A stretch of DNA of 49,409 nucleotides from Gammaproteobacteria bacterium (GTDB lineage Bacteria > Pseudomonadota > Gammaproteobacteria > Pseudomonadales > Litorivicinaceae), in assembly GCA_009922705.1 (NCBI GenBank), contig RFUY01000001.1:1-49409 (forward strand), read 5' to 3'. The notes below the pieces were generated by a model. The model did no database searches. It was not told where the DNA came from and saw nothing but the letters and a program-made list of their open reading frames with translations. Made by a program: the position numbers and the translations under genes. This document shows, one piece after another, positions 1 to 49,409 of this stretch (within the stretch, counting starts at the first letter, position 1; each line of letters starts with the position of its first letter).

Positions 1-478
1 TGCGTGGCAATCGGAGGCCGTCGGGCAGTGTGCCGAGATAGGCAAAACCCAGCGCAAACCCGACAGCGAGCACACGGTATTCCACGCTGCAGTGCAACGC
101 GATGACAGCCTCAATGCTAAGTCCGGTCTGCACGGCGACCTGCTCAAGATCCGGTGCGACGCGCGCGTCATAGCAGACCGGGATCTCAAGGGCCGGGTCG
201 GTATTGCTGTTCAGGCTATCGACTGGAGCGGCGAGCGCCTCGGCTAATGCGTGCTCGAGCGCTGCGGAGTGAATCAGATTCGGGCGATAGTGAACAAGTA
301 GCTTGCCGAACCCGGGGGTGAGATCCCAAAGCCAAGCGGGTTGGGTCCGTTGCAGGTTCTCGACCAAGCTGGCCAACATGGCCGCTGTCGCTGGCGTCAG
401 TGGGTCATCGAAAGAGAGCAACAGGGTGTCTTCAGAGAGCCATTCCAACTGTCGCCAAGGCTTCGATGCCTGCGTCAT
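1..478 (-). CDS. pxpB: 5-oxoprolinase subunit PxpB / allophanate hydrolase subunit 1 family (3' end runs off the window)
   Basis: Manual translation of the minus strand gives MTQASKPWRQLEWLSEDTLLLSF...DLTPGFGKLLVHY...LEIPVCYDARVAPDLEQVA...HCSVEYRVLAVGFALGFAYLG...LRLPR, typical of the family. ATG overlaps the SDR stop (ATGA). Not in the ORF track. Confidence 0.85.
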   Translation of the reverse strand, partial: MTQASKPWRQLEWLSEDTLLLSFDDPLTPATAAMLASLVENLQRTQPAWLWDLTPGFGKLLVHYRPNLIHSAALEHALAEALAAPVDSLNSNTDPALEIPVCYDARVAPDLEQVAVQTGLSIEAVIALHCSVEYRVLAVGFALGFAYLGTLPDGLRLPR

Positions 479-1227
479 TGCGCGGTCCATCCCCCATCGA
501 CTCGCAGACTCGATCCGGTGATGAGCTGTCCCGCGCTCGAGGTCAATAAAAGACAGGCGCCAAGATAGTCTGAGGGCTCACCAAGACGCCCCATCGGAAT
601 CCGTTGAATCACAGAGGCCCGAAATGCTGGATCCGAGAGCGCTTCCGCCGTCATTTCTGTGCGTGTAAATGTGGGGCAGATCGTATTGACCCGAATCCTC
701 TGTGGCGCTAATTCGATTGCAAGCGCTCGAGACAACCCTTCAAGCGCTGATTTACTCCCGCAGTACAGTGCCCGCTGTGGAGCCCCGACATGTGCCAGCT
801 GCGATGAAATGAAGACAATGGATCCACCCCGTTCCTTGACAATCCAGCGATCAGTGATCGCTTGCGTCAAAAATAGGGGTGCCTCGACGTTCAGCGCCAT
901 GACCTCGGCATAGTGTTCGCGCGTCATGTCTGTGAGCGGTCGATGTCGAGCAACACCCGCCGCATGAATCACAGCATCGATGTCAGGTAGAGACTGAACC
1001 AGTGCAGTCGGATTGCAGCATGTCAGATCAACTTCGATGGCGCGCGCGGCGCCACCCTCTGCCTTGATCGTATTCACCAGTGATGAGAGCGCCTCTGAAG
1101 GCCTTGCGAGGCAAAGAACGTCAGCTCCGGCTTGCGCATAGCCAAGCGCTAAACCACGACCGATGCCTCGAGATGCACCGGTAATGAGGACAGTTTGGCC
1201 TTGCACGGACAGCGACGTGTGCATCAT
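475..1227 (-). CDS. SDR family NAD(P)-dependent oxidoreductase
   Basis: TGASRGIG Rossmann motif, YCGSK catalytic motif, C-terminal ITGSSLRVDGG; GGAGAG SD upstream. Confidence 0.92.
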   Translation of the reverse strand: MMHTSLSVQGQTVLITGASRGIGRGLALGYAQAGADVLCLARPSEALSSLVNTIKAEGGAARAIEVDLTCCNPTALVQSLPDIDAVIHAAGVARHRPLTDMTREHYAEVMALNVEAPLFLTQAITDRWIVKERGGSIVFISSQLAHVGAPQRALYCGSKSALEGLSRALAIELAPQRIRVNTICPTFTRTEMTAEALSDPAFRASVIQRIPMGRLGEPSDYLGACLLLTSSAGQLITGSSLRVDGGWTAQ

Positions 1228-1307
1228 GGACTCTCCAGAGCGACGGTGATGACACTGCTTTATGACGGGATGCTGTGCAACTGTCTAGTCCTGTCATCAA
1301 GACGGAG

Positions 1308-1366
1308 CGGTCAATCATGGTGCGACAATTGCACCAGATCGGAGAATCGCGCACTCCTTTGGTGCG
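1308..1366 (+). promoter_or_regulatory. Putative NtrC enhancer sites upstream of the urease operon
   Basis: CGCACTCCTTTGGTGCG (1350-1366) fits TGCAC-N7-GTGCA. Half-matching 17-mers at 1330-1346 (TGCACCAGATCGGAGAA) and 1308-1324 (CGGTCAATCATGGTGCG). Confidence 0.65.
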
Positions 1367-1417
1367 AGCCAGGCCGCACTGATGTGCCGAGACCGCACCT
1401 GGCGGGAGATCGTAACT

Positions 1418-1433
1418 TGGCATACTTCTGGCA
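1418..1433 (+). promoter_or_regulatory. sigma54 (-24/-12) promoter of ureD
   Basis: TGGCATACTTCTGGCA has exact GG-N10-GC spacing, lies downstream of the NtrC-like sites and directly precedes ureD. Confidence 0.7.
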
Positions 1434-1445
1434 AAGACGACGGTG

Positions 1446-2354
1446 ATGAGACAAGAAGCGATTGCGTGTGATGCGAAGTGGGCCTGTGCTGTGGAGAGGT
1501 CTTCAGCGCCGTTGCCTGAGGCACTCTCCGCCGAGTGGCCTGCGGAATTGCGGGCCCGTTTCCAGCGAGACCGGCACGGTGTGACGCAACTCGTGAGGGT
1601 CAGTCATCGCGGCCCTCTGCGGGTGCAGCGTCTGTTTCAGACGCCACAGTGGGCGGAATGCTATCTCTTGCATCCGCCAGGCGGGTTGGTGACCGGTGAT
1701 TCTTTGTCGATAGCGATGCATTGTGCTGAGCGGGCACAGGTGCTGGTGACGACGCCCGCTGCAGGGAAAGTGTACGGGGCTCGGCAGACAGCCGGTTGGC
1801 AGCGTACCCAGGTGAATTGTGTGCTCGAAGAGGCAACAGGGCTTGCTTGGTTGCCACAAGACACGATCTGTTTTGATCGCGCACGGGGCCATCAGAGTAT
1901 CGAGGTGACCGTTGCGCCGTCGGCTTGGCATGTTGGTTGGGAGCAGATTACGTTTGGTCGACGGGCGTCTGATGCGCCTTTTCAGAGTGGTCAGTTGCGG
2001 CAATCCTTGTGTATTCGGCGTGGGGATCAGACGATCTATCGAGATCAAATGTGCCTGACGCCTGAGGTGCTGTCTTCACCAGTTGGCTTGGCGGGACATA
2101 CCGTGATGGCGTTGGTCTGGTACGTCTGCCCGGTTGGGCAGACGGTGACCGAAGCCCTCGATCTTGCGCGTGACCTCGGCGAGACCGCTGGAGTAGACAG
2201 TGGCGCGACATCGGTCACTCCCGAACTTGGTCTGGTGCGGGTGTTGGGCGATGACGCCGCACAGGTCCGCCGCTATCTCGAATCCATATGGGCTGCTTGG
2301 ACCCCGCTGTGCGTGGGACAAACGGTACAACCACCGCGTATTTGGAGGACATAA
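1446..2354 (+). CDS. ureD: Urease accessory protein UreD
   Basis: [37 protein letters not shown] and terminal PRIWRT; first gene of the ure operon. Start is GTG 1443 or ATG 1446. Confidence 0.93.
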
Positions 2355-2358
2355 CACG

Positions 2359-2673
2359 ATGGAATTGACACCCCGTGAGAAAGACAAATTACTGTTGTAC
2401 ACCGCCGGTCTCGTCGCTGAGCGCCGCTTGGCACGTGGGCTAAAACTGAACTATCCAGAAGCGGTTGCGTTAATCAGTCTAGAAATTTTGGAAGGTGCGC
2501 GGGATGGGCTGTCGGTGGCCGAACTGATGGCAAAAGGGCGGACCGTCCTGACCGTTGACCAAGTGATGGAAGGCATTGCTGTGATGGTTGATGAGGTGCA
2601 GGTTGAGGCGACCTTTCCAGACGGCACCAAACTTGTCACGGTGCATCACCCAATACAGGAGGCGCTGGCATGA
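2359..2673 (+). CDS. ureA: Urease subunit gamma
   Basis: [12 protein letters not shown]...LNYPEA...[18 protein letters not shown]; GGAGG SD upstream of ATG 2359. Confidence 0.98.
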
Positions 2674-2990
2674 TTCCAGGTGAGATTCAAACAGCACAGG
2701 GCGAGATTGCCTTGAATGTCGATCGGCAGACCTGTCGCGTCTCGGTTGCAAACACGGGCGACCGTCCAATCCAAGTGGGGTCACATTTTCATTTTTTTGA
2801 AACCAACTCAGCTCTGACTTTCGATCGCGCAGTGGCGCGCGGGTGTCGGCTCAATATTCCTGCAGGGACAGCCATTCGGTTCGAACCTGGGCAGACCAGA
2901 GAGGTGGAGTTAGTTGCGTTGGCCGGGGATCGCGTGGTGATTGGGTTTCAGGGGCGCATCATGGGCTCGCTTGAGGAGGAATCGGTATGA
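2670..2990 (+). CDS. ureB: Urease subunit beta
   Basis: MIPGE...[17 protein letters not shown]...GTAIRFEPG. Confidence 0.98.
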
Positions 2991-4687
2991 TCATTTCACG
3001 TCAAGCGTATGCCGAGTTATATGGCCCAACCGTTGGGGATCGCGTTCGACTCGGTGATACCGCCCTGTGGATCAGTCCAGAACGAGATTTCGCGATTCCT
3101 GGAGAGGAGGTCAGTTTTGGCGGCGGTAAAGTGATTCGTGATGGCATGGGTCAATCGCAACGGGCGTGCGCTGAAGCCATGGACCTAGTGATTACCAATG
3201 CCTTGATTTTGGATTACTGGGGCATTGTGAAAGCCGATGTTGGTGTGAAGGATGGCCGTATCGCCGGGATTGGCAAAGCAGGGAACCCGGATATCCAACC
3301 CGGCGTGACCTTGATCATTGGTCCTGGTACAGAAGTGATTGCCGGTGAGGGAAAAATCCTGACCCCGGGTGGTGTGGATGCGCATATCCACTTTATCTGC
3401 CCGCAGCAAATTGAGGAGGCCTTAGCCTCGGGGATTACCACCATGCTAGGCGGTGGGACAGGGCCTGCGACTGGAACCAATGCGACCACCTGTACGCCTG
3501 GGCCACATCATCTTGAGTTAATGATGGCCGCAACCGAAGGGCAGCCGATGAACCTGGGATTCCTCGGAAAAGGGAACGCGAGTGCGACGGGGCCGCTGGA
3601 GGAGCAGATTGCGGCAGGGGCCTGTGGTCTTAAGTTGCATGAAGATTGGGGAACGACCCCTCAGGCCATCGACACCTGTTTGTCAGTCGCGGATAAATGT
3701 GATGTGCAGGTGGCCATTCACACGGACACCTTGAACGAAGGTGGCTTTGTTGAGGATACCTTGGCGGCCATTGGTGGTCGGACGATTCATACCTACCATA
3801 CCGAAGGCGCCGGTGGCGGGCACGCGCCAGATATCATCAAGGCCGCGGGGCTGAGTAATGTCTTGCCGTCATCAACCAACCCAACACGTCCGTATACGGT
3901 GAATACCGTGGATGAACACTTAGATATGTTGATGGTCTGCCATCACTTGTCACCCGCGATTCCTGAGGATGTGGCCTTCGCAGATTCGCGAATTCGGAAG
4001 GAAACCATCGCTGCCGAGGATATTCTGCATGACTGGGGGGTCTTCAGTATGATCGCGTCAGACTCTCAAGCCATGGGTCGTGTTGGCGAGGTCATCACGC
4101 GGACTTGGCAGACTGCACACAAGATGAAAATGCAGTTTGGCGCACTTCCCGAGGATCCTGATTGGCATGACAACTTCCGAGCACGCCGCTATATCGCCAA
4201 ATATGCGATGAATCCTGCAGTGACCCATGGCATTGCACATGAAGTGGGCTCAATTGAGGTGGGGAAGCTGGCGGATCTTGTGCTCTGGAAGCCCGCTTTT
4301 TTTGGGACAAAGCCTGCGTTGGTGATCAAGAGCGGATTGATTGTGATGGCACCGATGGGGGATGCCAATGCCTCGATTCCGACCCCGCAGCCTGTGCATT
4401 ATCGCCCCATGTTTGGGGCGCTTGGGGCTGCTGCCGATCGCCTAGCGGTGACCTTTGTTTCCGCACTGTCCTTAGAGCAGGGGAACCCTTGGATGGCTGA
4501 GACTCGGCGACGTTTGGTGGCTGTGAAGAACACGCGAACTGTGCAAAAGCGCGACATGGTCTTAAACACGCGCCAACCGGTGATCGAGGTGGATCCGCAA
4601 ACCTATGCAGTGCGCGCAGACGGCGAATTGCTCTATTGCGAACCGGCACATGAGCTGCCGTTAGCACAACGGTATTTCTTGTTTTGA
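2987..4687 (+). CDS. ureC: Urease subunit alpha
   Basis: [54 protein letters not shown] and terminal LAQRYFLF; 566 aa. Confidence 0.99.
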
Positions 4688-4690
4688 CCG

Positions 4691-5137
4691 ATGCAGTGCT
4701 TTGATCAAGTCTACACAGCAGTTCCAGCCACGGAGGAGCAGGTGCTGCTTCCGTATGCCCTTCGGCAACGGAGCCGTGTCTGTATTGACCGACCCGATGG
4801 ATCGTCTTTTGGCCTCGTGGTTCCACGTGGGCAGACCTTGCGTGCCGGTCTGGCGCTCGCCGATGCCGCTGGGCAGGTGATACGGATTGTGGCCGCCCCA
4901 GAGCGGTTAACAGCGGTCACAGGACTTGACTCTGCGGGCTTTGCACGGGTGTGTTACCACCTTGGGAACAGACACACACAACTCGAGATTGGTGACCAGA
5001 TGCTCTGGTTTTTACCGGATCATGTGTTAGAGCAACTGTGCCTCTCTTGGGGCGGGCAGGTCTCGTCTGTGGAGCGTCCGTTTTCCCCGGAAGTCGGGGC
5101 GTATGCCAACGGTCCGCACGGCCACGCGCATGACTGA
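4691..5137 (+). CDS. ureE: Urease accessory protein UreE (Ni chaperone)
   Basis: YHLGNRH motif, F.PE.GAY and a short His tail HGHAHD. Confidence 0.95.
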   Translation: MQCFDQVYTAVPATEEQVLLPYALRQRSRVCIDRPDGSSFGLVVPRGQTLRAGLALADAAGQVIRIVAAPERLTAVTGLDSAGFARVCYHLGNRHTQLEIGDQMLWFLPDHVLEQLCLSWGGQVSSVERPFSPEVGAYANGPHGHAHD

Positions 5138-5789
5138 GGCAAGCGAACTCAATGCAGTGGTCAACAGTCTCCAACTGTTTTCAGCGCAATTGCCGATTGG
5201 TGCCTTTGCGTTTAGTCAAGGGCTCGAGGCCGCCATTGACGCTGGTCAGGTGACGGATGCGGAGAGTCTTCGTGCGTGGTGTCTTGGCATGCTGCGCTAT
5301 GGGTTGGGGACACTGGACTGCGTTGCGTTACGCCAGTTGATGCGAAGCTCGACCGAGGCGCATTGGCTTGAATTGAATGCGCGATTGCTTACGTCTCGCG
5401 AAACCCGAGAGTTGCGACAGGAGGACCTGCTACTAGGTCAGGCCCTCACGCGTTGGGCTGAAGGTCTTGGCCTTCCATTGATTGCCGCGGGTTCGGTGTC
5501 TGCGGTGAGTCGCTACGCGGAGATTGCTCGCCACTGGGGAATCCCGGAGTCTGTGGCGGTTCTTGGATTTGGTTGGTCCTGGTTAGAGAATCAGATGAGT
5601 GTTGCGGCCAAATCGGTCCCCCTCGGACAACGCGCATTAAGTCAGGTGTTGACCGCCTTGAAACCGGCACTCGTCGAGTTGGCAGGCCGATCCGTGCAGA
5701 CGGAGGACCCTTGGACAAACAGTGCTTTTATGCAGAGTCTGCGCAGTGCACAGCATGAAACCCAGTATTCCAGATTATTTCGGTCATAG
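5130..5789 (+). CDS. ureF: Urease accessory protein UreF
   Basis: [20 protein letters not shown] and terminal [11 protein letters not shown]. Start chosen at ATG 5130, overlapping the ureE end. Confidence 0.95.
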
Positions 5790-5797
5790 GAGCTGTT

Positions 5798-6415
5798 ATG
5801 GATGCATTACGTGTTGGGATTGGAGGCCCTGTTGGGTCGGGAAAAACGGCGCTGACACTGAAGCTCTGTGAAGCGCTGCGTTCACGCTACAACATGGCGG
5901 TTGTCACCAATGATATCTATACCCGTGAGGATGCAGATTTTCTCACGCGTCATGCTGCGTTGCCGTCGGATCGCATCGCGGGGGTAGAGACCGGGGGCTG
6001 TCCCCATACCGCGATTCGTGAAGATGCCTCCATGAATCTGCAGGCGATTGATCAGTTGGTTGCGACCCATGAAGGGCTCGAGTTAGTCCTCGTCGAGTCA
6101 GGCGGCGACAACCTAAGCGCGACCTTTAGCCCAGAGTTGTCGGATCTAACCCTTTATGTGATCGATGTGGGAGCGGGGGATAAGATTCCGCGAAAGGGCG
6201 GTCCGGGAATCACGAAAAGCGACCTCTTGGTGATCAATAAGATTGATATCGCACCGCTTGTCGGTGCATCGCTTGAAGTGATGGATCGAGATGCGCGTCG
6301 AATGCGTGGCGACGCCCCTGTGGTGTTCTCAAACATGAAAACTGGCGAGGGGCTCGACACCATTATTCGCTTTATTGTCGACCGTGGACTGCTCGACGCG
6401 TCTCGCCTTCGCTAG
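5798..6415 (+). CDS. ureG: Urease accessory GTPase UreG
   Basis: [10 protein letters not shown]-loop, ETGGCPH, ESGGDNL and NKID. Confidence 0.98.
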
Positions 6416-6759
6416 CTACCCCGGTAGGTGGAATAGCCGTAGGGGCTTAACAACAAGGGCACATGGTAATGCCCATCGACGGTGATGCCGAACTCAATCG
6501 GAATACTGTCGAGAAATGGGAAGTCGGGAAGCGCTTCGCCATGCTGTCGAAGATAGGCGCCTGCTTCAAACCGAATCCGGTACTGGCCAGGAATCGCCTG
6601 CTCGTGCGGTAACAGGCCTCCTGCGACACGACCATCGGCATTCGTTGTAAAGACTCCGAGCTGTTGTGGCTGCGGGGCAAGCCGCTCGAGGGTGAGGCAC
6701 AAGTTCGCGGCGGGAGTGCCGCGCGCAGTGTCAAGAACGTGAGTGGATAAGGTGATCAT
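6412..6759 (-). CDS. uraH: 5-hydroxyisourate hydrolase (transthyretin-like)
   Basis: [13 protein letters not shown] and [19 protein letters not shown] signature. Confidence 0.97.
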
Positions 6760-7694
6760 TCCAGCACTCCATACTGTTTATAGTGAATCACGCGTTGCGT
6801 AATCGGATGCGCTTGCAAGCGCGCTTCGAGGTAATCGAGGAGCAGGTCCACCTTCAAGGTACGGCTCTTGCGCTCCGGGGTCAGTGCATGCACGTAAAGC
6901 CCTGTCAGTTCGAAGGGCGTCAGGACGGGTACCAGTTGCCGGGCGGTGATTGCATGATTCAGTGTCCACAAGCTTTGCTGTACAACACCCAAGTGGGCAC
7001 TGGCCCAGGCCGTTAAGATCTCGCTCGACGAGCTGTCGAGGTCGCCATGCACATTTTTGTAGGTGACCCGGCCATCGATTAAAAATTGCCAGTGAAACCG
7101 TGTTGATCCGTGGAAGCGCAGTAGCAGACATTGATGGCTCTTTAACGCATCAGGGTGGGTCAGTGGGGGATGGTGCGCCAAGTAGTCCGGGCTCGCCGCG
7201 GTGATCCGATGATCTGGCACCAACCGCCGCATCACCCATGAGGAGTCAGGCAGCACCCCCTGGCGGATGGCGAGATCGATGTGGTCATCGACAAGGTTCA
7301 CGACTCGATCTGTGACATCCAGGCGGCACTCGACATGTGGATAGGCGGCCTTGAACTCGGCCAGTAACGGCGCAATCACCCGCCGCCCTAGGGCATAGGG
7401 AGCACTGATCTTTATGATCCCCTGAGGTTTATCCTTCATGTACTCGAGGTGGGCTTCAGTTTCTTTAAGACGCTCGGTCACCTCTCGGCAGGTGGTGTAA
7501 TACAGCGCACCCGCTTCCGTGACACCCACCGAGCGCGTGGTGCGATTGAGTAAACGAACACCGAGTTTGTCTTCGAGCTTCTGAATGCGCGCACTGACGA
7601 CTGCTGTGGAGATGCGGAGGTCTCGGCCTGCTTCAGAGAAACTCTCCAGCTCAACGACGCGGCAGAAGATGTCGATATCGCTGACCGCATGCAT
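6756..7694 (-). CDS. LysR-family transcriptional regulator (purine/urate catabolism by context)
   Basis: N-terminal HTH (SFSEAGRDL...VSARIQKLEDKLGVRLLNRTTR) plus a substrate-binding domain; lies between puuD and uraH. Confidence 0.93.
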   Translation of the reverse strand: MHAVSDIDIFCRVVELESFSEAGRDLRISTAVVSARIQKLEDKLGVRLLNRTTRSVGVTEAGALYYTTCREVTERLKETEAHLEYMKDKPQGIIKISAPYALGRRVIAPLLAEFKAAYPHVECRLDVTDRVVNLVDDHIDLAIRQGVLPDSSWVMRRLVPDHRITAASPDYLAHHPPLTHPDALKSHQCLLLRFHGSTRFHWQFLIDGRVTYKNVHGDLDSSSSEILTAWASAHLGVVQQSLWTLNHAITARQLVPVLTPFELTGLYVHALTPERKSRTLKVDLLLDYLEARLQAHPITQRVIHYKQYGVLE

Positions 7695-7697
7695 GCG

Positions 7698-8882
7698 TTA
7701 CTGAGCCTGAATCCAGGCGCCCAAACGCGCGCGTTCTGCCTGCGTCATTTGTGTCATGTTCCCAAGCGGCATGGCTTGGCTGGCGACACTTTGGCTGTAG
7801 ATTTGTGCCCGATACCGGTCGATCTCCTCGAGGGTTTCCAGGATCACCCCTTTGGGTGCAGTGGTGAATCCGAGTTGCGTTGGCTGAGCGGCATGGCACC
7901 CTGCGCAGTGTGTTGTGACCAGCTGTAATGCCTCGGCGTCTGTGACTACCGTGTCAGCAGTGGCATTGGTGAGACTGGGTGGCATTGCCCAAACCGCAAG
8001 GAGGATTGTCAAGACGCTAGCCGCAGGCCATTGCCAACGAATCCGCCAGCCATGTCCACCCGCATGTGAGGCGTTGAAATAGTCACGGACGATTCCGCCA
8101 ATCAGCACTACGAGGGCGACTAAGATCCAGAGCTGTTCGCCAACGAATGTCATCGGGTAGTGATTGGAGAGCATCATGAATAGCACTGGAAGCGTGAGGT
8201 AGTTGTTGTGCGTCGAGCGCTGTTTCGCTTGCTGTCCCAGAGCAGGATCGGGTGCTTCCCCAGCTTCTAAACTGCGGACAACCTTTTTTTGATTCGGGAT
8301 GATGATGAAAAACACATTCGCGGTCATCCAGGTGGCCACCATGGCACCGACATGCAATAACGCCGCGCGACTGCTAAATGCTTGGCTGAACAGCCAACTG
8401 GCGAGCAGAATCAAGACAAAGACGGTGATTGCAAGGGTCGGCAGATGTCGCCCCACCGGGCTTCGACACAGTCCATCATAGACAAGCCAGCCCAAGATAA
8501 GACCGAGCAGCGATAACCCAATCGCCTGCAGAGGACTCCAGACAGCAACGCCATGATCAATCAAATAGGCTGAGGCACCCCAGTAGTAGGTGACAACTAA
8601 TAGGCTAAAGCCGCTGATCCAGGTGACGTAGCTTTCGTATTTGAACCAATGCAACTCTGGCGGCATTTGCGCTGGGGCCACGAGATACTTTTGGACGTGG
8701 TAGAAACCACCCCCATGCACAGACCAAGATTCTCCGTGCACACCTTCGGTCAAGCCCTCACGTTTCCGCAGGGATAGGTCGAGCCACACAAAATAAAATG
8801 AGCTCCCAATCCATGCGATGGCAGTGATTACATGTAGCCACCGTAGCAGTAAGCTTGCCCAGTCCATCCAATAGTCGGCCAT
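7698..8882 (-). CDS. puuD: Membrane urate hydroxylase PuuD with C-terminal cytochrome c domain
   Basis: RWLHVITAIAWIGSSFYF, VHGGGFY, LHWFKYESY, RSTHNNYLTLPV, SNHYP; heme motif CAGCH and MPLGN; purine-cluster context. Confidence 0.93.
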   Translation of the reverse strand: MADYWMDWASLLLRWLHVITAIAWIGSSFYFVWLDLSLRKREGLTEGVHGESWSVHGGGFYHVQKYLVAPAQMPPELHWFKYESYVTWISGFSLLVVTYYWGASAYLIDHGVAVWSPLQAIGLSLLGLILGWLVYDGLCRSPVGRHLPTLAITVFVLILLASWLFSQAFSSRAALLHVGAMVATWMTANVFFIIIPNQKKVVRSLEAGEAPDPALGQQAKQRSTHNNYLTLPVLFMMLSNHYPMTFVGEQLWILVALVVLIGGIVRDYFNASHAGGHGWRIRWQWPAASVLTILLAVWAMPPSLTNATADTVVTDAEALQLVTTHCAGCHAAQPTQLGFTTAPKGVILETLEEIDRYRAQIYSQSVASQAMPLGNMTQMTQAERARLGAWIQAQ

Positions 8883-8961
8883 GCCCTAATCCTCGTGCGA
8901 TTGTCCGTCGGCCAGTCTACTCAGTGTGTCGATCTGGATTAGTCCGAATTGAACATTGGAT

Positions 8962-8980
8962 TATCAACTAAAAATTGATA
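8962..8980. promoter_or_regulatory. Putative LysR operator in the puuD/puuE divergent promoter
   Basis: Perfect inverted repeat TATCAA-ctaaaaa-TTGATA in an AT-rich spacer near the LysR gene. Confidence 0.55.
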
Positions 8981-9036
8981 GTGGTCAGGGTGTTTTATTG
9001 GATAATCCATTTTGTTTTGTTTGATAAGGCGTCACT

Positions 9037-9957
9037 TTGGCACACTATCCGCGCGATCTCATCGGTTATGCCGATCAACTGCCACAATTGACCTGGCCTG
9101 GACAGGCTCGGGTCGCAGTGCAGTTTGTGTTGAATTATGAAGAGGGTGCCGAGAACACCATCTTGCATGGGGATCCTGCGAGTGAGGTGTTTCTGTCAGA
9201 GATCATCGGTGCGGCGCCCTTTGTCGGACGCAGGCACCTGTCGATGGAATCAATCTACGAATATGGGAGCCGGGCCGGGGTGTGGCGCATCCTGTCGCTA
9301 TTCCGATCGCGTGGTGTCCCCTTAACGGTATTTGGTGTGGCCATGGCGATGGCGCGTCATCCAGCGGTGGTTGAGCAAATGCTCAAAGATGGACACGAAA
9401 TCGCAAGCCACGGCTACCGCTGGATCAACTACGACGGGTTCAGCCGTGAGGACGAGCGGGCGCATATGGAACAGGCCATCGAGATTCATGCGCAGCTCAC
9501 CGGCGCTAAACCGGCGGGGTGGTATACCGGCCGGACCAGTGAACACACCAGAGCTCTGGTCAATCAGTTTGAACATTTTGAATACGATGCCGATGATTAC
9601 TCGGATGATCTGCCGTTTTGGAGTCGACTGGAGACACGGCGGCCGCATTTGGTGGTGCCGTACACCTTGGATACAAACGATATGCGGTTTGCGACCGCGC
9701 AGGGATTCCATACCGCGGAACAATTTGAAACCTATTTGCGCGATGCCTTTGACGTGCTGTATGCCGAAGGTGAGACCGCTCCAAAAATGATGTCTGTCGG
9801 CTTGCACTGTCGGTTGATTGGGCGACCTGCACGCTTTGCTGGATTGCAGCGTTTCCTCGATTATGTGTTGGCGCATGATCGCGTCTGGGTGTGTCGTCGC
9901 ATTGATTTGGCGCGGCACTTTGCCGCGCAAGTACCTGCTCCCGGGAGTGCCTCATGA
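9037..9957 (+). CDS. puuE: Allantoinase PuuE (polysaccharide deacetylase fold)
   Basis: YPRDLIGY, QFVLNYEEGAE, ESIYEYGSRAG, GWYTGR, PYTLDTNDMRF, GLHCRL.GRP; TTG start. Confidence 0.96.
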   Translation: MAHYPRDLIGYADQLPQLTWPGQARVAVQFVLNYEEGAENTILHGDPASEVFLSEIIGAAPFVGRRHLSMESIYEYGSRAGVWRILSLFRSRGVPLTVFGVAMAMARHPAVVEQMLKDGHEIASHGYRWINYDGFSREDERAHMEQAIEIHAQLTGAKPAGWYTGRTSEHTRALVNQFEHFEYDADDYSDDLPFWSRLETRRPHLVVPYTLDTNDMRFATAQGFHTAEQFETYLRDAFDVLYAEGETAPKMMSVGLHCRLIGRPARFAGLQRFLDYVLAHDRVWVCRRIDLARHFAAQVPAPGSAS

Positions 9958-10457
9958 CACCGTATCCCACCAAGCTGGATCGTGACGCCTTTGTTGCGCG
10001 TTTCGGGGCCATTTATGAGCATTCGGCTTGGGTCGCAGAGGCGGTTTTCGACACCACAGAGGTGGGTGTGTCTGCTGAGGGTCTGGCAGAGACAATGCAA
10101 GCGGTTGTGGATGCGGCATCCACTGACGTGCAGCTGGAATTACTGCGAGCGCACCCAGATCTCGCTGGGCGCTTGGCACTAGCTGCATTGACTGCGCATT
10201 CGCAAGCAGAGCAGAAGGGCGCGGGACTTGATCAGTGCACGGCTGATGAGCTGGCAGAGTTTCAAGCGTTAAATGCACGGTATTTAGAGCGCTTCGGATT
10301 CCCCTTTATTTTTGCCGTCCGAGGGTATCACCGGACCGATATTTTGCAGGCGTTTCGGCAGCGGGTTGAGCACGACCGGGAAACGGAATTTCAAACGGCG
10401 CTGCACCAAGTGCATCGCATTGCACGGTTACGATTGGAGGCGTTAGCACATGCATGA
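9954..10457 (+). CDS. uraD: OHCU decarboxylase
   Basis: YEHSAW, AHPDLAG, S..EQ..AGL, Y..RFGFPFI.AV, IA.LRL. Confidence 0.96.
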   Translation: MTPYPTKLDRDAFVARFGAIYEHSAWVAEAVFDTTEVGVSAEGLAETMQAVVDAASTDVQLELLRAHPDLAGRLALAALTAHSQAEQKGAGLDQCTADELAEFQALNARYLERFGFPFIFAVRGYHRTDILQAFRQRVEHDRETEFQTALHQVHRIARLRLEALAHA

Positions 10458-11427
10458 GCAACATCCTTATTCCAATGCCATCAATCTCGCCAGTGCCAAA
10501 CTGGGTGCGGAGGCCGTCGCGTGCAGCGATGACTTTTTTGCGGAGATGTCGCGTCTGATTCAGGATGCCGATCCGGTGTTCGTGGCTGGTAAATATGATG
10601 AGAATGGCAAATGGATGGACGGCTGGGAGTCTCGGCGTCGGCGCAGTGGTGGCTTTGATTGGTGTGTGATTCGTCTCGCGGTGCCTGGGCGAATCGCTGG
10701 ATTTGATATCGACACTCGTCACTTCACCGGAAATTTTCCGCCTGGTGCTGAAATTGAGGGTGCGGTCGGTGACACACCGCCGACGGATGCGTCTGACTGG
10801 GTCAGTCTCTTGGGTGAGGTTAGTCTCGGTGGTGACCGGCAGCATCTGTTTGACGCCAAGCCCTGCGAGGCACCAATTCAATGGATTCGTTTAAAGATCT
10901 ATCCGGATGGTGGGGTGGCCCGGTTGCGTGTCTATGGGACGCCTGTTGCGCCAGCGGTTGCACCTGGGACTGAGCTTGAGCTCTCAAGCCTGTTACACGG
11001 AAGCCGAGTCATTGCGTATTCCAATGCCCATTATGGCAACCCTGAGGTCATGTTGACTCCTGGGCGTGGTGTCAACATGGGGGATGGTTGGGAAACCGCG
11101 CGCCGTCGAGTCCCTGGCAATGAGTGGATTATCGTCCAGTTGGGGATTCCTGGTCGGATTTCTCGGGTGGAAATTGATACTGCGCACTTTAAGGGGAACT
11201 TCCCGAGTGCCTGTTCTTTGCAGGCGGCGGCGATGCCCGCGTTGGGTCGGGATGCCCTGGTGACGCAGGCGATGTTTTGGCCAGAAGTGTTTGGACAGAC
11301 TCCCTTGACTGCAGATGCGATTCATCCAGTCGCATGTACAACCACGGGGGTAGTCACCCATGTGAAACTCAATACCTACCCAGATGGTGGCATTTCTCGG
11401 TTGCGGGTCTTTGGAGTGAGCGCATGA
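10450..11427 (+). CDS. alc: Allantoicase
   Basis: Two tandem repeats with DGWE(S/T).RRR, IDT.HF.GNFP and YPDGG..RLRV.G. Confidence 0.96.
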   Translation: MHEQHPYSNAINLASAKLGAEAVACSDDFFAEMSRLIQDADPVFVAGKYDENGKWMDGWESRRRRSGGFDWCVIRLAVPGRIAGFDIDTRHFTGNFPPGAEIEGAVGDTPPTDASDWVSLLGEVSLGGDRQHLFDAKPCEAPIQWIRLKIYPDGGVARLRVYGTPVAPAVAPGTELELSSLLHGSRVIAYSNAHYGNPEVMLTPGRGVNMGDGWETARRRVPGNEWIIVQLGIPGRISRVEIDTAHFKGNFPSACSLQAAAMPALGRDALVTQAMFWPEVFGQTPLTADAIHPVACTTTGVVTHVKLNTYPDGGISRLRVFGVSA

Positions 11428-11921
11428 GTCTCCTGGTGATCCAGCCTGAACCGCTGACGCCGGAGGCCTTTGCGCCATTTGGCGATGTTTTGCAAGTTGA
11501 GGGTGCGACGGCGTTTGAGATCAACGACGGATTCACCACGCGGGTGCACGACCTCTGTTCGTTGCAGTTCAGGGGAACCGATGCGCACCCCATTGTGAGC
11601 TTTTTTCTGGGACGTCCCCGTCCCTTGACGATTCGGATGGTGGAGTGCCACCCCTACGGCAGTCAGGCCTTTATGCCGCTAGACCCCCATCCTTGGTTGG
11701 TGGTCGTTGCCACGTCGCCGCGAGCGGACCGTGTTCGCGCCTTCTGGGCGCGTGGAGATCAGGGGGTGAACTATCACGCCGGTGTTTGGCACCACCCATT
11801 GCTGGTCACCCAGCCGCAACGGTTTTTAGTGATTGATCGCCACGGACAAGAGCCAAATTGCGAGGAGATGTTTTTCGAGCCTGGGACCGGTGTGGACCTG
11901 CAGTGGCCGTTGAGCAGCTAA
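11424..11921 (+). CDS. allA: Ureidoglycolate lyase
   Basis: EPLTPEAFAPFGDV, E.HPYGSQAFMP and QGVNYHAGVWHHPL; ATG 11424 overlaps the alc stop. Confidence 0.94.
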   Translation: MSLLVIQPEPLTPEAFAPFGDVLQVEGATAFEINDGFTTRVHDLCSLQFRGTDAHPIVSFFLGRPRPLTIRMVECHPYGSQAFMPLDPHPWLVVVATSPRADRVRAFWARGDQGVNYHAGVWHHPLLVTQPQRFLVIDRHGQEPNCEEMFFEPGTGVDLQWPLSS

Positions 11922-12019
11922 TCCAAACGAAATCCACATCTGTGGATCCGCGACAACGTCGCAGTGGGCCCGTCCCACACTGAAAGAATAATGACAGAGG
12001 GAAACCCTCGAGGAGAGTA

Positions 12020-13360
12020 ATGATGAGTGACAGTCACCTAACCGCCGCGCAATTGCGGGATCCAGATGCCATTCCACCGATGAGCCAGGCGATTCCGCTT
12101 GGGTTACAACACGTCTTGGCGATGTTTGTCAGTAACTTTACCCCCGCGATCATTGTCGGTTTGGCTGCAGGGTTTGCCTTCGGTAGCGCCGATTTGGTGT
12201 ATTTAATCCAGATGTCGATGTTATTTGCAGGGATTGCCACCTTGTTTCAGACGGTGGGTTTGGGGAAAGTCGGTGCTCGACTTCCGATTATGCAAGGCAC
12301 TAGTTTTGCGTTCATCCCTGTGATGATCCCCATCGTCAAAACGTCGGGCTTGGCCGCGCTGTTTGGTGGGATTGTCATTGGTGGTTTGTTCCATGCCTTT
12401 CTTGGCACGTTTATCGGCAAGATTCGGCATTGGCTGCCTCCACTGGTCACTGGATTAGTGGTGGTCGCGATCGGTCTCGCACTGATTCCTGTTGGGATCC
12501 AATATGCGGCGGGTGGTGTTCCGTTGATAGGTAAGCCTGAGTTCGGTGGGCTGAATCACTGGTTCTTAGCCCTGACTGTCGTGTTTGTTGCCTTAGGGTT
12601 TAAATTTTTTGCAAAGGGAATGTTGTCGACTGCTGCTGTATTGATTGGGTTGATCGCCGGTTACCTGGTGGCGATTCCCATGGGAATGGCGAACTTTGCA
12701 GCCATCGAACGTGCCGCGTGGTTTGCGGTCCCAGATCCTTTTCGATATGGGTTTGAGCTGAATGTGGCCGCCATCCTCGGTATGTGCCTCATGGGCGTTG
12801 TGAGCGCCATCGAAACGGTTGGCGATATTTCCGGAATCACCAAAGGGGGAGCAGGTCGAGAAGCGACAGACAAAGAGCTCGCGGGTGGTACCTATGCGGA
12901 TGGGTTAGGGACTGCGGTCGCAGGCGTGTTTGGCGGGCTACCAAATACCTCCTTTAGTCAAAATGTGGGATTGATCGCATTGACCGGCATCATGAGTCGA
13001 ATGGTCGTGACCATTGGTGGAGTATTTCTCGTCCTTTGTGGGCTTATTCCAAAGGTAGGCGCGTTGATTTCCTCCATGCCGATTGCAGTCTTGGGTGGCG
13101 GTGTGATTGTCATGTTCGGCATGGTCGTCGCGGCTGGGATCAATATGCTGAGCGATGTGGTCTGGTCGCGCAGAAACATGGTGATTCTTGCCGTGTCACT
13201 CTCAATTGGCCTCGGTCTGCAAGCGGTCCCCTCGGCACTGCAACATTTGCCTGCAACATTGAAGGTACTGTTGACCTCGGGGCTGCTGCCAGTTGCATTT
13301 TTGGCCATTATTCTGAATCTCATTCTCCCTCAGGAGATGGATGAGAAGGCCGCGATCTAG
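12020..13360 (+). CDS. NCS2 (NAT) family purine (xanthine/urate) permease
   Basis: GLQHVLAMF (QH motif), ETVGD and NAT signature SFSQNVGL; polytopic membrane protein; purine-cluster context. Confidence 0.93.
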   Translation: MMSDSHLTAAQLRDPDAIPPMSQAIPLGLQHVLAMFVSNFTPAIIVGLAAGFAFGSADLVYLIQMSMLFAGIATLFQTVGLGKVGARLPIMQGTSFAFIPVMIPIVKTSGLAALFGGIVIGGLFHAFLGTFIGKIRHWLPPLVTGLVVVAIGLALIPVGIQYAAGGVPLIGKPEFGGLNHWFLALTVVFVALGFKFFAKGMLSTAAVLIGLIAGYLVAIPMGMANFAAIERAAWFAVPDPFRYGFELNVAAILGMCLMGVVSAIETVGDISGITKGGAGREATDKELAGGTYADGLGTAVAGVFGGLPNTSFSQNVGLIALTGIMSRMVVTIGGVFLVLCGLIPKVGALISSMPIAVLGGGVIVMFGMVVAAGINMLSDVVWSRRNMVILAVSLSIGLGLQAVPSALQHLPATLKVLLTSGLLPVAFLAIILNLILPQEMDEKAAI

Positions 13361-13376
13361 CGCGTTTATAGGCTTT

Positions 13377-13400
13377 GATGGCTGGCTGTGGCCAGCCATC
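13377..13400. other. Perfect 10-bp stem-loop between the convergent permease and dsbB genes (no U-tract)
   Basis: GATGGCTGGC-TGTG-GCCAGCCATC. Confidence 0.55.
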
Positions 13401-13583
13401 GTTCCGCAGACTGACGGCCTCTCGATTGCGTTTGATTCGAATCCCGCCTACACGCTCCGATTGGGCCTAGACCACGCCATCTGGCTCAACGGTTGCGACG
13501 GCGCGCTATTCCTTGGGGAGTTGGAGGGGGTTCGCAACACTGTACCGTCACCGGACGATGCTGACTTGCACGAAACCTCTCGA

Positions 13584-14090
13584 TTAGACCGACAACGCCT
13601 TTGGCGCCTGGCGTAATGTGATGACTAAGGCGAGCCCCCCAACAAGGGCGTAGGCGATAAACCACACCAGTGTCCACTGTGGGATCGATAACGAGAGGAA
13701 GGTCCATTGCACTTCCGCACAGTTTCCGGTGCCGAGCAGCATCGCGCGGATGGATTCTGTGAGTGGGAATCGATCCAGCATGAAATAAATGTCAGGCCCA
13801 CAGTCGGGAACTTGATCTGGAGGGAGTGATTGCAACCAGACCTGACGTCCAGCCAATGCGGCCCCCAACCCAGCGAAGATCAACATCAAGAACGCGGAGA
13901 TGGCGCGTCCCCAATGCGGGGTGATGAGAACTAAGGCGGTTGCAAAGAGGGTGAGGCCAAGCGCAATGCGTTGCGCGAGGCAGAGTGCGCAGGGGACCAA
14001 CCCCATCACGTACTCCATATAAAATGCCGTTGCGAATAAGCCAGCTCCGCTGGCCAAGACACACCAAAGCGCCCGAGTCATTAGCATCAT
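13584..14090 (-). CDS. dsbB: Disulfide bond formation protein DsbB
   Basis: PCALCLAQR, second Cys pair (VPDCGP...GTGNCAEVQW), LSIPQW; four TM segments. Confidence 0.93.
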   Translation of the reverse strand: MMLMTRALWCVLASGAGLFATAFYMEYVMGLVPCALCLAQRIALGLTLFATALVLITPHWGRAISAFLMLIFAGLGAALAGRQVWLQSLPPDQVPDCGPDIYFMLDRFPLTESIRAMLLGTGNCAEVQWTFLSLSIPQWTLVWFIAYALVGGLALVITLRQAPKALSV

Positions 14091-14140
14091 GAATCTCCCT
14101 CCGGCGGAAGTCTCACGATGCCTGAGACTAAAGTCAAATA

Positions 14141-14395
14141 TTAAGCCGGATCGTCCTCAGCTTTTTTCTTTCCCGATTTTTTGGGCTCAGGCCCATGATA
14201 GCGTTCGACGCCTAAGGTGATTGCGTAGCAGGCCAACTCAATCGCCCGTGGAATCTCGAACTTATCCCCATTGCGTTCGCCTTTCTCATAGTACTGAATA
14301 ATGCGGGATTTCAGACCAAGCTTTTGGGCAGCATCTTTCTGCGTGAGCTTCAGGTGCTTCCGCCACGCTTTGAATTCTGATGGTTTCATTCTCAT
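14141..14395 (-). CDS. Small XRE/Cro-type helix-turn-helix protein
   Basis: FKAWRKHLKLTQKDAAQKLGL..R.IQYYEKG HTH pattern; AGGAAG SD; ATG overlaps the ceramidase-like stop. Confidence 0.85.
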   Translation of the reverse strand: MRMKPSEFKAWRKHLKLTQKDAAQKLGLKSRIIQYYEKGERNGDKFEIPRAIELACYAITLGVERYHGPEPKKSGKKKAEDDPA

Positions 14396-15120
14396 GAGTG
14401 CTTCCTTTCCACAGGGTGCGGATTATTCTGCAAATTGTGCGTAAATGGAATCTGTGTGTGTAATTTTTCGGGCTGGTTCGCGCTGCAAGAACTGATCTTC
14501 ACAGCTTCGATCACCATCCAAAGGACTGCCGCGTTACAGAGGTGCCACAAAAAATGCGTGCCAAAGGGGAGCGCGTCGCAGACTGGCAAATCGAGCGTTC
14601 TGAAGGTGAGGGACACTGGAAATAGAAGCGTTGCGCGCAGGAGCCAACGACGGGCATTCCCTTGTTGACTGAGCCAAGTGATCGTTGCGAGCGCAACCCA
14701 GGCAGGAAGGTATCCAGCAGAGCCATTCAGCCAATGGCTCGGTAGCAATGCCGACAGTCCTACAAACACAATGACGAGCGTTGCAGTGAGCCGGATCGAG
14801 AGGCTAAGTTGCGTTCGCATCAAGAGGATGAGCGCACTAAGGATAAAGAGCTGAATCGGGATCACATCCATGAGCAACGCCCAGCGTGTCGCCGTCGCAT
14901 GAAACAATGCAGAGCCGATGCCGATCGCGGCCAAGAGCGCAATCAACCACAGGACACTGGCCGTGTGCGGTCTCGCACCAGAGCGAGCACTTACCCAAGC
15001 AGCCACTAAAAACGCACCATTACTCGCCAGGCCGAGTGGTTCATCCAACCAGGCTGCGGTCTCTCGCTCGCAGTACAAATCGATCTCTGGAAGTAAGGCC
15101 GCGGTGAGGGTCTGTTCCAT
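14392..15120 (-). CDS. Ceramidase-domain (CREST superfamily) membrane hydrolase
   Basis: DLYCER...EP....SN, SxxxH (GSALFH), D..PI and HxxxH (GTHFLWH); hydrophobic. Start placed at ATG 15120. Confidence 0.82.
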   Translation of the reverse strand: MEQTLTAALLPEIDLYCERETAAWLDEPLGLASNGAFLVAAWVSARSGARPHTASVLWLIALLAAIGIGSALFHATATRWALLMDVIPIQLFILSALILLMRTQLSLSIRLTATLVIVFVGLSALLPSHWLNGSAGYLPAWVALATITWLSQQGNARRWLLRATLLFPVSLTFRTLDLPVCDALPFGTHFLWHLCNAAVLWMVIEAVKISSCSANQPEKLHTQIPFTHNLQNNPHPVERKHS

Positions 15121-15256
15121 GGGTTCGAACTCTATATTACTGGATCTTTTCGGATACCATGCGGACTGAATGTCCACAAGCACTAAGTGCAACTGGCGAA
15201 AATAAATTCCCGTATGTTAGCGAAATTTTTTGTGTTTTCGCTTGATGATTATCCGG

Positions 15257-15388
15257 TAAAAAATTGATTTTAATCGATTAAATTTTATTGCTCAAATTTT
15301 GAGCAGCCGGTCAAAGCCTCGTCATTACAGGGGATTTCCAGTCCTCCCAAAAAATATCCAAAGAGTTATCCACAGCTTGCGTGGACAA
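15257..15388. promoter_or_regulatory. IHF-like site, Fis-consensus site and an inverted DnaA-box pair (DARS-like element)
   Basis: Minus-strand AATCAATTTTTTA (15257-15269) matches WATCAANNNNTTR. GCTCAAATTTTGAGC (15290-15304) is a symmetric Fis site. TTATCCACA (15366-15374), 5 bp, then CGTGGACAA (15380-15388). Confidence 0.65.
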
Positions 15389-15522
15389 CTGTTTTGTCAA
15401 TGCCTGCGGTCAACACTTTTTGTGTAGTCGGTCGGAAATTTTAGTGATCTCGCGATCAGAGGGCGAGGCACGGCTGTGCTGAGTGTGCGATCATGCGTGC
15501 TCTTTAATCAGGAGACATACAC

Positions 15523-15948
15523 ATGCTGACGCTCGCTCACGCGCAAGGGTTAATTCAGACCATTCTCGCAGAGACCGCCTCGCGTTCTGATTTGAAACCG
15601 ATGACCGCGGTGGTGGTTGATGCAGGCGGGCATGTCATCGCATCGGCCCGCGAAGATGGCGCATCGCCAATTCGGGTCGATTTAGCGACAGGGAAGGCAC
15701 GGGGTGCAGTACTGATGGGAGTCGGCTCCCGTAAACTCGGCGAGCGTGCCGAGGCGCAGGCCTATTTTATTCAGGCGATGAATGCCTTGGCGGATGGGTC
15801 ATTAGTACCTGTTCCTGGGGGCGTTCTGATTCGTGACCCCTCGGGTGCAGTCATCGGGGCATTAGGTGTCACGGGTGATACCTCGGATCAAGACGAAGAT
15901 CTGGCGATTCGCGCCATCACCGCGCATGGATTCACGCCAGATCCTTGA
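15523..15948 (+). CDS. GlcG/HbpS family heme-binding protein
   Basis: VVVDAGGH...REDGA...A.GKA...GGVLIRD..G.VIGALGVTG..SDQDE; AGGAG SD. Confidence 0.9.
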   Translation: MLTLAHAQGLIQTILAETASRSDLKPMTAVVVDAGGHVIASAREDGASPIRVDLATGKARGAVLMGVGSRKLGERAEAQAYFIQAMNALADGSLVPVPGGVLIRDPSGAVIGALGVTGDTSDQDEDLAIRAITAHGFTPDP

Positions 15949-16423
15949 ATCCACGGCGGCGTTTGATGCGACCTTGACGCATCGGCTGTGCCTCACGCGT
16001 CGCTGGGGTCAGGGGCCACTAATGCTGGCTGTGGGCCTGAATCCATCGCGTGCGGGTGCCACGGAGAATGATCCTACAGTGCGTCGTGTGATGCGTTTGC
16101 TCGACGCGCAGGGGTTTGCAGCGCTGGTGATGCTGAATTTGTGGTCGCTGATTTCAGTGACGCCTCAGGCAGTTGTCAAAACCGAGGGGCGGTGGACCGA
16201 GGCTGATTGGGCACGTTTTCATGGGTGGTTTGCGCAATCAAAGGCACGTCTTTGGATGTGGGGTGCCCTCGGCCGCGGACATCCGGATCTTGACGCGATT
16301 TGCGCATCCGATTCGAATGCGTTTTGCTTCGGCATTACGCGCGCGGGGATGCCAAAGCATCCACTGTACTTACCCGCAAGCACACCGTTGGTCCGTTATC
16401 GTGACCAGAGGCGCCCTCACTAA
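15926..16423 (+). CDS. DUF1643 domain protein
   Basis: R..L.RRW...GLNPS.A....DPTVRR...NL...WGA.G...G.T..G.PKHPLY pattern. Start uncertain. Confidence 0.8.
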   Translation: MDSRQILESTAAFDATLTHRLCLTRRWGQGPLMLAVGLNPSRAGATENDPTVRRVMRLLDAQGFAALVMLNLWSLISVTPQAVVKTEGRWTEADWARFHGWFAQSKARLWMWGALGRGHPDLDAICASDSNAFCFGITRAGMPKHPLYLPASTPLVRYRDQRRPH

Positions 16424-16590
16424 CAGTCGGTGTCGGCGACTTCGCTGGGTGATCCGAGATAGATAATGTCTGGAGGTGTGAGATGTTCTGGTGCCGAGGT
16501 GGCATCAAGGCGTGACCACCAGGCTTTGAATTCCTCAGGCGTCATCAGAAAGGGATTTTGGTAAAGTACTTCAGGATCGTTGTTGGTCAT
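16420..16590 (-). CDS. Small hypothetical protein (56 aa), below the ORF-track cutoff
   Basis: GGAG SD, then MTNNDPEVLYQNPFLMTPEEFKAWWSRLDATSAPEHLTPPDIIYLGSPSEVADTDC*. Fills the gap; its stop overlaps the DUF1643 stop. Confidence 0.55.
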   Translation of the reverse strand: MTNNDPEVLYQNPFLMTPEEFKAWWSRLDATSAPEHLTPPDIIYLGSPSEVADTDC

Positions 16591-16744
16591 CACTGGCTCC
16601 GAAAATCGGGTGAGTGACGGTCCTTGTCTTGGATTACCACCTTGGTCTAATTAACCTGCCACGGAAGCGGATCAGATACAAGCGATCCATGGTCGAATCA
16701 AGTTGTGCGCTGAGGCGTCGATAAGTGTGCCAGGGGGAAAAGGT

Positions 16745-17146
16745 ATGCGTGTCTTCATCATCTGTAGTGTGTTGAGCTTTGGTTCGCCAGCGATCGCGGA
16801 AACTTGGCAGTGTCAACATCGTGACCCCTCACGTGACCCCTTGACCTTTGTGGTCGGTGACCAAGCGGTCAACTGGACTCATGCACGCTTGGGGGAGATG
16901 GATCCACTCGAGTTAGTGGTGAACACACAAGCCATGGTGACCATGGCCTCTCGTCGCGTGAATATTCTGTATTCACGGTTTTTTCATCTCGACAAATTGT
17001 CCGGACGTATGGGTGATGTCACCTTTCGCCCAGAATTTTTAAGAAAGCTCGAGTCGTCACCGGATCAGATTCAGCCTGATCAGGTGACAACCGTTTGGCG
17101 CTGTGTCCGTCAGGAGGAAGGGTCAAGCCCGAGCGCTTCGAGATGA
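16745..17146 (+). CDS. Hypothetical secreted protein
   Basis: Signal-peptide-like MRVFIICSVLSFGSPAIA followed by ETWQC...WRC (possible disulfide); purine-rich SD. Confidence 0.65.
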   Translation: MRVFIICSVLSFGSPAIAETWQCQHRDPSRDPLTFVVGDQAVNWTHARLGEMDPLELVVNTQAMVTMASRRVNILYSRFFHLDKLSGRMGDVTFRPEFLRKLESSPDQIQPDQVTTVWRCVRQEEGSSPSASR

Positions 17147-17427
17147 TGCACATGCGCATCTTCATACCCGAGAATATCGACCATGGCGACATGGTCCCAG
17201 TCGGTGTCTGGGGTGTCAGTCAGCTCTAGATGTTCCGGGCAGTGGTTCCTTAGAAAGTCCTCCAGATCATCATGCTCCCAACTGTGTGTCGGCCAGTGGG
17301 ATTGGCTTGCCTCTTCAAGAGGCCACAATTGGGCGCCCAGTATGGAATTGTGGATCTCAGTCGCATGGGATCCTTGTGGCATGGTGTCACGCATCACGGC
17401 CTCCTCAATGGATGGATACCGCTTCAT
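17110..17427 (-). CDS. Hypothetical acidic, His-rich protein
   Basis: Protein-like composition; fills the gap; no family recognised. Confidence 0.55.
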   Translation of the reverse strand: MKRYPSIEEAVMRDTMPQGSHATEIHNSILGAQLWPLEEASQSHWPTHSWEHDDLEDFLRNHCPEHLELTDTPDTDWDHVAMVDILGYEDAHVHHLEALGLDPSS

Positions 17428-17498
17428 CAAAACGCTCTGCGGCGCAGCATGTAAATACGACCCGACAATTGGATGGTCGTAGAGCTGTGATGCACCTG

Positions 17499-18545
17499 CT
17501 AACGCAAAACGATGTCTGTGATGATCAAATCATGATCGGAGAGTGTTTCTCCCGCTGTATTGACTGCGGGCTGCGTGCGTGGCCGCTCTGCAAGACACCC
17601 ACGAATGAAGAACCAGTCGATGCGTCCAAGCGGTGGCTTTGGATAGCCCCGCTCGCGAGGCCGTTGTGTCGGCTCGTGTGTATTCGCGGTTCCCTTTCGA
17701 TAGCCTGCATTGGCGAGAATCGCGAACAGGGGTTCATGGGCTTCTGGTTGAATGAACCGGGTAGGATCATTGCGTGCGAGGTCTTGGCGCCTCCGGAAAA
17801 CATCGGAAAGAGACGTTGTGTCCAAAGTGCTGGTGTTGAGATCGCCACCCAAAATTATGGGCATCGATGGCTCGAGGGCGGTTAAGAGATCGCTGATTTG
17901 ATTCGCGCGCTGATTGGGGTGGGCATTCGACTCCAGGTGGGTAGAGACCAGTTGAATCGGGCCGTAGGCGGATGAGATTTGCGCAATCAGCGCCATTCGA
18001 CCGCCTAGTCGTGGTTCATCCCAGCGGCGATGCCACCAGGCGCCATCCGAGGCAGGGAATCGGATCATGCGAATGTGCTCTAGTGGGTAGCGGCTGAGAA
18101 TGGCATTCCCGTGCAGCCCACAACGGTTTGTGGTGCCCGGATCTGGCTGATTTTGCTCCCATGGTGAGCCTGTACCGAGCTCGATAAATTCCACTGCGTA
18201 AGCCCAGTGCCAGCCAAGCGCCTCAGCCAGTGCCTGCGTGGTATGGCACTGGTTTGTCCGACTCATCCCGAGATCCATTTCGCTGGCCAGTAAGATGTCG
18301 AGTCCCTGGTCAAGAATCAATTCAGCCGCGGCCTGCCAATGCGCACCACGTTCCAGATTCCAAGCACCCACCCGACAGTGATCAATTAAGGTACTCTGGG
18401 TTTCTCCTTGGCCCATTTGAATTTCGTCTAAGACTGGAAAGGCAGTGCGCCAACGCCCGTAATCATCGCCGGCATCGAGACCGTTGAGCGCCCGTTCGCG
18501 AAGTGCTTGATCTGGAATCGTGAGATGCTGTACGCGATTTGTCAT
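17499..18545 (-). CDS. Endonuclease/exonuclease/phosphatase (EEP) family protein
   Basis: WNLERG, D.LL.SE.D, GNAILSRYP, STHLE, GGDLN, IDWFF and LSDH motifs. Confidence 0.9.
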   Translation of the reverse strand: MTNRVQHLTIPDQALRERALNGLDAGDDYGRWRTAFPVLDEIQMGQGETQSTLIDHCRVGAWNLERGAHWQAAAELILDQGLDILLASEMDLGMSRTNQCHTTQALAEALGWHWAYAVEFIELGTGSPWEQNQPDPGTTNRCGLHGNAILSRYPLEHIRMIRFPASDGAWWHRRWDEPRLGGRMALIAQISSAYGPIQLVSTHLESNAHPNQRANQISDLLTALEPSMPIILGGDLNTSTLDTTSLSDVFRRRQDLARNDPTRFIQPEAHEPLFAILANAGYRKGTANTHEPTQRPRERGYPKPPLGRIDWFFIRGCLAERPRTQPAVNTAGETLSDHDLIITDIVLR

Positions 18546-18581
18546 GTTGTTCTGTCACTCTGGCCATGTGGAGGACTGGGT

Positions 18582-19298
18582 GTGATTGTGATTGGGCATC
18601 GCGGCGCCGCGCAACGTGCGCCAGAAAATACCCTCGCGGGCCTGCATTACGCAGGTCGCTTTGGTATTAAACAGGTTGAATGCGACATTTCTGTTGCAGC
18701 AGATGATGTGGCTGTGGTGTTCCATGATGAATCCTTGGCGAGGCTCACTGGACGCCCTGGAACGGTTCTGTCGCAAACCTCAGCCCAGCTAGCCCAGTAT
18801 GTGGTCAACGGACCGGAAGCGGACGGGCCCACCACCATCCCTAATGCGACCGCCTACTTTAATCTGGCGGCTGACTATGACTTGTTCGTGCATTTGGAGA
18901 TCAAGGTGCATGATCGAGAGGTAGAGCGGGCCGTGCTCGCTGCCGTTCGGGCGGTCGAGGCCTCACGATTAGATCCACGACAGATTCGCATTTCGTCTTT
19001 CTCCTGGGATGCCGTCATGCTCGCGAAGCGACGATTCTTGGGCTGTAGCTTTGCCATCGCAGCGCACCGATTTGATGAACTGCGACCGATGTTGACGGGC
19101 GAACATGGGCTTGCCAGTGTGCATCTATGCATCGACGGTGCCACTCAGGCTGAGGTGGATCAGGTGCACGCTTTGGATCTGCCCGTGTATTACTACACCG
19201 TGAATACCGCATCCGCCCTGCAAGGACTCGATCAAACCACCGTTGATGGCGTCTTTTCTGATGATCCACTGGGTCTTGTGGGTGAGTTGGCTCAGTGA
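18582..19298 (+). CDS. Glycerophosphodiester phosphodiesterase
   Basis: IGHRGA...PENTLA, VECD, VFHD..L.R, LEIK, SSF, YTVN and FSDDP; GGAGGA SD before GTG 18582. Confidence 0.92.
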   Translation: MIVIGHRGAAQRAPENTLAGLHYAGRFGIKQVECDISVAADDVAVVFHDESLARLTGRPGTVLSQTSAQLAQYVVNGPEADGPTTIPNATAYFNLAADYDLFVHLEIKVHDREVERAVLAAVRAVEASRLDPRQIRISSFSWDAVMLAKRRFLGCSFAIAAHRFDELRPMLTGEHGLASVHLCIDGATQAEVDQVHALDLPVYYYTVNTASALQGLDQTTVDGVFSDDPLGLVGELAQ

Positions 19299-19882
19299 CT
19301 CAACGCCATGCGCACGCCATCCAATAACATTTGTACCGCAATGGAAATCAGCAACATTCCCATGAGTCGCTCGACCGCCTTGAGACCACGATGGCCGAGC
19401 AGTCGGTACAAGACTGAACCAGCCGATAAGATCAGCGCACTGGCCGCCCATGCAAGTAAGATCGCGACTGTCCAATCCACATTTCGTTCCGGAGTCGACT
19501 CAGATAACAGCACTAAGGTTGCGAGAATTGAGGGGCCTGCAAAGAGTGGTGTGGCTAAGGGGACAATTAAGGGTTCACCGTCGCTACCGTCATCAGCCAT
19601 GATGCCGCCACGGGAGGGGAAGATCATCCGAATCGCAATGATCAGTAAGATCAATCCACCGCTGATCGAGACGGCCTCCGGTGAGAGCTTCAAGGCATGT
19701 AAAAGCCCAGGTCCGAGCCACAAAAAGAGCAGCATCAAAACGAGAGCAATCATCAGCTCTCGCAGTAAGACGAATCGGCGACGGGCTGCAGCGACAGGCT
19801 GTAAGACCGACAGAAAGATTGGAATATTGCCCAGCGGATCAATAATCAAAAACAGAGTAAAGGCAACTGCCAAGGTTTCCAT
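19292..19882 (-). CDS. MarC family membrane protein (YhgN-like)
   Basis: LFLIIDPLGNIP, IVPLATPLFAGP and ERLMGMLLI.IAVQM. Confidence 0.92.
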   Translation of the reverse strand: METLAVAFTLFLIIDPLGNIPIFLSVLQPVAAARRRFVLLRELMIALVLMLLFLWLGPGLLHALKLSPEAVSISGGLILLIIAIRMIFPSRGGIMADDGSDGEPLIVPLATPLFAGPSILATLVLLSESTPERNVDWTVAILLAWAASALILSAGSVLYRLLGHRGLKAVERLMGMLLISIAVQMLLDGVRMALSH

Positions 19883-19933
19883 TTAGGCACCTCAAAGAAT
19901 CCATAGGCCATCGGGTAGACGGAGAGACACAGT

Positions 19934-20155
19934 ATGCGTGAATTACGGTTTTATGACGAAAACCAACTTCCGGTCATTCTAGCACCTGGTGGTCGCGTGT
20001 TTCGGATGGATGCAACACATCGGCTGGCTGAGGCACCGAGCGGTTCACACGTGGCGGAAGACGCGATTGAACTTAGCGAAGACGCCTTCTTGCGCCGCTT
20101 TCATCAGGCACTGGCACACGCCTATCTCGTGGAGATCTCAGCACGCACGTTGTAG
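19934..20155 (+). CDS. Hypothetical protein (73 aa)
   Basis: GGAGAG SD and ATG; fills the gap between MarC and the isomerase. Confidence 0.6.
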   Translation: MRELRFYDENQLPVILAPGGRVFRMDATHRLAEAPSGSHVAEDAIELSEDAFLRRFHQALAHAYLVEISARTL

Positions 20156-20159
20156 CGCC

Positions 20160-20951
20160 TTAGGTTGCCTCAATTTGAGCGGGATTGAGACCGAGAAACG
20201 GAAGATTCTTCGCCAGCCGTTTTAATCCCAGCCCAGTATTTCCGCTGGGACGATATTCGAGGGAGACATCGCAGCCAATCGCCTCAATGAGTGGCCACAA
20301 GGCTTCGAGCCGAATTTCACCCAAATCAGGCTCGCTTCGTTGGGGTACGGAGGCAAGCTGAATATGTCCAATGAGATCGCTGTAGCGCCCTAGTTTTGTC
20401 ATCAAGTCACCCTCCATGATCTGGCAGTGGTAGAGATCCATCTGCAGTTTCACATTGGGTCGATTGACATGACGAATCAGCGTCGCAGCTGCCTCTTGGT
20501 GTGCCAGGTAGTAGCCTGGGACATCTCGGGTGTTGAGCGGTTCGATCAAGAGGGTGACGCCCACCGTCGCGGCTTGATCTGCCGCCCGCATTAGCCGTTG
20601 GGCAATCATGTCCCAGTCGGGGAGGGCGTGGCAGCCCCCCATCACATGGAGTTTGTTGCATTTCAGGGTCACGCACGCTGCGAGCCCAGTCTCAAGAGAG
20701 GTCCAAAACGCCGCATCCTGCGCAGGGTCTGCCAGTAACCCACGCTCACCCTCCGCCCAGTTGCCGGGTGGTGCATTGATTAATACCAGATCCAATTCTT
20801 GTTGTGTGAGCGCTGCGGCGATCGCGTCGACCCCGACGTCATAGGGGAAGAGAAACTCCACTGCTGAAAAGCCGGCCGCGCGCGCAGCCGCAAAACGCTC
20901 TAGCGGTGGCCGCTCTTGGAACAACAGGCTGAGATTGGCTGCAACGGTCAT
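20160..20951 (-). CDS. Hydroxypyruvate isomerase / 2-oxo-tetronate isomerase family (Hyi/OtnI)
   Basis: AANLSLLF, FSAVEFLFPY, IEPLN.RD.PGY, DLYHCQI.EGD and R.EPD.GE. Confidence 0.9.
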   Translation of the reverse strand: MTVAANLSLLFQERPPLERFAAARAAGFSAVEFLFPYDVGVDAIAAALTQQELDLVLINAPPGNWAEGERGLLADPAQDAAFWTSLETGLAACVTLKCNKLHVMGGCHALPDWDMIAQRLMRAADQAATVGVTLLIEPLNTRDVPGYYLAHQEAAATLIRHVNRPNVKLQMDLYHCQIMEGDLMTKLGRYSDLIGHIQLASVPQRSEPDLGEIRLEALWPLIEAIGCDVSLEYRPSGNTGLGLKRLAKNLPFLGLNPAQIEAT

Positions 20952-21829
20952 GGACGCAGGTCCTCCAAGAGACGAATCAGTGATGCAGTGTCTTGATCGC
21001 CCAAATGCTGAGCCATCAACTGTGCATAGTGGTGGGTGACCAAGGCTGTCGCCGGTAACTGACTCCCGGCTCGGGACGCGGCATCGACGGCCAAGGCGGC
21101 ATCTTTCGCATGCAGCCGTAACTGGATGCCCGCTTTGAAGTCATTCGCGACCATCTTCGGGCCCAACAGCCGCATCATCGGACTCCCGCCCATGCCATCG
21201 ATGATCGCCTCTAACACACGTTCTGGATCACTGCCCTGGAGTCGGGCAAAGTGAACTGCTTCTGCCACTCCCTGAATGGTGACCACTTGAGCGATCTGAT
21301 TGCAGAGCTTTGCAATTTGGCCATGTCCAGCTGGGCCAACATGATGCTGCGTTTTGGTGTATGCAGACAGCACTGGAAGAACCCGCGACACAGCTGCCTC
21401 TGATCCACCCAAGAGGGTCAACAAAGTGCCAGCCTCAGCAGCCCAAACACCGCCGGAGACAGGGGCATCTACCCACAACAGGCCCGCGTGTTCTGCCCGT
21501 GAGGCCAGTCGCTTTGTCGCTTCTGGATCAATGGTGCTGTGGTCCATCACCACAGTGTTTGGCGCCGCATGGGCAAAAATACCTTCGGATCCAAGGCACA
21601 AGGATTCGACATCTGTGGTGTCAATGACATTGGTAATCACCAACTCGCTTGCGATTGCTAACTCGGAGACGGAGGCACAGACGGTTGCACCTTGAGACAC
21701 GACGTCAGCGGCAACGGTATCGAACACCTCGGGGCGGCGCGCATAGACCCAAAGCGCATGGCCTGCCTTCTGAAGGTGGCGCACCATCGGTAACCCCATG
21801 GTTCCGAGGCCGACAAATCCAATGCGCAT
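20948..21829 (-). CDS. beta-hydroxyacid dehydrogenase (2-hydroxy-3-oxopropionate reductase-like)
   Basis: IGFVGLGTMG, DHSTI, DAPVSGG, AKLCNQ and KD motifs. Confidence 0.9.
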   Translation of the reverse strand: MRIGFVGLGTMGLPMVRHLQKAGHALWVYARRPEVFDTVAADVVSQGATVCASVSELAIASELVITNVIDTTDVESLCLGSEGIFAHAAPNTVVMDHSTIDPEATKRLASRAEHAGLLWVDAPVSGGVWAAEAGTLLTLLGGSEAAVSRVLPVLSAYTKTQHHVGPAGHGQIAKLCNQIAQVVTIQGVAEAVHFARLQGSDPERVLEAIIDGMGGSPMMRLLGPKMVANDFKAGIQLRLHAKDAALAVDAASRAGSQLPATALVTHHYAQLMAQHLGDQDTASLIRLLEDLRP

Positions 21830-21876
21830 TGTGGGATGATCCTTATGTTTTCTAAACTGGTGACGATACCAAGCTT

Positions 21877-22233
21877 ATGAAAGATTGGAAAACCCTTCCG
21901 AAGATCGTGTGCGCACTCTGTCTGCCCATGACTGCGATTGCTGAGGCTCCGGCTGTCTGGTGGGAGCGAGACATCGCTGAACAAGCGCAGATTCTGGCAC
22001 TGACGAATGCGCAGATGGAGGCGATGATTGCGCGGGAGTTACGCCAACTTGATGTTGGCCAGTCCGCTCTAGCGGCGCGAGCAGAGGCCGCCGCCGCTCA
22101 ACTCGAAGCCGAGTTACCACGCATCGAAGCGGAGATTCGGGCGACCCTGGCGGCACTTGAAGGACCGACGCGACCGGAAATCGTGCACGCAATTCGCGCC
22201 AAGGTGGCACGAGAACAGGGGAGTGCCCCCTAG
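21877..22233 (+). CDS. Hypothetical secreted helical protein
   Basis: Signal-like N-terminus ending AIA, then an Ala/Glu-rich helical body. Confidence 0.6.
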   Translation: MKDWKTLPKIVCALCLPMTAIAEAPAVWWERDIAEQAQILALTNAQMEAMIARELRQLDVGQSALAARAEAAAAQLEAELPRIEAEIRATLAALEGPTRPEIVHAIRAKVAREQGSAP

Positions 22234-22703
22234 AACGGACGCCATAAACGGTGTGGATACTCTCGTTCAGGGTCCTCGATGGGTAACGGCTGGAAGCCAA
22301 GATGGTGGAAAAACGGGACGGCAGTCGCATGCGCTTTGACATAGAGCCCTGTCGTGTCATGTGCTTGCCCCCACTGCATCGCGGTCTCGATGAGAGCTCG
22401 GCCCAGCCCCTGACCTTGGTGTGCTTGGTTGACATACAGCCCATGAATCAAGGTGATTTTCCCTAAATTCGGCGCCACCGAAGCCTGCTCAGTGAGCACC
22501 AACACAGCGCTAAGCTCACCGTCAAAGACGCCATAGAATTGGTGGTCGATCCAATCTGACGGACTGTACTGGTAGGCGGGGACACTGAGTCGATAGAGTC
22601 GATCCGTCAACCCCCACGCATAGATGCTGTCAGCCACAACAGCATTGACAGCCGGCAACGCCTGTTGCGAAAGACGCTGGTGCTTTGGCTTGGAATTCGC
22701 CAT
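22230..22703 (-). CDS. GNAT family N-acetyltransferase
   Basis: LYVNQAHQGQGLGRAL acetyl-CoA motif and A..FF..LGF. Start uncertain (22703 or 22715). Confidence 0.88.
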   Translation of the reverse strand: MANSKPKHQRLSQQALPAVNAVVADSIYAWGLTDRLYRLSVPAYQYSPSDWIDHQFYGVFDGELSAVLVLTEQASVAPNLGKITLIHGLYVNQAHQGQGLGRALIETAMQWGQAHDTTGLYVKAHATAVPFFHHLGFQPLPIEDPEREYPHRLWRPF

Positions 22704-22773
22704 GCTCGCGGTCATGCGTAATGTTTCTCCGTGCTCCTCGTCACCGGCCATCGATGCGGCTGCGTCCTCAACA

Positions 22774-23664
22774 GTGGCTGATCGTCGTCGATGGCCCTAT
22801 GCCGTGGCGCTGATTGGAATTACCTGCTTTTCGATCACCTTACCTGCCACAGTGATCGCATTGGCTGATTTTTCAAGTGTGTTTATCACTGGGTTTCGTG
22901 GTGTTGTGGCCGCAGGCCTTGGAATCAGTGTTCTTCTACTCTGGCATCGTGCTCAGCCCACTGCCGCAGAGCGTCAGGATTTGGTGCTCAGCGGTTTACT
23001 GCTGGTGTTTGGCTTTCCGCTCTGTATTGCTCTGGCGATGCAGACGGTCCCGGCATCTCACGGCGCTGTCGTACTTGGTCTTTTACCCTTAATGACGTTG
23101 AGTTGGGCGCGCGTCCTCTTGGGGGAAATCCGTAGTCCCGCCTTCTGGGGCTGGGCGGCCCTAGGCGCAACGATTGTGGTGTCTTTCGTGGTGTGGAAGG
23201 AGGGCATTTCGTGGGCACTTGGCGATTTCTGGGTGCTCAGTGCAGCCGCCTGTGCATCGCTTGGGTACGTGCTGTCAAACCGACGGACGCGGGGGCGACC
23301 AGGATGGTGGGTGATCAGTTGGATGGTCGTGTTGATGCTTCCCCTGTCTCTACTGATCACGGTGTTGTGGTGGCCACCATTCTTCTGGGCGCGTCCGCTC
23401 TCAAGCCTCTCTGCGTTAGTGAGCTTAGGGGTCGTTTCTATGTATTTGGGATTTGTTGCCTGGAATGCAGCGCTCCAAGCCGGTGGCGTGGGACGGATCA
23501 GCCAGGTGCAATTACTCCAAGTGTTTATTACGCTCGGACTCTCAGCTTGGTTTGTGCGCGAACCTTTGGAGAGCTCTGTTGTCTTAACTGCCTGTGCCGT
23601 AACCCTCTGTGTCATGATGGGGCGACACGCAGAATCAGTGCGCCTCGCACGGGTGAGTGAATAG
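22774..23664 (+). CDS. DMT/EamA family transporter
   Basis: About 10 TM segments; FSITLPAT, TVPASHGAVVLGLLP and ISQVQLLQ. Start uncertain (22702, 22714 or 22774). Confidence 0.88.
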   Translation: MADRRRWPYAVALIGITCFSITLPATVIALADFSSVFITGFRGVVAAGLGISVLLLWHRAQPTAAERQDLVLSGLLLVFGFPLCIALAMQTVPASHGAVVLGLLPLMTLSWARVLLGEIRSPAFWGWAALGATIVVSFVVWKEGISWALGDFWVLSAAACASLGYVLSNRRTRGRPGWWVISWMVVLMLPLSLLITVLWWPPFFWARPLSSLSALVSLGVVSMYLGFVAWNAALQAGGVGRISQVQLLQVFITLGLSAWFVREPLESSVVLTACAVTLCVMMGRHAESVRLARVSE

Positions 23665-23704
23665 AAGATGACCTCGTGAGGTCTCAACGAGTGAAGGAGT
23701 TGGT

Positions 23705-24832
23705 GTGCAGACACGCATAGCCTTATTGCCGCAGATGGGAATTCCGCGTCCGTACACGGAGACGCAGCCGATTCAAATTGTGAACGCGGAACTGGATCCT
23801 CCGGGGCCAGAAGAAGTCTGTGTACGAATCCTGGCTGCAGGGGTTTGCCATTCTGATCTGTCCGTGATTAACGGCGATCGTCCACGCCCGACGCCGATTG
23901 CCTTGGGCCATGAAGGCGTCGCGGAAGTGGTCCGCTGTGGCGAGATGGTGAGTGATTTATCGCCGGGAGACCGCGTTGCACTCGTTTTTGTGCCGTCTTG
24001 CGGGCACTGTCCACTCTGTGCTGAAGGCCGCCCCGCACTGTGTGAGCCTGGTCTCGCGGTGAACTCGCAAGGCACCCTGTTATCGGGGGCGATTCGGGTG
24101 CATGTGGCCGGACAGCCGATCTTGCATCATCTCGGGATCTCCTGCTTCGCGGACTATGCGATTTGTCATCGGGCAAGTTTGGTTAAGATTGATGCCGACA
24201 TGGACCCGGTGCTACAGGCGGTGTTTGGGTGTGCAGTGCTCACCGGTTGCGGCGCGGTGTTGAATACGGCCGCGCTTCGCATGGGGGAACAGGTCGCGAT
24301 TGTTGGGCTGGGCGGCGTCGGGTTAGCGGCATTATTGGGTGCGCGCGCAGGTGGTGCGCGCACCGTCATTGCTGTGGATGCCAATCCGGCCAAGGCCGAG
24401 ATCGCCGGTCAACTCGGTGCAGATCATTTTGTGGATGCGCGTGATCCTGAAGCCACGGCGCAGATCCGTTCACTCTCTCGGGGTGGTGTTGAGCTAGCCG
24501 CTGAGTTCGCAGGGGTGATGCCAGCGCTTGAGTTGGCGATTGGGGCAACCCGACGCGGTGGACGGACCGTGACGGCGGCGTTGCCCAATCCCAACGATCG
24601 TCTGTCGCTCCAGGCTGCCACACTGGTCACTGAGGAGCGCGCCTTGTTGGGCTCTTATGTGGGCTCATCTGTCCCATCACGAGACATTCCAAATTGGTTG
24701 GCCATGTTTCGTGCAGGGCGATTACCCGTGGATCGGCTGATTTCTCATCGCATCACCCTCTCTGACATCAATGCGGCCATGGAGCGTCTGGCGCGCGGTG
24801 AGGCGGTTCGTCAGATTGTCACCTTTGGATAG
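23705..24832 (+). CDS. Zinc-dependent alcohol dehydrogenase (MDR family)
   Basis: GVCHSD, GHEG, structural Zn C-x2-C-x2-C-x7-C, GCAVLTG and GLGGVG; AAGGAG SD before GTG. Confidence 0.94.
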   Translation: MQTRIALLPQMGIPRPYTETQPIQIVNAELDPPGPEEVCVRILAAGVCHSDLSVINGDRPRPTPIALGHEGVAEVVRCGEMVSDLSPGDRVALVFVPSCGHCPLCAEGRPALCEPGLAVNSQGTLLSGAIRVHVAGQPILHHLGISCFADYAICHRASLVKIDADMDPVLQAVFGCAVLTGCGAVLNTAALRMGEQVAIVGLGGVGLAALLGARAGGARTVIAVDANPAKAEIAGQLGADHFVDARDPEATAQIRSLSRGGVELAAEFAGVMPALELAIGATRRGGRTVTAALPNPNDRLSLQAATLVTEERALLGSYVGSSVPSRDIPNWLAMFRAGRLPVDRLISHRITLSDINAAMERLARGEAVRQIVTFG

Positions 24833-24842
24833 GACTGAACAC

Positions 24843-26300
24843 ATGATTGAACACACCAATGCCTGCATCAACGGCGTTTGGGTGGCGGCCTCCTCAGGCG
24901 CGACCTTTGCGGTTGAAAACCCGGCCACAGGGCAGACCATCGCTCAAGTGGCTGATTTGTCAGCGACCGATGCACTCTCCGCTGTCGACGCAGCCTATAC
25001 CGCGCAATCAGGATGGGCCAAACGGACCGCGAAGGAACGTGCCGCAGTATTAAGACGGTGGCATCAACTGATCCTGTCTGAACAAGAGGCTCTGGCGCAG
25101 TTAATTACCTTAGAAATGGGTAAGCCACTCGCCGAAAGCCGGGGCGAGGTGAACTATGGTGCGAGCTTTGTCGAGTGGTTTGCTGAGGAGGCAAAACGCA
25201 TCTATGGCCAAACCATCGCAGCGCATCAGCCGACACAGCGTCTGCTCGTGACCAAACAACCGGTCGGTGTTGTGGTCGCGATTACACCGTGGAACTTTCC
25301 GCTCGCCATGATCACACGGAAAGTGTCACCAGCGCTTGCCGCTGGATGCAGTGTTGTGATCAAGCCTTCCGAAGAAACACCTCTGACAGCCTTGAAATTG
25401 GCTCATCTGGCAATTGAAGCAGGGTTCCCTGCGGGGGTGCTCAATGTGGTGACAGGTTTGGATGCGCCGGCGATTGGTGAGGCCTTGATCGCGGATTCGC
25501 GGGTGCGGAAAGTGACCTTCACAGGATCGACTGCGGTCGGAAAGCGCCTGTATGCACAGTCGGCGGCGACCGTAAAAAAACTGTCGCTGGAGCTTGGCGG
25601 TAATGCACCCTTTATTGTGATGGATGATGCCGATATCGATGCCGCCGTTGAGGGCGCGATGCTGTGTAAGTTCCGCAATGCGGGGCAAACCTGTGTTTGT
25701 GCAAATCGCATTTTTGTTCAAGCGGGGATCTATGCGGACTTTGTGTCCCGTTTTAGTGCCCGAGTGGCCGCACTTCAGGTTGGTGATGGCGCGCATGCTG
25801 GCGTGGAGATCGGTCCTTTGATCAATCGCGATGGATTGGCGAAGGTCGAGGCGCATTTGGCGGATGCGGTTGCGCAAGGTGCGCGTGTTGAGGTGGGTGG
25901 AACGCGGCATTCCGCAGGTGCCTTATTCTTTACCCCAACGGTCGTGTCCGGAGTCACCCCGCAGATGCGCATGGCTCAGGAAGAAACCTTTGGTCCGGTG
26001 GCACCGATTTATTGCTTCAACACAGAGTCTGAGGTGCTCGCGCTCGCTAATGCGACGCCCTATGGGCTAGCCGCCTATTGCTACACCCGGAATCTCGGGC
26101 GCGCCTTTCGGATGTACGAAGGACTCGAGTACGGCATTGTCGGAATGAACACAGGGATTATTTCGACCGAAGTTGCGCCCTTTGGTGGCGTCAAGGAGTC
26201 GGGGCTTGGCCGGGAGGGGGGACCGCACGGCATCGATGAGTTTTTGGAAGTGAAATACGGATGTTTTGACTTGGGTCTCGATCCAGAGGAATGCAGATGA
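24843..26300 (+). CDS. gabD: NAD(P)-dependent succinate-semialdehyde dehydrogenase
   Basis: ITPWNFP.AMITRK, FTGST, LELGGNAPF, KFRNAGQTCVCANR, EETFGP and PFGGVKESG.GREG. Confidence 0.92.
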   Translation: MIEHTNACINGVWVAASSGATFAVENPATGQTIAQVADLSATDALSAVDAAYTAQSGWAKRTAKERAAVLRRWHQLILSEQEALAQLITLEMGKPLAESRGEVNYGASFVEWFAEEAKRIYGQTIAAHQPTQRLLVTKQPVGVVVAITPWNFPLAMITRKVSPALAAGCSVVIKPSEETPLTALKLAHLAIEAGFPAGVLNVVTGLDAPAIGEALIADSRVRKVTFTGSTAVGKRLYAQSAATVKKLSLELGGNAPFIVMDDADIDAAVEGAMLCKFRNAGQTCVCANRIFVQAGIYADFVSRFSARVAALQVGDGAHAGVEIGPLINRDGLAKVEAHLADAVAQGARVEVGGTRHSAGALFFTPTVVSGVTPQMRMAQEETFGPVAPIYCFNTESEVLALANATPYGLAAYCYTRNLGRAFRMYEGLEYGIVGMNTGIISTEVAPFGGVKESGLGREGGPHGIDEFLEVKYGCFDLGLDPEECR

Positions 26301-26968
26301 CAACAACGCAGACCGCGTCTCAGGATATCTCGACCAATACCGTACTAGTGTATGTGCACGATCCGATGTGCAGTTGGTGTTATGGGTTTCGGCCAACATG
26401 GATTGGTTTACGTGCGATTCTGCCTCCGTCGCTCTCGGTGGTTGCGTTGGTGGGTGGACTTGCTCCTGACAGCGACGAGCCGATGCCAATCGAATTGGCA
26501 GAGCATCTTGCGGCCACCTGGTCTCGCGTGGCTTCGGTGTGTGGTGTTCCCATGAATCTTGAGTACTGGTCGCAAGTCCCACCGCCGCCAAGGACCACAT
26601 ATCCAGCGTGTCGTGCGGTGATCGCGGCGGAGCAGATTGCCGGTCGAGGAGAGGTCATGACGGCTCGGATTCAGGACGCCTACTATCAAGAGGCACAGAA
26701 TGTCTGGCGCGATGAGGTGCTGGTCAGGCTCGCGACCGAGATTGGATTTAGTGCCGAGGCCTTTGCCCAAGCGCTCACGGCTGAGGCTGTTTCAACGCAG
26801 CATGCGGAGCAACGTGCACTGGCTGAACGGCTTGGCGTCTCCGGATACCCAAGTCTACTGCTGATTCATGATGGTCAAGGGATTCCGATTCCAGTGCGCC
26901 ATGGCGCACCAGATCAGATGGCGATTGAGATTTCAGAGGTGTTGGGGCTTTCCCATCCCACCCATTGA
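26291..26968 (+). CDS. DsbA/FrnE-like thioredoxin-fold protein
   Basis: DPMCSWCYGF, GGL, TYPACRAV and GV.GYPSL. Confidence 0.88.
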   Translation: MQMTTTQTASQDISTNTVLVYVHDPMCSWCYGFRPTWIGLRAILPPSLSVVALVGGLAPDSDEPMPIELAEHLAATWSRVASVCGVPMNLEYWSQVPPPPRTTYPACRAVIAAEQIAGRGEVMTARIQDAYYQEAQNVWRDEVLVRLATEIGFSAEAFAQALTAEAVSTQHAEQRALAERLGVSGYPSLLLIHDGQGIPIPVRHGAPDQMAIEISEVLGLSHPTH

Positions 26969-26972
26969 CCAA

Positions 26973-27356
26973 TCATCCTGAGCGGGTTTCGTACGTGAGC
27001 AGTGGAATGAGTGCATCGAGAACGGATGCCCGCATCAGATAAGCTGCATGACCCTCTGGAAATAAGGCATCCGCCATAAGCGCATGACGATACGCCCGCA
27101 GTGGTGGCGTGAGGGCGAGACTTTGCAAGCGCGACCGGTAGCTTTCATAGACCAATTGGATTTGCTCTTTGCTCGGGGTTTTCATCCCTGTAAAGGGGAG
27201 TCGATCATCGAAATGAATGAGGTCCGTGAGCAAGGGGCTCCCGGCGACGAACAGTAGTTCCCAAGCGTCTGGGTGTATCCCTTCACCGTCTTCGTTGACC
27301 ACACTGTCTTCGAGCGCAAGCATCAGTGCCATCGCTGCAAGCGTGTCTGTATTCAT
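26973..27356 (-). CDS. Hypothetical protein
   Basis: 127-aa ORF filling the gap; no family recognised. Confidence 0.6.
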   Translation of the reverse strand: MNTDTLAAMALMLALEDSVVNEDGEGIHPDAWELLFVAGSPLLTDLIHFDDRLPFTGMKTPSKEQIQLVYESYRSRLQSLALTPPLRAYRHALMADALFPEGHAAYLMRASVLDALIPLLTYETRSG

Positions 27357-27412
27357 ACACCCACCCGTTGTTGTTATGGTCTGACGGTGGGTGCAGTTTG
27401 CCTGACTTCAAG

Positions 27413-27829
27413 CTAGGCGGTGGCAAAGATCATCTGAGGATCTTTAAACGATTTAAATTCGAGCGCATTGCCGGACGGGTCCTTGAAAAACAGCGTCGCT
27501 TGTTCGCCAACTTGCCCCGCGAATCGGATTTGCGGTTCGATCAGAAATCGAATGCGAGCTTCTACAAGACGGTCGCGAAGGCGATGCCACTCATCCCAGG
27601 ACAGAATAATCCCGAAGTGGGAGGCAGGGACCTCCTCCCCATCGACTGGGTTGGTCGGGGGACCGTCCGGATCCGCCTCGACGAGATGGGCAGTGATTTG
27701 ATGTCCATAGAAATTGAAGTCGATCCATCGGCTGTCTTCACGTCCAGTGGTGCAGCCTAGAATGTCGCAAAATAGATGGCGGGTAGCCTCCAGATCGGTC
27801 ACGGGGAAGGCGAGATGAAAAGGTTGCAT
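27413..27829 (-). CDS. VOC (glyoxalase/extradiol dioxygenase) family protein
   Basis: [37 protein letters not shown]. Confidence 0.93.
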
Positions 27830-27886
27830 GCTGTCTGAAACTCCTTATTGTGAACGGCGGGGCCAGTCGGTCCGTGAGGAGGAAAC

Positions 27887-28171
27887 ATGGCCAATACAGT
27901 GTTTGATTCTGCGCGTTTTTTGGCAATCACGGAATCGCTAATGGCTCGGGCTCCGGATCGTGCGAAAGCGCTCATGGTTGAGAATAATGCCTATTATCTG
28001 CTTGTGAACCTTCATATTTTCTGCTGCAACATGGTGGAGTTTGCGGATGATGGAGACTCCGAACTTGAGCCACTGATCGAGGAGTTGAAGACGCAAGTCG
28101 AAGCCTTACAACACCTCAAGGCCTCTCGTTGGCTCGACGATTTTGTCGAGGTCACGCGTTCGAGCGATTAG
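27887..28171 (+). CDS. Hypothetical protein (94 aa)
   Basis: Strong GAGGAGG SD and ATG; helical acidic sequence. Confidence 0.65.
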   Translation: MANTVFDSARFLAITESLMARAPDRAKALMVENNAYYLLVNLHIFCCNMVEFADDGDSELEPLIEELKTQVEALQHLKASRWLDDFVEVTRSSD

Positions 28172-29763
28172 TCTGCCAGTAACCAGTCTGCCAATCGTTC
28201 GGCAATCATCACCGTCGGCGCGTGTGTATTGCCGCTCGGGATGGTCGGGAATACAGACGCATCACCCACCCATAGATTGTCGAGTCCGTGCACTTGGAGT
28301 CGTGGTGACACCACGGCGGTTGGATCTGAGGCGACCCCCATTTTTGCGGTGCCGACCGGATGAAAGATGGTTGACGCGATCTGACCAGCGGCGTTGAGAA
28401 ATTCAGCATCAGAGTCGACTTGACGTCCCGGCTTCCACTCTTCAGGCCCAAACTCCGCGAGCAGGGGGTGTTCCATCAGTGCGCGTGTTTGCCGCATCGC
28501 TGCCACTGCGATGGATTGATCGGTTGGATCTGCCAGGTAATTCGGGTCAATGCGTGGTGAGTCAGCGGGATTTGTGGACACCGCGTGGACGGATCCCCTG
28601 CTGTGTGGTCGTAAGTGACAGACACTGGCCGTAATGCCTGGCCAAGGATGCAGTTTGGTTCCGAGTCGCTCGGCCGACAGTGGTTGAATATGAAACTCAA
28701 GATCTGGCCGCTCGGTTGCGGGACTGGAGCAAAAAAAGGCACCGAGCTGACTGGGCGCCATCGAGAGCGGTCCAGAGCGCTTGAGGCCATACTCCAGCGC
28801 CATTGCCAATCGATCCTGCCAACGGTTGGCGCGTTGATTCAAGGTCTCGCCGCGTGCCAGCCGATAGGCCATCCGAAGTTGCAAGTGATCCTGTAAATTC
28901 TGTCCCACACCCGGCAGTGGATGGTGGACTGGGCACTGGCTTAACGCCAGCTGGGCAGGATCACCAATCCCGGAGCGTTCCAGGATGACGGGTGTTGCAA
29001 CGGCGCCTGTCGCGAGGACAATCCGGTCTGCAGTCCACCGCATTGGCCGACCATGACGATGCCCCTGAACTGCGATGATTTGATGACCCGCAAGTTCGAG
29101 GCGGTCAATGACACATCCAGTGTCTAGCGTTAGGTTCGAGCGATGCCGGATCGGGTGCAGAAAGGCCCCTGCGGAGGACAGCCGACGGCCTTTGTTCTGG
29201 TTGACCTCAAAGTAGCCAACTCCGGCGTTTTCACCGCGGTTGAAGTCCGGTTGATCCTGAAAGCCCATGGCTTCGCACGCGGCTTTGAAGGCATCCAGAA
29301 TCGGCCAATGCAAGCGCTGTGACTCGACGCGCAATGGCCCGTCTCCACCATGCGCCTCGTCTGCACCCCGATGATAGTGCTCGGACCGGCGAAAGTAGGG
29401 AAGTACCGCATCCCAAGACCACTCTGGAAGTCCCCAATTGTCATAATCCTGACGTTGTCCACGCATGTAAATCATGCCATTGATCGAGGAGGAGCCCCCC
29501 AACACCCGTCCACGTGGATAGGGCAGGCTCCGATGATGCAGGCGAGGTTGCGGCGTGGTGTGGTAACACCAATCGGTTTTGGGATTGCCCATCGTGTAAA
29601 GATAGCCGATGGGGATGTGGATCCAATGCCAGCGATCGTATCCCCCGGCCTCAAGGAGTCGTACAGTCCGGTGAGGATCTGCTGACAATCGATTGGCAAG
29701 GACACAGCCCGCACTGCCGGCTCCGAGAATGAGGACATCCGTATGCTGGACATCGCCAGTCAT
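28168..29763 (-). CDS. GMC family oxidoreductase (choline dehydrogenase-like)
   Basis: GAGSAG FAD motif, RGRVLGGSSSINGMIY.RG, GQNLQDH, FHPVGT and GNT.APT. Confidence 0.94.
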   Translation of the reverse strand: MTGDVQHTDVLILGAGSAGCVLANRLSADPHRTVRLLEAGGYDRWHWIHIPIGYLYTMGNPKTDWCYHTTPQPRLHHRSLPYPRGRVLGGSSSINGMIYMRGQRQDYDNWGLPEWSWDAVLPYFRRSEHYHRGADEAHGGDGPLRVESQRLHWPILDAFKAACEAMGFQDQPDFNRGENAGVGYFEVNQNKGRRLSSAGAFLHPIRHRSNLTLDTGCVIDRLELAGHQIIAVQGHRHGRPMRWTADRIVLATGAVATPVILERSGIGDPAQLALSQCPVHHPLPGVGQNLQDHLQLRMAYRLARGETLNQRANRWQDRLAMALEYGLKRSGPLSMAPSQLGAFFCSSPATERPDLEFHIQPLSAERLGTKLHPWPGITASVCHLRPHSRGSVHAVSTNPADSPRIDPNYLADPTDQSIAVAAMRQTRALMEHPLLAEFGPEEWKPGRQVDSDAEFLNAAGQIASTIFHPVGTAKMGVASDPTAVVSPRLQVHGLDNLWVGDASVFPTIPSGNTHAPTVMIAERLADWLLAD

Positions 29764-30311
29764 CGCGCGTCCTGTGCCACCGCTTCTGCACGTCCGGTAC
29801 GCAGGTCATACGACACCAGACCCCCAGACTGCGTGAAAAGTCCGGTGACCGCACTGATGGTCACCTGGTGGGTCACCATGACGACGGGTGGCTGATCAAG
29901 AGGCAGTGTCTCTAACCGTTGTTTCAGTGCCTGCAAGGCTTGGTCTCTTGGCGTGTGGCCTTGGAAAAATGAATTGAGACCAGGTTCCTTGATCACGGGC
30001 CCTAACCCGAGGAGCTCGGCGGTTTCCAGACAACGGCACCATTGGCTGGAGTACACCACGGCAGTGTGGAGCCCAGCACTTCGCATCTGCTCACCCAACA
30101 CACGTGCTTGCTGACGTCCGGTCTCATTGAGGATTCGCTGGGTCTCGCAGCGATCGACTTGGAAGTGTTCAGGATCACCGAATCCTGGCGCCAGAGCGTG
30201 CCTCATGAAGAGCACTGTCCCGGATCGAGAAACCGCGGATTCCAGTGAGATCGCGGCGGAGACCAGAGTGGAGCAGAGCAGTGCAGCAGCGATCAGAATA
30301 GCGCGCGTCAT
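29760..30311 (-). CDS. Secreted histidine phosphatase family protein
   Basis: Signal peptide MTRAILIAAALLCSTLVSA, then RHA motif, SSQWCRCLETA and VTHQ. Start at ATG 30311. Confidence 0.87.
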   Translation of the reverse strand: MTRAILIAAALLCSTLVSAAISLESAVSRSGTVLFMRHALAPGFGDPEHFQVDRCETQRILNETGRQQARVLGEQMRSAGLHTAVVYSSQWCRCLETAELLGLGPVIKEPGLNSFFQGHTPRDQALQALKQRLETLPLDQPPVVMVTHQVTISAVTGLFTQSGGLVSYDLRTGRAEAVAQDAR

Positions 30312-30377
30312 AGCGGAACCCTCGGCGAAGATTGAGCCACAGTGTACACTGATTGATCTTTTCTTTCGGAGTTCAGC

Positions 30378-30986
30378 GTGTCGCAAACCGCGTGGTGGAT
30401 TTTTTTGCCAGCCTGCATTGGAATGAATTTTTTTCCAGGGCCGAATAATTTGGTGGCGCTGGTGCATGGAACGGAGAGTAATGCCCTGCGCGCGTCCTTA
30501 GCTGGGCTTGCGCGTCTCCCGGTGATGATTGTGATGCTGGTGTTGTTGGCGGTGGGGCTCGAAGTACTGCTTGCCGCCAGTGCTGAGGCATTCCAATGGA
30601 TTCGGGGCATTGGCGCGGCCTATCTGCTGTGGATGGCATATCGTGCCTTTACCGCGAAGGTCCGCCTTCGCCACGACCGCGATGGCGCAAAAAGTCTCTG
30701 GAAGATGGCTCGGACAGAGGCCTTGATTGCTGGAACTAACCCCAAACTCATTCTGATTTTTTATGCGTTTTTTCCGCAATTTGTGAATCCAGACCAGCCC
30801 GTTGTGCCGCAAATCAGTGTCATGGGTGGAACATTTTTGTTAATCGAGATCGCGGCCATCGCACTCTACGCCTATGGCGGGCAGTGGTTGGCGCGCTTGT
30901 TGTCTGATGAGGGGGGTGCCCGGTGGGTGTCAAGACTCACTGGCATCGCGCTGGCGTCGGCGGCCTGCCTCATCATCTTGCCATAG
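30378..30986 (+). CDS. LysE family translocator
   Basis: PGPNN, GAAYLLW and NPKLILIF.AFFPQF. Confidence 0.9.
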   Translation: MSQTAWWIFLPACIGMNFFPGPNNLVALVHGTESNALRASLAGLARLPVMIVMLVLLAVGLEVLLAASAEAFQWIRGIGAAYLLWMAYRAFTAKVRLRHDRDGAKSLWKMARTEALIAGTNPKLILIFYAFFPQFVNPDQPVVPQISVMGGTFLLIEIAAIALYAYGGQWLARLLSDEGGARWVSRLTGIALASAACLIILP

Positions 30987-30994
30987 GAGAGTCC

Positions 30995-31873
30995 ATGTCA
31001 CGGTACTTGTTTGGCACCCTGATCATGGTGTGCGGCGTCCTTATCTTATCGCCAGACTCGGCGACGCTCCGCAAGATCGGTGGAGACCCCTGGGTCGTCT
31101 CATTTTGGCGGGGGATTGGGATCTGCTCGGTGATTTGGTTGCTCGCGCTACTCAGCGATGCGCGAGGTTGGTGGCAACAGTTGCGTCATCCAGGGTGGAC
31201 CGGTGCTGCGATCGTGGTGACCTTTGGGCTGTCACAAATTAGTTTCGTGCTGGCTGTGACCTATTTGGGCGCACCCACGGTTCTGGTGTTGGTGTCGACA
31301 ACGCCTCTGGCCAGTGCGGTGGCCAGTTGGCTGCTGTTTCGTGAGCGCACCGATGGGCCGCTCTGGTGCGCGATCATGGCCGGCGTGGTTGGTGCCAGTA
31401 TCGCTGGGAGTGGGCTGACGCAGGAGGTGCCTTGGATTGGTTGGCTCGGGGCGTTTGGGGTGCCCACACTGATGGGGGTGGGATTAAGTCTGACGCGCGC
31501 CTTTGCGGGTGAACGCATCTGGCCGTTGTATGGATTGTCCAGTGGCTTGGGGGCGTTAGCGATTGGTCTGGTGATTCCAGTGTTCGCAGTCCCGGCCGGT
31601 AGCGAGTGGTGGATGGTGTTCAACGCCTGTATCGTCGTGCCACTCTCGTTTGCGCTGATCACAATTGCGCCACGCTATTTACCAGCACCTGAGGTCGGTT
31701 TGTATTTGTTGCTGGAAACGCTGATCGGTCCCATTTTTGTCTGGTTCTTGGTGGGCGAATCGCCGACCACGCGTGATTTCCTGGGCGGCGCTATTTTACT
31801 GACGGCGCTGTCGAGTTTGTTTATTTATCGGATGCTACAAGAGCGGGCTCGCAAGGTGGGTGTCAGCCCATGA
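30995..31873 (+). CDS. DMT/EamA family transporter
   Basis: About 10 TM segments; LSPDS and PRYLPAPEVGL..LLET..GP; AGGAG SD. Confidence 0.88.
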   Translation: MSRYLFGTLIMVCGVLILSPDSATLRKIGGDPWVVSFWRGIGICSVIWLLALLSDARGWWQQLRHPGWTGAAIVVTFGLSQISFVLAVTYLGAPTVLVLVSTTPLASAVASWLLFRERTDGPLWCAIMAGVVGASIAGSGLTQEVPWIGWLGAFGVPTLMGVGLSLTRAFAGERIWPLYGLSSGLGALAIGLVIPVFAVPAGSEWWMVFNACIVVPLSFALITIAPRYLPAPEVGLYLLLETLIGPIFVWFLVGESPTTRDFLGGAILLTALSSLFIYRMLQERARKVGVSP

Positions 31874-32814
31874 TGTTGGTTGTGCTCACTGCGATTGTCC
31901 CGCTGGCCTGCGTCCTCTGTTTTGGGACCTGGATGAAAGCGCGCGGCATGGTACCGGACGAGTTTTGGCGAGGCTTGGAGTGGGTCAGCTACTGGGTACT
32001 GATGCCAGCATTATTGGTGTCAGTCATTATGCGGGCTCCCGATTTATCGGTCCCTTGGGCCGGCCTTTTGACTGCGCTCTACGGCACCTTAGCGCTCCTC
32101 TCTGGAGTTGTCTGGTTAGGGTGGAAACTTGGTCTCCGTCACCAAGGATTTCCGCGCCTGACGTCGCTCTACCAAGGGGTGATCCGGTTTAACACATTTA
32201 TTGCGTTGGCGCTGATGGCGGGCTTGGACCGTACCTTGCTGTCGCATGTGGCGATTGCCGCAGCCTGCTTAATTGTGGTGATCAATGTGCTGTGCGTCAG
32301 CGTTCTTTCGATGCAAGGGGCGACGTCCGGTGCACCTTCACGGATCACCCGTGAGCTGTCGCGCAATCCGCTGGTTCTGGGCTGTTTGCTAGGTGCCCTG
32401 TTACGGCAGATTGGGGTGTCGGGTGAGTCCGTTCTTGGTGAAAGCCTTCGTCTGTTAGGGCAAGCTGCATTGCCCATGGGAATTTTAGTGTTAGGGGCGG
32501 GTCTTCAGGCGGATGCCATGCGGCGCGCACTGCCAACGACGGGGTTGAGCCTCCTGTTGCAATTCATCATAAAACCGTTGATTGGCATGGCTTTGGCGTT
32601 GGCTGTCGGGCTTGATCCCACCTGGAGCTTGGTCGTTTTGATCTTGTTTTTGGTGCCCACAGCACCGTCTAGTTATATTTTGGCGAAGCAGTTGGGTGGT
32701 GACGCCCCTGCGATGGCGGCCATTGTGGCGAGCCAAACGGTCTTGGCAATGGTGACGATTCCGGTGACGTTATTGATCGCCGCGTCGTTGGGGGTGATTC
32801 GTCTTGGTCTCTAG
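31870..32814 (+). CDS. AEC (auxin efflux carrier) family transporter
   Basis: YWVLMPALL, QGVIRFNT, NPLVLG and PTAPSSYILAKQLGGDA. Confidence 0.9.
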   Translation: MMLVVLTAIVPLACVLCFGTWMKARGMVPDEFWRGLEWVSYWVLMPALLVSVIMRAPDLSVPWAGLLTALYGTLALLSGVVWLGWKLGLRHQGFPRLTSLYQGVIRFNTFIALALMAGLDRTLLSHVAIAAACLIVVINVLCVSVLSMQGATSGAPSRITRELSRNPLVLGCLLGALLRQIGVSGESVLGESLRLLGQAALPMGILVLGAGLQADAMRRALPTTGLSLLLQFIIKPLIGMALALAVGLDPTWSLVVLILFLVPTAPSSYILAKQLGGDAPAMAAIVASQTVLAMVTIPVTLLIAASLGVIRLGL

Positions 32815-34018
32815 AACGGCTGATTTGGTCATCGTGGGCGGAGGCATCGTTGGATTGACCTTGGCTGACACTTGGCGCCAACGTCACCCAACTGCCCGGA
32901 TCGTGATCTTCGAAAAGGAAGCCAGTTCCATCGCGCATGGGACGGGTCGTAACTCAGGGGTGCTGCATTCAGGCATTTATTACGGGTCTGGCAGCCTGCG
33001 CGCGCGTCTTTGTGTGGAAGGGCAGGCGCTGATGAAGGCCTATGCAGAAACCCATGGGCTCTGGCTCGATCCCTGCGGAAAATTGTTGGTGCCAACCTCT
33101 GAGTCCGCCCTCCAGACATTACCGCTCCTTCTCGAGCGTGGTCAGGCGAACGGTGTGACTGTCGAGCGTGTCGATCGACAGACCATGCTGGCGTTAGAGC
33201 CTCGCGTGGAAACCCGCTATGGGGAAGCGCTTTGGATCGCATCAACCTCGGTCGTGAATCCGAAGGAGATCGCTGTCCATCTTGCGACACGGTTGGCGAA
33301 TGCGGGGGTCTCGTTACGGTATTCGACACCCGTGCTGGGTATGTCTGGGCGACAGGTCACCACGCCTGAGGGGGTGATTGAAGCGGGTGTAGTTGTGAAT
33401 GCCGCCGGATTGTATGCAGATCGCGTGGCAACAGCGGCTGGATTACAGCTTCTCTATAGTTTTCAGCCATTTAAAGGGAAATATTGGATGCACCGCGACC
33501 CGGCATTCCGCTTGCGTCGATTGGTGTACCCGATTCCAGATCTGAATCTCCCATTTCTTGGTGTACACACTGCCCATAATGCACAGGGGCAGGTATTTTT
33601 TGGCCCCAGTTCGACACCAATTCTTGGACGCGAAAACTACCGTGGTCTGGCTGGGATTGAGTTGGGTGAGGGGGTGCGGTTAGCGCTGGGTCTCGCCAAA
33701 AAACTGCTGTTGAACACAAATGGGCTGCGACAGCTTGCCTGGCGGGAGGCAAAACTCCTGACCAAGGCGGGAGTCGCGTCGGAGTTAGCCGGATTGATTC
33801 GTGGTGTGGCGCCGTCGGACTTTTCCGAGAGTCTTGCAAAAGTTGGGATTCGGTCGCAAATCTTTGATCCAAAGGCGAAGCAATTGGTGAATGATTTTGT
33901 CATTTTGGAACAGGACGGGGCAGTGCATATACTGAACGCAATCAGTCCCGCATTCACGGCGAGTTTTGCGTTTGCGCGATATGTAAGTGATCAATTTTTA
34001 ACAACGACTCTGCGATAA
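32804..34018 (+). CDS. lhgO: L-2-hydroxyglutarate oxidase family flavoprotein
   Basis: GGGIVG, H.TGRNSGVLHSGIYY, NAAGLYAD, LVYP.PD...PFLGVH, GIRSQ and NA.SPA.T; TTG start overlaps the AEC gene. Confidence 0.88.
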   Translation: MVSRTADLVIVGGGIVGLTLADTWRQRHPTARIVIFEKEASSIAHGTGRNSGVLHSGIYYGSGSLRARLCVEGQALMKAYAETHGLWLDPCGKLLVPTSESALQTLPLLLERGQANGVTVERVDRQTMLALEPRVETRYGEALWIASTSVVNPKEIAVHLATRLANAGVSLRYSTPVLGMSGRQVTTPEGVIEAGVVVNAAGLYADRVATAAGLQLLYSFQPFKGKYWMHRDPAFRLRRLVYPIPDLNLPFLGVHTAHNAQGQVFFGPSSTPILGRENYRGLAGIELGEGVRLALGLAKKLLLNTNGLRQLAWREAKLLTKAGVASELAGLIRGVAPSDFSESLAKVGIRSQIFDPKAKQLVNDFVILEQDGAVHILNAISPAFTASFAFARYVSDQFLTTTLR

Positions 34019-34034
34019 AGAGAAGGACATACGC

Positions 34035-34823
34035 ATGGATTTTGGATTGAAAGGTCGGGTTGCCTTGGTACTCGGTGCCTCGCAGGGCTTAGGGGCCGCA
34101 TCGGCACAGGCACTGGCCGCTGAGGGTGCGCACGTTGTGGTGGCCGCGCGCCGATTGGATGCATTGCAGACTGTGGTGGGTGATATTGTTGCCGCTGGCG
34201 GATCTGCCGAAGCGCTTCAATGCGATTTGGGCGACGCAGCCTCTCGAAAAGTGGTCATGGACTGGATTGCTCAGACGCCCCGCCTCGATATCCTTGTGGC
34301 GAATTCAGGGGGCCCAAAGCCTGGCCCCGCCCCGGGGATCTCAAGCGACACATGGCGGAGCGAATTCGAGTCCATGGTTGTCGGTCTGATTGAACTGATC
34401 GATGCGGCTGTGGTGCCAATGCGTGCAGCAGGATTTGGACGCATTCTTGCAATCGGCTCTTCAGGGATGTCGATCCCAATTCCGCATCTTGCGGTCTCAA
34501 ACACGCTCCGATCGGCGGTGGGTGGTTACATGAAAAGCCTTGCCGAACAGGTAGCATCTGACGGAATCACCTGTAATATGGTCTTACCGGGTCGGATTGA
34601 GACGGCTCGGACACAACAAATTGATGCGTTAACTGCGCAAAAACTGGGAGTGAGTGTCGCGGAGGTGCATGCCAAGTCCGCCGCCTCGATCCCAGCTGGG
34701 CGTTATGGACAACCCCAGGAATTGGCGGCGGTGGTTGCCTTTTTGGCGAGTGAGCAAGCGGCTTACGTCACCGGTAGCCACGTGCGTGTCGATGGAGGAT
34801 TTATCCGAAATATCCATACCTAG
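34035..34823 (+). CDS. SDR family oxidoreductase (atypical active site, SN..R type)
   Basis: GASQGLG, NSGGP, LAVSNTLR in place of YxxxK, PGRI.T.R and VDGG. Confidence 0.9.
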   Translation: MDFGLKGRVALVLGASQGLGAASAQALAAEGAHVVVAARRLDALQTVVGDIVAAGGSAEALQCDLGDAASRKVVMDWIAQTPRLDILVANSGGPKPGPAPGISSDTWRSEFESMVVGLIELIDAAVVPMRAAGFGRILAIGSSGMSIPIPHLAVSNTLRSAVGGYMKSLAEQVASDGITCNMVLPGRIETARTQQIDALTAQKLGVSVAEVHAKSAASIPAGRYGQPQELAAVVAFLASEQAAYVTGSHVRVDGGFIRNIHT

Positions 34824-34871
34824 CCAAGGACGGCAGTTATCCGAAAAGAAAAACTTGAGGAGAATAAGAAT

Positions 34872-35888
34872 ATGAAACGTCGTTCCGTACTGCTGGCTTC
34901 TGCCAGCATTTTCACTGCATCGTTTGCGCTGTCTACAGCCGCGGTTGGTGCTGACCAGGATTACATCTTGGCGACCGCGTCAACGGGCGGAACCTATTAT
35001 CCAGTTGGCGTTGCGATCTCGACCCTTGCCAAGGTGAAGCTTCAACCCAAACACAAATTCAGTGTCTCTGCGATCAGCTCAGCGGGCTCTGGAGAAAACA
35101 TCCGCTTACTGCGCGAAAATGAAGCGCAATTTGCGATTCTGCAGGGACTGTTTGGTTACTACGCAGCCTCTGGAACCGGCCCATTAGCGAATGACGGGCC
35201 ACAGCCCTACATTCGGTCGGTGTCGATGTTGTGGCAGAACGTTGAACATTTTTTGGTCTCCGCTGACTTGGCGAAAACCGGGACGGCTGATGACCTGCTT
35301 GGGTTGAAAGGCAAAACCGTTGCAATGGGTGCGAAGAATTCGGGAACCATTGGCTCTAATGGGCATTTATTGGGTGGATTAGGCGTCGATCTCGATAAGG
35401 ACGTGGAACATTACTATGCGGGCTATGGTCCATCAGCCGATGCCTTGCAAAATGGGCAGGTCGCGGGTGCAGGAATCGCAGCAGGGGTTCCTGCCAGTGC
35501 TGTCACCAAATTGATGGCCTCGGGCGCTGATAAGGTGAGACTCCTGACCTTTACGGCAGATCAAATCACGCGTGCGGACGATGGTGCAAACCTGTGGACA
35601 GCGTTTGAGATCCCTGCAGGCACGTATCCGAATCAAACGCAGGCGGTCACCACCTTGGCACAGCCAAACTTTCTCGCGACTCATGAAAACATCAGTGAAG
35701 AGCATGTGTATTTGCTGACCAAAGCCATCTACGAGAACCTTCCGTTTTTGAACGCAATTCACCCTGCGACGAAAGCCATGGCGATCGAAAAGGCGATTTC
35801 AGGATTACCGGCTCCATTGCATCCCGGTGCGGCGAAGTTCTATCAGGAGCAGGGGATTAATATCCCAACTCGATTGATCGCCAAGTAG
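34872..35888 (+). CDS. TAXI family TRAP transporter solute-binding protein
   Basis: Signal peptide, ATASTGGTYYPVG, SAGSGEN, SGT and PLHPGA.KFY. Confidence 0.94.
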   Translation: MKRRSVLLASASIFTASFALSTAAVGADQDYILATASTGGTYYPVGVAISTLAKVKLQPKHKFSVSAISSAGSGENIRLLRENEAQFAILQGLFGYYAASGTGPLANDGPQPYIRSVSMLWQNVEHFLVSADLAKTGTADDLLGLKGKTVAMGAKNSGTIGSNGHLLGGLGVDLDKDVEHYYAGYGPSADALQNGQVAGAGIAAGVPASAVTKLMASGADKVRLLTFTADQITRADDGANLWTAFEIPAGTYPNQTQAVTTLAQPNFLATHENISEEHVYLLTKAIYENLPFLNAIHPATKAMAIEKAISGLPAPLHPGAAKFYQEQGINIPTRLIAK

Positions 35889-35889
35889 C

Positions 35890-37989
35890 ATGCAGTCAAA
35901 CCAAGCATCATCGATTCGATGGATCGATGATGCCTTTACGGCGAGGCCTGCACCGTCTTGGGTGCGGGTCACTGCATTCGCCCTGGCGCTCGGGATGGCG
36001 TTATTCCATCTGGCCGTCGCCTGGGTGCCCTTTGTTTCTGATTTTGAACGGAATACTCTGCATTTTGCTGGCTTTGCATTGCTTTGTGCGATGGTCTTCC
36101 CAGCACGCATTGGAGCACTGTCGACGCCTTCACTGATTGCGGATCTGTTATTCGCCGCTGTCGTGGCTGGCGCAGCGGTCTATCTTGCGCAGGCAGAAGA
36201 TGCCATCTATGCCCGCGGTGTTCGCTTATCCACCTTGGATTGGTGTGCGGGCGTGATCGTCATTTTGGGTGCGATCGAATACGCGCGCAGGGTCTCTGGG
36301 TGGATTATCCCGTGCTTGATCCTATTGGCACTGGCGTACGTCGCATTTCTAGGCCAATACGTGCCTGGCATTTTTCGGTTTGGTGGGCTTTCCCTTGAGT
36401 CTGTGTTGTTTCGGTCCGTCTATGGCGATGATGCACTGTTTGGAACAATCGCAAGTATTTCATCAACCTATGTCTTTTTATTTATCATTTTTGGCGCCTT
36501 TTTGACCCAGTCAGGGGCGGGCGACTTTGTGATCAATATTGCTCGGATTGTCGCGGGTCATATTCGCGGTGGTCCTGGCATTGTGGCGGTGATTGCGTCA
36601 GGCTTGACCGGAACAATCAACGGGTCGGCTGTTGCAAATACAGCATCCACCGGCGTCATCACGATCCCAATGATGAAAAAGGCGGGTTTTGATCCTAAGT
36701 TCGCGGCCGCTGTCGAAGCCGCCGCCTCCACTGGTGGGCAACTGATGCCACCGATCATGGGTGCAGGGGCCTTTGTGATGGCGTCCTACACGCAAATTCC
36801 GTACGAGCAGATTGCGATTGCTGCCTTTGTGCCGGCGCTGCTGTATTTCGCATCTGTGGCGATCTTTGTGCGGATCGAAGCAATGAAATTGGCAATCGTA
36901 CAGTTTGACGACACCGAGGCACCAACGCTGCGGGAGACCTTTGTGCAGGGTGGTCTCACCTTCGTGCTGCCGATTGGCGTGGTTGTGTGGATGCTGATCG
37001 ATGGCTTTACCCCGACCTATTCAGCGGTGGCTGGGATTGCGACAGTGGTGGCCTCAAGCTGGTTGGGTCCACGTCGCATGGGTGTGGTTGAGGTGATCAA
37101 TGCTCTGGCCATTGGTGCACGAAATATGGTGTTGACCGCGGTCTTGCTGTGCGCTGTTGGATTGATGATCAATGTGATTGCCACAGCCGGGATCGGCAAT
37201 ACGTTTTCGATGATGATCATGGATTGGTCTGACGGCAATCTCCTCATTGCGATGGTGCTTGTCGCGGTTGCCTCCCTCGTGCTGGGCATGGGATTGCCTG
37301 TCACCGCAGCGTACATTGTGCTTGCGACCTTAAGTGCGCCAGCCTTAGCCGGGCTCATTGCGAATGAGGCTCTGATTTCGACACTGGTGTTCGGTGTTTC
37401 AGAGGAGTTGGCGGCAGTCGTCTCTTTTGTGCTGCCAACCTATGAGCCGGGTCTCGACCGAGACGCTGTTCGCGCCCTCATTCAGGCAGCACCCGTCGAG
37501 ACGCTGGGTGTGTTGCGGGACACCTTATTGTCGCCTGAGAGTCTTGCAGCCGCCTTGCTCGCCGGTCATATGATTGTGTTTTGGCTCAGTCAGGATTCGA
37601 ACGTCACTCCGCCGGTCTGTTTGGCGGCCTTTACCGGTGCTGCGATCGCAGGATCCTCGCCAATGCGGACTGGATTGACGAGTTGGAAGATCGCCAAAGG
37701 GCTCTACATCGTGCCACTGCTCTTTGCGTATACGCCGATTCTCACCGCGCCCTGGGCGCAAGTTTTACAGATTGGCCTGTGCGCGTTATGCGGTATCTAC
37801 GGTCTGGCTGCAGCCCTGCAGGGTGCCACTGAACGTCCGATTGGGATTGGCTTACGTGTCGCACTCGGTCTCTTTGGGGGTGCGGCCTTATGGCCAGAGG
37901 CGCCCGTGGCTTGGCTTGGCGCTGCGGGAGTCATACTTATGACGGCGATCTCGGTGATGACCGCGCGTTGGCGTCATCAGAAAGCCTGA
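35890..37989 (+). CDS. TRAP transporter fused 4TM/12TM permease (TAXI type)
   Basis: GSAVAN, EAAASTGGQLMPPIMGAGAFVMA, LGMGLPVTAAY and S.VTPPV. Confidence 0.94.
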   Translation: MQSNQASSIRWIDDAFTARPAPSWVRVTAFALALGMALFHLAVAWVPFVSDFERNTLHFAGFALLCAMVFPARIGALSTPSLIADLLFAAVVAGAAVYLAQAEDAIYARGVRLSTLDWCAGVIVILGAIEYARRVSGWIIPCLILLALAYVAFLGQYVPGIFRFGGLSLESVLFRSVYGDDALFGTIASISSTYVFLFIIFGAFLTQSGAGDFVINIARIVAGHIRGGPGIVAVIASGLTGTINGSAVANTASTGVITIPMMKKAGFDPKFAAAVEAAASTGGQLMPPIMGAGAFVMASYTQIPYEQIAIAAFVPALLYFASVAIFVRIEAMKLAIVQFDDTEAPTLRETFVQGGLTFVLPIGVVVWMLIDGFTPTYSAVAGIATVVASSWLGPRRMGVVEVINALAIGARNMVLTAVLLCAVGLMINVIATAGIGNTFSMMIMDWSDGNLLIAMVLVAVASLVLGMGLPVTAAYIVLATLSAPALAGLIANEALISTLVFGVSEELAAVVSFVLPTYEPGLDRDAVRALIQAAPVETLGVLRDTLLSPESLAAALLAGHMIVFWLSQDSNVTPPVCLAAFTGAAIAGSSPMRTGLTSWKIAKGLYIVPLLFAYTPILTAPWAQVLQIGLCALCGIYGLAAALQGATERPIGIGLRVALGLFGGAALWPEAPVAWLGAAGVILMTAISVMTARWRHQKA

Positions 37990-38019
37990 TACACTCGGAT
38001 TTTTTTACAGGAGACTCTC

Positions 38020-38082
38020 ATGCGTTTCGTCATGCTGTTGTGCGTAGCCCTATCTCTGTCTGGATGTATTTCGTTGTTCTAA
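38020..38082 (+). CDS. Minimal lipoprotein/lipopeptide precursor (20 aa, MRFVMLLCVALSLSGCISLF)
   Basis: AGGAG SD 6 nt before ATG; basic n-region, hydrophobic h-region, lipobox LSGC; TAA lies 3 nt before the DUF3422 ATG. Not in the ORF track. Confidence 0.6.
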   Translation: MRFVMLLCVALSLSGCISLF

Positions 38083-38085
38083 TGT

Positions 38086-39288
38086 ATGTCTGAGTTTGAT
38101 CCACATCGCGTCCGCTTGGGTGCGAACAAAGAGCTGCATGCGCGTCCGTTTCCAGAGCTGCCTGCGGCTGTTCGTTTAGTCCATCTCTGTGTTCGCTCGT
38201 CTCCAAAGACCTGGCCGACAGTGCGTGGCTGGATCCAGCGGCGCATTACGGATCTGCCTGACGAGTTTTCTGGTCGTTGGGTCCGTGATGCGATGGATGG
38301 TTGGTGCCGCGTCGAGTTGCACACAGAATTTGTGGCGATCACGCTCGTCGTTCCGGATGGGCTCCAGTTTTCGGAAGTCGCCGATGCGCAATGGCTTGGG
38401 CAAGTACCCAGCGATATCTTTGTCTTGGCCCGTTTAACCTCGGAAGTTGGGCAGGCGGCGTTTGACCCTCAATTTGAAGCCGTGAGTGAGTTTCTGGATG
38501 GCTCCGTTTTGGCGGCCTCGAACTTTAGTCCGGACACAGCAGGGTTCTCCAATTGGCAGGTCCGTTTTGTCGACGACCCGGGGCCTGAGGCCTCTGGCCG
38601 TCTCTTGCAGTTAATCTTAGAAATCGAAACCTATCGGACCTTGGCGGTGGTGGGTATTGATAAAGTGCGTCAAGCACACCCTGTGCTGCAATCTGTGGCA
38701 ACCGCCTTACCGAAGAGCATTGCCAAGGCGTTGGATCATGCGCAAATGTTGCAGATGCTGGAAACCTTGACGGCAGAGGCATCTCGATTGCATGAAATTT
38801 GGGAGGAACTTGCCTGGCGTATCGGGGCAAACCAGGCATATCACAATCTCGTTTTTCAGCGCTTGGCGGACTTGGCTGATCGTCCTTCGGGGGGCGCAGT
38901 GAGCCTGTCTCAGTTTTTACGACGGCGCCTAACGCCCGCGATCGCGACAATGGAAACGGTTATGCGGCGTCGTGATGAGCTTGCGCGTCAGGTTGAGGAC
39001 CGCGCAGATCTTCTGCGAACTCAATTGCAGTTAAATCTGCAAAGTCAGACCCGTGACCTGTTGGCGAGTCTAGAACGCAGCGCAGTCACGCAAATTCGAC
39101 TGCAGACGGCCGTCGAAGGGTTGTCCACAGTTGCGATCGCGTATTACGCCTTAAACTTACTCACCCCAATGATCGAGCCCTGGGTCCCTCACGATCAATT
39201 AGCATGGGTCAAAGCAGGTCTCGCACCAGTGGTCGTTGGATCGGTGTGGTGGGTCTTATCGCGAATTCGGAACCGCGTCAGTCACTAG
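38086..39288 (+). CDS. DUF3422 family membrane-anchored protein
   Basis: ELHARPF, E.HTEF, GRLLQ..LEIETYR.LA, FL.RRL.PA, LRLQ..VEGLS..AI.YY and two C-terminal TMs. Confidence 0.88.
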
Positions 39289-39660
39289 TCCCAGCGCCTG
39301 CGCCTCGGACTCACTGATCACTCGATTGTGCTGGTCGACGAACACCACTTGTGGCGCGTGCTCTCGCGCTTCATCCGGTGTGAATTGCGCAAAGGTCGCG
39401 AGAATTAAAATGTCGCCAACCGCGACCTGACGTGCCGCGGATCCGTTCACAGAGATGATTCCTGACCCACGAGGTGCTTCGATGGCATAGGTGATAAAGC
39501 GTGCACCATTGGTGACATTCCACACGTGAAGCTGTTCGTACGGAGACATGCCGGCAATATCGAGCAAGTCCTGATCGATTGCACAAGAGCCAATGTAGTG
39601 CAATTCAGCGGCGGTCGTGGTGACACGATGTAGTTTGCTCGCAAGCAGCGTCCGTTGCAT
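39256..39660 (-). CDS. panD: Aspartate 1-decarboxylase (pyruvoyl)
   Basis: MQRTLL.SKLHR, cleavage site YIG-SC, NGARF.TY and NGSAAR; GGAGG SD before ATG 39660. Confidence 0.96.
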
Positions 39661-39682
39661 AGTTCCTCCCGAGTCAGGGCGC

Positions 39683-39710
39683 ATCATAATGGACTTCGGG
39701 GATGGAACAA
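39683..39710 (-). promoter_or_regulatory. Putative sigma70 promoter of panD
   Basis: TTGTTC-16 nt-TATGAT followed by GC-rich GCGCCC. Confidence 0.45.
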
Positions 39711-39742
39711 AGCACGTCTTTCGTGCCTCTTGTGTCGCGTTT

Positions 39743-40597
39743 TTAGCCGTCTGTTGGGGAGTCGACCAGCAGGGCAGAGACATATCCCGGCAGACCAAAG
39801 GCGCCATGGTGGGCAGCCGGGGTGTAATAGTTCAGCGGGCCAAGCGTGCCGGACCTAGATCGCAGCGACTCGATCGAAGGTAGGCTGAATGGGGCATGAC
39901 TTGCGAAGCCCATCGCCATGGGACCCCCGACGTAGGTTGGGACCGTCGTCAGGTAGCAGGACCGCGTTTCGAACAGTCCGCGCCAACGCTGGTAAGTATT
40001 TGTGAGCTCTTGTCCCTGAAGAAAGGGCACTCCATTTTGCGTAATGAGAATGCCAGAGGGCGTGAGCAGTCGTGCACAGTGCCGGTAGAAGTCTGTTTCA
40101 AAGAGAACCTCAGCCGGTCCGATTGGATCTGTTGAGTCAGCGATAATGACATCAAATTGATCCTGGCAATCGTGGACAAAGGCGGCGCCATCATTGATGG
40201 TTAGGGTCAGACGGGGGTCTTCAAAGCTACCGGCCGAGTGATTGGGAAAAAACTGTGTACACAGCTCCACCACACTTGCGTCGATTTCCACCTGGGTGAT
40301 GTGCTCGACAGTTTGATGTTTGCAGACTTCGCGGAGAATGCCGCCATCACCACCGCCGATAATTAACACGCGTTGAGGGTGTGGGTGAGTCAGGAGTGGG
40401 ACATGCACCATCATCTCATGGTAGATGAACTCATCACGACTCGTGGTTTGCGTCACGCCATCGAGCGCCATGACACGGCCGAAAAGTTCGTTTTCAAAGA
40501 TAATTAGGTGCTGATGGTCCGTTTGCTGCTCAAATAACACCCGCGTTTGGCCAAAATTTTGGCCCCACGCGGGGTAGAGCGATTCCTGAAAACGCAT
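39743..40597 (-). CDS. speE: Spermidine synthase (polyamine aminopropyltransferase)
   Basis: [31 protein letters not shown] and PTY.GG; ATG overlaps the speD stop (TGATG). Confidence 0.96.
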
Positions 40598-41040
40598 CAA
40601 AGGACTTTGCCGCGACGCTCTTCAACCACTTCGACACGGCCTGGACGGAAATATCGACTGAGAATCTCAATCGCCCGATGGGGATTGGAATCACCGCACA
40701 TGAATACGTCGAAGGCCGCGTAATTTTTTTCAGGCCAGGTGTGCACCGAAATGTGTGATTCGGCGAGCACAGCGACGCCACTGATTCCGCCATTTGGTGT
40801 GAAGTGATGGAGATGAATGTGCAACAGGGTGGCTGCGCATTCTTCAACGCAGGTCCGCATTGCGGTTTCCATCCGTTCGAGGCAGTCGAGGTCACGTGCT
40901 TCCCAAAGATCGATGATCAAATGGGTGCCGGCGAAGACTTCGCCATCTCGGTGAATGAAATGATCAAGCGATTGATCATTCTGGGCTAATTGGTCGTGTT
41001 GTGGCCAGGCTTGTGTGGCGACAGCGGTCAACGTGCTCAA
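40597..41040 (-). CDS. speD: S-adenosylmethionine decarboxylase proenzyme (class 1B, pyruvoyl)
   Basis: GTHLIIDLW, HFTP.GG.SG, LAE-SH cleavage site, HTWPE and DVFMCG. Start uncertain: TTG 41040 preferred (AGGGGG upstream); ATG 41106 is an alternative. Confidence 0.95.
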   Translation of the reverse strand: MSTLTAVATQAWPQHDQLAQNDQSLDHFIHRDGEVFAGTHLIIDLWEARDLDCLERMETAMRTCVEECAATLLHIHLHHFTPNGGISGVAVLAESHISVHTWPEKNYAAFDVFMCGDSNPHRAIEILSRYFRPGRVEVVEERRGKVL

Positions 41041-41156
41041 TTCAGGTGATACCCCCTGGATCCGGTCTGTGTCAGTCAATTGCGATGACACCCGGTGGGT
41101 CGGCATCGCGCTAAATAACGAGCATAAATCCTCTGTAAGAAGCTCAGATGGCGCGA

Positions 41157-41184
41157 AGTGTAGAGACTTTTGTCGTGATGACAA
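41157..41184 (-). promoter_or_regulatory. Putative sigma70 promoter of the speD leader
   Basis: TTGTCA (41184-41179)-16 nt-TACACT (41162-41157), then a GC-rich discriminator TCGCGCC; AT-rich UP-like region upstream. Confidence 0.6.
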
Positions 41185-41236
41185 CCGTTTCGGCTATAAA
41201 TTTATGCAAAAAAATACACGCGACAGAGCGACGCCG

Positions 41237-41557
41237 CTAAGCCGCTTCGAGTGATTGGTTTGCCGCGGAGGTTGATTGGAACCGGGATTCCTCCGCCGAA
41301 ATCATGGCGAGTCTGCTGTTCTGCCGAGACTTTTGGAAAATGTAATACAGCCCGATTGCGACGAAGACGATATTAATCGCCATGGATGGAATGGCGCCGA
41401 AGTAGGCACAACTGACCGCAAGACAACTCCCACTGGCGATATTCGCGAGATGGAAGCGGTAAGCCGTGCCTTGCACCCAGCCTTTGACGAGACTGAGGTA
41501 GGCAAAGAGGTACAGTGCCCCCCCAATCCAACCTAGTAGCGTCATTACACTGTCCAT
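41237..41557 (-). CDS. Small membrane protein, CBU_0592-like
   Basis: GWIGGALYLFAY...N..SG.CL......AIPS..INIVF; three TM segments; GGAG SD. Confidence 0.75.
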   Translation of the reverse strand: MDSVMTLLGWIGGALYLFAYLSLVKGWVQGTAYRFHLANIASGSCLAVSCAYFGAIPSMAINIVFVAIGLYYIFQKSRQNSRLAMISAEESRFQSTSAANQSLEAA

Positions 41558-41825
41558 CGCGGCTCCCCACAGTCGGCGCGCAGTCTACCCAAGGGATTTT
41601 GGAAATCAATTCAATTTATTAAAATAAATTCAGTGTGTTATCGCATATACTTGGCCTATATTATTTTTGTTAACGAAAGGTTTTTTGGATGAATTTGGGG
41701 GGCTTCTCGCGGAAGCGCTCGCAGGTCATGCCGGAGTCCTGAGTCTCGGTCGTTTGGGGGCGAATGAATTCTCGCTGTCATCCGCGTATGAGTCGTCCAA
41801 GTTGGACAGGTTGCGAAGGAGTTTT

Positions 41826-42011
41826 ATGCTGGAATTTACTGACATCTGTTGCCCTTACTGTGGCGAATCTCAGTCGATCGATGTCGATCTCTCTGGAGGT
41901 GACCAAACCTATTGGCAGGACTGCCAAGTCTGCTGCTGTCCGATGTTGTGTGATCTGGTGGTTGAGGGCGACGCGCAATTCTCTCTAACGGTGCGACGCG
42001 AGGATGATTAG
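41826..42011 (+). CDS. CPXCG motif-containing cysteine-rich (Zn-ribbon) protein
   Basis: CPYCGE...D.SGGDQTY.QDCQVCC.P; AAGGAG SD before ATG 41826. Confidence 0.9.
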   Translation: MLEFTDICCPYCGESQSIDVDLSGGDQTYWQDCQVCCCPMLCDLVVEGDAQFSLTVRREDD

Positions 42012-42013
42012 CC

Positions 42014-42622
42014 GTGTCGTTTGACCTTTGGCTCACCTATGTGGGCGCCATGCTGCTGATCAGTCTGTCTCCGGGCTCGGGTTGCATGAATACATTGTCC
42101 ACCGCTTTAGCCGTCGGGTTTCGACGCTCATGGTCTGCGATCGCGGGTTTACAGGTGGGGTTGATCATTCAGTTGGGTGTCGTGGGGATTGGTCTGAGTG
42201 CATTGCTGGCAACAACGCCTTGGGCCTTTTCGTTATTGCAATGGATTGGCGTTGCTTACCTGGCGTGGATTGGTCTTGAGAAACTCCGGATGCGGCCAAC
42301 TGGATTCGCGAGTGCGTCAATCGGTGAGGGGCGTGATCAGTTTGTGCGTGCGTTGCTGCTTAACAGCACCAATCCCAAATCATTTGTGTTTCTTGGCGTG
42401 TTTTTTCCACGGTTTGTGATGATCGATCAACCACTTCTGCCGCAATACGGTGTGCTTGCGGTGACCTCAGTCGTGATCGATACCGCGGTCATGTTTGGGT
42501 ATGCGGCCATGGCCGCTCGGGTCCGCCTATTTCTGCAAAGTCCCGAACGCCTGCATCGTACCCAACAGGTCTTTGGTCTCCTATTTCTGACCGCAGCCCT
42601 AGGACTCGCACTGTCCCACTGA
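42014..42622 (+). CDS. LysE family exporter (RhtB-like)
   Basis: ISLSPGSG, GLQ.GL, GVAYL.W.G and NPKS.VF...FFP.F. Confidence 0.9.
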   Translation: MSFDLWLTYVGAMLLISLSPGSGCMNTLSTALAVGFRRSWSAIAGLQVGLIIQLGVVGIGLSALLATTPWAFSLLQWIGVAYLAWIGLEKLRMRPTGFASASIGEGRDQFVRALLLNSTNPKSFVFLGVFFPRFVMIDQPLLPQYGVLAVTSVVIDTAVMFGYAAMAARVRLFLQSPERLHRTQQVFGLLFLTAALGLALSH

Positions 42623-42623
42623 G

Positions 42624-43073
42624 TTAGGCAGCAAACACCTGACTCCAGCGAGAGTGGTCCGTCAGAGCCATCAGTTCAAGAGGGTCGAGTGCCATCCAGC
42701 TGTTTGCAACTCCGCCGGGAATCCAAACACAGGGGGAGCTCATGATGCTGGGGTGCAAGCTGGCTTCCAACAAATGTGGATGACCAAAGGGTGGGAGCCA
42801 CTCGGCCGGATAGCCTGTCAGCAAGAGCGTCTGAGTGGCCGATGCGATCCGTTCATCGGGTGCATGTGGACACTCGATCGTCCACGGATGCACCACGATT
42901 CTAGGGGCTCGCTCTGGCCGCAACAGCAATGTGGTTTGCAAGATATGCGATTCGTCGCAGCCGAGTTCCAAGGCCAAATTGTGACGTGCCACTGGAACCG
43001 CATACAACTTGGCGTTTGAACCCACGCGCTCTAGATATTCGAGCAAACCAAGTGGGGGTGTCATTGTTTTCAT
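42624..43073 (-). CDS. YbaK/ProX-like aminoacyl-tRNA deacylase domain protein (divergent)
   Basis: A.ELG....I..T..L, A......TGY...LPPFGH and W..GG....M pattern; key residues altered (see findings). Confidence 0.65.
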   Translation of the reverse strand: MKTMTPPLGLLEYLERVGSNAKLYAVPVARHNLALELGCDESHILQTTLLLRPERAPRIVVHPWTIECPHAPDERIASATQTLLLTGYPAEWLPPFGHPHLLEASLHPSIMSSPCVWIPGGVANSWMALDPLELMALTDHSRWSQVFAA

Positions 43074-43214
43074 CCTGAGAATTTTATCACGAATTTTGCG
43101 GAAAATGAGGGTGGTCGAATTTTGCGCCGCGCTGGTGCGAATTCCCATCAAACGCTGGGCGAGCGGGGAGCTTGTCGACGGTTATGCTGGCCGCTCAAAG
43201 AAGGAGATTTGAAC

Positions 43215-43832
43215 ATGCGTATTTCAACACCGACCTTTATTTCGCAAGCCATGCGTCAGGCCATCGTTGCCCAAGGCTGGGACTTTCGAGTGGAGCCTCT
43301 GGGCCTGTCTAAAACAACCGACTGTGATGTTGGACTGGTTTCGTTGGCAAGCACGACATTGGACAAGGTGCTGGCGCTATTGATTGAAGAGCCTCCATTT
43401 CCGGTGCTCGTGTTGGATCCCACACCGAGTGTCGAGACCGGTAAATTAATTCTCCGGGCGGGTGGCGCCGGCTATGACAGCGATCAGCTCGGGATCTCGG
43501 AGTGTTTGACTGCGCTCTCGGTGGTGGGTTCTGAAGACCTGTGGGCAAGTCGTGACCTGTTGCAGAGTGTCGTGCGTGGGATGCTCGAGATTGAATCTCC
43601 ACATCGCTATTTTCCAATTGCCACCTTGTCTCCGCGAGAAATTGAGGTCGCCCGCTTCGTCGCGGCAGGCTTGCCGAATAAACGGATTGCGCTGCGAATG
43701 CGGGTGACTGAGCGCACTGTGAAAGCGCATCTCAGTAGTATTTTTCAAAAAACCGAGGCGTCAGATCGACTCGAGTTGGCTTTGTTGATGCGCGGTGAAT
43801 TGCCGGAGCGGATTCGCATAAATCTCCAATAA
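43215..43832 (+). CDS. LuxR-type HTH regulator with degenerate receiver-like N-terminus
   Basis: LSPRE.EV...VA.G..NKRIA..M.VTERTVKAHLSSIF.K....RLELAL; AAGGAG SD (TTG 43209 or ATG 43215). Confidence 0.88.
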   Translation: MRISTPTFISQAMRQAIVAQGWDFRVEPLGLSKTTDCDVGLVSLASTTLDKVLALLIEEPPFPVLVLDPTPSVETGKLILRAGGAGYDSDQLGISECLTALSVVGSEDLWASRDLLQSVVRGMLEIESPHRYFPIATLSPREIEVARFVAAGLPNKRIALRMRVTERTVKAHLSSIFQKTEASDRLELALLMRGELPERIRINLQ

Positions 43833-44903
43833 TTGGGTACGGTCGACGTCTGGCGTGGTCTCCAGGAGGGCTTTAAACCGGGCGACTACGTCGGGCAAGA
43901 AACCGTCACGAATTGGCTCGCCTTTCAACAATTGATCGGCAAGACGGCTGGTATCAAAGATCCGTTGGCCCGCATGAATACTCTGATCGATGTGCCCAGC
44001 AAGTTGTTGAGGATCAAGTGTCTCGCTGACCTCGATGACCTGCCCAAAGTGCAGGTGCACGCGACCCTTCCAGCCAAGCATACCGGTGGTGATGCTCACT
44101 AAATCCTCATTTTCAGCTTTGGTGTAGTCACCGTGCTCACGGCGCAGGCGGAGTTCTCTCGCTTTCATCGGGGCGCAGGGATCAAATTCGTAGGAGATGG
44201 AGACCGGAACAATGTGGAGCGCTGACAGTGCTTGGGCGAATGACTCTTCTCGCGCTTTCCCAGCCATTGCCAACATTTTAAGAATTGCTGGATCAGTACT
44301 GTCAATCCCGTCTTTTGCACGGCCTTCGCGATGCGCGATCCAGACCGAGTGGCCCGTTTCAATGCTTTCTCGGATATAGCTTGAGAGTTCTGAGTAGGCC
44401 TTAAGCATCTCTCTTGGCCCTGACAGATTACGCCGCACGATAAAACTCTTGTTGAGGCGCATCAGGTCGCCGATGTAGGCGCGACGAACCAAGTTGTCCC
44501 CAATCGCAATGCGGACGGTCTCAAACCCGTTGTTATACAACGCCCAATTCACAAACGCCGGATCCATGGCAATGTCGCGATGATTGCTCAAAAACAGATA
44601 ACTTTTTGCCGGGGAGAGGTGTTCAAGCCCTGACACCGTAAAAGACTCAGTTGAAACGCGCAGGATCCGGGCCAAATACGGCTCAATGGCCTCTTGGAAT
44701 TGGCGGACGTTGTCGACCCCTGAAAAACTCTTGCGTAACTCGGCACTCACACGTCCTCTCAGCAGGGGACGAAACAGCCGATACCAGCGGCCGAGTCGAT
44801 AGGTGCCAATCGCATCGATCAGCTCACGGTTACCGAACAAGTCTCGTAACACCCGTGCGACATCCGCATCGCCGTAGGGTGTGATATCTGTTGTGGGGTG
44901 CAT
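43761..44903 (-). CDS. Glycerolipid acyltransferase (PlsC/GPAT family)
   Basis: HX4D motif NHRDIAMD, IAIGDNL, REGRAKDG and PVSISYE.DP. Confidence 0.9.
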   Translation of the reverse strand: MHPTTDITPYGDADVARVLRDLFGNRELIDAIGTYRLGRWYRLFRPLLRGRVSAELRKSFSGVDNVRQFQEAIEPYLARILRVSTESFTVSGLEHLSPAKSYLFLSNHRDIAMDPAFVNWALYNNGFETVRIAIGDNLVRRAYIGDLMRLNKSFIVRRNLSGPREMLKAYSELSSYIRESIETGHSVWIAHREGRAKDGIDSTDPAILKMLAMAGKAREESFAQALSALHIVPVSISYEFDPCAPMKARELRLRREHGDYTKAENEDLVSITTGMLGWKGRVHLHFGQVIEVSETLDPQQLAGHIDQSIHAGQRIFDTSRLADQLLKGEPIRDGFLPDVVARFKALLETTPDVDRTQLLEIYANPLRQFTAHQQSQLESI

Positions 44904-44940
44904 TCAGTTATCCTTTCACCGATGCCTAGTATAGCCATGG

Positions 44941-45672
44941 ATGACCCTGAGAATGTACCGTCTCCCAGCTTTCCCTGACTGCTGGTCAAACCAGCTTGAT
45001 CTGAGTCTTGTCATGCCGCTTCTGACCGAGGTTGGAGCGCGACTTCAGGCGGCGTCTTTCACGGAGACAATCGTGCCTAACGCGTCGGATGTTTTCCGAG
45101 CGCTGGTTGAAACCCCTCCAGAACAGGTCCGTTGTGTGATCGTTGGTCAGGATCCATACCATGGTGTGGGGCAAGCGATGGGCTTGAGTTTTTCAGTCCC
45201 AGTGGGGTGTCCAAAGCCACCGTCTTTGAGAAATCTGCTACGTGAACGTGACGCTGATCTTGGTTTGGTCTCGGGTCCCAATGGGGATTTAACACCTTGG
45301 GCACGCTCAGGCGTCTTGTTGTTAAATCGGGTGCTCACTGTGCAGAGCGGTAACGCGGGGAGTCACAGAGGTCTCGGCTGGGAGCCCTTGACTGACGCGA
45401 TCATTCGCGCGGTGAGTGCCTCTCAGGCACATTGCGTGTTTGTCTTGTGGGGGCGCGATGCACAGTCCCTAGCGCCCTGTATCGATCAGAGGCATACCGT
45501 CTTGTCTGGGGTACACCCCTCACCCTTATCAGCACATCGCGGATTTTTTGGCTCGCGCCCATTCTCCCGCGTTAATGATGCCCTCATCGCTCGGGGCCAA
45601 TCTCCCATTTCATGGGCGTTGCCGGGGGATCACCGGTTCGACGGGGAAGGGGACACCGCGCAATTGTTCTGA
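44941..45672 (+). CDS. ung: Uracil-DNA glycosylase (family 1)
   Basis: GQDPYH, GLSFSV, PPSLRN, GVLLLN..LTV and HPSPLSA. Start may be slightly later. Confidence 0.96.
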   Translation: MTLRMYRLPAFPDCWSNQLDLSLVMPLLTEVGARLQAASFTETIVPNASDVFRALVETPPEQVRCVIVGQDPYHGVGQAMGLSFSVPVGCPKPPSLRNLLRERDADLGLVSGPNGDLTPWARSGVLLLNRVLTVQSGNAGSHRGLGWEPLTDAIIRAVSASQAHCVFVLWGRDAQSLAPCIDQRHTVLSGVHPSPLSAHRGFFGSRPFSRVNDALIARGQSPISWALPGDHRFDGEGDTAQLF

Positions 45673-46416
45673 GTGTGCTGTTGCGTCAATCACGACAAGC
45701 GCCCGAGACTCCTCGGCGAGTTGTACGGTTTGCACCACTTCACCGGTCCAGTCAGCGATATTGACCTCCTGCCCAATCTCAAGCGTAACAGGGCTGTCGT
45801 AGCGTTGTGCATAGCGCTTTACACGGCCTAAGTGTTCTAACCGTGCGACCACCTCCTGTCCCGTGTAACACCCTTTTTGGAAGCTCACACCCTGCAGGAG
45901 TGGATAGTGAAGTTGTTGCGGAAGGAATCGGTCTGACACCGCGTCGTGCACGAATGTGAAGCCTGCTTCAATTTGATCGCGCAGCGCCGTTGTCTCGAGA
46001 CCAGTCTCTGCACCGAGTACCCAGTGCGTCTGGCCATGCTCTGTAATCGTGAGCTGATCATGATCCCGCGTTAGCTGACCCGCAGGCGCGCTCACCTCGC
46101 TACACTTTAAAGACACCGGTCTTGGATCAGGCTGCAGTTCGACGCGTGCCAGTCGCGCAAAGGGCGTTAAGTGGTGGATCAGCCGCTCAATGACATCGGT
46201 GCAGGTCAAAATACAGGCACCATCGGTGGTTGCCCAAATGCGGCCAGCAGCGATCAATCGCCCCTTGGTCGAGCAGAACCCAGCCAGCGGTGCGTGGGCA
46301 TCGCTCAATCCTTTCACCGCTTGGGTACACTGCCCATGCAGCATTTGTAATGCTTGGGCGCCGCGTAGAGCGACGCAACCGTACATGTCTTGCGAAGGAG
46401 AGGCTGTTGTTTTCAT
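45610..46416 (-). CDS. ygfZ: Folate-binding Fe-S/tRNA-modification protein YgfZ
   Basis: KGCYTGQEVVAR signature; divergent from sdhE. Confidence 0.93.
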   Translation of the reverse strand: MKTTASPSQDMYGCVALRGAQALQMLHGQCTQAVKGLSDAHAPLAGFCSTKGRLIAAGRIWATTDGACILTCTDVIERLIHHLTPFARLARVELQPDPRPVSLKCSEVSAPAGQLTRDHDQLTITEHGQTHWVLGAETGLETTALRDQIEAGFTFVHDAVSDRFLPQQLHYPLLQGVSFQKGCYTGQEVVARLEHLGRVKRYAQRYDSPVTLEIGQEVNIADWTGEVVQTVQLAEESRALVVIDATAHSEQLRGVPFPVEPVIPRQRP

Positions 46417-46452
46417 CCGGGGTGCTACACTTCAGGTTTGGAAGGAAGGAAT

Positions 46453-46722
46453 ATGGACGAACGCGCTGAATTCAACCGACTGTACTGGCATTCGCGTCGT
46501 GGTATGTTGGAAATCGATGTGATGTTGATGCCATTTACGCAGCAGCATTTTCAGACGTTAACGCCAGCCGATCAGCAAGCATATCGGGCGCTTCTGGACT
46601 GCGAGGACCAAGACATTTGGGAATGGCTGCGAGGCTTTAAGCCCCCTGAAGACCCAAATCTTGCGCGCATCGTGATGGAAATTCGGACCCGCGTTGGCGA
46701 TCTTGCGCCGCGGTCTTCTTGA
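46453..46722 (+). CDS. sdhE: FAD assembly factor SdhE
   Basis: RLYWHSRRGMLEID (RGxxE motif) and LL.CEDQD.W.W; AAGGA SD. Confidence 0.94.
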   Translation: MDERAEFNRLYWHSRRGMLEIDVMLMPFTQQHFQTLTPADQQAYRALLDCEDQDIWEWLRGFKPPEDPNLARIVMEIRTRVGDLAPRSS

Positions 46723-47012
46723 AGGGCTTGATCTGGAGTACATCACGGGTTGGTTGGATCCAGCTGATCGGATGTGTTCGCATCAAGAGCCTAGCGGTCA
46801 CGGCGACTCAGCTGTCGATTGACGTGCTTGGACTGAAAACCTCATTAATCTGGCGTGCCGAGGATACTGCTGTCTGGGTCCTTGGGCCTTTTGTATTTAT
46901 CTCTGATCGCGACGCTCGGTCTTGTCCGCTGCATCTGTGCCTGTGGGGTGGAACGCGCATCCAACGCCGCCGCCTACGCTGGTTAAGCGCTGCTCAGTGG
47001 GACCGAACCTAA
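46719..47012 (+). CDS. Hypothetical protein at the ygfX position
   Basis: TTG overlaps the sdhE stop; lies between sdhE and nadB; C-terminal RRRLRWL. Confidence 0.45.
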   Translation: MKGLIWSTSRVGWIQLIGCVRIKSLAVTATQLSIDVLGLKTSLIWRAEDTAVWVLGPFVFISDRDARSCPLHLCLWGGTRIQRRRLRWLSAAQWDRT

Positions 47013-48607
47013 GACTTCCCAGGCGTTAACACAGTGTCTTTGGGATGCTTTGAAAGGTCCGGATGATCCAAGGTGTAATGGAGGCCTCGACTTTCTTGGC
47101 GACGTAGCGCACACCGAATGATCAATTCGGCGACAACCACCAGATTTCGTAATTCGATCAAGTCTGCGGTGACTTTATAGTTGGCGTAAAAATCTTGAAC
47201 TTCACGCGCCAACAGAACGACACGATTGAGGGCGCGTGTCAGGCGTTTATCGGTGCGTACAATGCCTACGTAATCCCACATAAATCGGCGTACTTCGGCC
47301 CAATTGTGGGTAATGATCACATCCTCATCACTGTCGGTGACTTGCGATGCGTCCCAGGCGGGCAAGCTCTGCTTGCGTGAATTTTGCGGGGCTAATCGTG
47401 CGGTGATATGAGCGGCGGCGGCGCGACCATAGACAATGCATTCCAGTAGCGAGTTCGAGGCCATCCGGTTGGCGCCGTGCAAGCCGGTGCTTGAGACTTC
47501 ACCGATGGCATACAGGCCTGCGAGATCTGTTTCCCCATGCTGATCGACCAGGACACCTCCACACGTGTAGTGCGCCGCTGGAACGACAGGGATCCAGTCT
47601 TGCGTCATGTCGATGTCGAGCTCGAGTAGCTTTTGGCGGATGGTCGGGAAATGATCGGCAATAAAGGGCTCGCCACGATGCGTGATGTCTAAATACACAT
47701 GTGCCAAGCCGAGTCGTTTCATTTCATGGTCGATCGCGCGCGCAACAATGTCGCGCGGGGCGAGTTCAGCGCGGGGGTCAAAGCCTGACATAAAGGCGGT
47801 GCCATCGGGGAGTCGAAGAATGCCTCCTTCACCGCGGACTGCTTCGGAGATTAAGAATGACTTCGCATCAGGGTGATACAAGCAGGTCGGATGAAATTGG
47901 TTGAATTCCATGTTCGCGACTCGACAGCCTGCCCGCCATGCCATGGCGATGCCATCGCCACTGGCGCCATCTGGATTTGATGTGTACTTGTAGACTTTGC
48001 TCGCCCCACCGGTTGCTAGAATCACCGCGTCTGCAGCAAAGGTGTCAATCACGCCGGTGTGTTTGTTAAGTACATAGCAACCACGGACGTGACGTCCGAC
48101 GCTGCCTCGGGCGGTGTCATAAATTAGATCAATGGCAATGTAGTTGTGGAAGAACTCAAGGTGCGGGGCCTGTTCGGCGCGTCGATCTAGCGCATCTTGA
48201 ATCGCCCAACCGGTTGCATCTGCGGCATGCAGAATGCGTCGATGAGAGTGCCCACCCTCACGCGTCAGATGGAAGGCATCTGAGTCTGCATCCCGGGTGA
48301 AAGCCACCCCTTGCTCGACCAACCAATCAATCGCTTCGCGGGCTTCAGTCACCACATACTCGACCACATCCTCATGACATAACCCAGCTCCCGCGATGAG
48401 TGTGTCGTCGATATGGCTTGCAATCGAATCTTGATCGTCAATCACAGCGGCAACGCCGCCTTGGGCCCACCGTGTTGATCCACCAGCTGGATCTTTGGTC
48501 AAAATTGCGACGCGGTAGTGCGCCGGTAGACTGAGGGCTGCGGTCATCCCGGCAGCGCCTGCGCCGAGAATGAGTACATCAAAGTGGTGGGTCACCGGAT
48601 CATGCAT
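47009..48607 (-). CDS. nadB: L-aspartate oxidase
   Basis: GAGAAG, WAQGG, TREGGHS.RRILH, QFHPT, SEAVRGEG, ELAPRD, AHYTCGG and GLHGANRMASNSLLE. Confidence 0.98.
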   Translation of the reverse strand: MHDPVTHHFDVLILGAGAAGMTAALSLPAHYRVAILTKDPAGGSTRWAQGGVAAVIDDQDSIASHIDDTLIAGAGLCHEDVVEYVVTEAREAIDWLVEQGVAFTRDADSDAFHLTREGGHSHRRILHAADATGWAIQDALDRRAEQAPHLEFFHNYIAIDLIYDTARGSVGRHVRGCYVLNKHTGVIDTFAADAVILATGGASKVYKYTSNPDGASGDGIAMAWRAGCRVANMEFNQFHPTCLYHPDAKSFLISEAVRGEGGILRLPDGTAFMSGFDPRAELAPRDIVARAIDHEMKRLGLAHVYLDITHRGEPFIADHFPTIRQKLLELDIDMTQDWIPVVPAAHYTCGGVLVDQHGETDLAGLYAIGEVSSTGLHGANRMASNSLLECIVYGRAAAAHITARLAPQNSRKQSLPAWDASQVTDSDEDVIITHNWAEVRRFMWDYVGIVRTDKRLTRALNRVVLLAREVQDFYANYKVTADLIELRNLVVVAELIIRCALRRQESRGLHYTLDHPDLSKHPKDTVLTPGKS

Positions 48608-48673
48608 CAAGCTTGTCCTTTGAAGAATGGCGTGTCATTGTTACTAACCCGTTGAAGATGCATTAAAAACAGC

Positions 48674-49288
48674 ATGAGCGCAGTGAGTCAGCCAGATCCG
48701 AGTCGGGATCTTAACAATGATCAGTTGCTTGTCGATCGCGCCAAGAGCGGGGATCGTCATGCGTTCGATTTGTTGGTGCTGAAATACCAATCACGCCTGT
48801 TGTCATTGGTCACACGTCTCGTGTCAAATCCCTCTGACGCGTTAGATGTGGTCCAGGAGACCTTTGTTAAAGCCTATCGGTCGCTCGACTCTTTTCGGGG
48901 CGACAGCGCATTTTATACGTGGTTGTATCGGATCGCAGTCAATACAGCGAAAAATTATGTCGCGTCGATGGCGAAAGCCAAGGCGGATATTTCAATGGAT
49001 GCGCTGGTCGGTGGCACAGATCACCTGCCCTCGTTTCAAGACATGGGATCCCCAGATCAGCAGTCATCGACGGATCAATTACAGGTGGCGATCTTGGATG
49101 CGATCGAGCAATTGCCTGAAGAACTGCGCGAGGCACTGACATTGCGTGAGTTGGAGGGGATGAGCTATGAGGAGATTGCTGATCGGATGCAGTGTCCCAT
49201 TGGTACAGTCCGTTCGCGCATCTTTCGTGCGCGAGAATCGGTTGTGACACAAATCCAGGCAAAATTTCCGGGAACTTATGTGTCATAG
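48674..49288 (+). CDS. rpoE: ECF sigma factor RpoE/AlgU
   Basis: AFDLLV.KYQ, DV.QE.F.KAYR, FYTWLYRIAVNTAKN and CPIGTVRSRIFRARE; divergent from nadB. Confidence 0.97.
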   Translation: MSAVSQPDPSRDLNNDQLLVDRAKSGDRHAFDLLVLKYQSRLLSLVTRLVSNPSDALDVVQETFVKAYRSLDSFRGDSAFYTWLYRIAVNTAKNYVASMAKAKADISMDALVGGTDHLPSFQDMGSPDQQSSTDQLQVAILDAIEQLPEELREALTLRELEGMSYEEIADRMQCPIGTVRSRIFRARESVVTQIQAKFPGTYVS

Positions 49289-49298
49289 TTTTGTCAAA
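49271..49298 (+). promoter_or_regulatory. sigmaE-dependent promoter for rseA, overlapping the rpoE 3' end
   Basis: GGAACTT-16 nt-TCAAA, an exact sigmaE consensus, 30 nt upstream of the rseA ATG. Confidence 0.8.
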
Positions 49299-49328
49299 GT
49301 CGTAAGACTGCTGTTTGAGAGAGCCTGA

Positions 49329-49409
49329 ATGACAGAAATGCTACGGACTGCGGTGTCCGCGTTGGTGGACCAGGAAGCGACCGAATTCGAGACGCGACGG
49401 GCCCTCGAT
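49329..49409 (+). CDS. rseA: Anti-sigmaE factor RseA/MucA, N-terminus (truncated by window)
   Basis: MTEMLRTAVSALVDQEATEFETRRALD fits the RseA N-terminal S.L.D.E motif; directly follows rpoE. Confidence 0.85.
   Translation, partial: MTEMLRTAVSALVDQEATEFETRRALD

What the first reader, a model, noticed from the sequence alone, without database searches (positions are those of the whole stretch)
38009..38086. 20-codon lipoprotein gene that would yield the lipopentapeptide CISLF
Seen: a well-spaced AGGAG SD, then MRFVMLLCVALSLSG-CISLF-stop, i.e. a complete type II signal peptide with lipobox LSGC and only four residues after Cys. It fills the TRAP permease-DUF3422 gap, and DUF3422 has no evident SD and starts 3 nt after the stop. 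Known: Lgt/LspA/Lnt lipidate and cleave at the lipobox; a non-Asp +2 residue favours outer-membrane sorting in E. coli. Inference: a ribosomally encoded minimal lipopeptide (membrane modulator, signal or transporter accessory), a coupling leader for DUF3422, or the stump of a deleted lipoprotein.
Basis: partly seen in the sequence, partly recalled or inferred. Interest (0 to 1): 0.75.

Follow-up and report, generated by a model that had tools for sequence, protein, structure and literature searches.

The report
Five-residue bacterial lipoprotein gene family
A tiny unannotated gene, conserved in several distant groups of bacteria, encodes an export signal followed by only five amino acids; it is predicted to yield a lipid-anchored five-residue peptide that likely works by binding a cell-envelope protein.

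Summary
The 20-codon ORF is at 38020-38082 and is a conserved gene, not a stump. Upstream of DUF3422, 22 of 24 same-genus copies are intact, with M1, R2, C16, S18, F20 and the stop position invariant. The tail is under purifying selection (pN/pS 0.16), and the signal core varies yet has 0 of 264 residues charged.

The same signal peptide + C[IV]S[LI]F-stop occurs beside other genes in Enterobacterales and Alphaproteobacteria (30 of 95 pattern hits). In Enterobacterales it pairs with a second mini-lipoprotein gene (mature CLSIGSHI type, 33 of 35 loci). Their promoter carries a palindrome also seen before DUF3313-pqiABC. It was not found in Pfam, NCBIfam, four RefSeq plasmid gene tables or the papers searched.

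Best reading (0.45): Lgt/LspA/Lnt make a triacyl pentapeptide that likely docks on an envelope protein, as LptM's 9-residue core does. In this genus it probably also couples translation of the SD-less DUF3422. Translation, lipidation and target are all untested.

The parts
37987..37995 (+). Extended -10-like element TGATACACT, predicted promoter of the small ORF-DUF3422 unit; overlaps the TRAP permease stop codon
   Evidence: Same element in G009, G008 and G042; a TGGTTTAAT-type element 28-41 nt upstream of the ATG in 17 further copies. The generic sigma-70 scan did not list it. One RNA-library contig starts at 38022, with no cover of the permease (weak hint).
38009..38013 (+). Shine-Dalgarno AGGAG of the small ORF
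   Evidence: anti-SD duplex at or below -5 kcal/mol in 24 of 24 genus copies.
38020..38082 (+). 20-codon prolipoprotein gene MRFVMLLCVALSLSGCISLF-stop
   Evidence: intact in 22 of 24 genus copies with 21 distinct DNA and 19 distinct protein sequences.
38020..38064 (+). Predicted type II signal peptide, residues 1-15 (R2, uncharged hydrophobic core)
   Evidence: Core residues 3-14 are 29% identical pairwise but 0 of 264 are charged. SignalP was not available.
38056..38067 (+). Lipobox L-S-G-C (Cys16 is the predicted lipid attachment site)
   Evidence: C16 in 22 of 22 intact copies, G15 in 21 of 22, L/I/M at 13 in 22 of 22.
38065..38079 (+). Predicted mature pentapeptide C-I-S-L-F
   Evidence: C[IV]S[LI]F in 22 of 22 intact copies; pN/pS 0.18 over C16-F20; Ser kept through both TCN and AGT codons.
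38086..39288 (+). DUF3422 membrane protein gene, SD-less, likely co-transcribed and translationally coupled in this genus only
   Evidence: Pfam PF11902; 3-13 nt after the small-ORF stop in the intact copies; weak CorA/Mrs2-like fold resemblance.

Best explanation
This is a conserved gene whose 20-residue product is predicted to be lipidated and cleaved by the housekeeping Lgt/LspA/Lnt pathway into a triacylated five-residue peptide (Cys-Ile-Ser-Leu-Phe) that likely reaches the outer membrane and likely acts in trans by docking on a cell-envelope protein. Shown: the ORF, its SD, coding-type selection concentrated on the lipobox and the five mature residues, a fixed stop, occurrence beside different genes in distant lineages, and lgt, lspA, lnt and lolA in the genome. 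Inferred: translation; post-translational delivery to Sec (the chain is shorter than the ribosome exit tunnel, recalled as about 30-40 residues); lipidation; Lol sorting (no Asp at +2); and binding of the acyl chains plus the short backbone and terminal Phe to a membrane-protein groove, as the 9-residue core of LptM does on LptD. The target is unknown. Envelope lipid handling is the likeliest area, because the Enterobacterales copies share a promoter palindrome with a DUF3313-pqiABC operon. In this genus the ORF likely has a second, cis role: handing ribosomes to the SD-less DUF3422 gene.
For: Selection: G15-F20 pN/pS 0.16, shifted frames 1.6 and 3.6; stops TAA 15, TGA 5, TAG 2 at the same codon; mature part 82% identical against 29% for the signal core. 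Spread: 30 of 95 exact hits of the tail pattern carry ATG, a basic or Asn start and an uncharged hydrophobic core; all 30 have proteobacterial titles. Independent ascertainment: copies reached through the second gene or the TetR also read CVSLF. Action in trans: neighbours differ by lineage; DUF3422 was not found in 5 of 5 other carrier genomes; in L179, L180 and L182 the next gene is convergent. Machinery present. Precedent: an LptM stop mutant with nine mature residues stays functional (10.1101/2025.01.03.631273, passages); a 27-residue protein is delivered post-translationally by SRP (PMC7549839, abstract).
Against: No translation, lipidation, localisation or binding data. The RNA support is one contig at depth 5 from one study and could be DNA. 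Outside the genus the first copies were picked by a pattern that demands this tail, so cross-class identity is partly built in, and five residues cannot prove homology. The gene is patchy: no clear copy among 400 sampled Proteobacteria (one doubtful, L215), 5 of 151 in the family of G701, 0 of 6 sister-genus DUF3422 loci. It decays in one subclade (G041 Cys>Tyr with stop lost, G018 frameshift, G006 Gly15Asp), so it is dispensable. PqiA was not found in G000, G1051 or G1053, so Pqi is not a universal partner. A Rahnella TetR-DUF3313-pqi cluster has no such ORF within 8 kb.
Confidence: 0.45

Rival explanations
1. The product is lipidated but acts as a bulk membrane component or as transport cargo: a cheap carrier of three acyl chains (through Lol, or as cargo of an MCE/ABC-2 system) that tunes outer-membrane lipid balance without a specific protein site.
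For: The mature peptide has no charged side chain. The Enterobacterales promoter palindrome also lies before DUF3313-pqiAA'BC in G701 and G702. TetR, DUF3313 or Pqi genes lie within 24 of 31 loci of 2.5 kb or more. An ABC-2 permease (PRK15066-like) lies upstream in 7 of 8 intact copies of one alphaproteobacterial family.
Against: Invariant Ser and terminal Phe with a fixed length is stricter than a bulk role should need. PqiA was not found in three carrier genomes.
Confidence: 0.17
2. The ORF matters mainly in cis, as a translated leader that couples or regulates the downstream gene; the peptide is secondary.
For: SD in 24 of 24 small-ORF starts against 2 of 24 DUF3422 starts, spacer 3-13 nt. 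In the two decayed copies the altered frame still ends at the DUF3422 start (G041 stop just inside, G018 ATGA overlap).
Against: Coupling does not need a lipobox or an invariant tail. Copies elsewhere have a convergent neighbour or only a second mini-gene downstream. DUF3422 lacks this leader in 33 of 33 loci from other families and 6 of 6 sister-genus loci.
Confidence: 0.12
3. The 20-mer is not processed and works as a single-pass small membrane protein, of the YohP or MgtS kind (MgtS recalled), on an inner-membrane transporter, for example the CorA-like DUF3422.
For: It is 20 hydrophobic residues long, several copies have extra Cys in the core, and DUF3422 shows weak Mrs2/CorA similarity (Foldseek E 1e-4, TM about 0.2; Z 11.4, within helical-bundle noise). 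Such short precursors may be poor Sec/Lgt substrates.
Against: The lipobox with Cys at a fixed distance from the stop is conserved while the core drifts and the N-terminal length varies from 20 to 29 residues between lineages. DUF3422 was not found in other carriers.
Confidence: 0.12
4. The lipopeptide is a released signal or antagonist (shed in vesicles, sensed by a regulator or protease, or acting on neighbours), with the Enterobacterales pair acting like ecnA/ecnB.
For: A tandem two-lipoprotein operon in Enterobacterales with solo copies elsewhere parallels ecnAB (PMC7296081, passages). The end S-x-F-COOH resembles a class I PDZ ligand (recalled motif).
Against: No receptor, immunity or export gene is shared among loci. 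The second peptide's end varies (extra residues in L134 and L290, Gly in L307). No entericidin family match.
Confidence: 0.1
5. Stump of a deleted or nonsense-broken lipoprotein, a read-through fusion with DUF3422, or a chance ORF.
For: In G000 the ORF is in frame with DUF3422. An earlier scan note judged a similar orphan ORF in another phylum to be a remnant.
Against: Same stop position with three different stop codons and three frames relative to DUF3422 in 22 copies, a double stop in G024, and purifying selection up to the stop. The same end occurs in other classes.
Confidence: 0.03

Closest known systems
LptM (YifL; PF13627, NF047847)
   Same: Small lipoprotein whose working part is a lipid-anchored short peptide ending in Phe. 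A nine-residue truncation is functional and binds LptD near its lateral gate (10.1101/2025.01.03.631273 and 10.1101/2025.04.10.648201, passages).
   Different: Natural LptM has a longer mature chain and another motif. The query scores 13.2 bits against a cut-off of 27.7, over the signal region only. The genome has a separate LptM-like gene on C341 (24.7 bits, just under the Pfam cut-off; over it in 3 relatives).
Entericidin EcnA/EcnB small lipoproteins
   Same: Small lipoproteins, tandem pair in enterobacteria and solo copies in other Proteobacteria (PMC7296081, passages).
   Different: The mature EcnB-type protein Atu8019 has 32 residues, against 5 and about 8 here; no Pfam or NCBIfam entericidin match.
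DAG-RiPPs (lipidated RiPPs made through the lipoprotein pathway)
   Same: Ribosomal peptide with a lipoprotein signal, matured by the housekeeping pathway into a triacylated peptide (PMC13056109, abstract and passages).
   Different: Those precursors were mined at 50-160 residues beside MNIO enzymes. Here the precursor has 20-29 residues, no modifying enzyme is adjacent, and PF05114 was not found in 5 of 5 carrier genomes.
TetR-pqiAA'B cluster of Acidovorax avenae; AefR-type regulators
   Same: A TetR represses a horizontally acquired pqi cluster (PMC4204640, abstract and part 1 of Results). The Enterobacterales neighbour carries PF14246.
   Different: The word 'lipoprotein' does not occur in that paper's main text. 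The window's own locus has no TetR or pqi genes, and binding of the TetR to the palindrome is inferred, not shown.

Membership tests
Bacterial lipoprotein precursor (Sec/SPII substrate) | Basic N-region and uncharged hydrophobic core | tested here: met
   R2 in 22 of 22; 0 of 264 core residues charged.
Bacterial lipoprotein precursor (Sec/SPII substrate) | Lipobox [LVI][ASTVI][GAS]C (recalled rule) with Cys near position 15-30 | tested here: met
   LSGC at 13-16; Cys invariant, Gly 21 of 22. Three copies have Gly at 14 and one has Asp at 15.
Bacterial lipoprotein precursor (Sec/SPII substrate) | Host encodes Lgt, LspA, Lnt | tested here: met
   All over cut-off in G000, plus LolA.
Bacterial lipoprotein precursor (Sec/SPII substrate) | Actual diacylglyceryl transfer, cleavage and N-acylation | not testable with these tools
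   Needs labelling or LC-MS.
LptM family | PF13627/NF047847 motif over cut-off | tested here: not met
   13.2 against 27.7 bits; no Pfam hit at E up to 1; a separate LptM-like gene exists.
LptM family | Binds LptD | not testable with these tools
   The peptide is below the 30-residue size the complex tool asks for; no job sent.
Entericidin EcnA/B | Entericidin profile match and mature chain of about 20-30 residues | tested here: not met
   No such family among hits for 13 peptides; mature length 5.
DAG-RiPP | Lipoprotein signal on a ribosomal peptide precursor | tested here: met
DAG-RiPP | Associated MNIO or other tailoring enzyme | tested here: not met
   None among 10 proteins of the locus; PF05114 not found in 5 of 5 carrier genomes, some incomplete.
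CorA/Mrs2 channels (for the neighbour DUF3422) | CorA-like fold | tested here: inconclusive
   Model pLDDT 92; top Foldseek hits Mrs2 at E about 1e-4, TM about 0.2; top VIA hit CorA Z 11.4 over 111 residues, tied with unrelated bundles.

The most novel reading that the evidence does not exclude
Proteobacteria use a hidden class of 'nano-lipoprotein' genes to make defined triacylated penta- and octapeptides with nothing but Lgt/LspA/Lnt. These are ribosomal lipopeptides below the reach of gene callers, conserved letter for letter across Alpha- and Gammaproteobacteria, and they act as built-in ligands of an outer-membrane assembly or lipid-transport machine.
Probability: 0.4. Interest if true: 0.92.

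Novelty: new variant of a known kind. Interest (0 to 1): 0.82.

Why it matters
If processed as predicted, this is a natural lipoprotein of five residues, shorter than the nine-residue engineered LptM and than any natural lipoprotein seen in the papers searched here. It would set the lower size limit for Sec, Lgt, LspA, Lnt and Lol substrates in a living cell. It would also show that housekeeping enzymes alone can make a defined lipopeptide, and reveal a gene class that annotation misses (absent from four RefSeq plasmid gene tables and from the 15-billion-protein collection). Its target would be a small, conserved binding site in the Gram-negative envelope. The question is directly testable, because copies sit on plasmids of culturable Pantoea vagans C9-1 and Erwinia billingiae Eb661.

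Tried and rejected
Read-through fusion with DUF3422: rejected, because the frame varies and G024 has a double stop.

TRAP accessory: rejected, because the gene stays with DUF3422 when other genes lie upstream (G012, G024).

General DUF3422 leader: not seen upstream of 33 DUF3422 loci from 32 genomes of other families or 6 sister-genus loci.

Structured RNA: Rfam gave only two weak hits far below gathering score. Other reading frames show no purifying selection and carry stops.

Family and collection look-ups were blank: Pfam and NCBIfam below cut-off, PDB sequences, exact look-up of 11 peptides among 15 billion proteins, E. coli genomes. Viral contigs gave 5 pattern hits, none with a signal peptide. 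The family of G1052 (3 genomes) gave no further copy. The family of G1051 gave 2 of 18 genomes with a copy.

Papers: 'DUF3422' gave 0 and the five peptide strings gave 0. Searches listed no paper describing these genes (listings only, apart from the papers cited). The AefR operator sequence could not be read, because it is in a figure of the supplement, so the palindrome could not be compared with it. bioRxiv supplements are closed, and small-proteome tables there could list these ORFs.

The single-sequence fold of DUF3422 was poor and was redone with an alignment. The ESM Atlas returned only DUF3422 clusters. No complex prediction was sent, because the peptide is under 30 residues.

A beta-signal mimic idea was considered and judged weak, since Ser sits where OMP beta-signals have an aromatic residue (recalled consensus). 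The PDZ-ligand idea is kept only as a lead. RNA runs X2-X4 do not cover the small ORF, and none of the four covers the permease part; that is no evidence either way.

Full report
Observation. The sequence is as described. AGGAG (38009-38013) precedes ATG 38020 by 6 nt, and the ORF 38020-38082 reads MRFVMLLCVALSLSGCISLF-stop. It lies between a fused TRAP permease gene (35890-37989) and DUF3422 (38086-39288; PF11902), 3 nt before the DUF3422 ATG and in frame with it. A strict scan found it to be the only short-tailed one among 9 SD + lipobox starts in the genome and found none in 2 Mb of simulated DNA. A looser scan gave 3 short candidates of 15. The genome encodes Lgt, LspA, Lnt and LolA.

Conservation in the genus. 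DUF3422 is in 23 of 29 other genomes of the genus and 6 of 7 of the sister genus. I examined the upstream DNA of 24 copies from 23 genomes including G000; G001 was left out because its contig has no upstream DNA. Twenty-two copies are intact 20-codon ORFs (two also have an extra Met in front), with 21 distinct DNA and 19 distinct protein sequences. M1, R2, C16, S18, F20 and the stop are invariant; position 17 is I or V and position 19 is I or L. The stop is TAA 15, TGA 5 and TAG 2 times, and Ser18 is kept through TCN and AGT codons. Pairwise pN/pS is 0.16 over G15-F20, against 1.6 and 3.6 in the shifted frames (kin are not independent, so this is descriptive). The signal core is 29% identical but 0 of 264 residues are charged, while the mature part is 82% identical. 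The frame relative to DUF3422 is 0, 1 and 2 in 15, 4 and 5 copies, which excludes a fusion or a stump. Against this, two copies have decayed (G041: Cys>Tyr and stop lost; G018: frameshift, with DUF3422 also broken) and G006 has Asp at 15. G023, G006 and G041 form one well-supported clade (G018 and the partial G022 copy were left out of the tree). Named records with the same gene junction are titled Litoricola sp., Litorivicinaceae, HIMB30 and LSUCC0096, which places the genus among marine Gammaproteobacteria.

Expression signals. All 24 small-ORF starts have an SD (duplex at or below -5 kcal/mol with a recalled anti-SD motif), against 2 of 24 DUF3422 starts. An extended -10-like element lies upstream in 21 of 24 copies (TGGTTTAAT type in 17, TGATACACT in 4). 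One contig from a metatranscriptome spans 38022-38540, from the small ORF into DUF3422, at depth 5, and the permease part is uncovered in all 4 runs laid (4 of 5 found, one study). That is a weak hint only.

It is not a DUF3422 leader in general. No such ORF was found before 6 sister-genus or 33 other-family DUF3422 loci. A scan of 185,579 species genomes for the tail pattern gave 95 loci. Thirty carry a full signal peptide: 10 with the DUF3422 junction, 13 Enterobacterales (Erwinia, Brenneria, Pantoea, Lonsdalea, Sodalis and one MAG), 6 with alphaproteobacterial titles and 1 other Pseudomonadota. The other 65 have none. DUF3422 was not found in 5 of 5 of these other carrier genomes tested. 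In one alphaproteobacterial family 17 of 46 genomes matched a looser pattern. Eight hold an intact copy and one has a broken start, with an ABC-2 permease upstream in 7 of the 8 (its likeness to YadH is recalled from the PRK15066 model). Two single copies follow outer-membrane beta-barrel genes. In L179, L180 and L182 the next gene is convergent. A census over all fetched loci gave 65 distinct DNA versions: CVSLF 31, CVSIF 14, CISLF 12, CISIF 7 and one doubtful CMSLF. The family is patchy: no clear copy in 400 sampled Proteobacteria and 5 of 151 in the family of G701.

The Enterobacterales operon. There the gene (always CVSLF) is followed by a second mini-lipoprotein gene with a mature product of the CLSIGSHI type. 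Of 35 loci examined, 34 have gene 1, 33 have both genes intact by pattern, and 31 have a GTAC-centred palindrome over a sigma-70-like promoter. The two exceptions each carry a Cys>Tyr change in one gene. Metagenome loci found through gene 2 and plasmid loci found through the TetR region also read CVSLF, so this part is not an artefact of the first pattern. An AefR-type TetR (PF00440 + PF14246) lies in 20 of 31 loci of 2.5 kb or more, DUF3313 or Pqi genes in 21, and either in 24. The same palindrome precedes a DUF3313-pqiA-pqiB-pqiC operon in G701 and G702 and on a Klebsiella plasmid. A TetR represses a mobile pqiAA'B cluster in Acidovorax (PMC4204640, abstract and part 1 of Results). Co-regulation is inferred, not shown. 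Against a universal link, PqiA was not found in G000, G1051 or G1053, and a Rahnella TetR-pqi cluster has no such ORF within 8 kb. The genes are absent from the gene tables of four plasmids that carry them (that table is stated to be incomplete).

How it most likely works. Coding-type selection concentrated on the lipobox, the five mature residues and the stop, with a freely drifting signal core, is what a processed lipoprotein with a sequence-specific mature part should show. Different neighbours in each lineage mean the product acts in trans. By established pathway knowledge, Lgt adds diacylglycerol to Cys16, LspA cleaves, and Lnt adds a third chain. With no Asp at +2 the product would go to the outer membrane through Lol (rule as stated in PMC13056109, passage). 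Two doubts about feasibility have precedents. A 27-residue protein is targeted post-translationally by SRP (PMC7549839, abstract). An LptM cut to nine mature residues still works and binds LptD near its lateral gate (10.1101/2025.01.03.631273, passages; 10.1101/2025.04.10.648201, passages). I therefore favour a lipid-anchored peptide ligand of an envelope protein (0.45). The rivals are a bulk lipid-like or cargo role (0.17), a mainly cis leader (0.12), an unprocessed membrane peptide (0.12), a released signal (0.10) and a stump or chance ORF (0.03). I put the chance that the gene is translated at about 0.95 and that it is lipidated at about 0.8; these are judgements. Coupling to DUF3422 is a likely side role in this genus, since even the decayed frames end at its start. 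DUF3422 itself resembles CorA/Mrs2 only weakly.

Comparison and novelty. It meets the sequence definition of a lipoprotein precursor. It fails membership of LptM (a separate LptM-like gene is on C341), of entericidin and of DAG-RiPPs (no MNIO), although it may work like LptM. No Pfam or NCBIfam model reaches cut-off, none of 11 peptides is in the 15-billion-protein collection, and no paper in the library holds the peptide strings or 'DUF3422'. That library lacks most subscription papers, and bioRxiv supplements were closed. Other papers opened: PMC11915855 (term search and supplement passages), PMC11131202 (one passage), PMC7296081 (passages) and 10.1101/2025.04.02.646747 (abstract; a 57-residue lipoprotein). 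Verdict: a real, unannotated, cross-class family of minimal lipoprotein genes, a new variant of a known kind, interest 0.82. All biochemistry is still to be shown.

Noticed in passing
L114:1565-1642:+ and 32 other Enterobacterales loci: A second unannotated mini-lipoprotein gene (26-27 codons, mature CLSIGSHI type) directly after the CVSLF gene; both mature peptides start Cys-hydrophobic-Ser/Ala-hydrophobic and may be paralogues.
   Followed up: yes
L242:9726, L242:13526-13540, L244:7855-7870, L307:8747 and 13510, L308:5090 and 7980: A GTAC-centred palindrome over the promoters of the mini-gene pair, of DUF3313-pqiABC and of an AefR-type tetR: a candidate operator of an undescribed regulon in plant-associated Enterobacterales, partly plasmid-borne.
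   Followed up: partly
L083 (G041), L202, L299 gene 2: Three separate copies have lost the lipobox Cys by the same change to Tyr while the rest of the ORF is readable; decay or sequencing error cannot be told apart.
   Followed up: partly
window 38086-39288: DUF3422 has an alpha/beta N-terminal part, long helices and two C-terminal hydrophobic helices; its top structural hits are Mrs2/CorA Mg channels, though weak. No paper in the library mentions DUF3422.
   Followed up: partly
L021, L025, L026 (G018:C58): DUF3422 is broken by stops and frameshifts in G018, together with the small ORF.
   Followed up: no
L015 and L024 (G022): G022 holds two divergent small ORF-DUF3422 copies on short contigs, possibly contamination of the bin.
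   Followed up: no
L301:9993-10253, L302:9806-10048, L303:8990-9292: RefSeq calls a 'hypothetical protein' on the opposite strand next to or over the mini-gene pair, but not the mini-genes themselves.
   Followed up: no
window 31870-37989: Conserved upstream run in most of the genus: AEC-type transporter, FAD oxidoreductase, short-chain dehydrogenase, TAXI-type TRAP binding protein and fused permease; probably uptake and oxidation of an organic acid, separate from the small ORF unit.
   Followed up: no
window 39256-41184 (- strand): speD-speE-panD-like genes converge on DUF3422, with the panD-like ORF end overlapping its last 33 bases.
   Followed up: no
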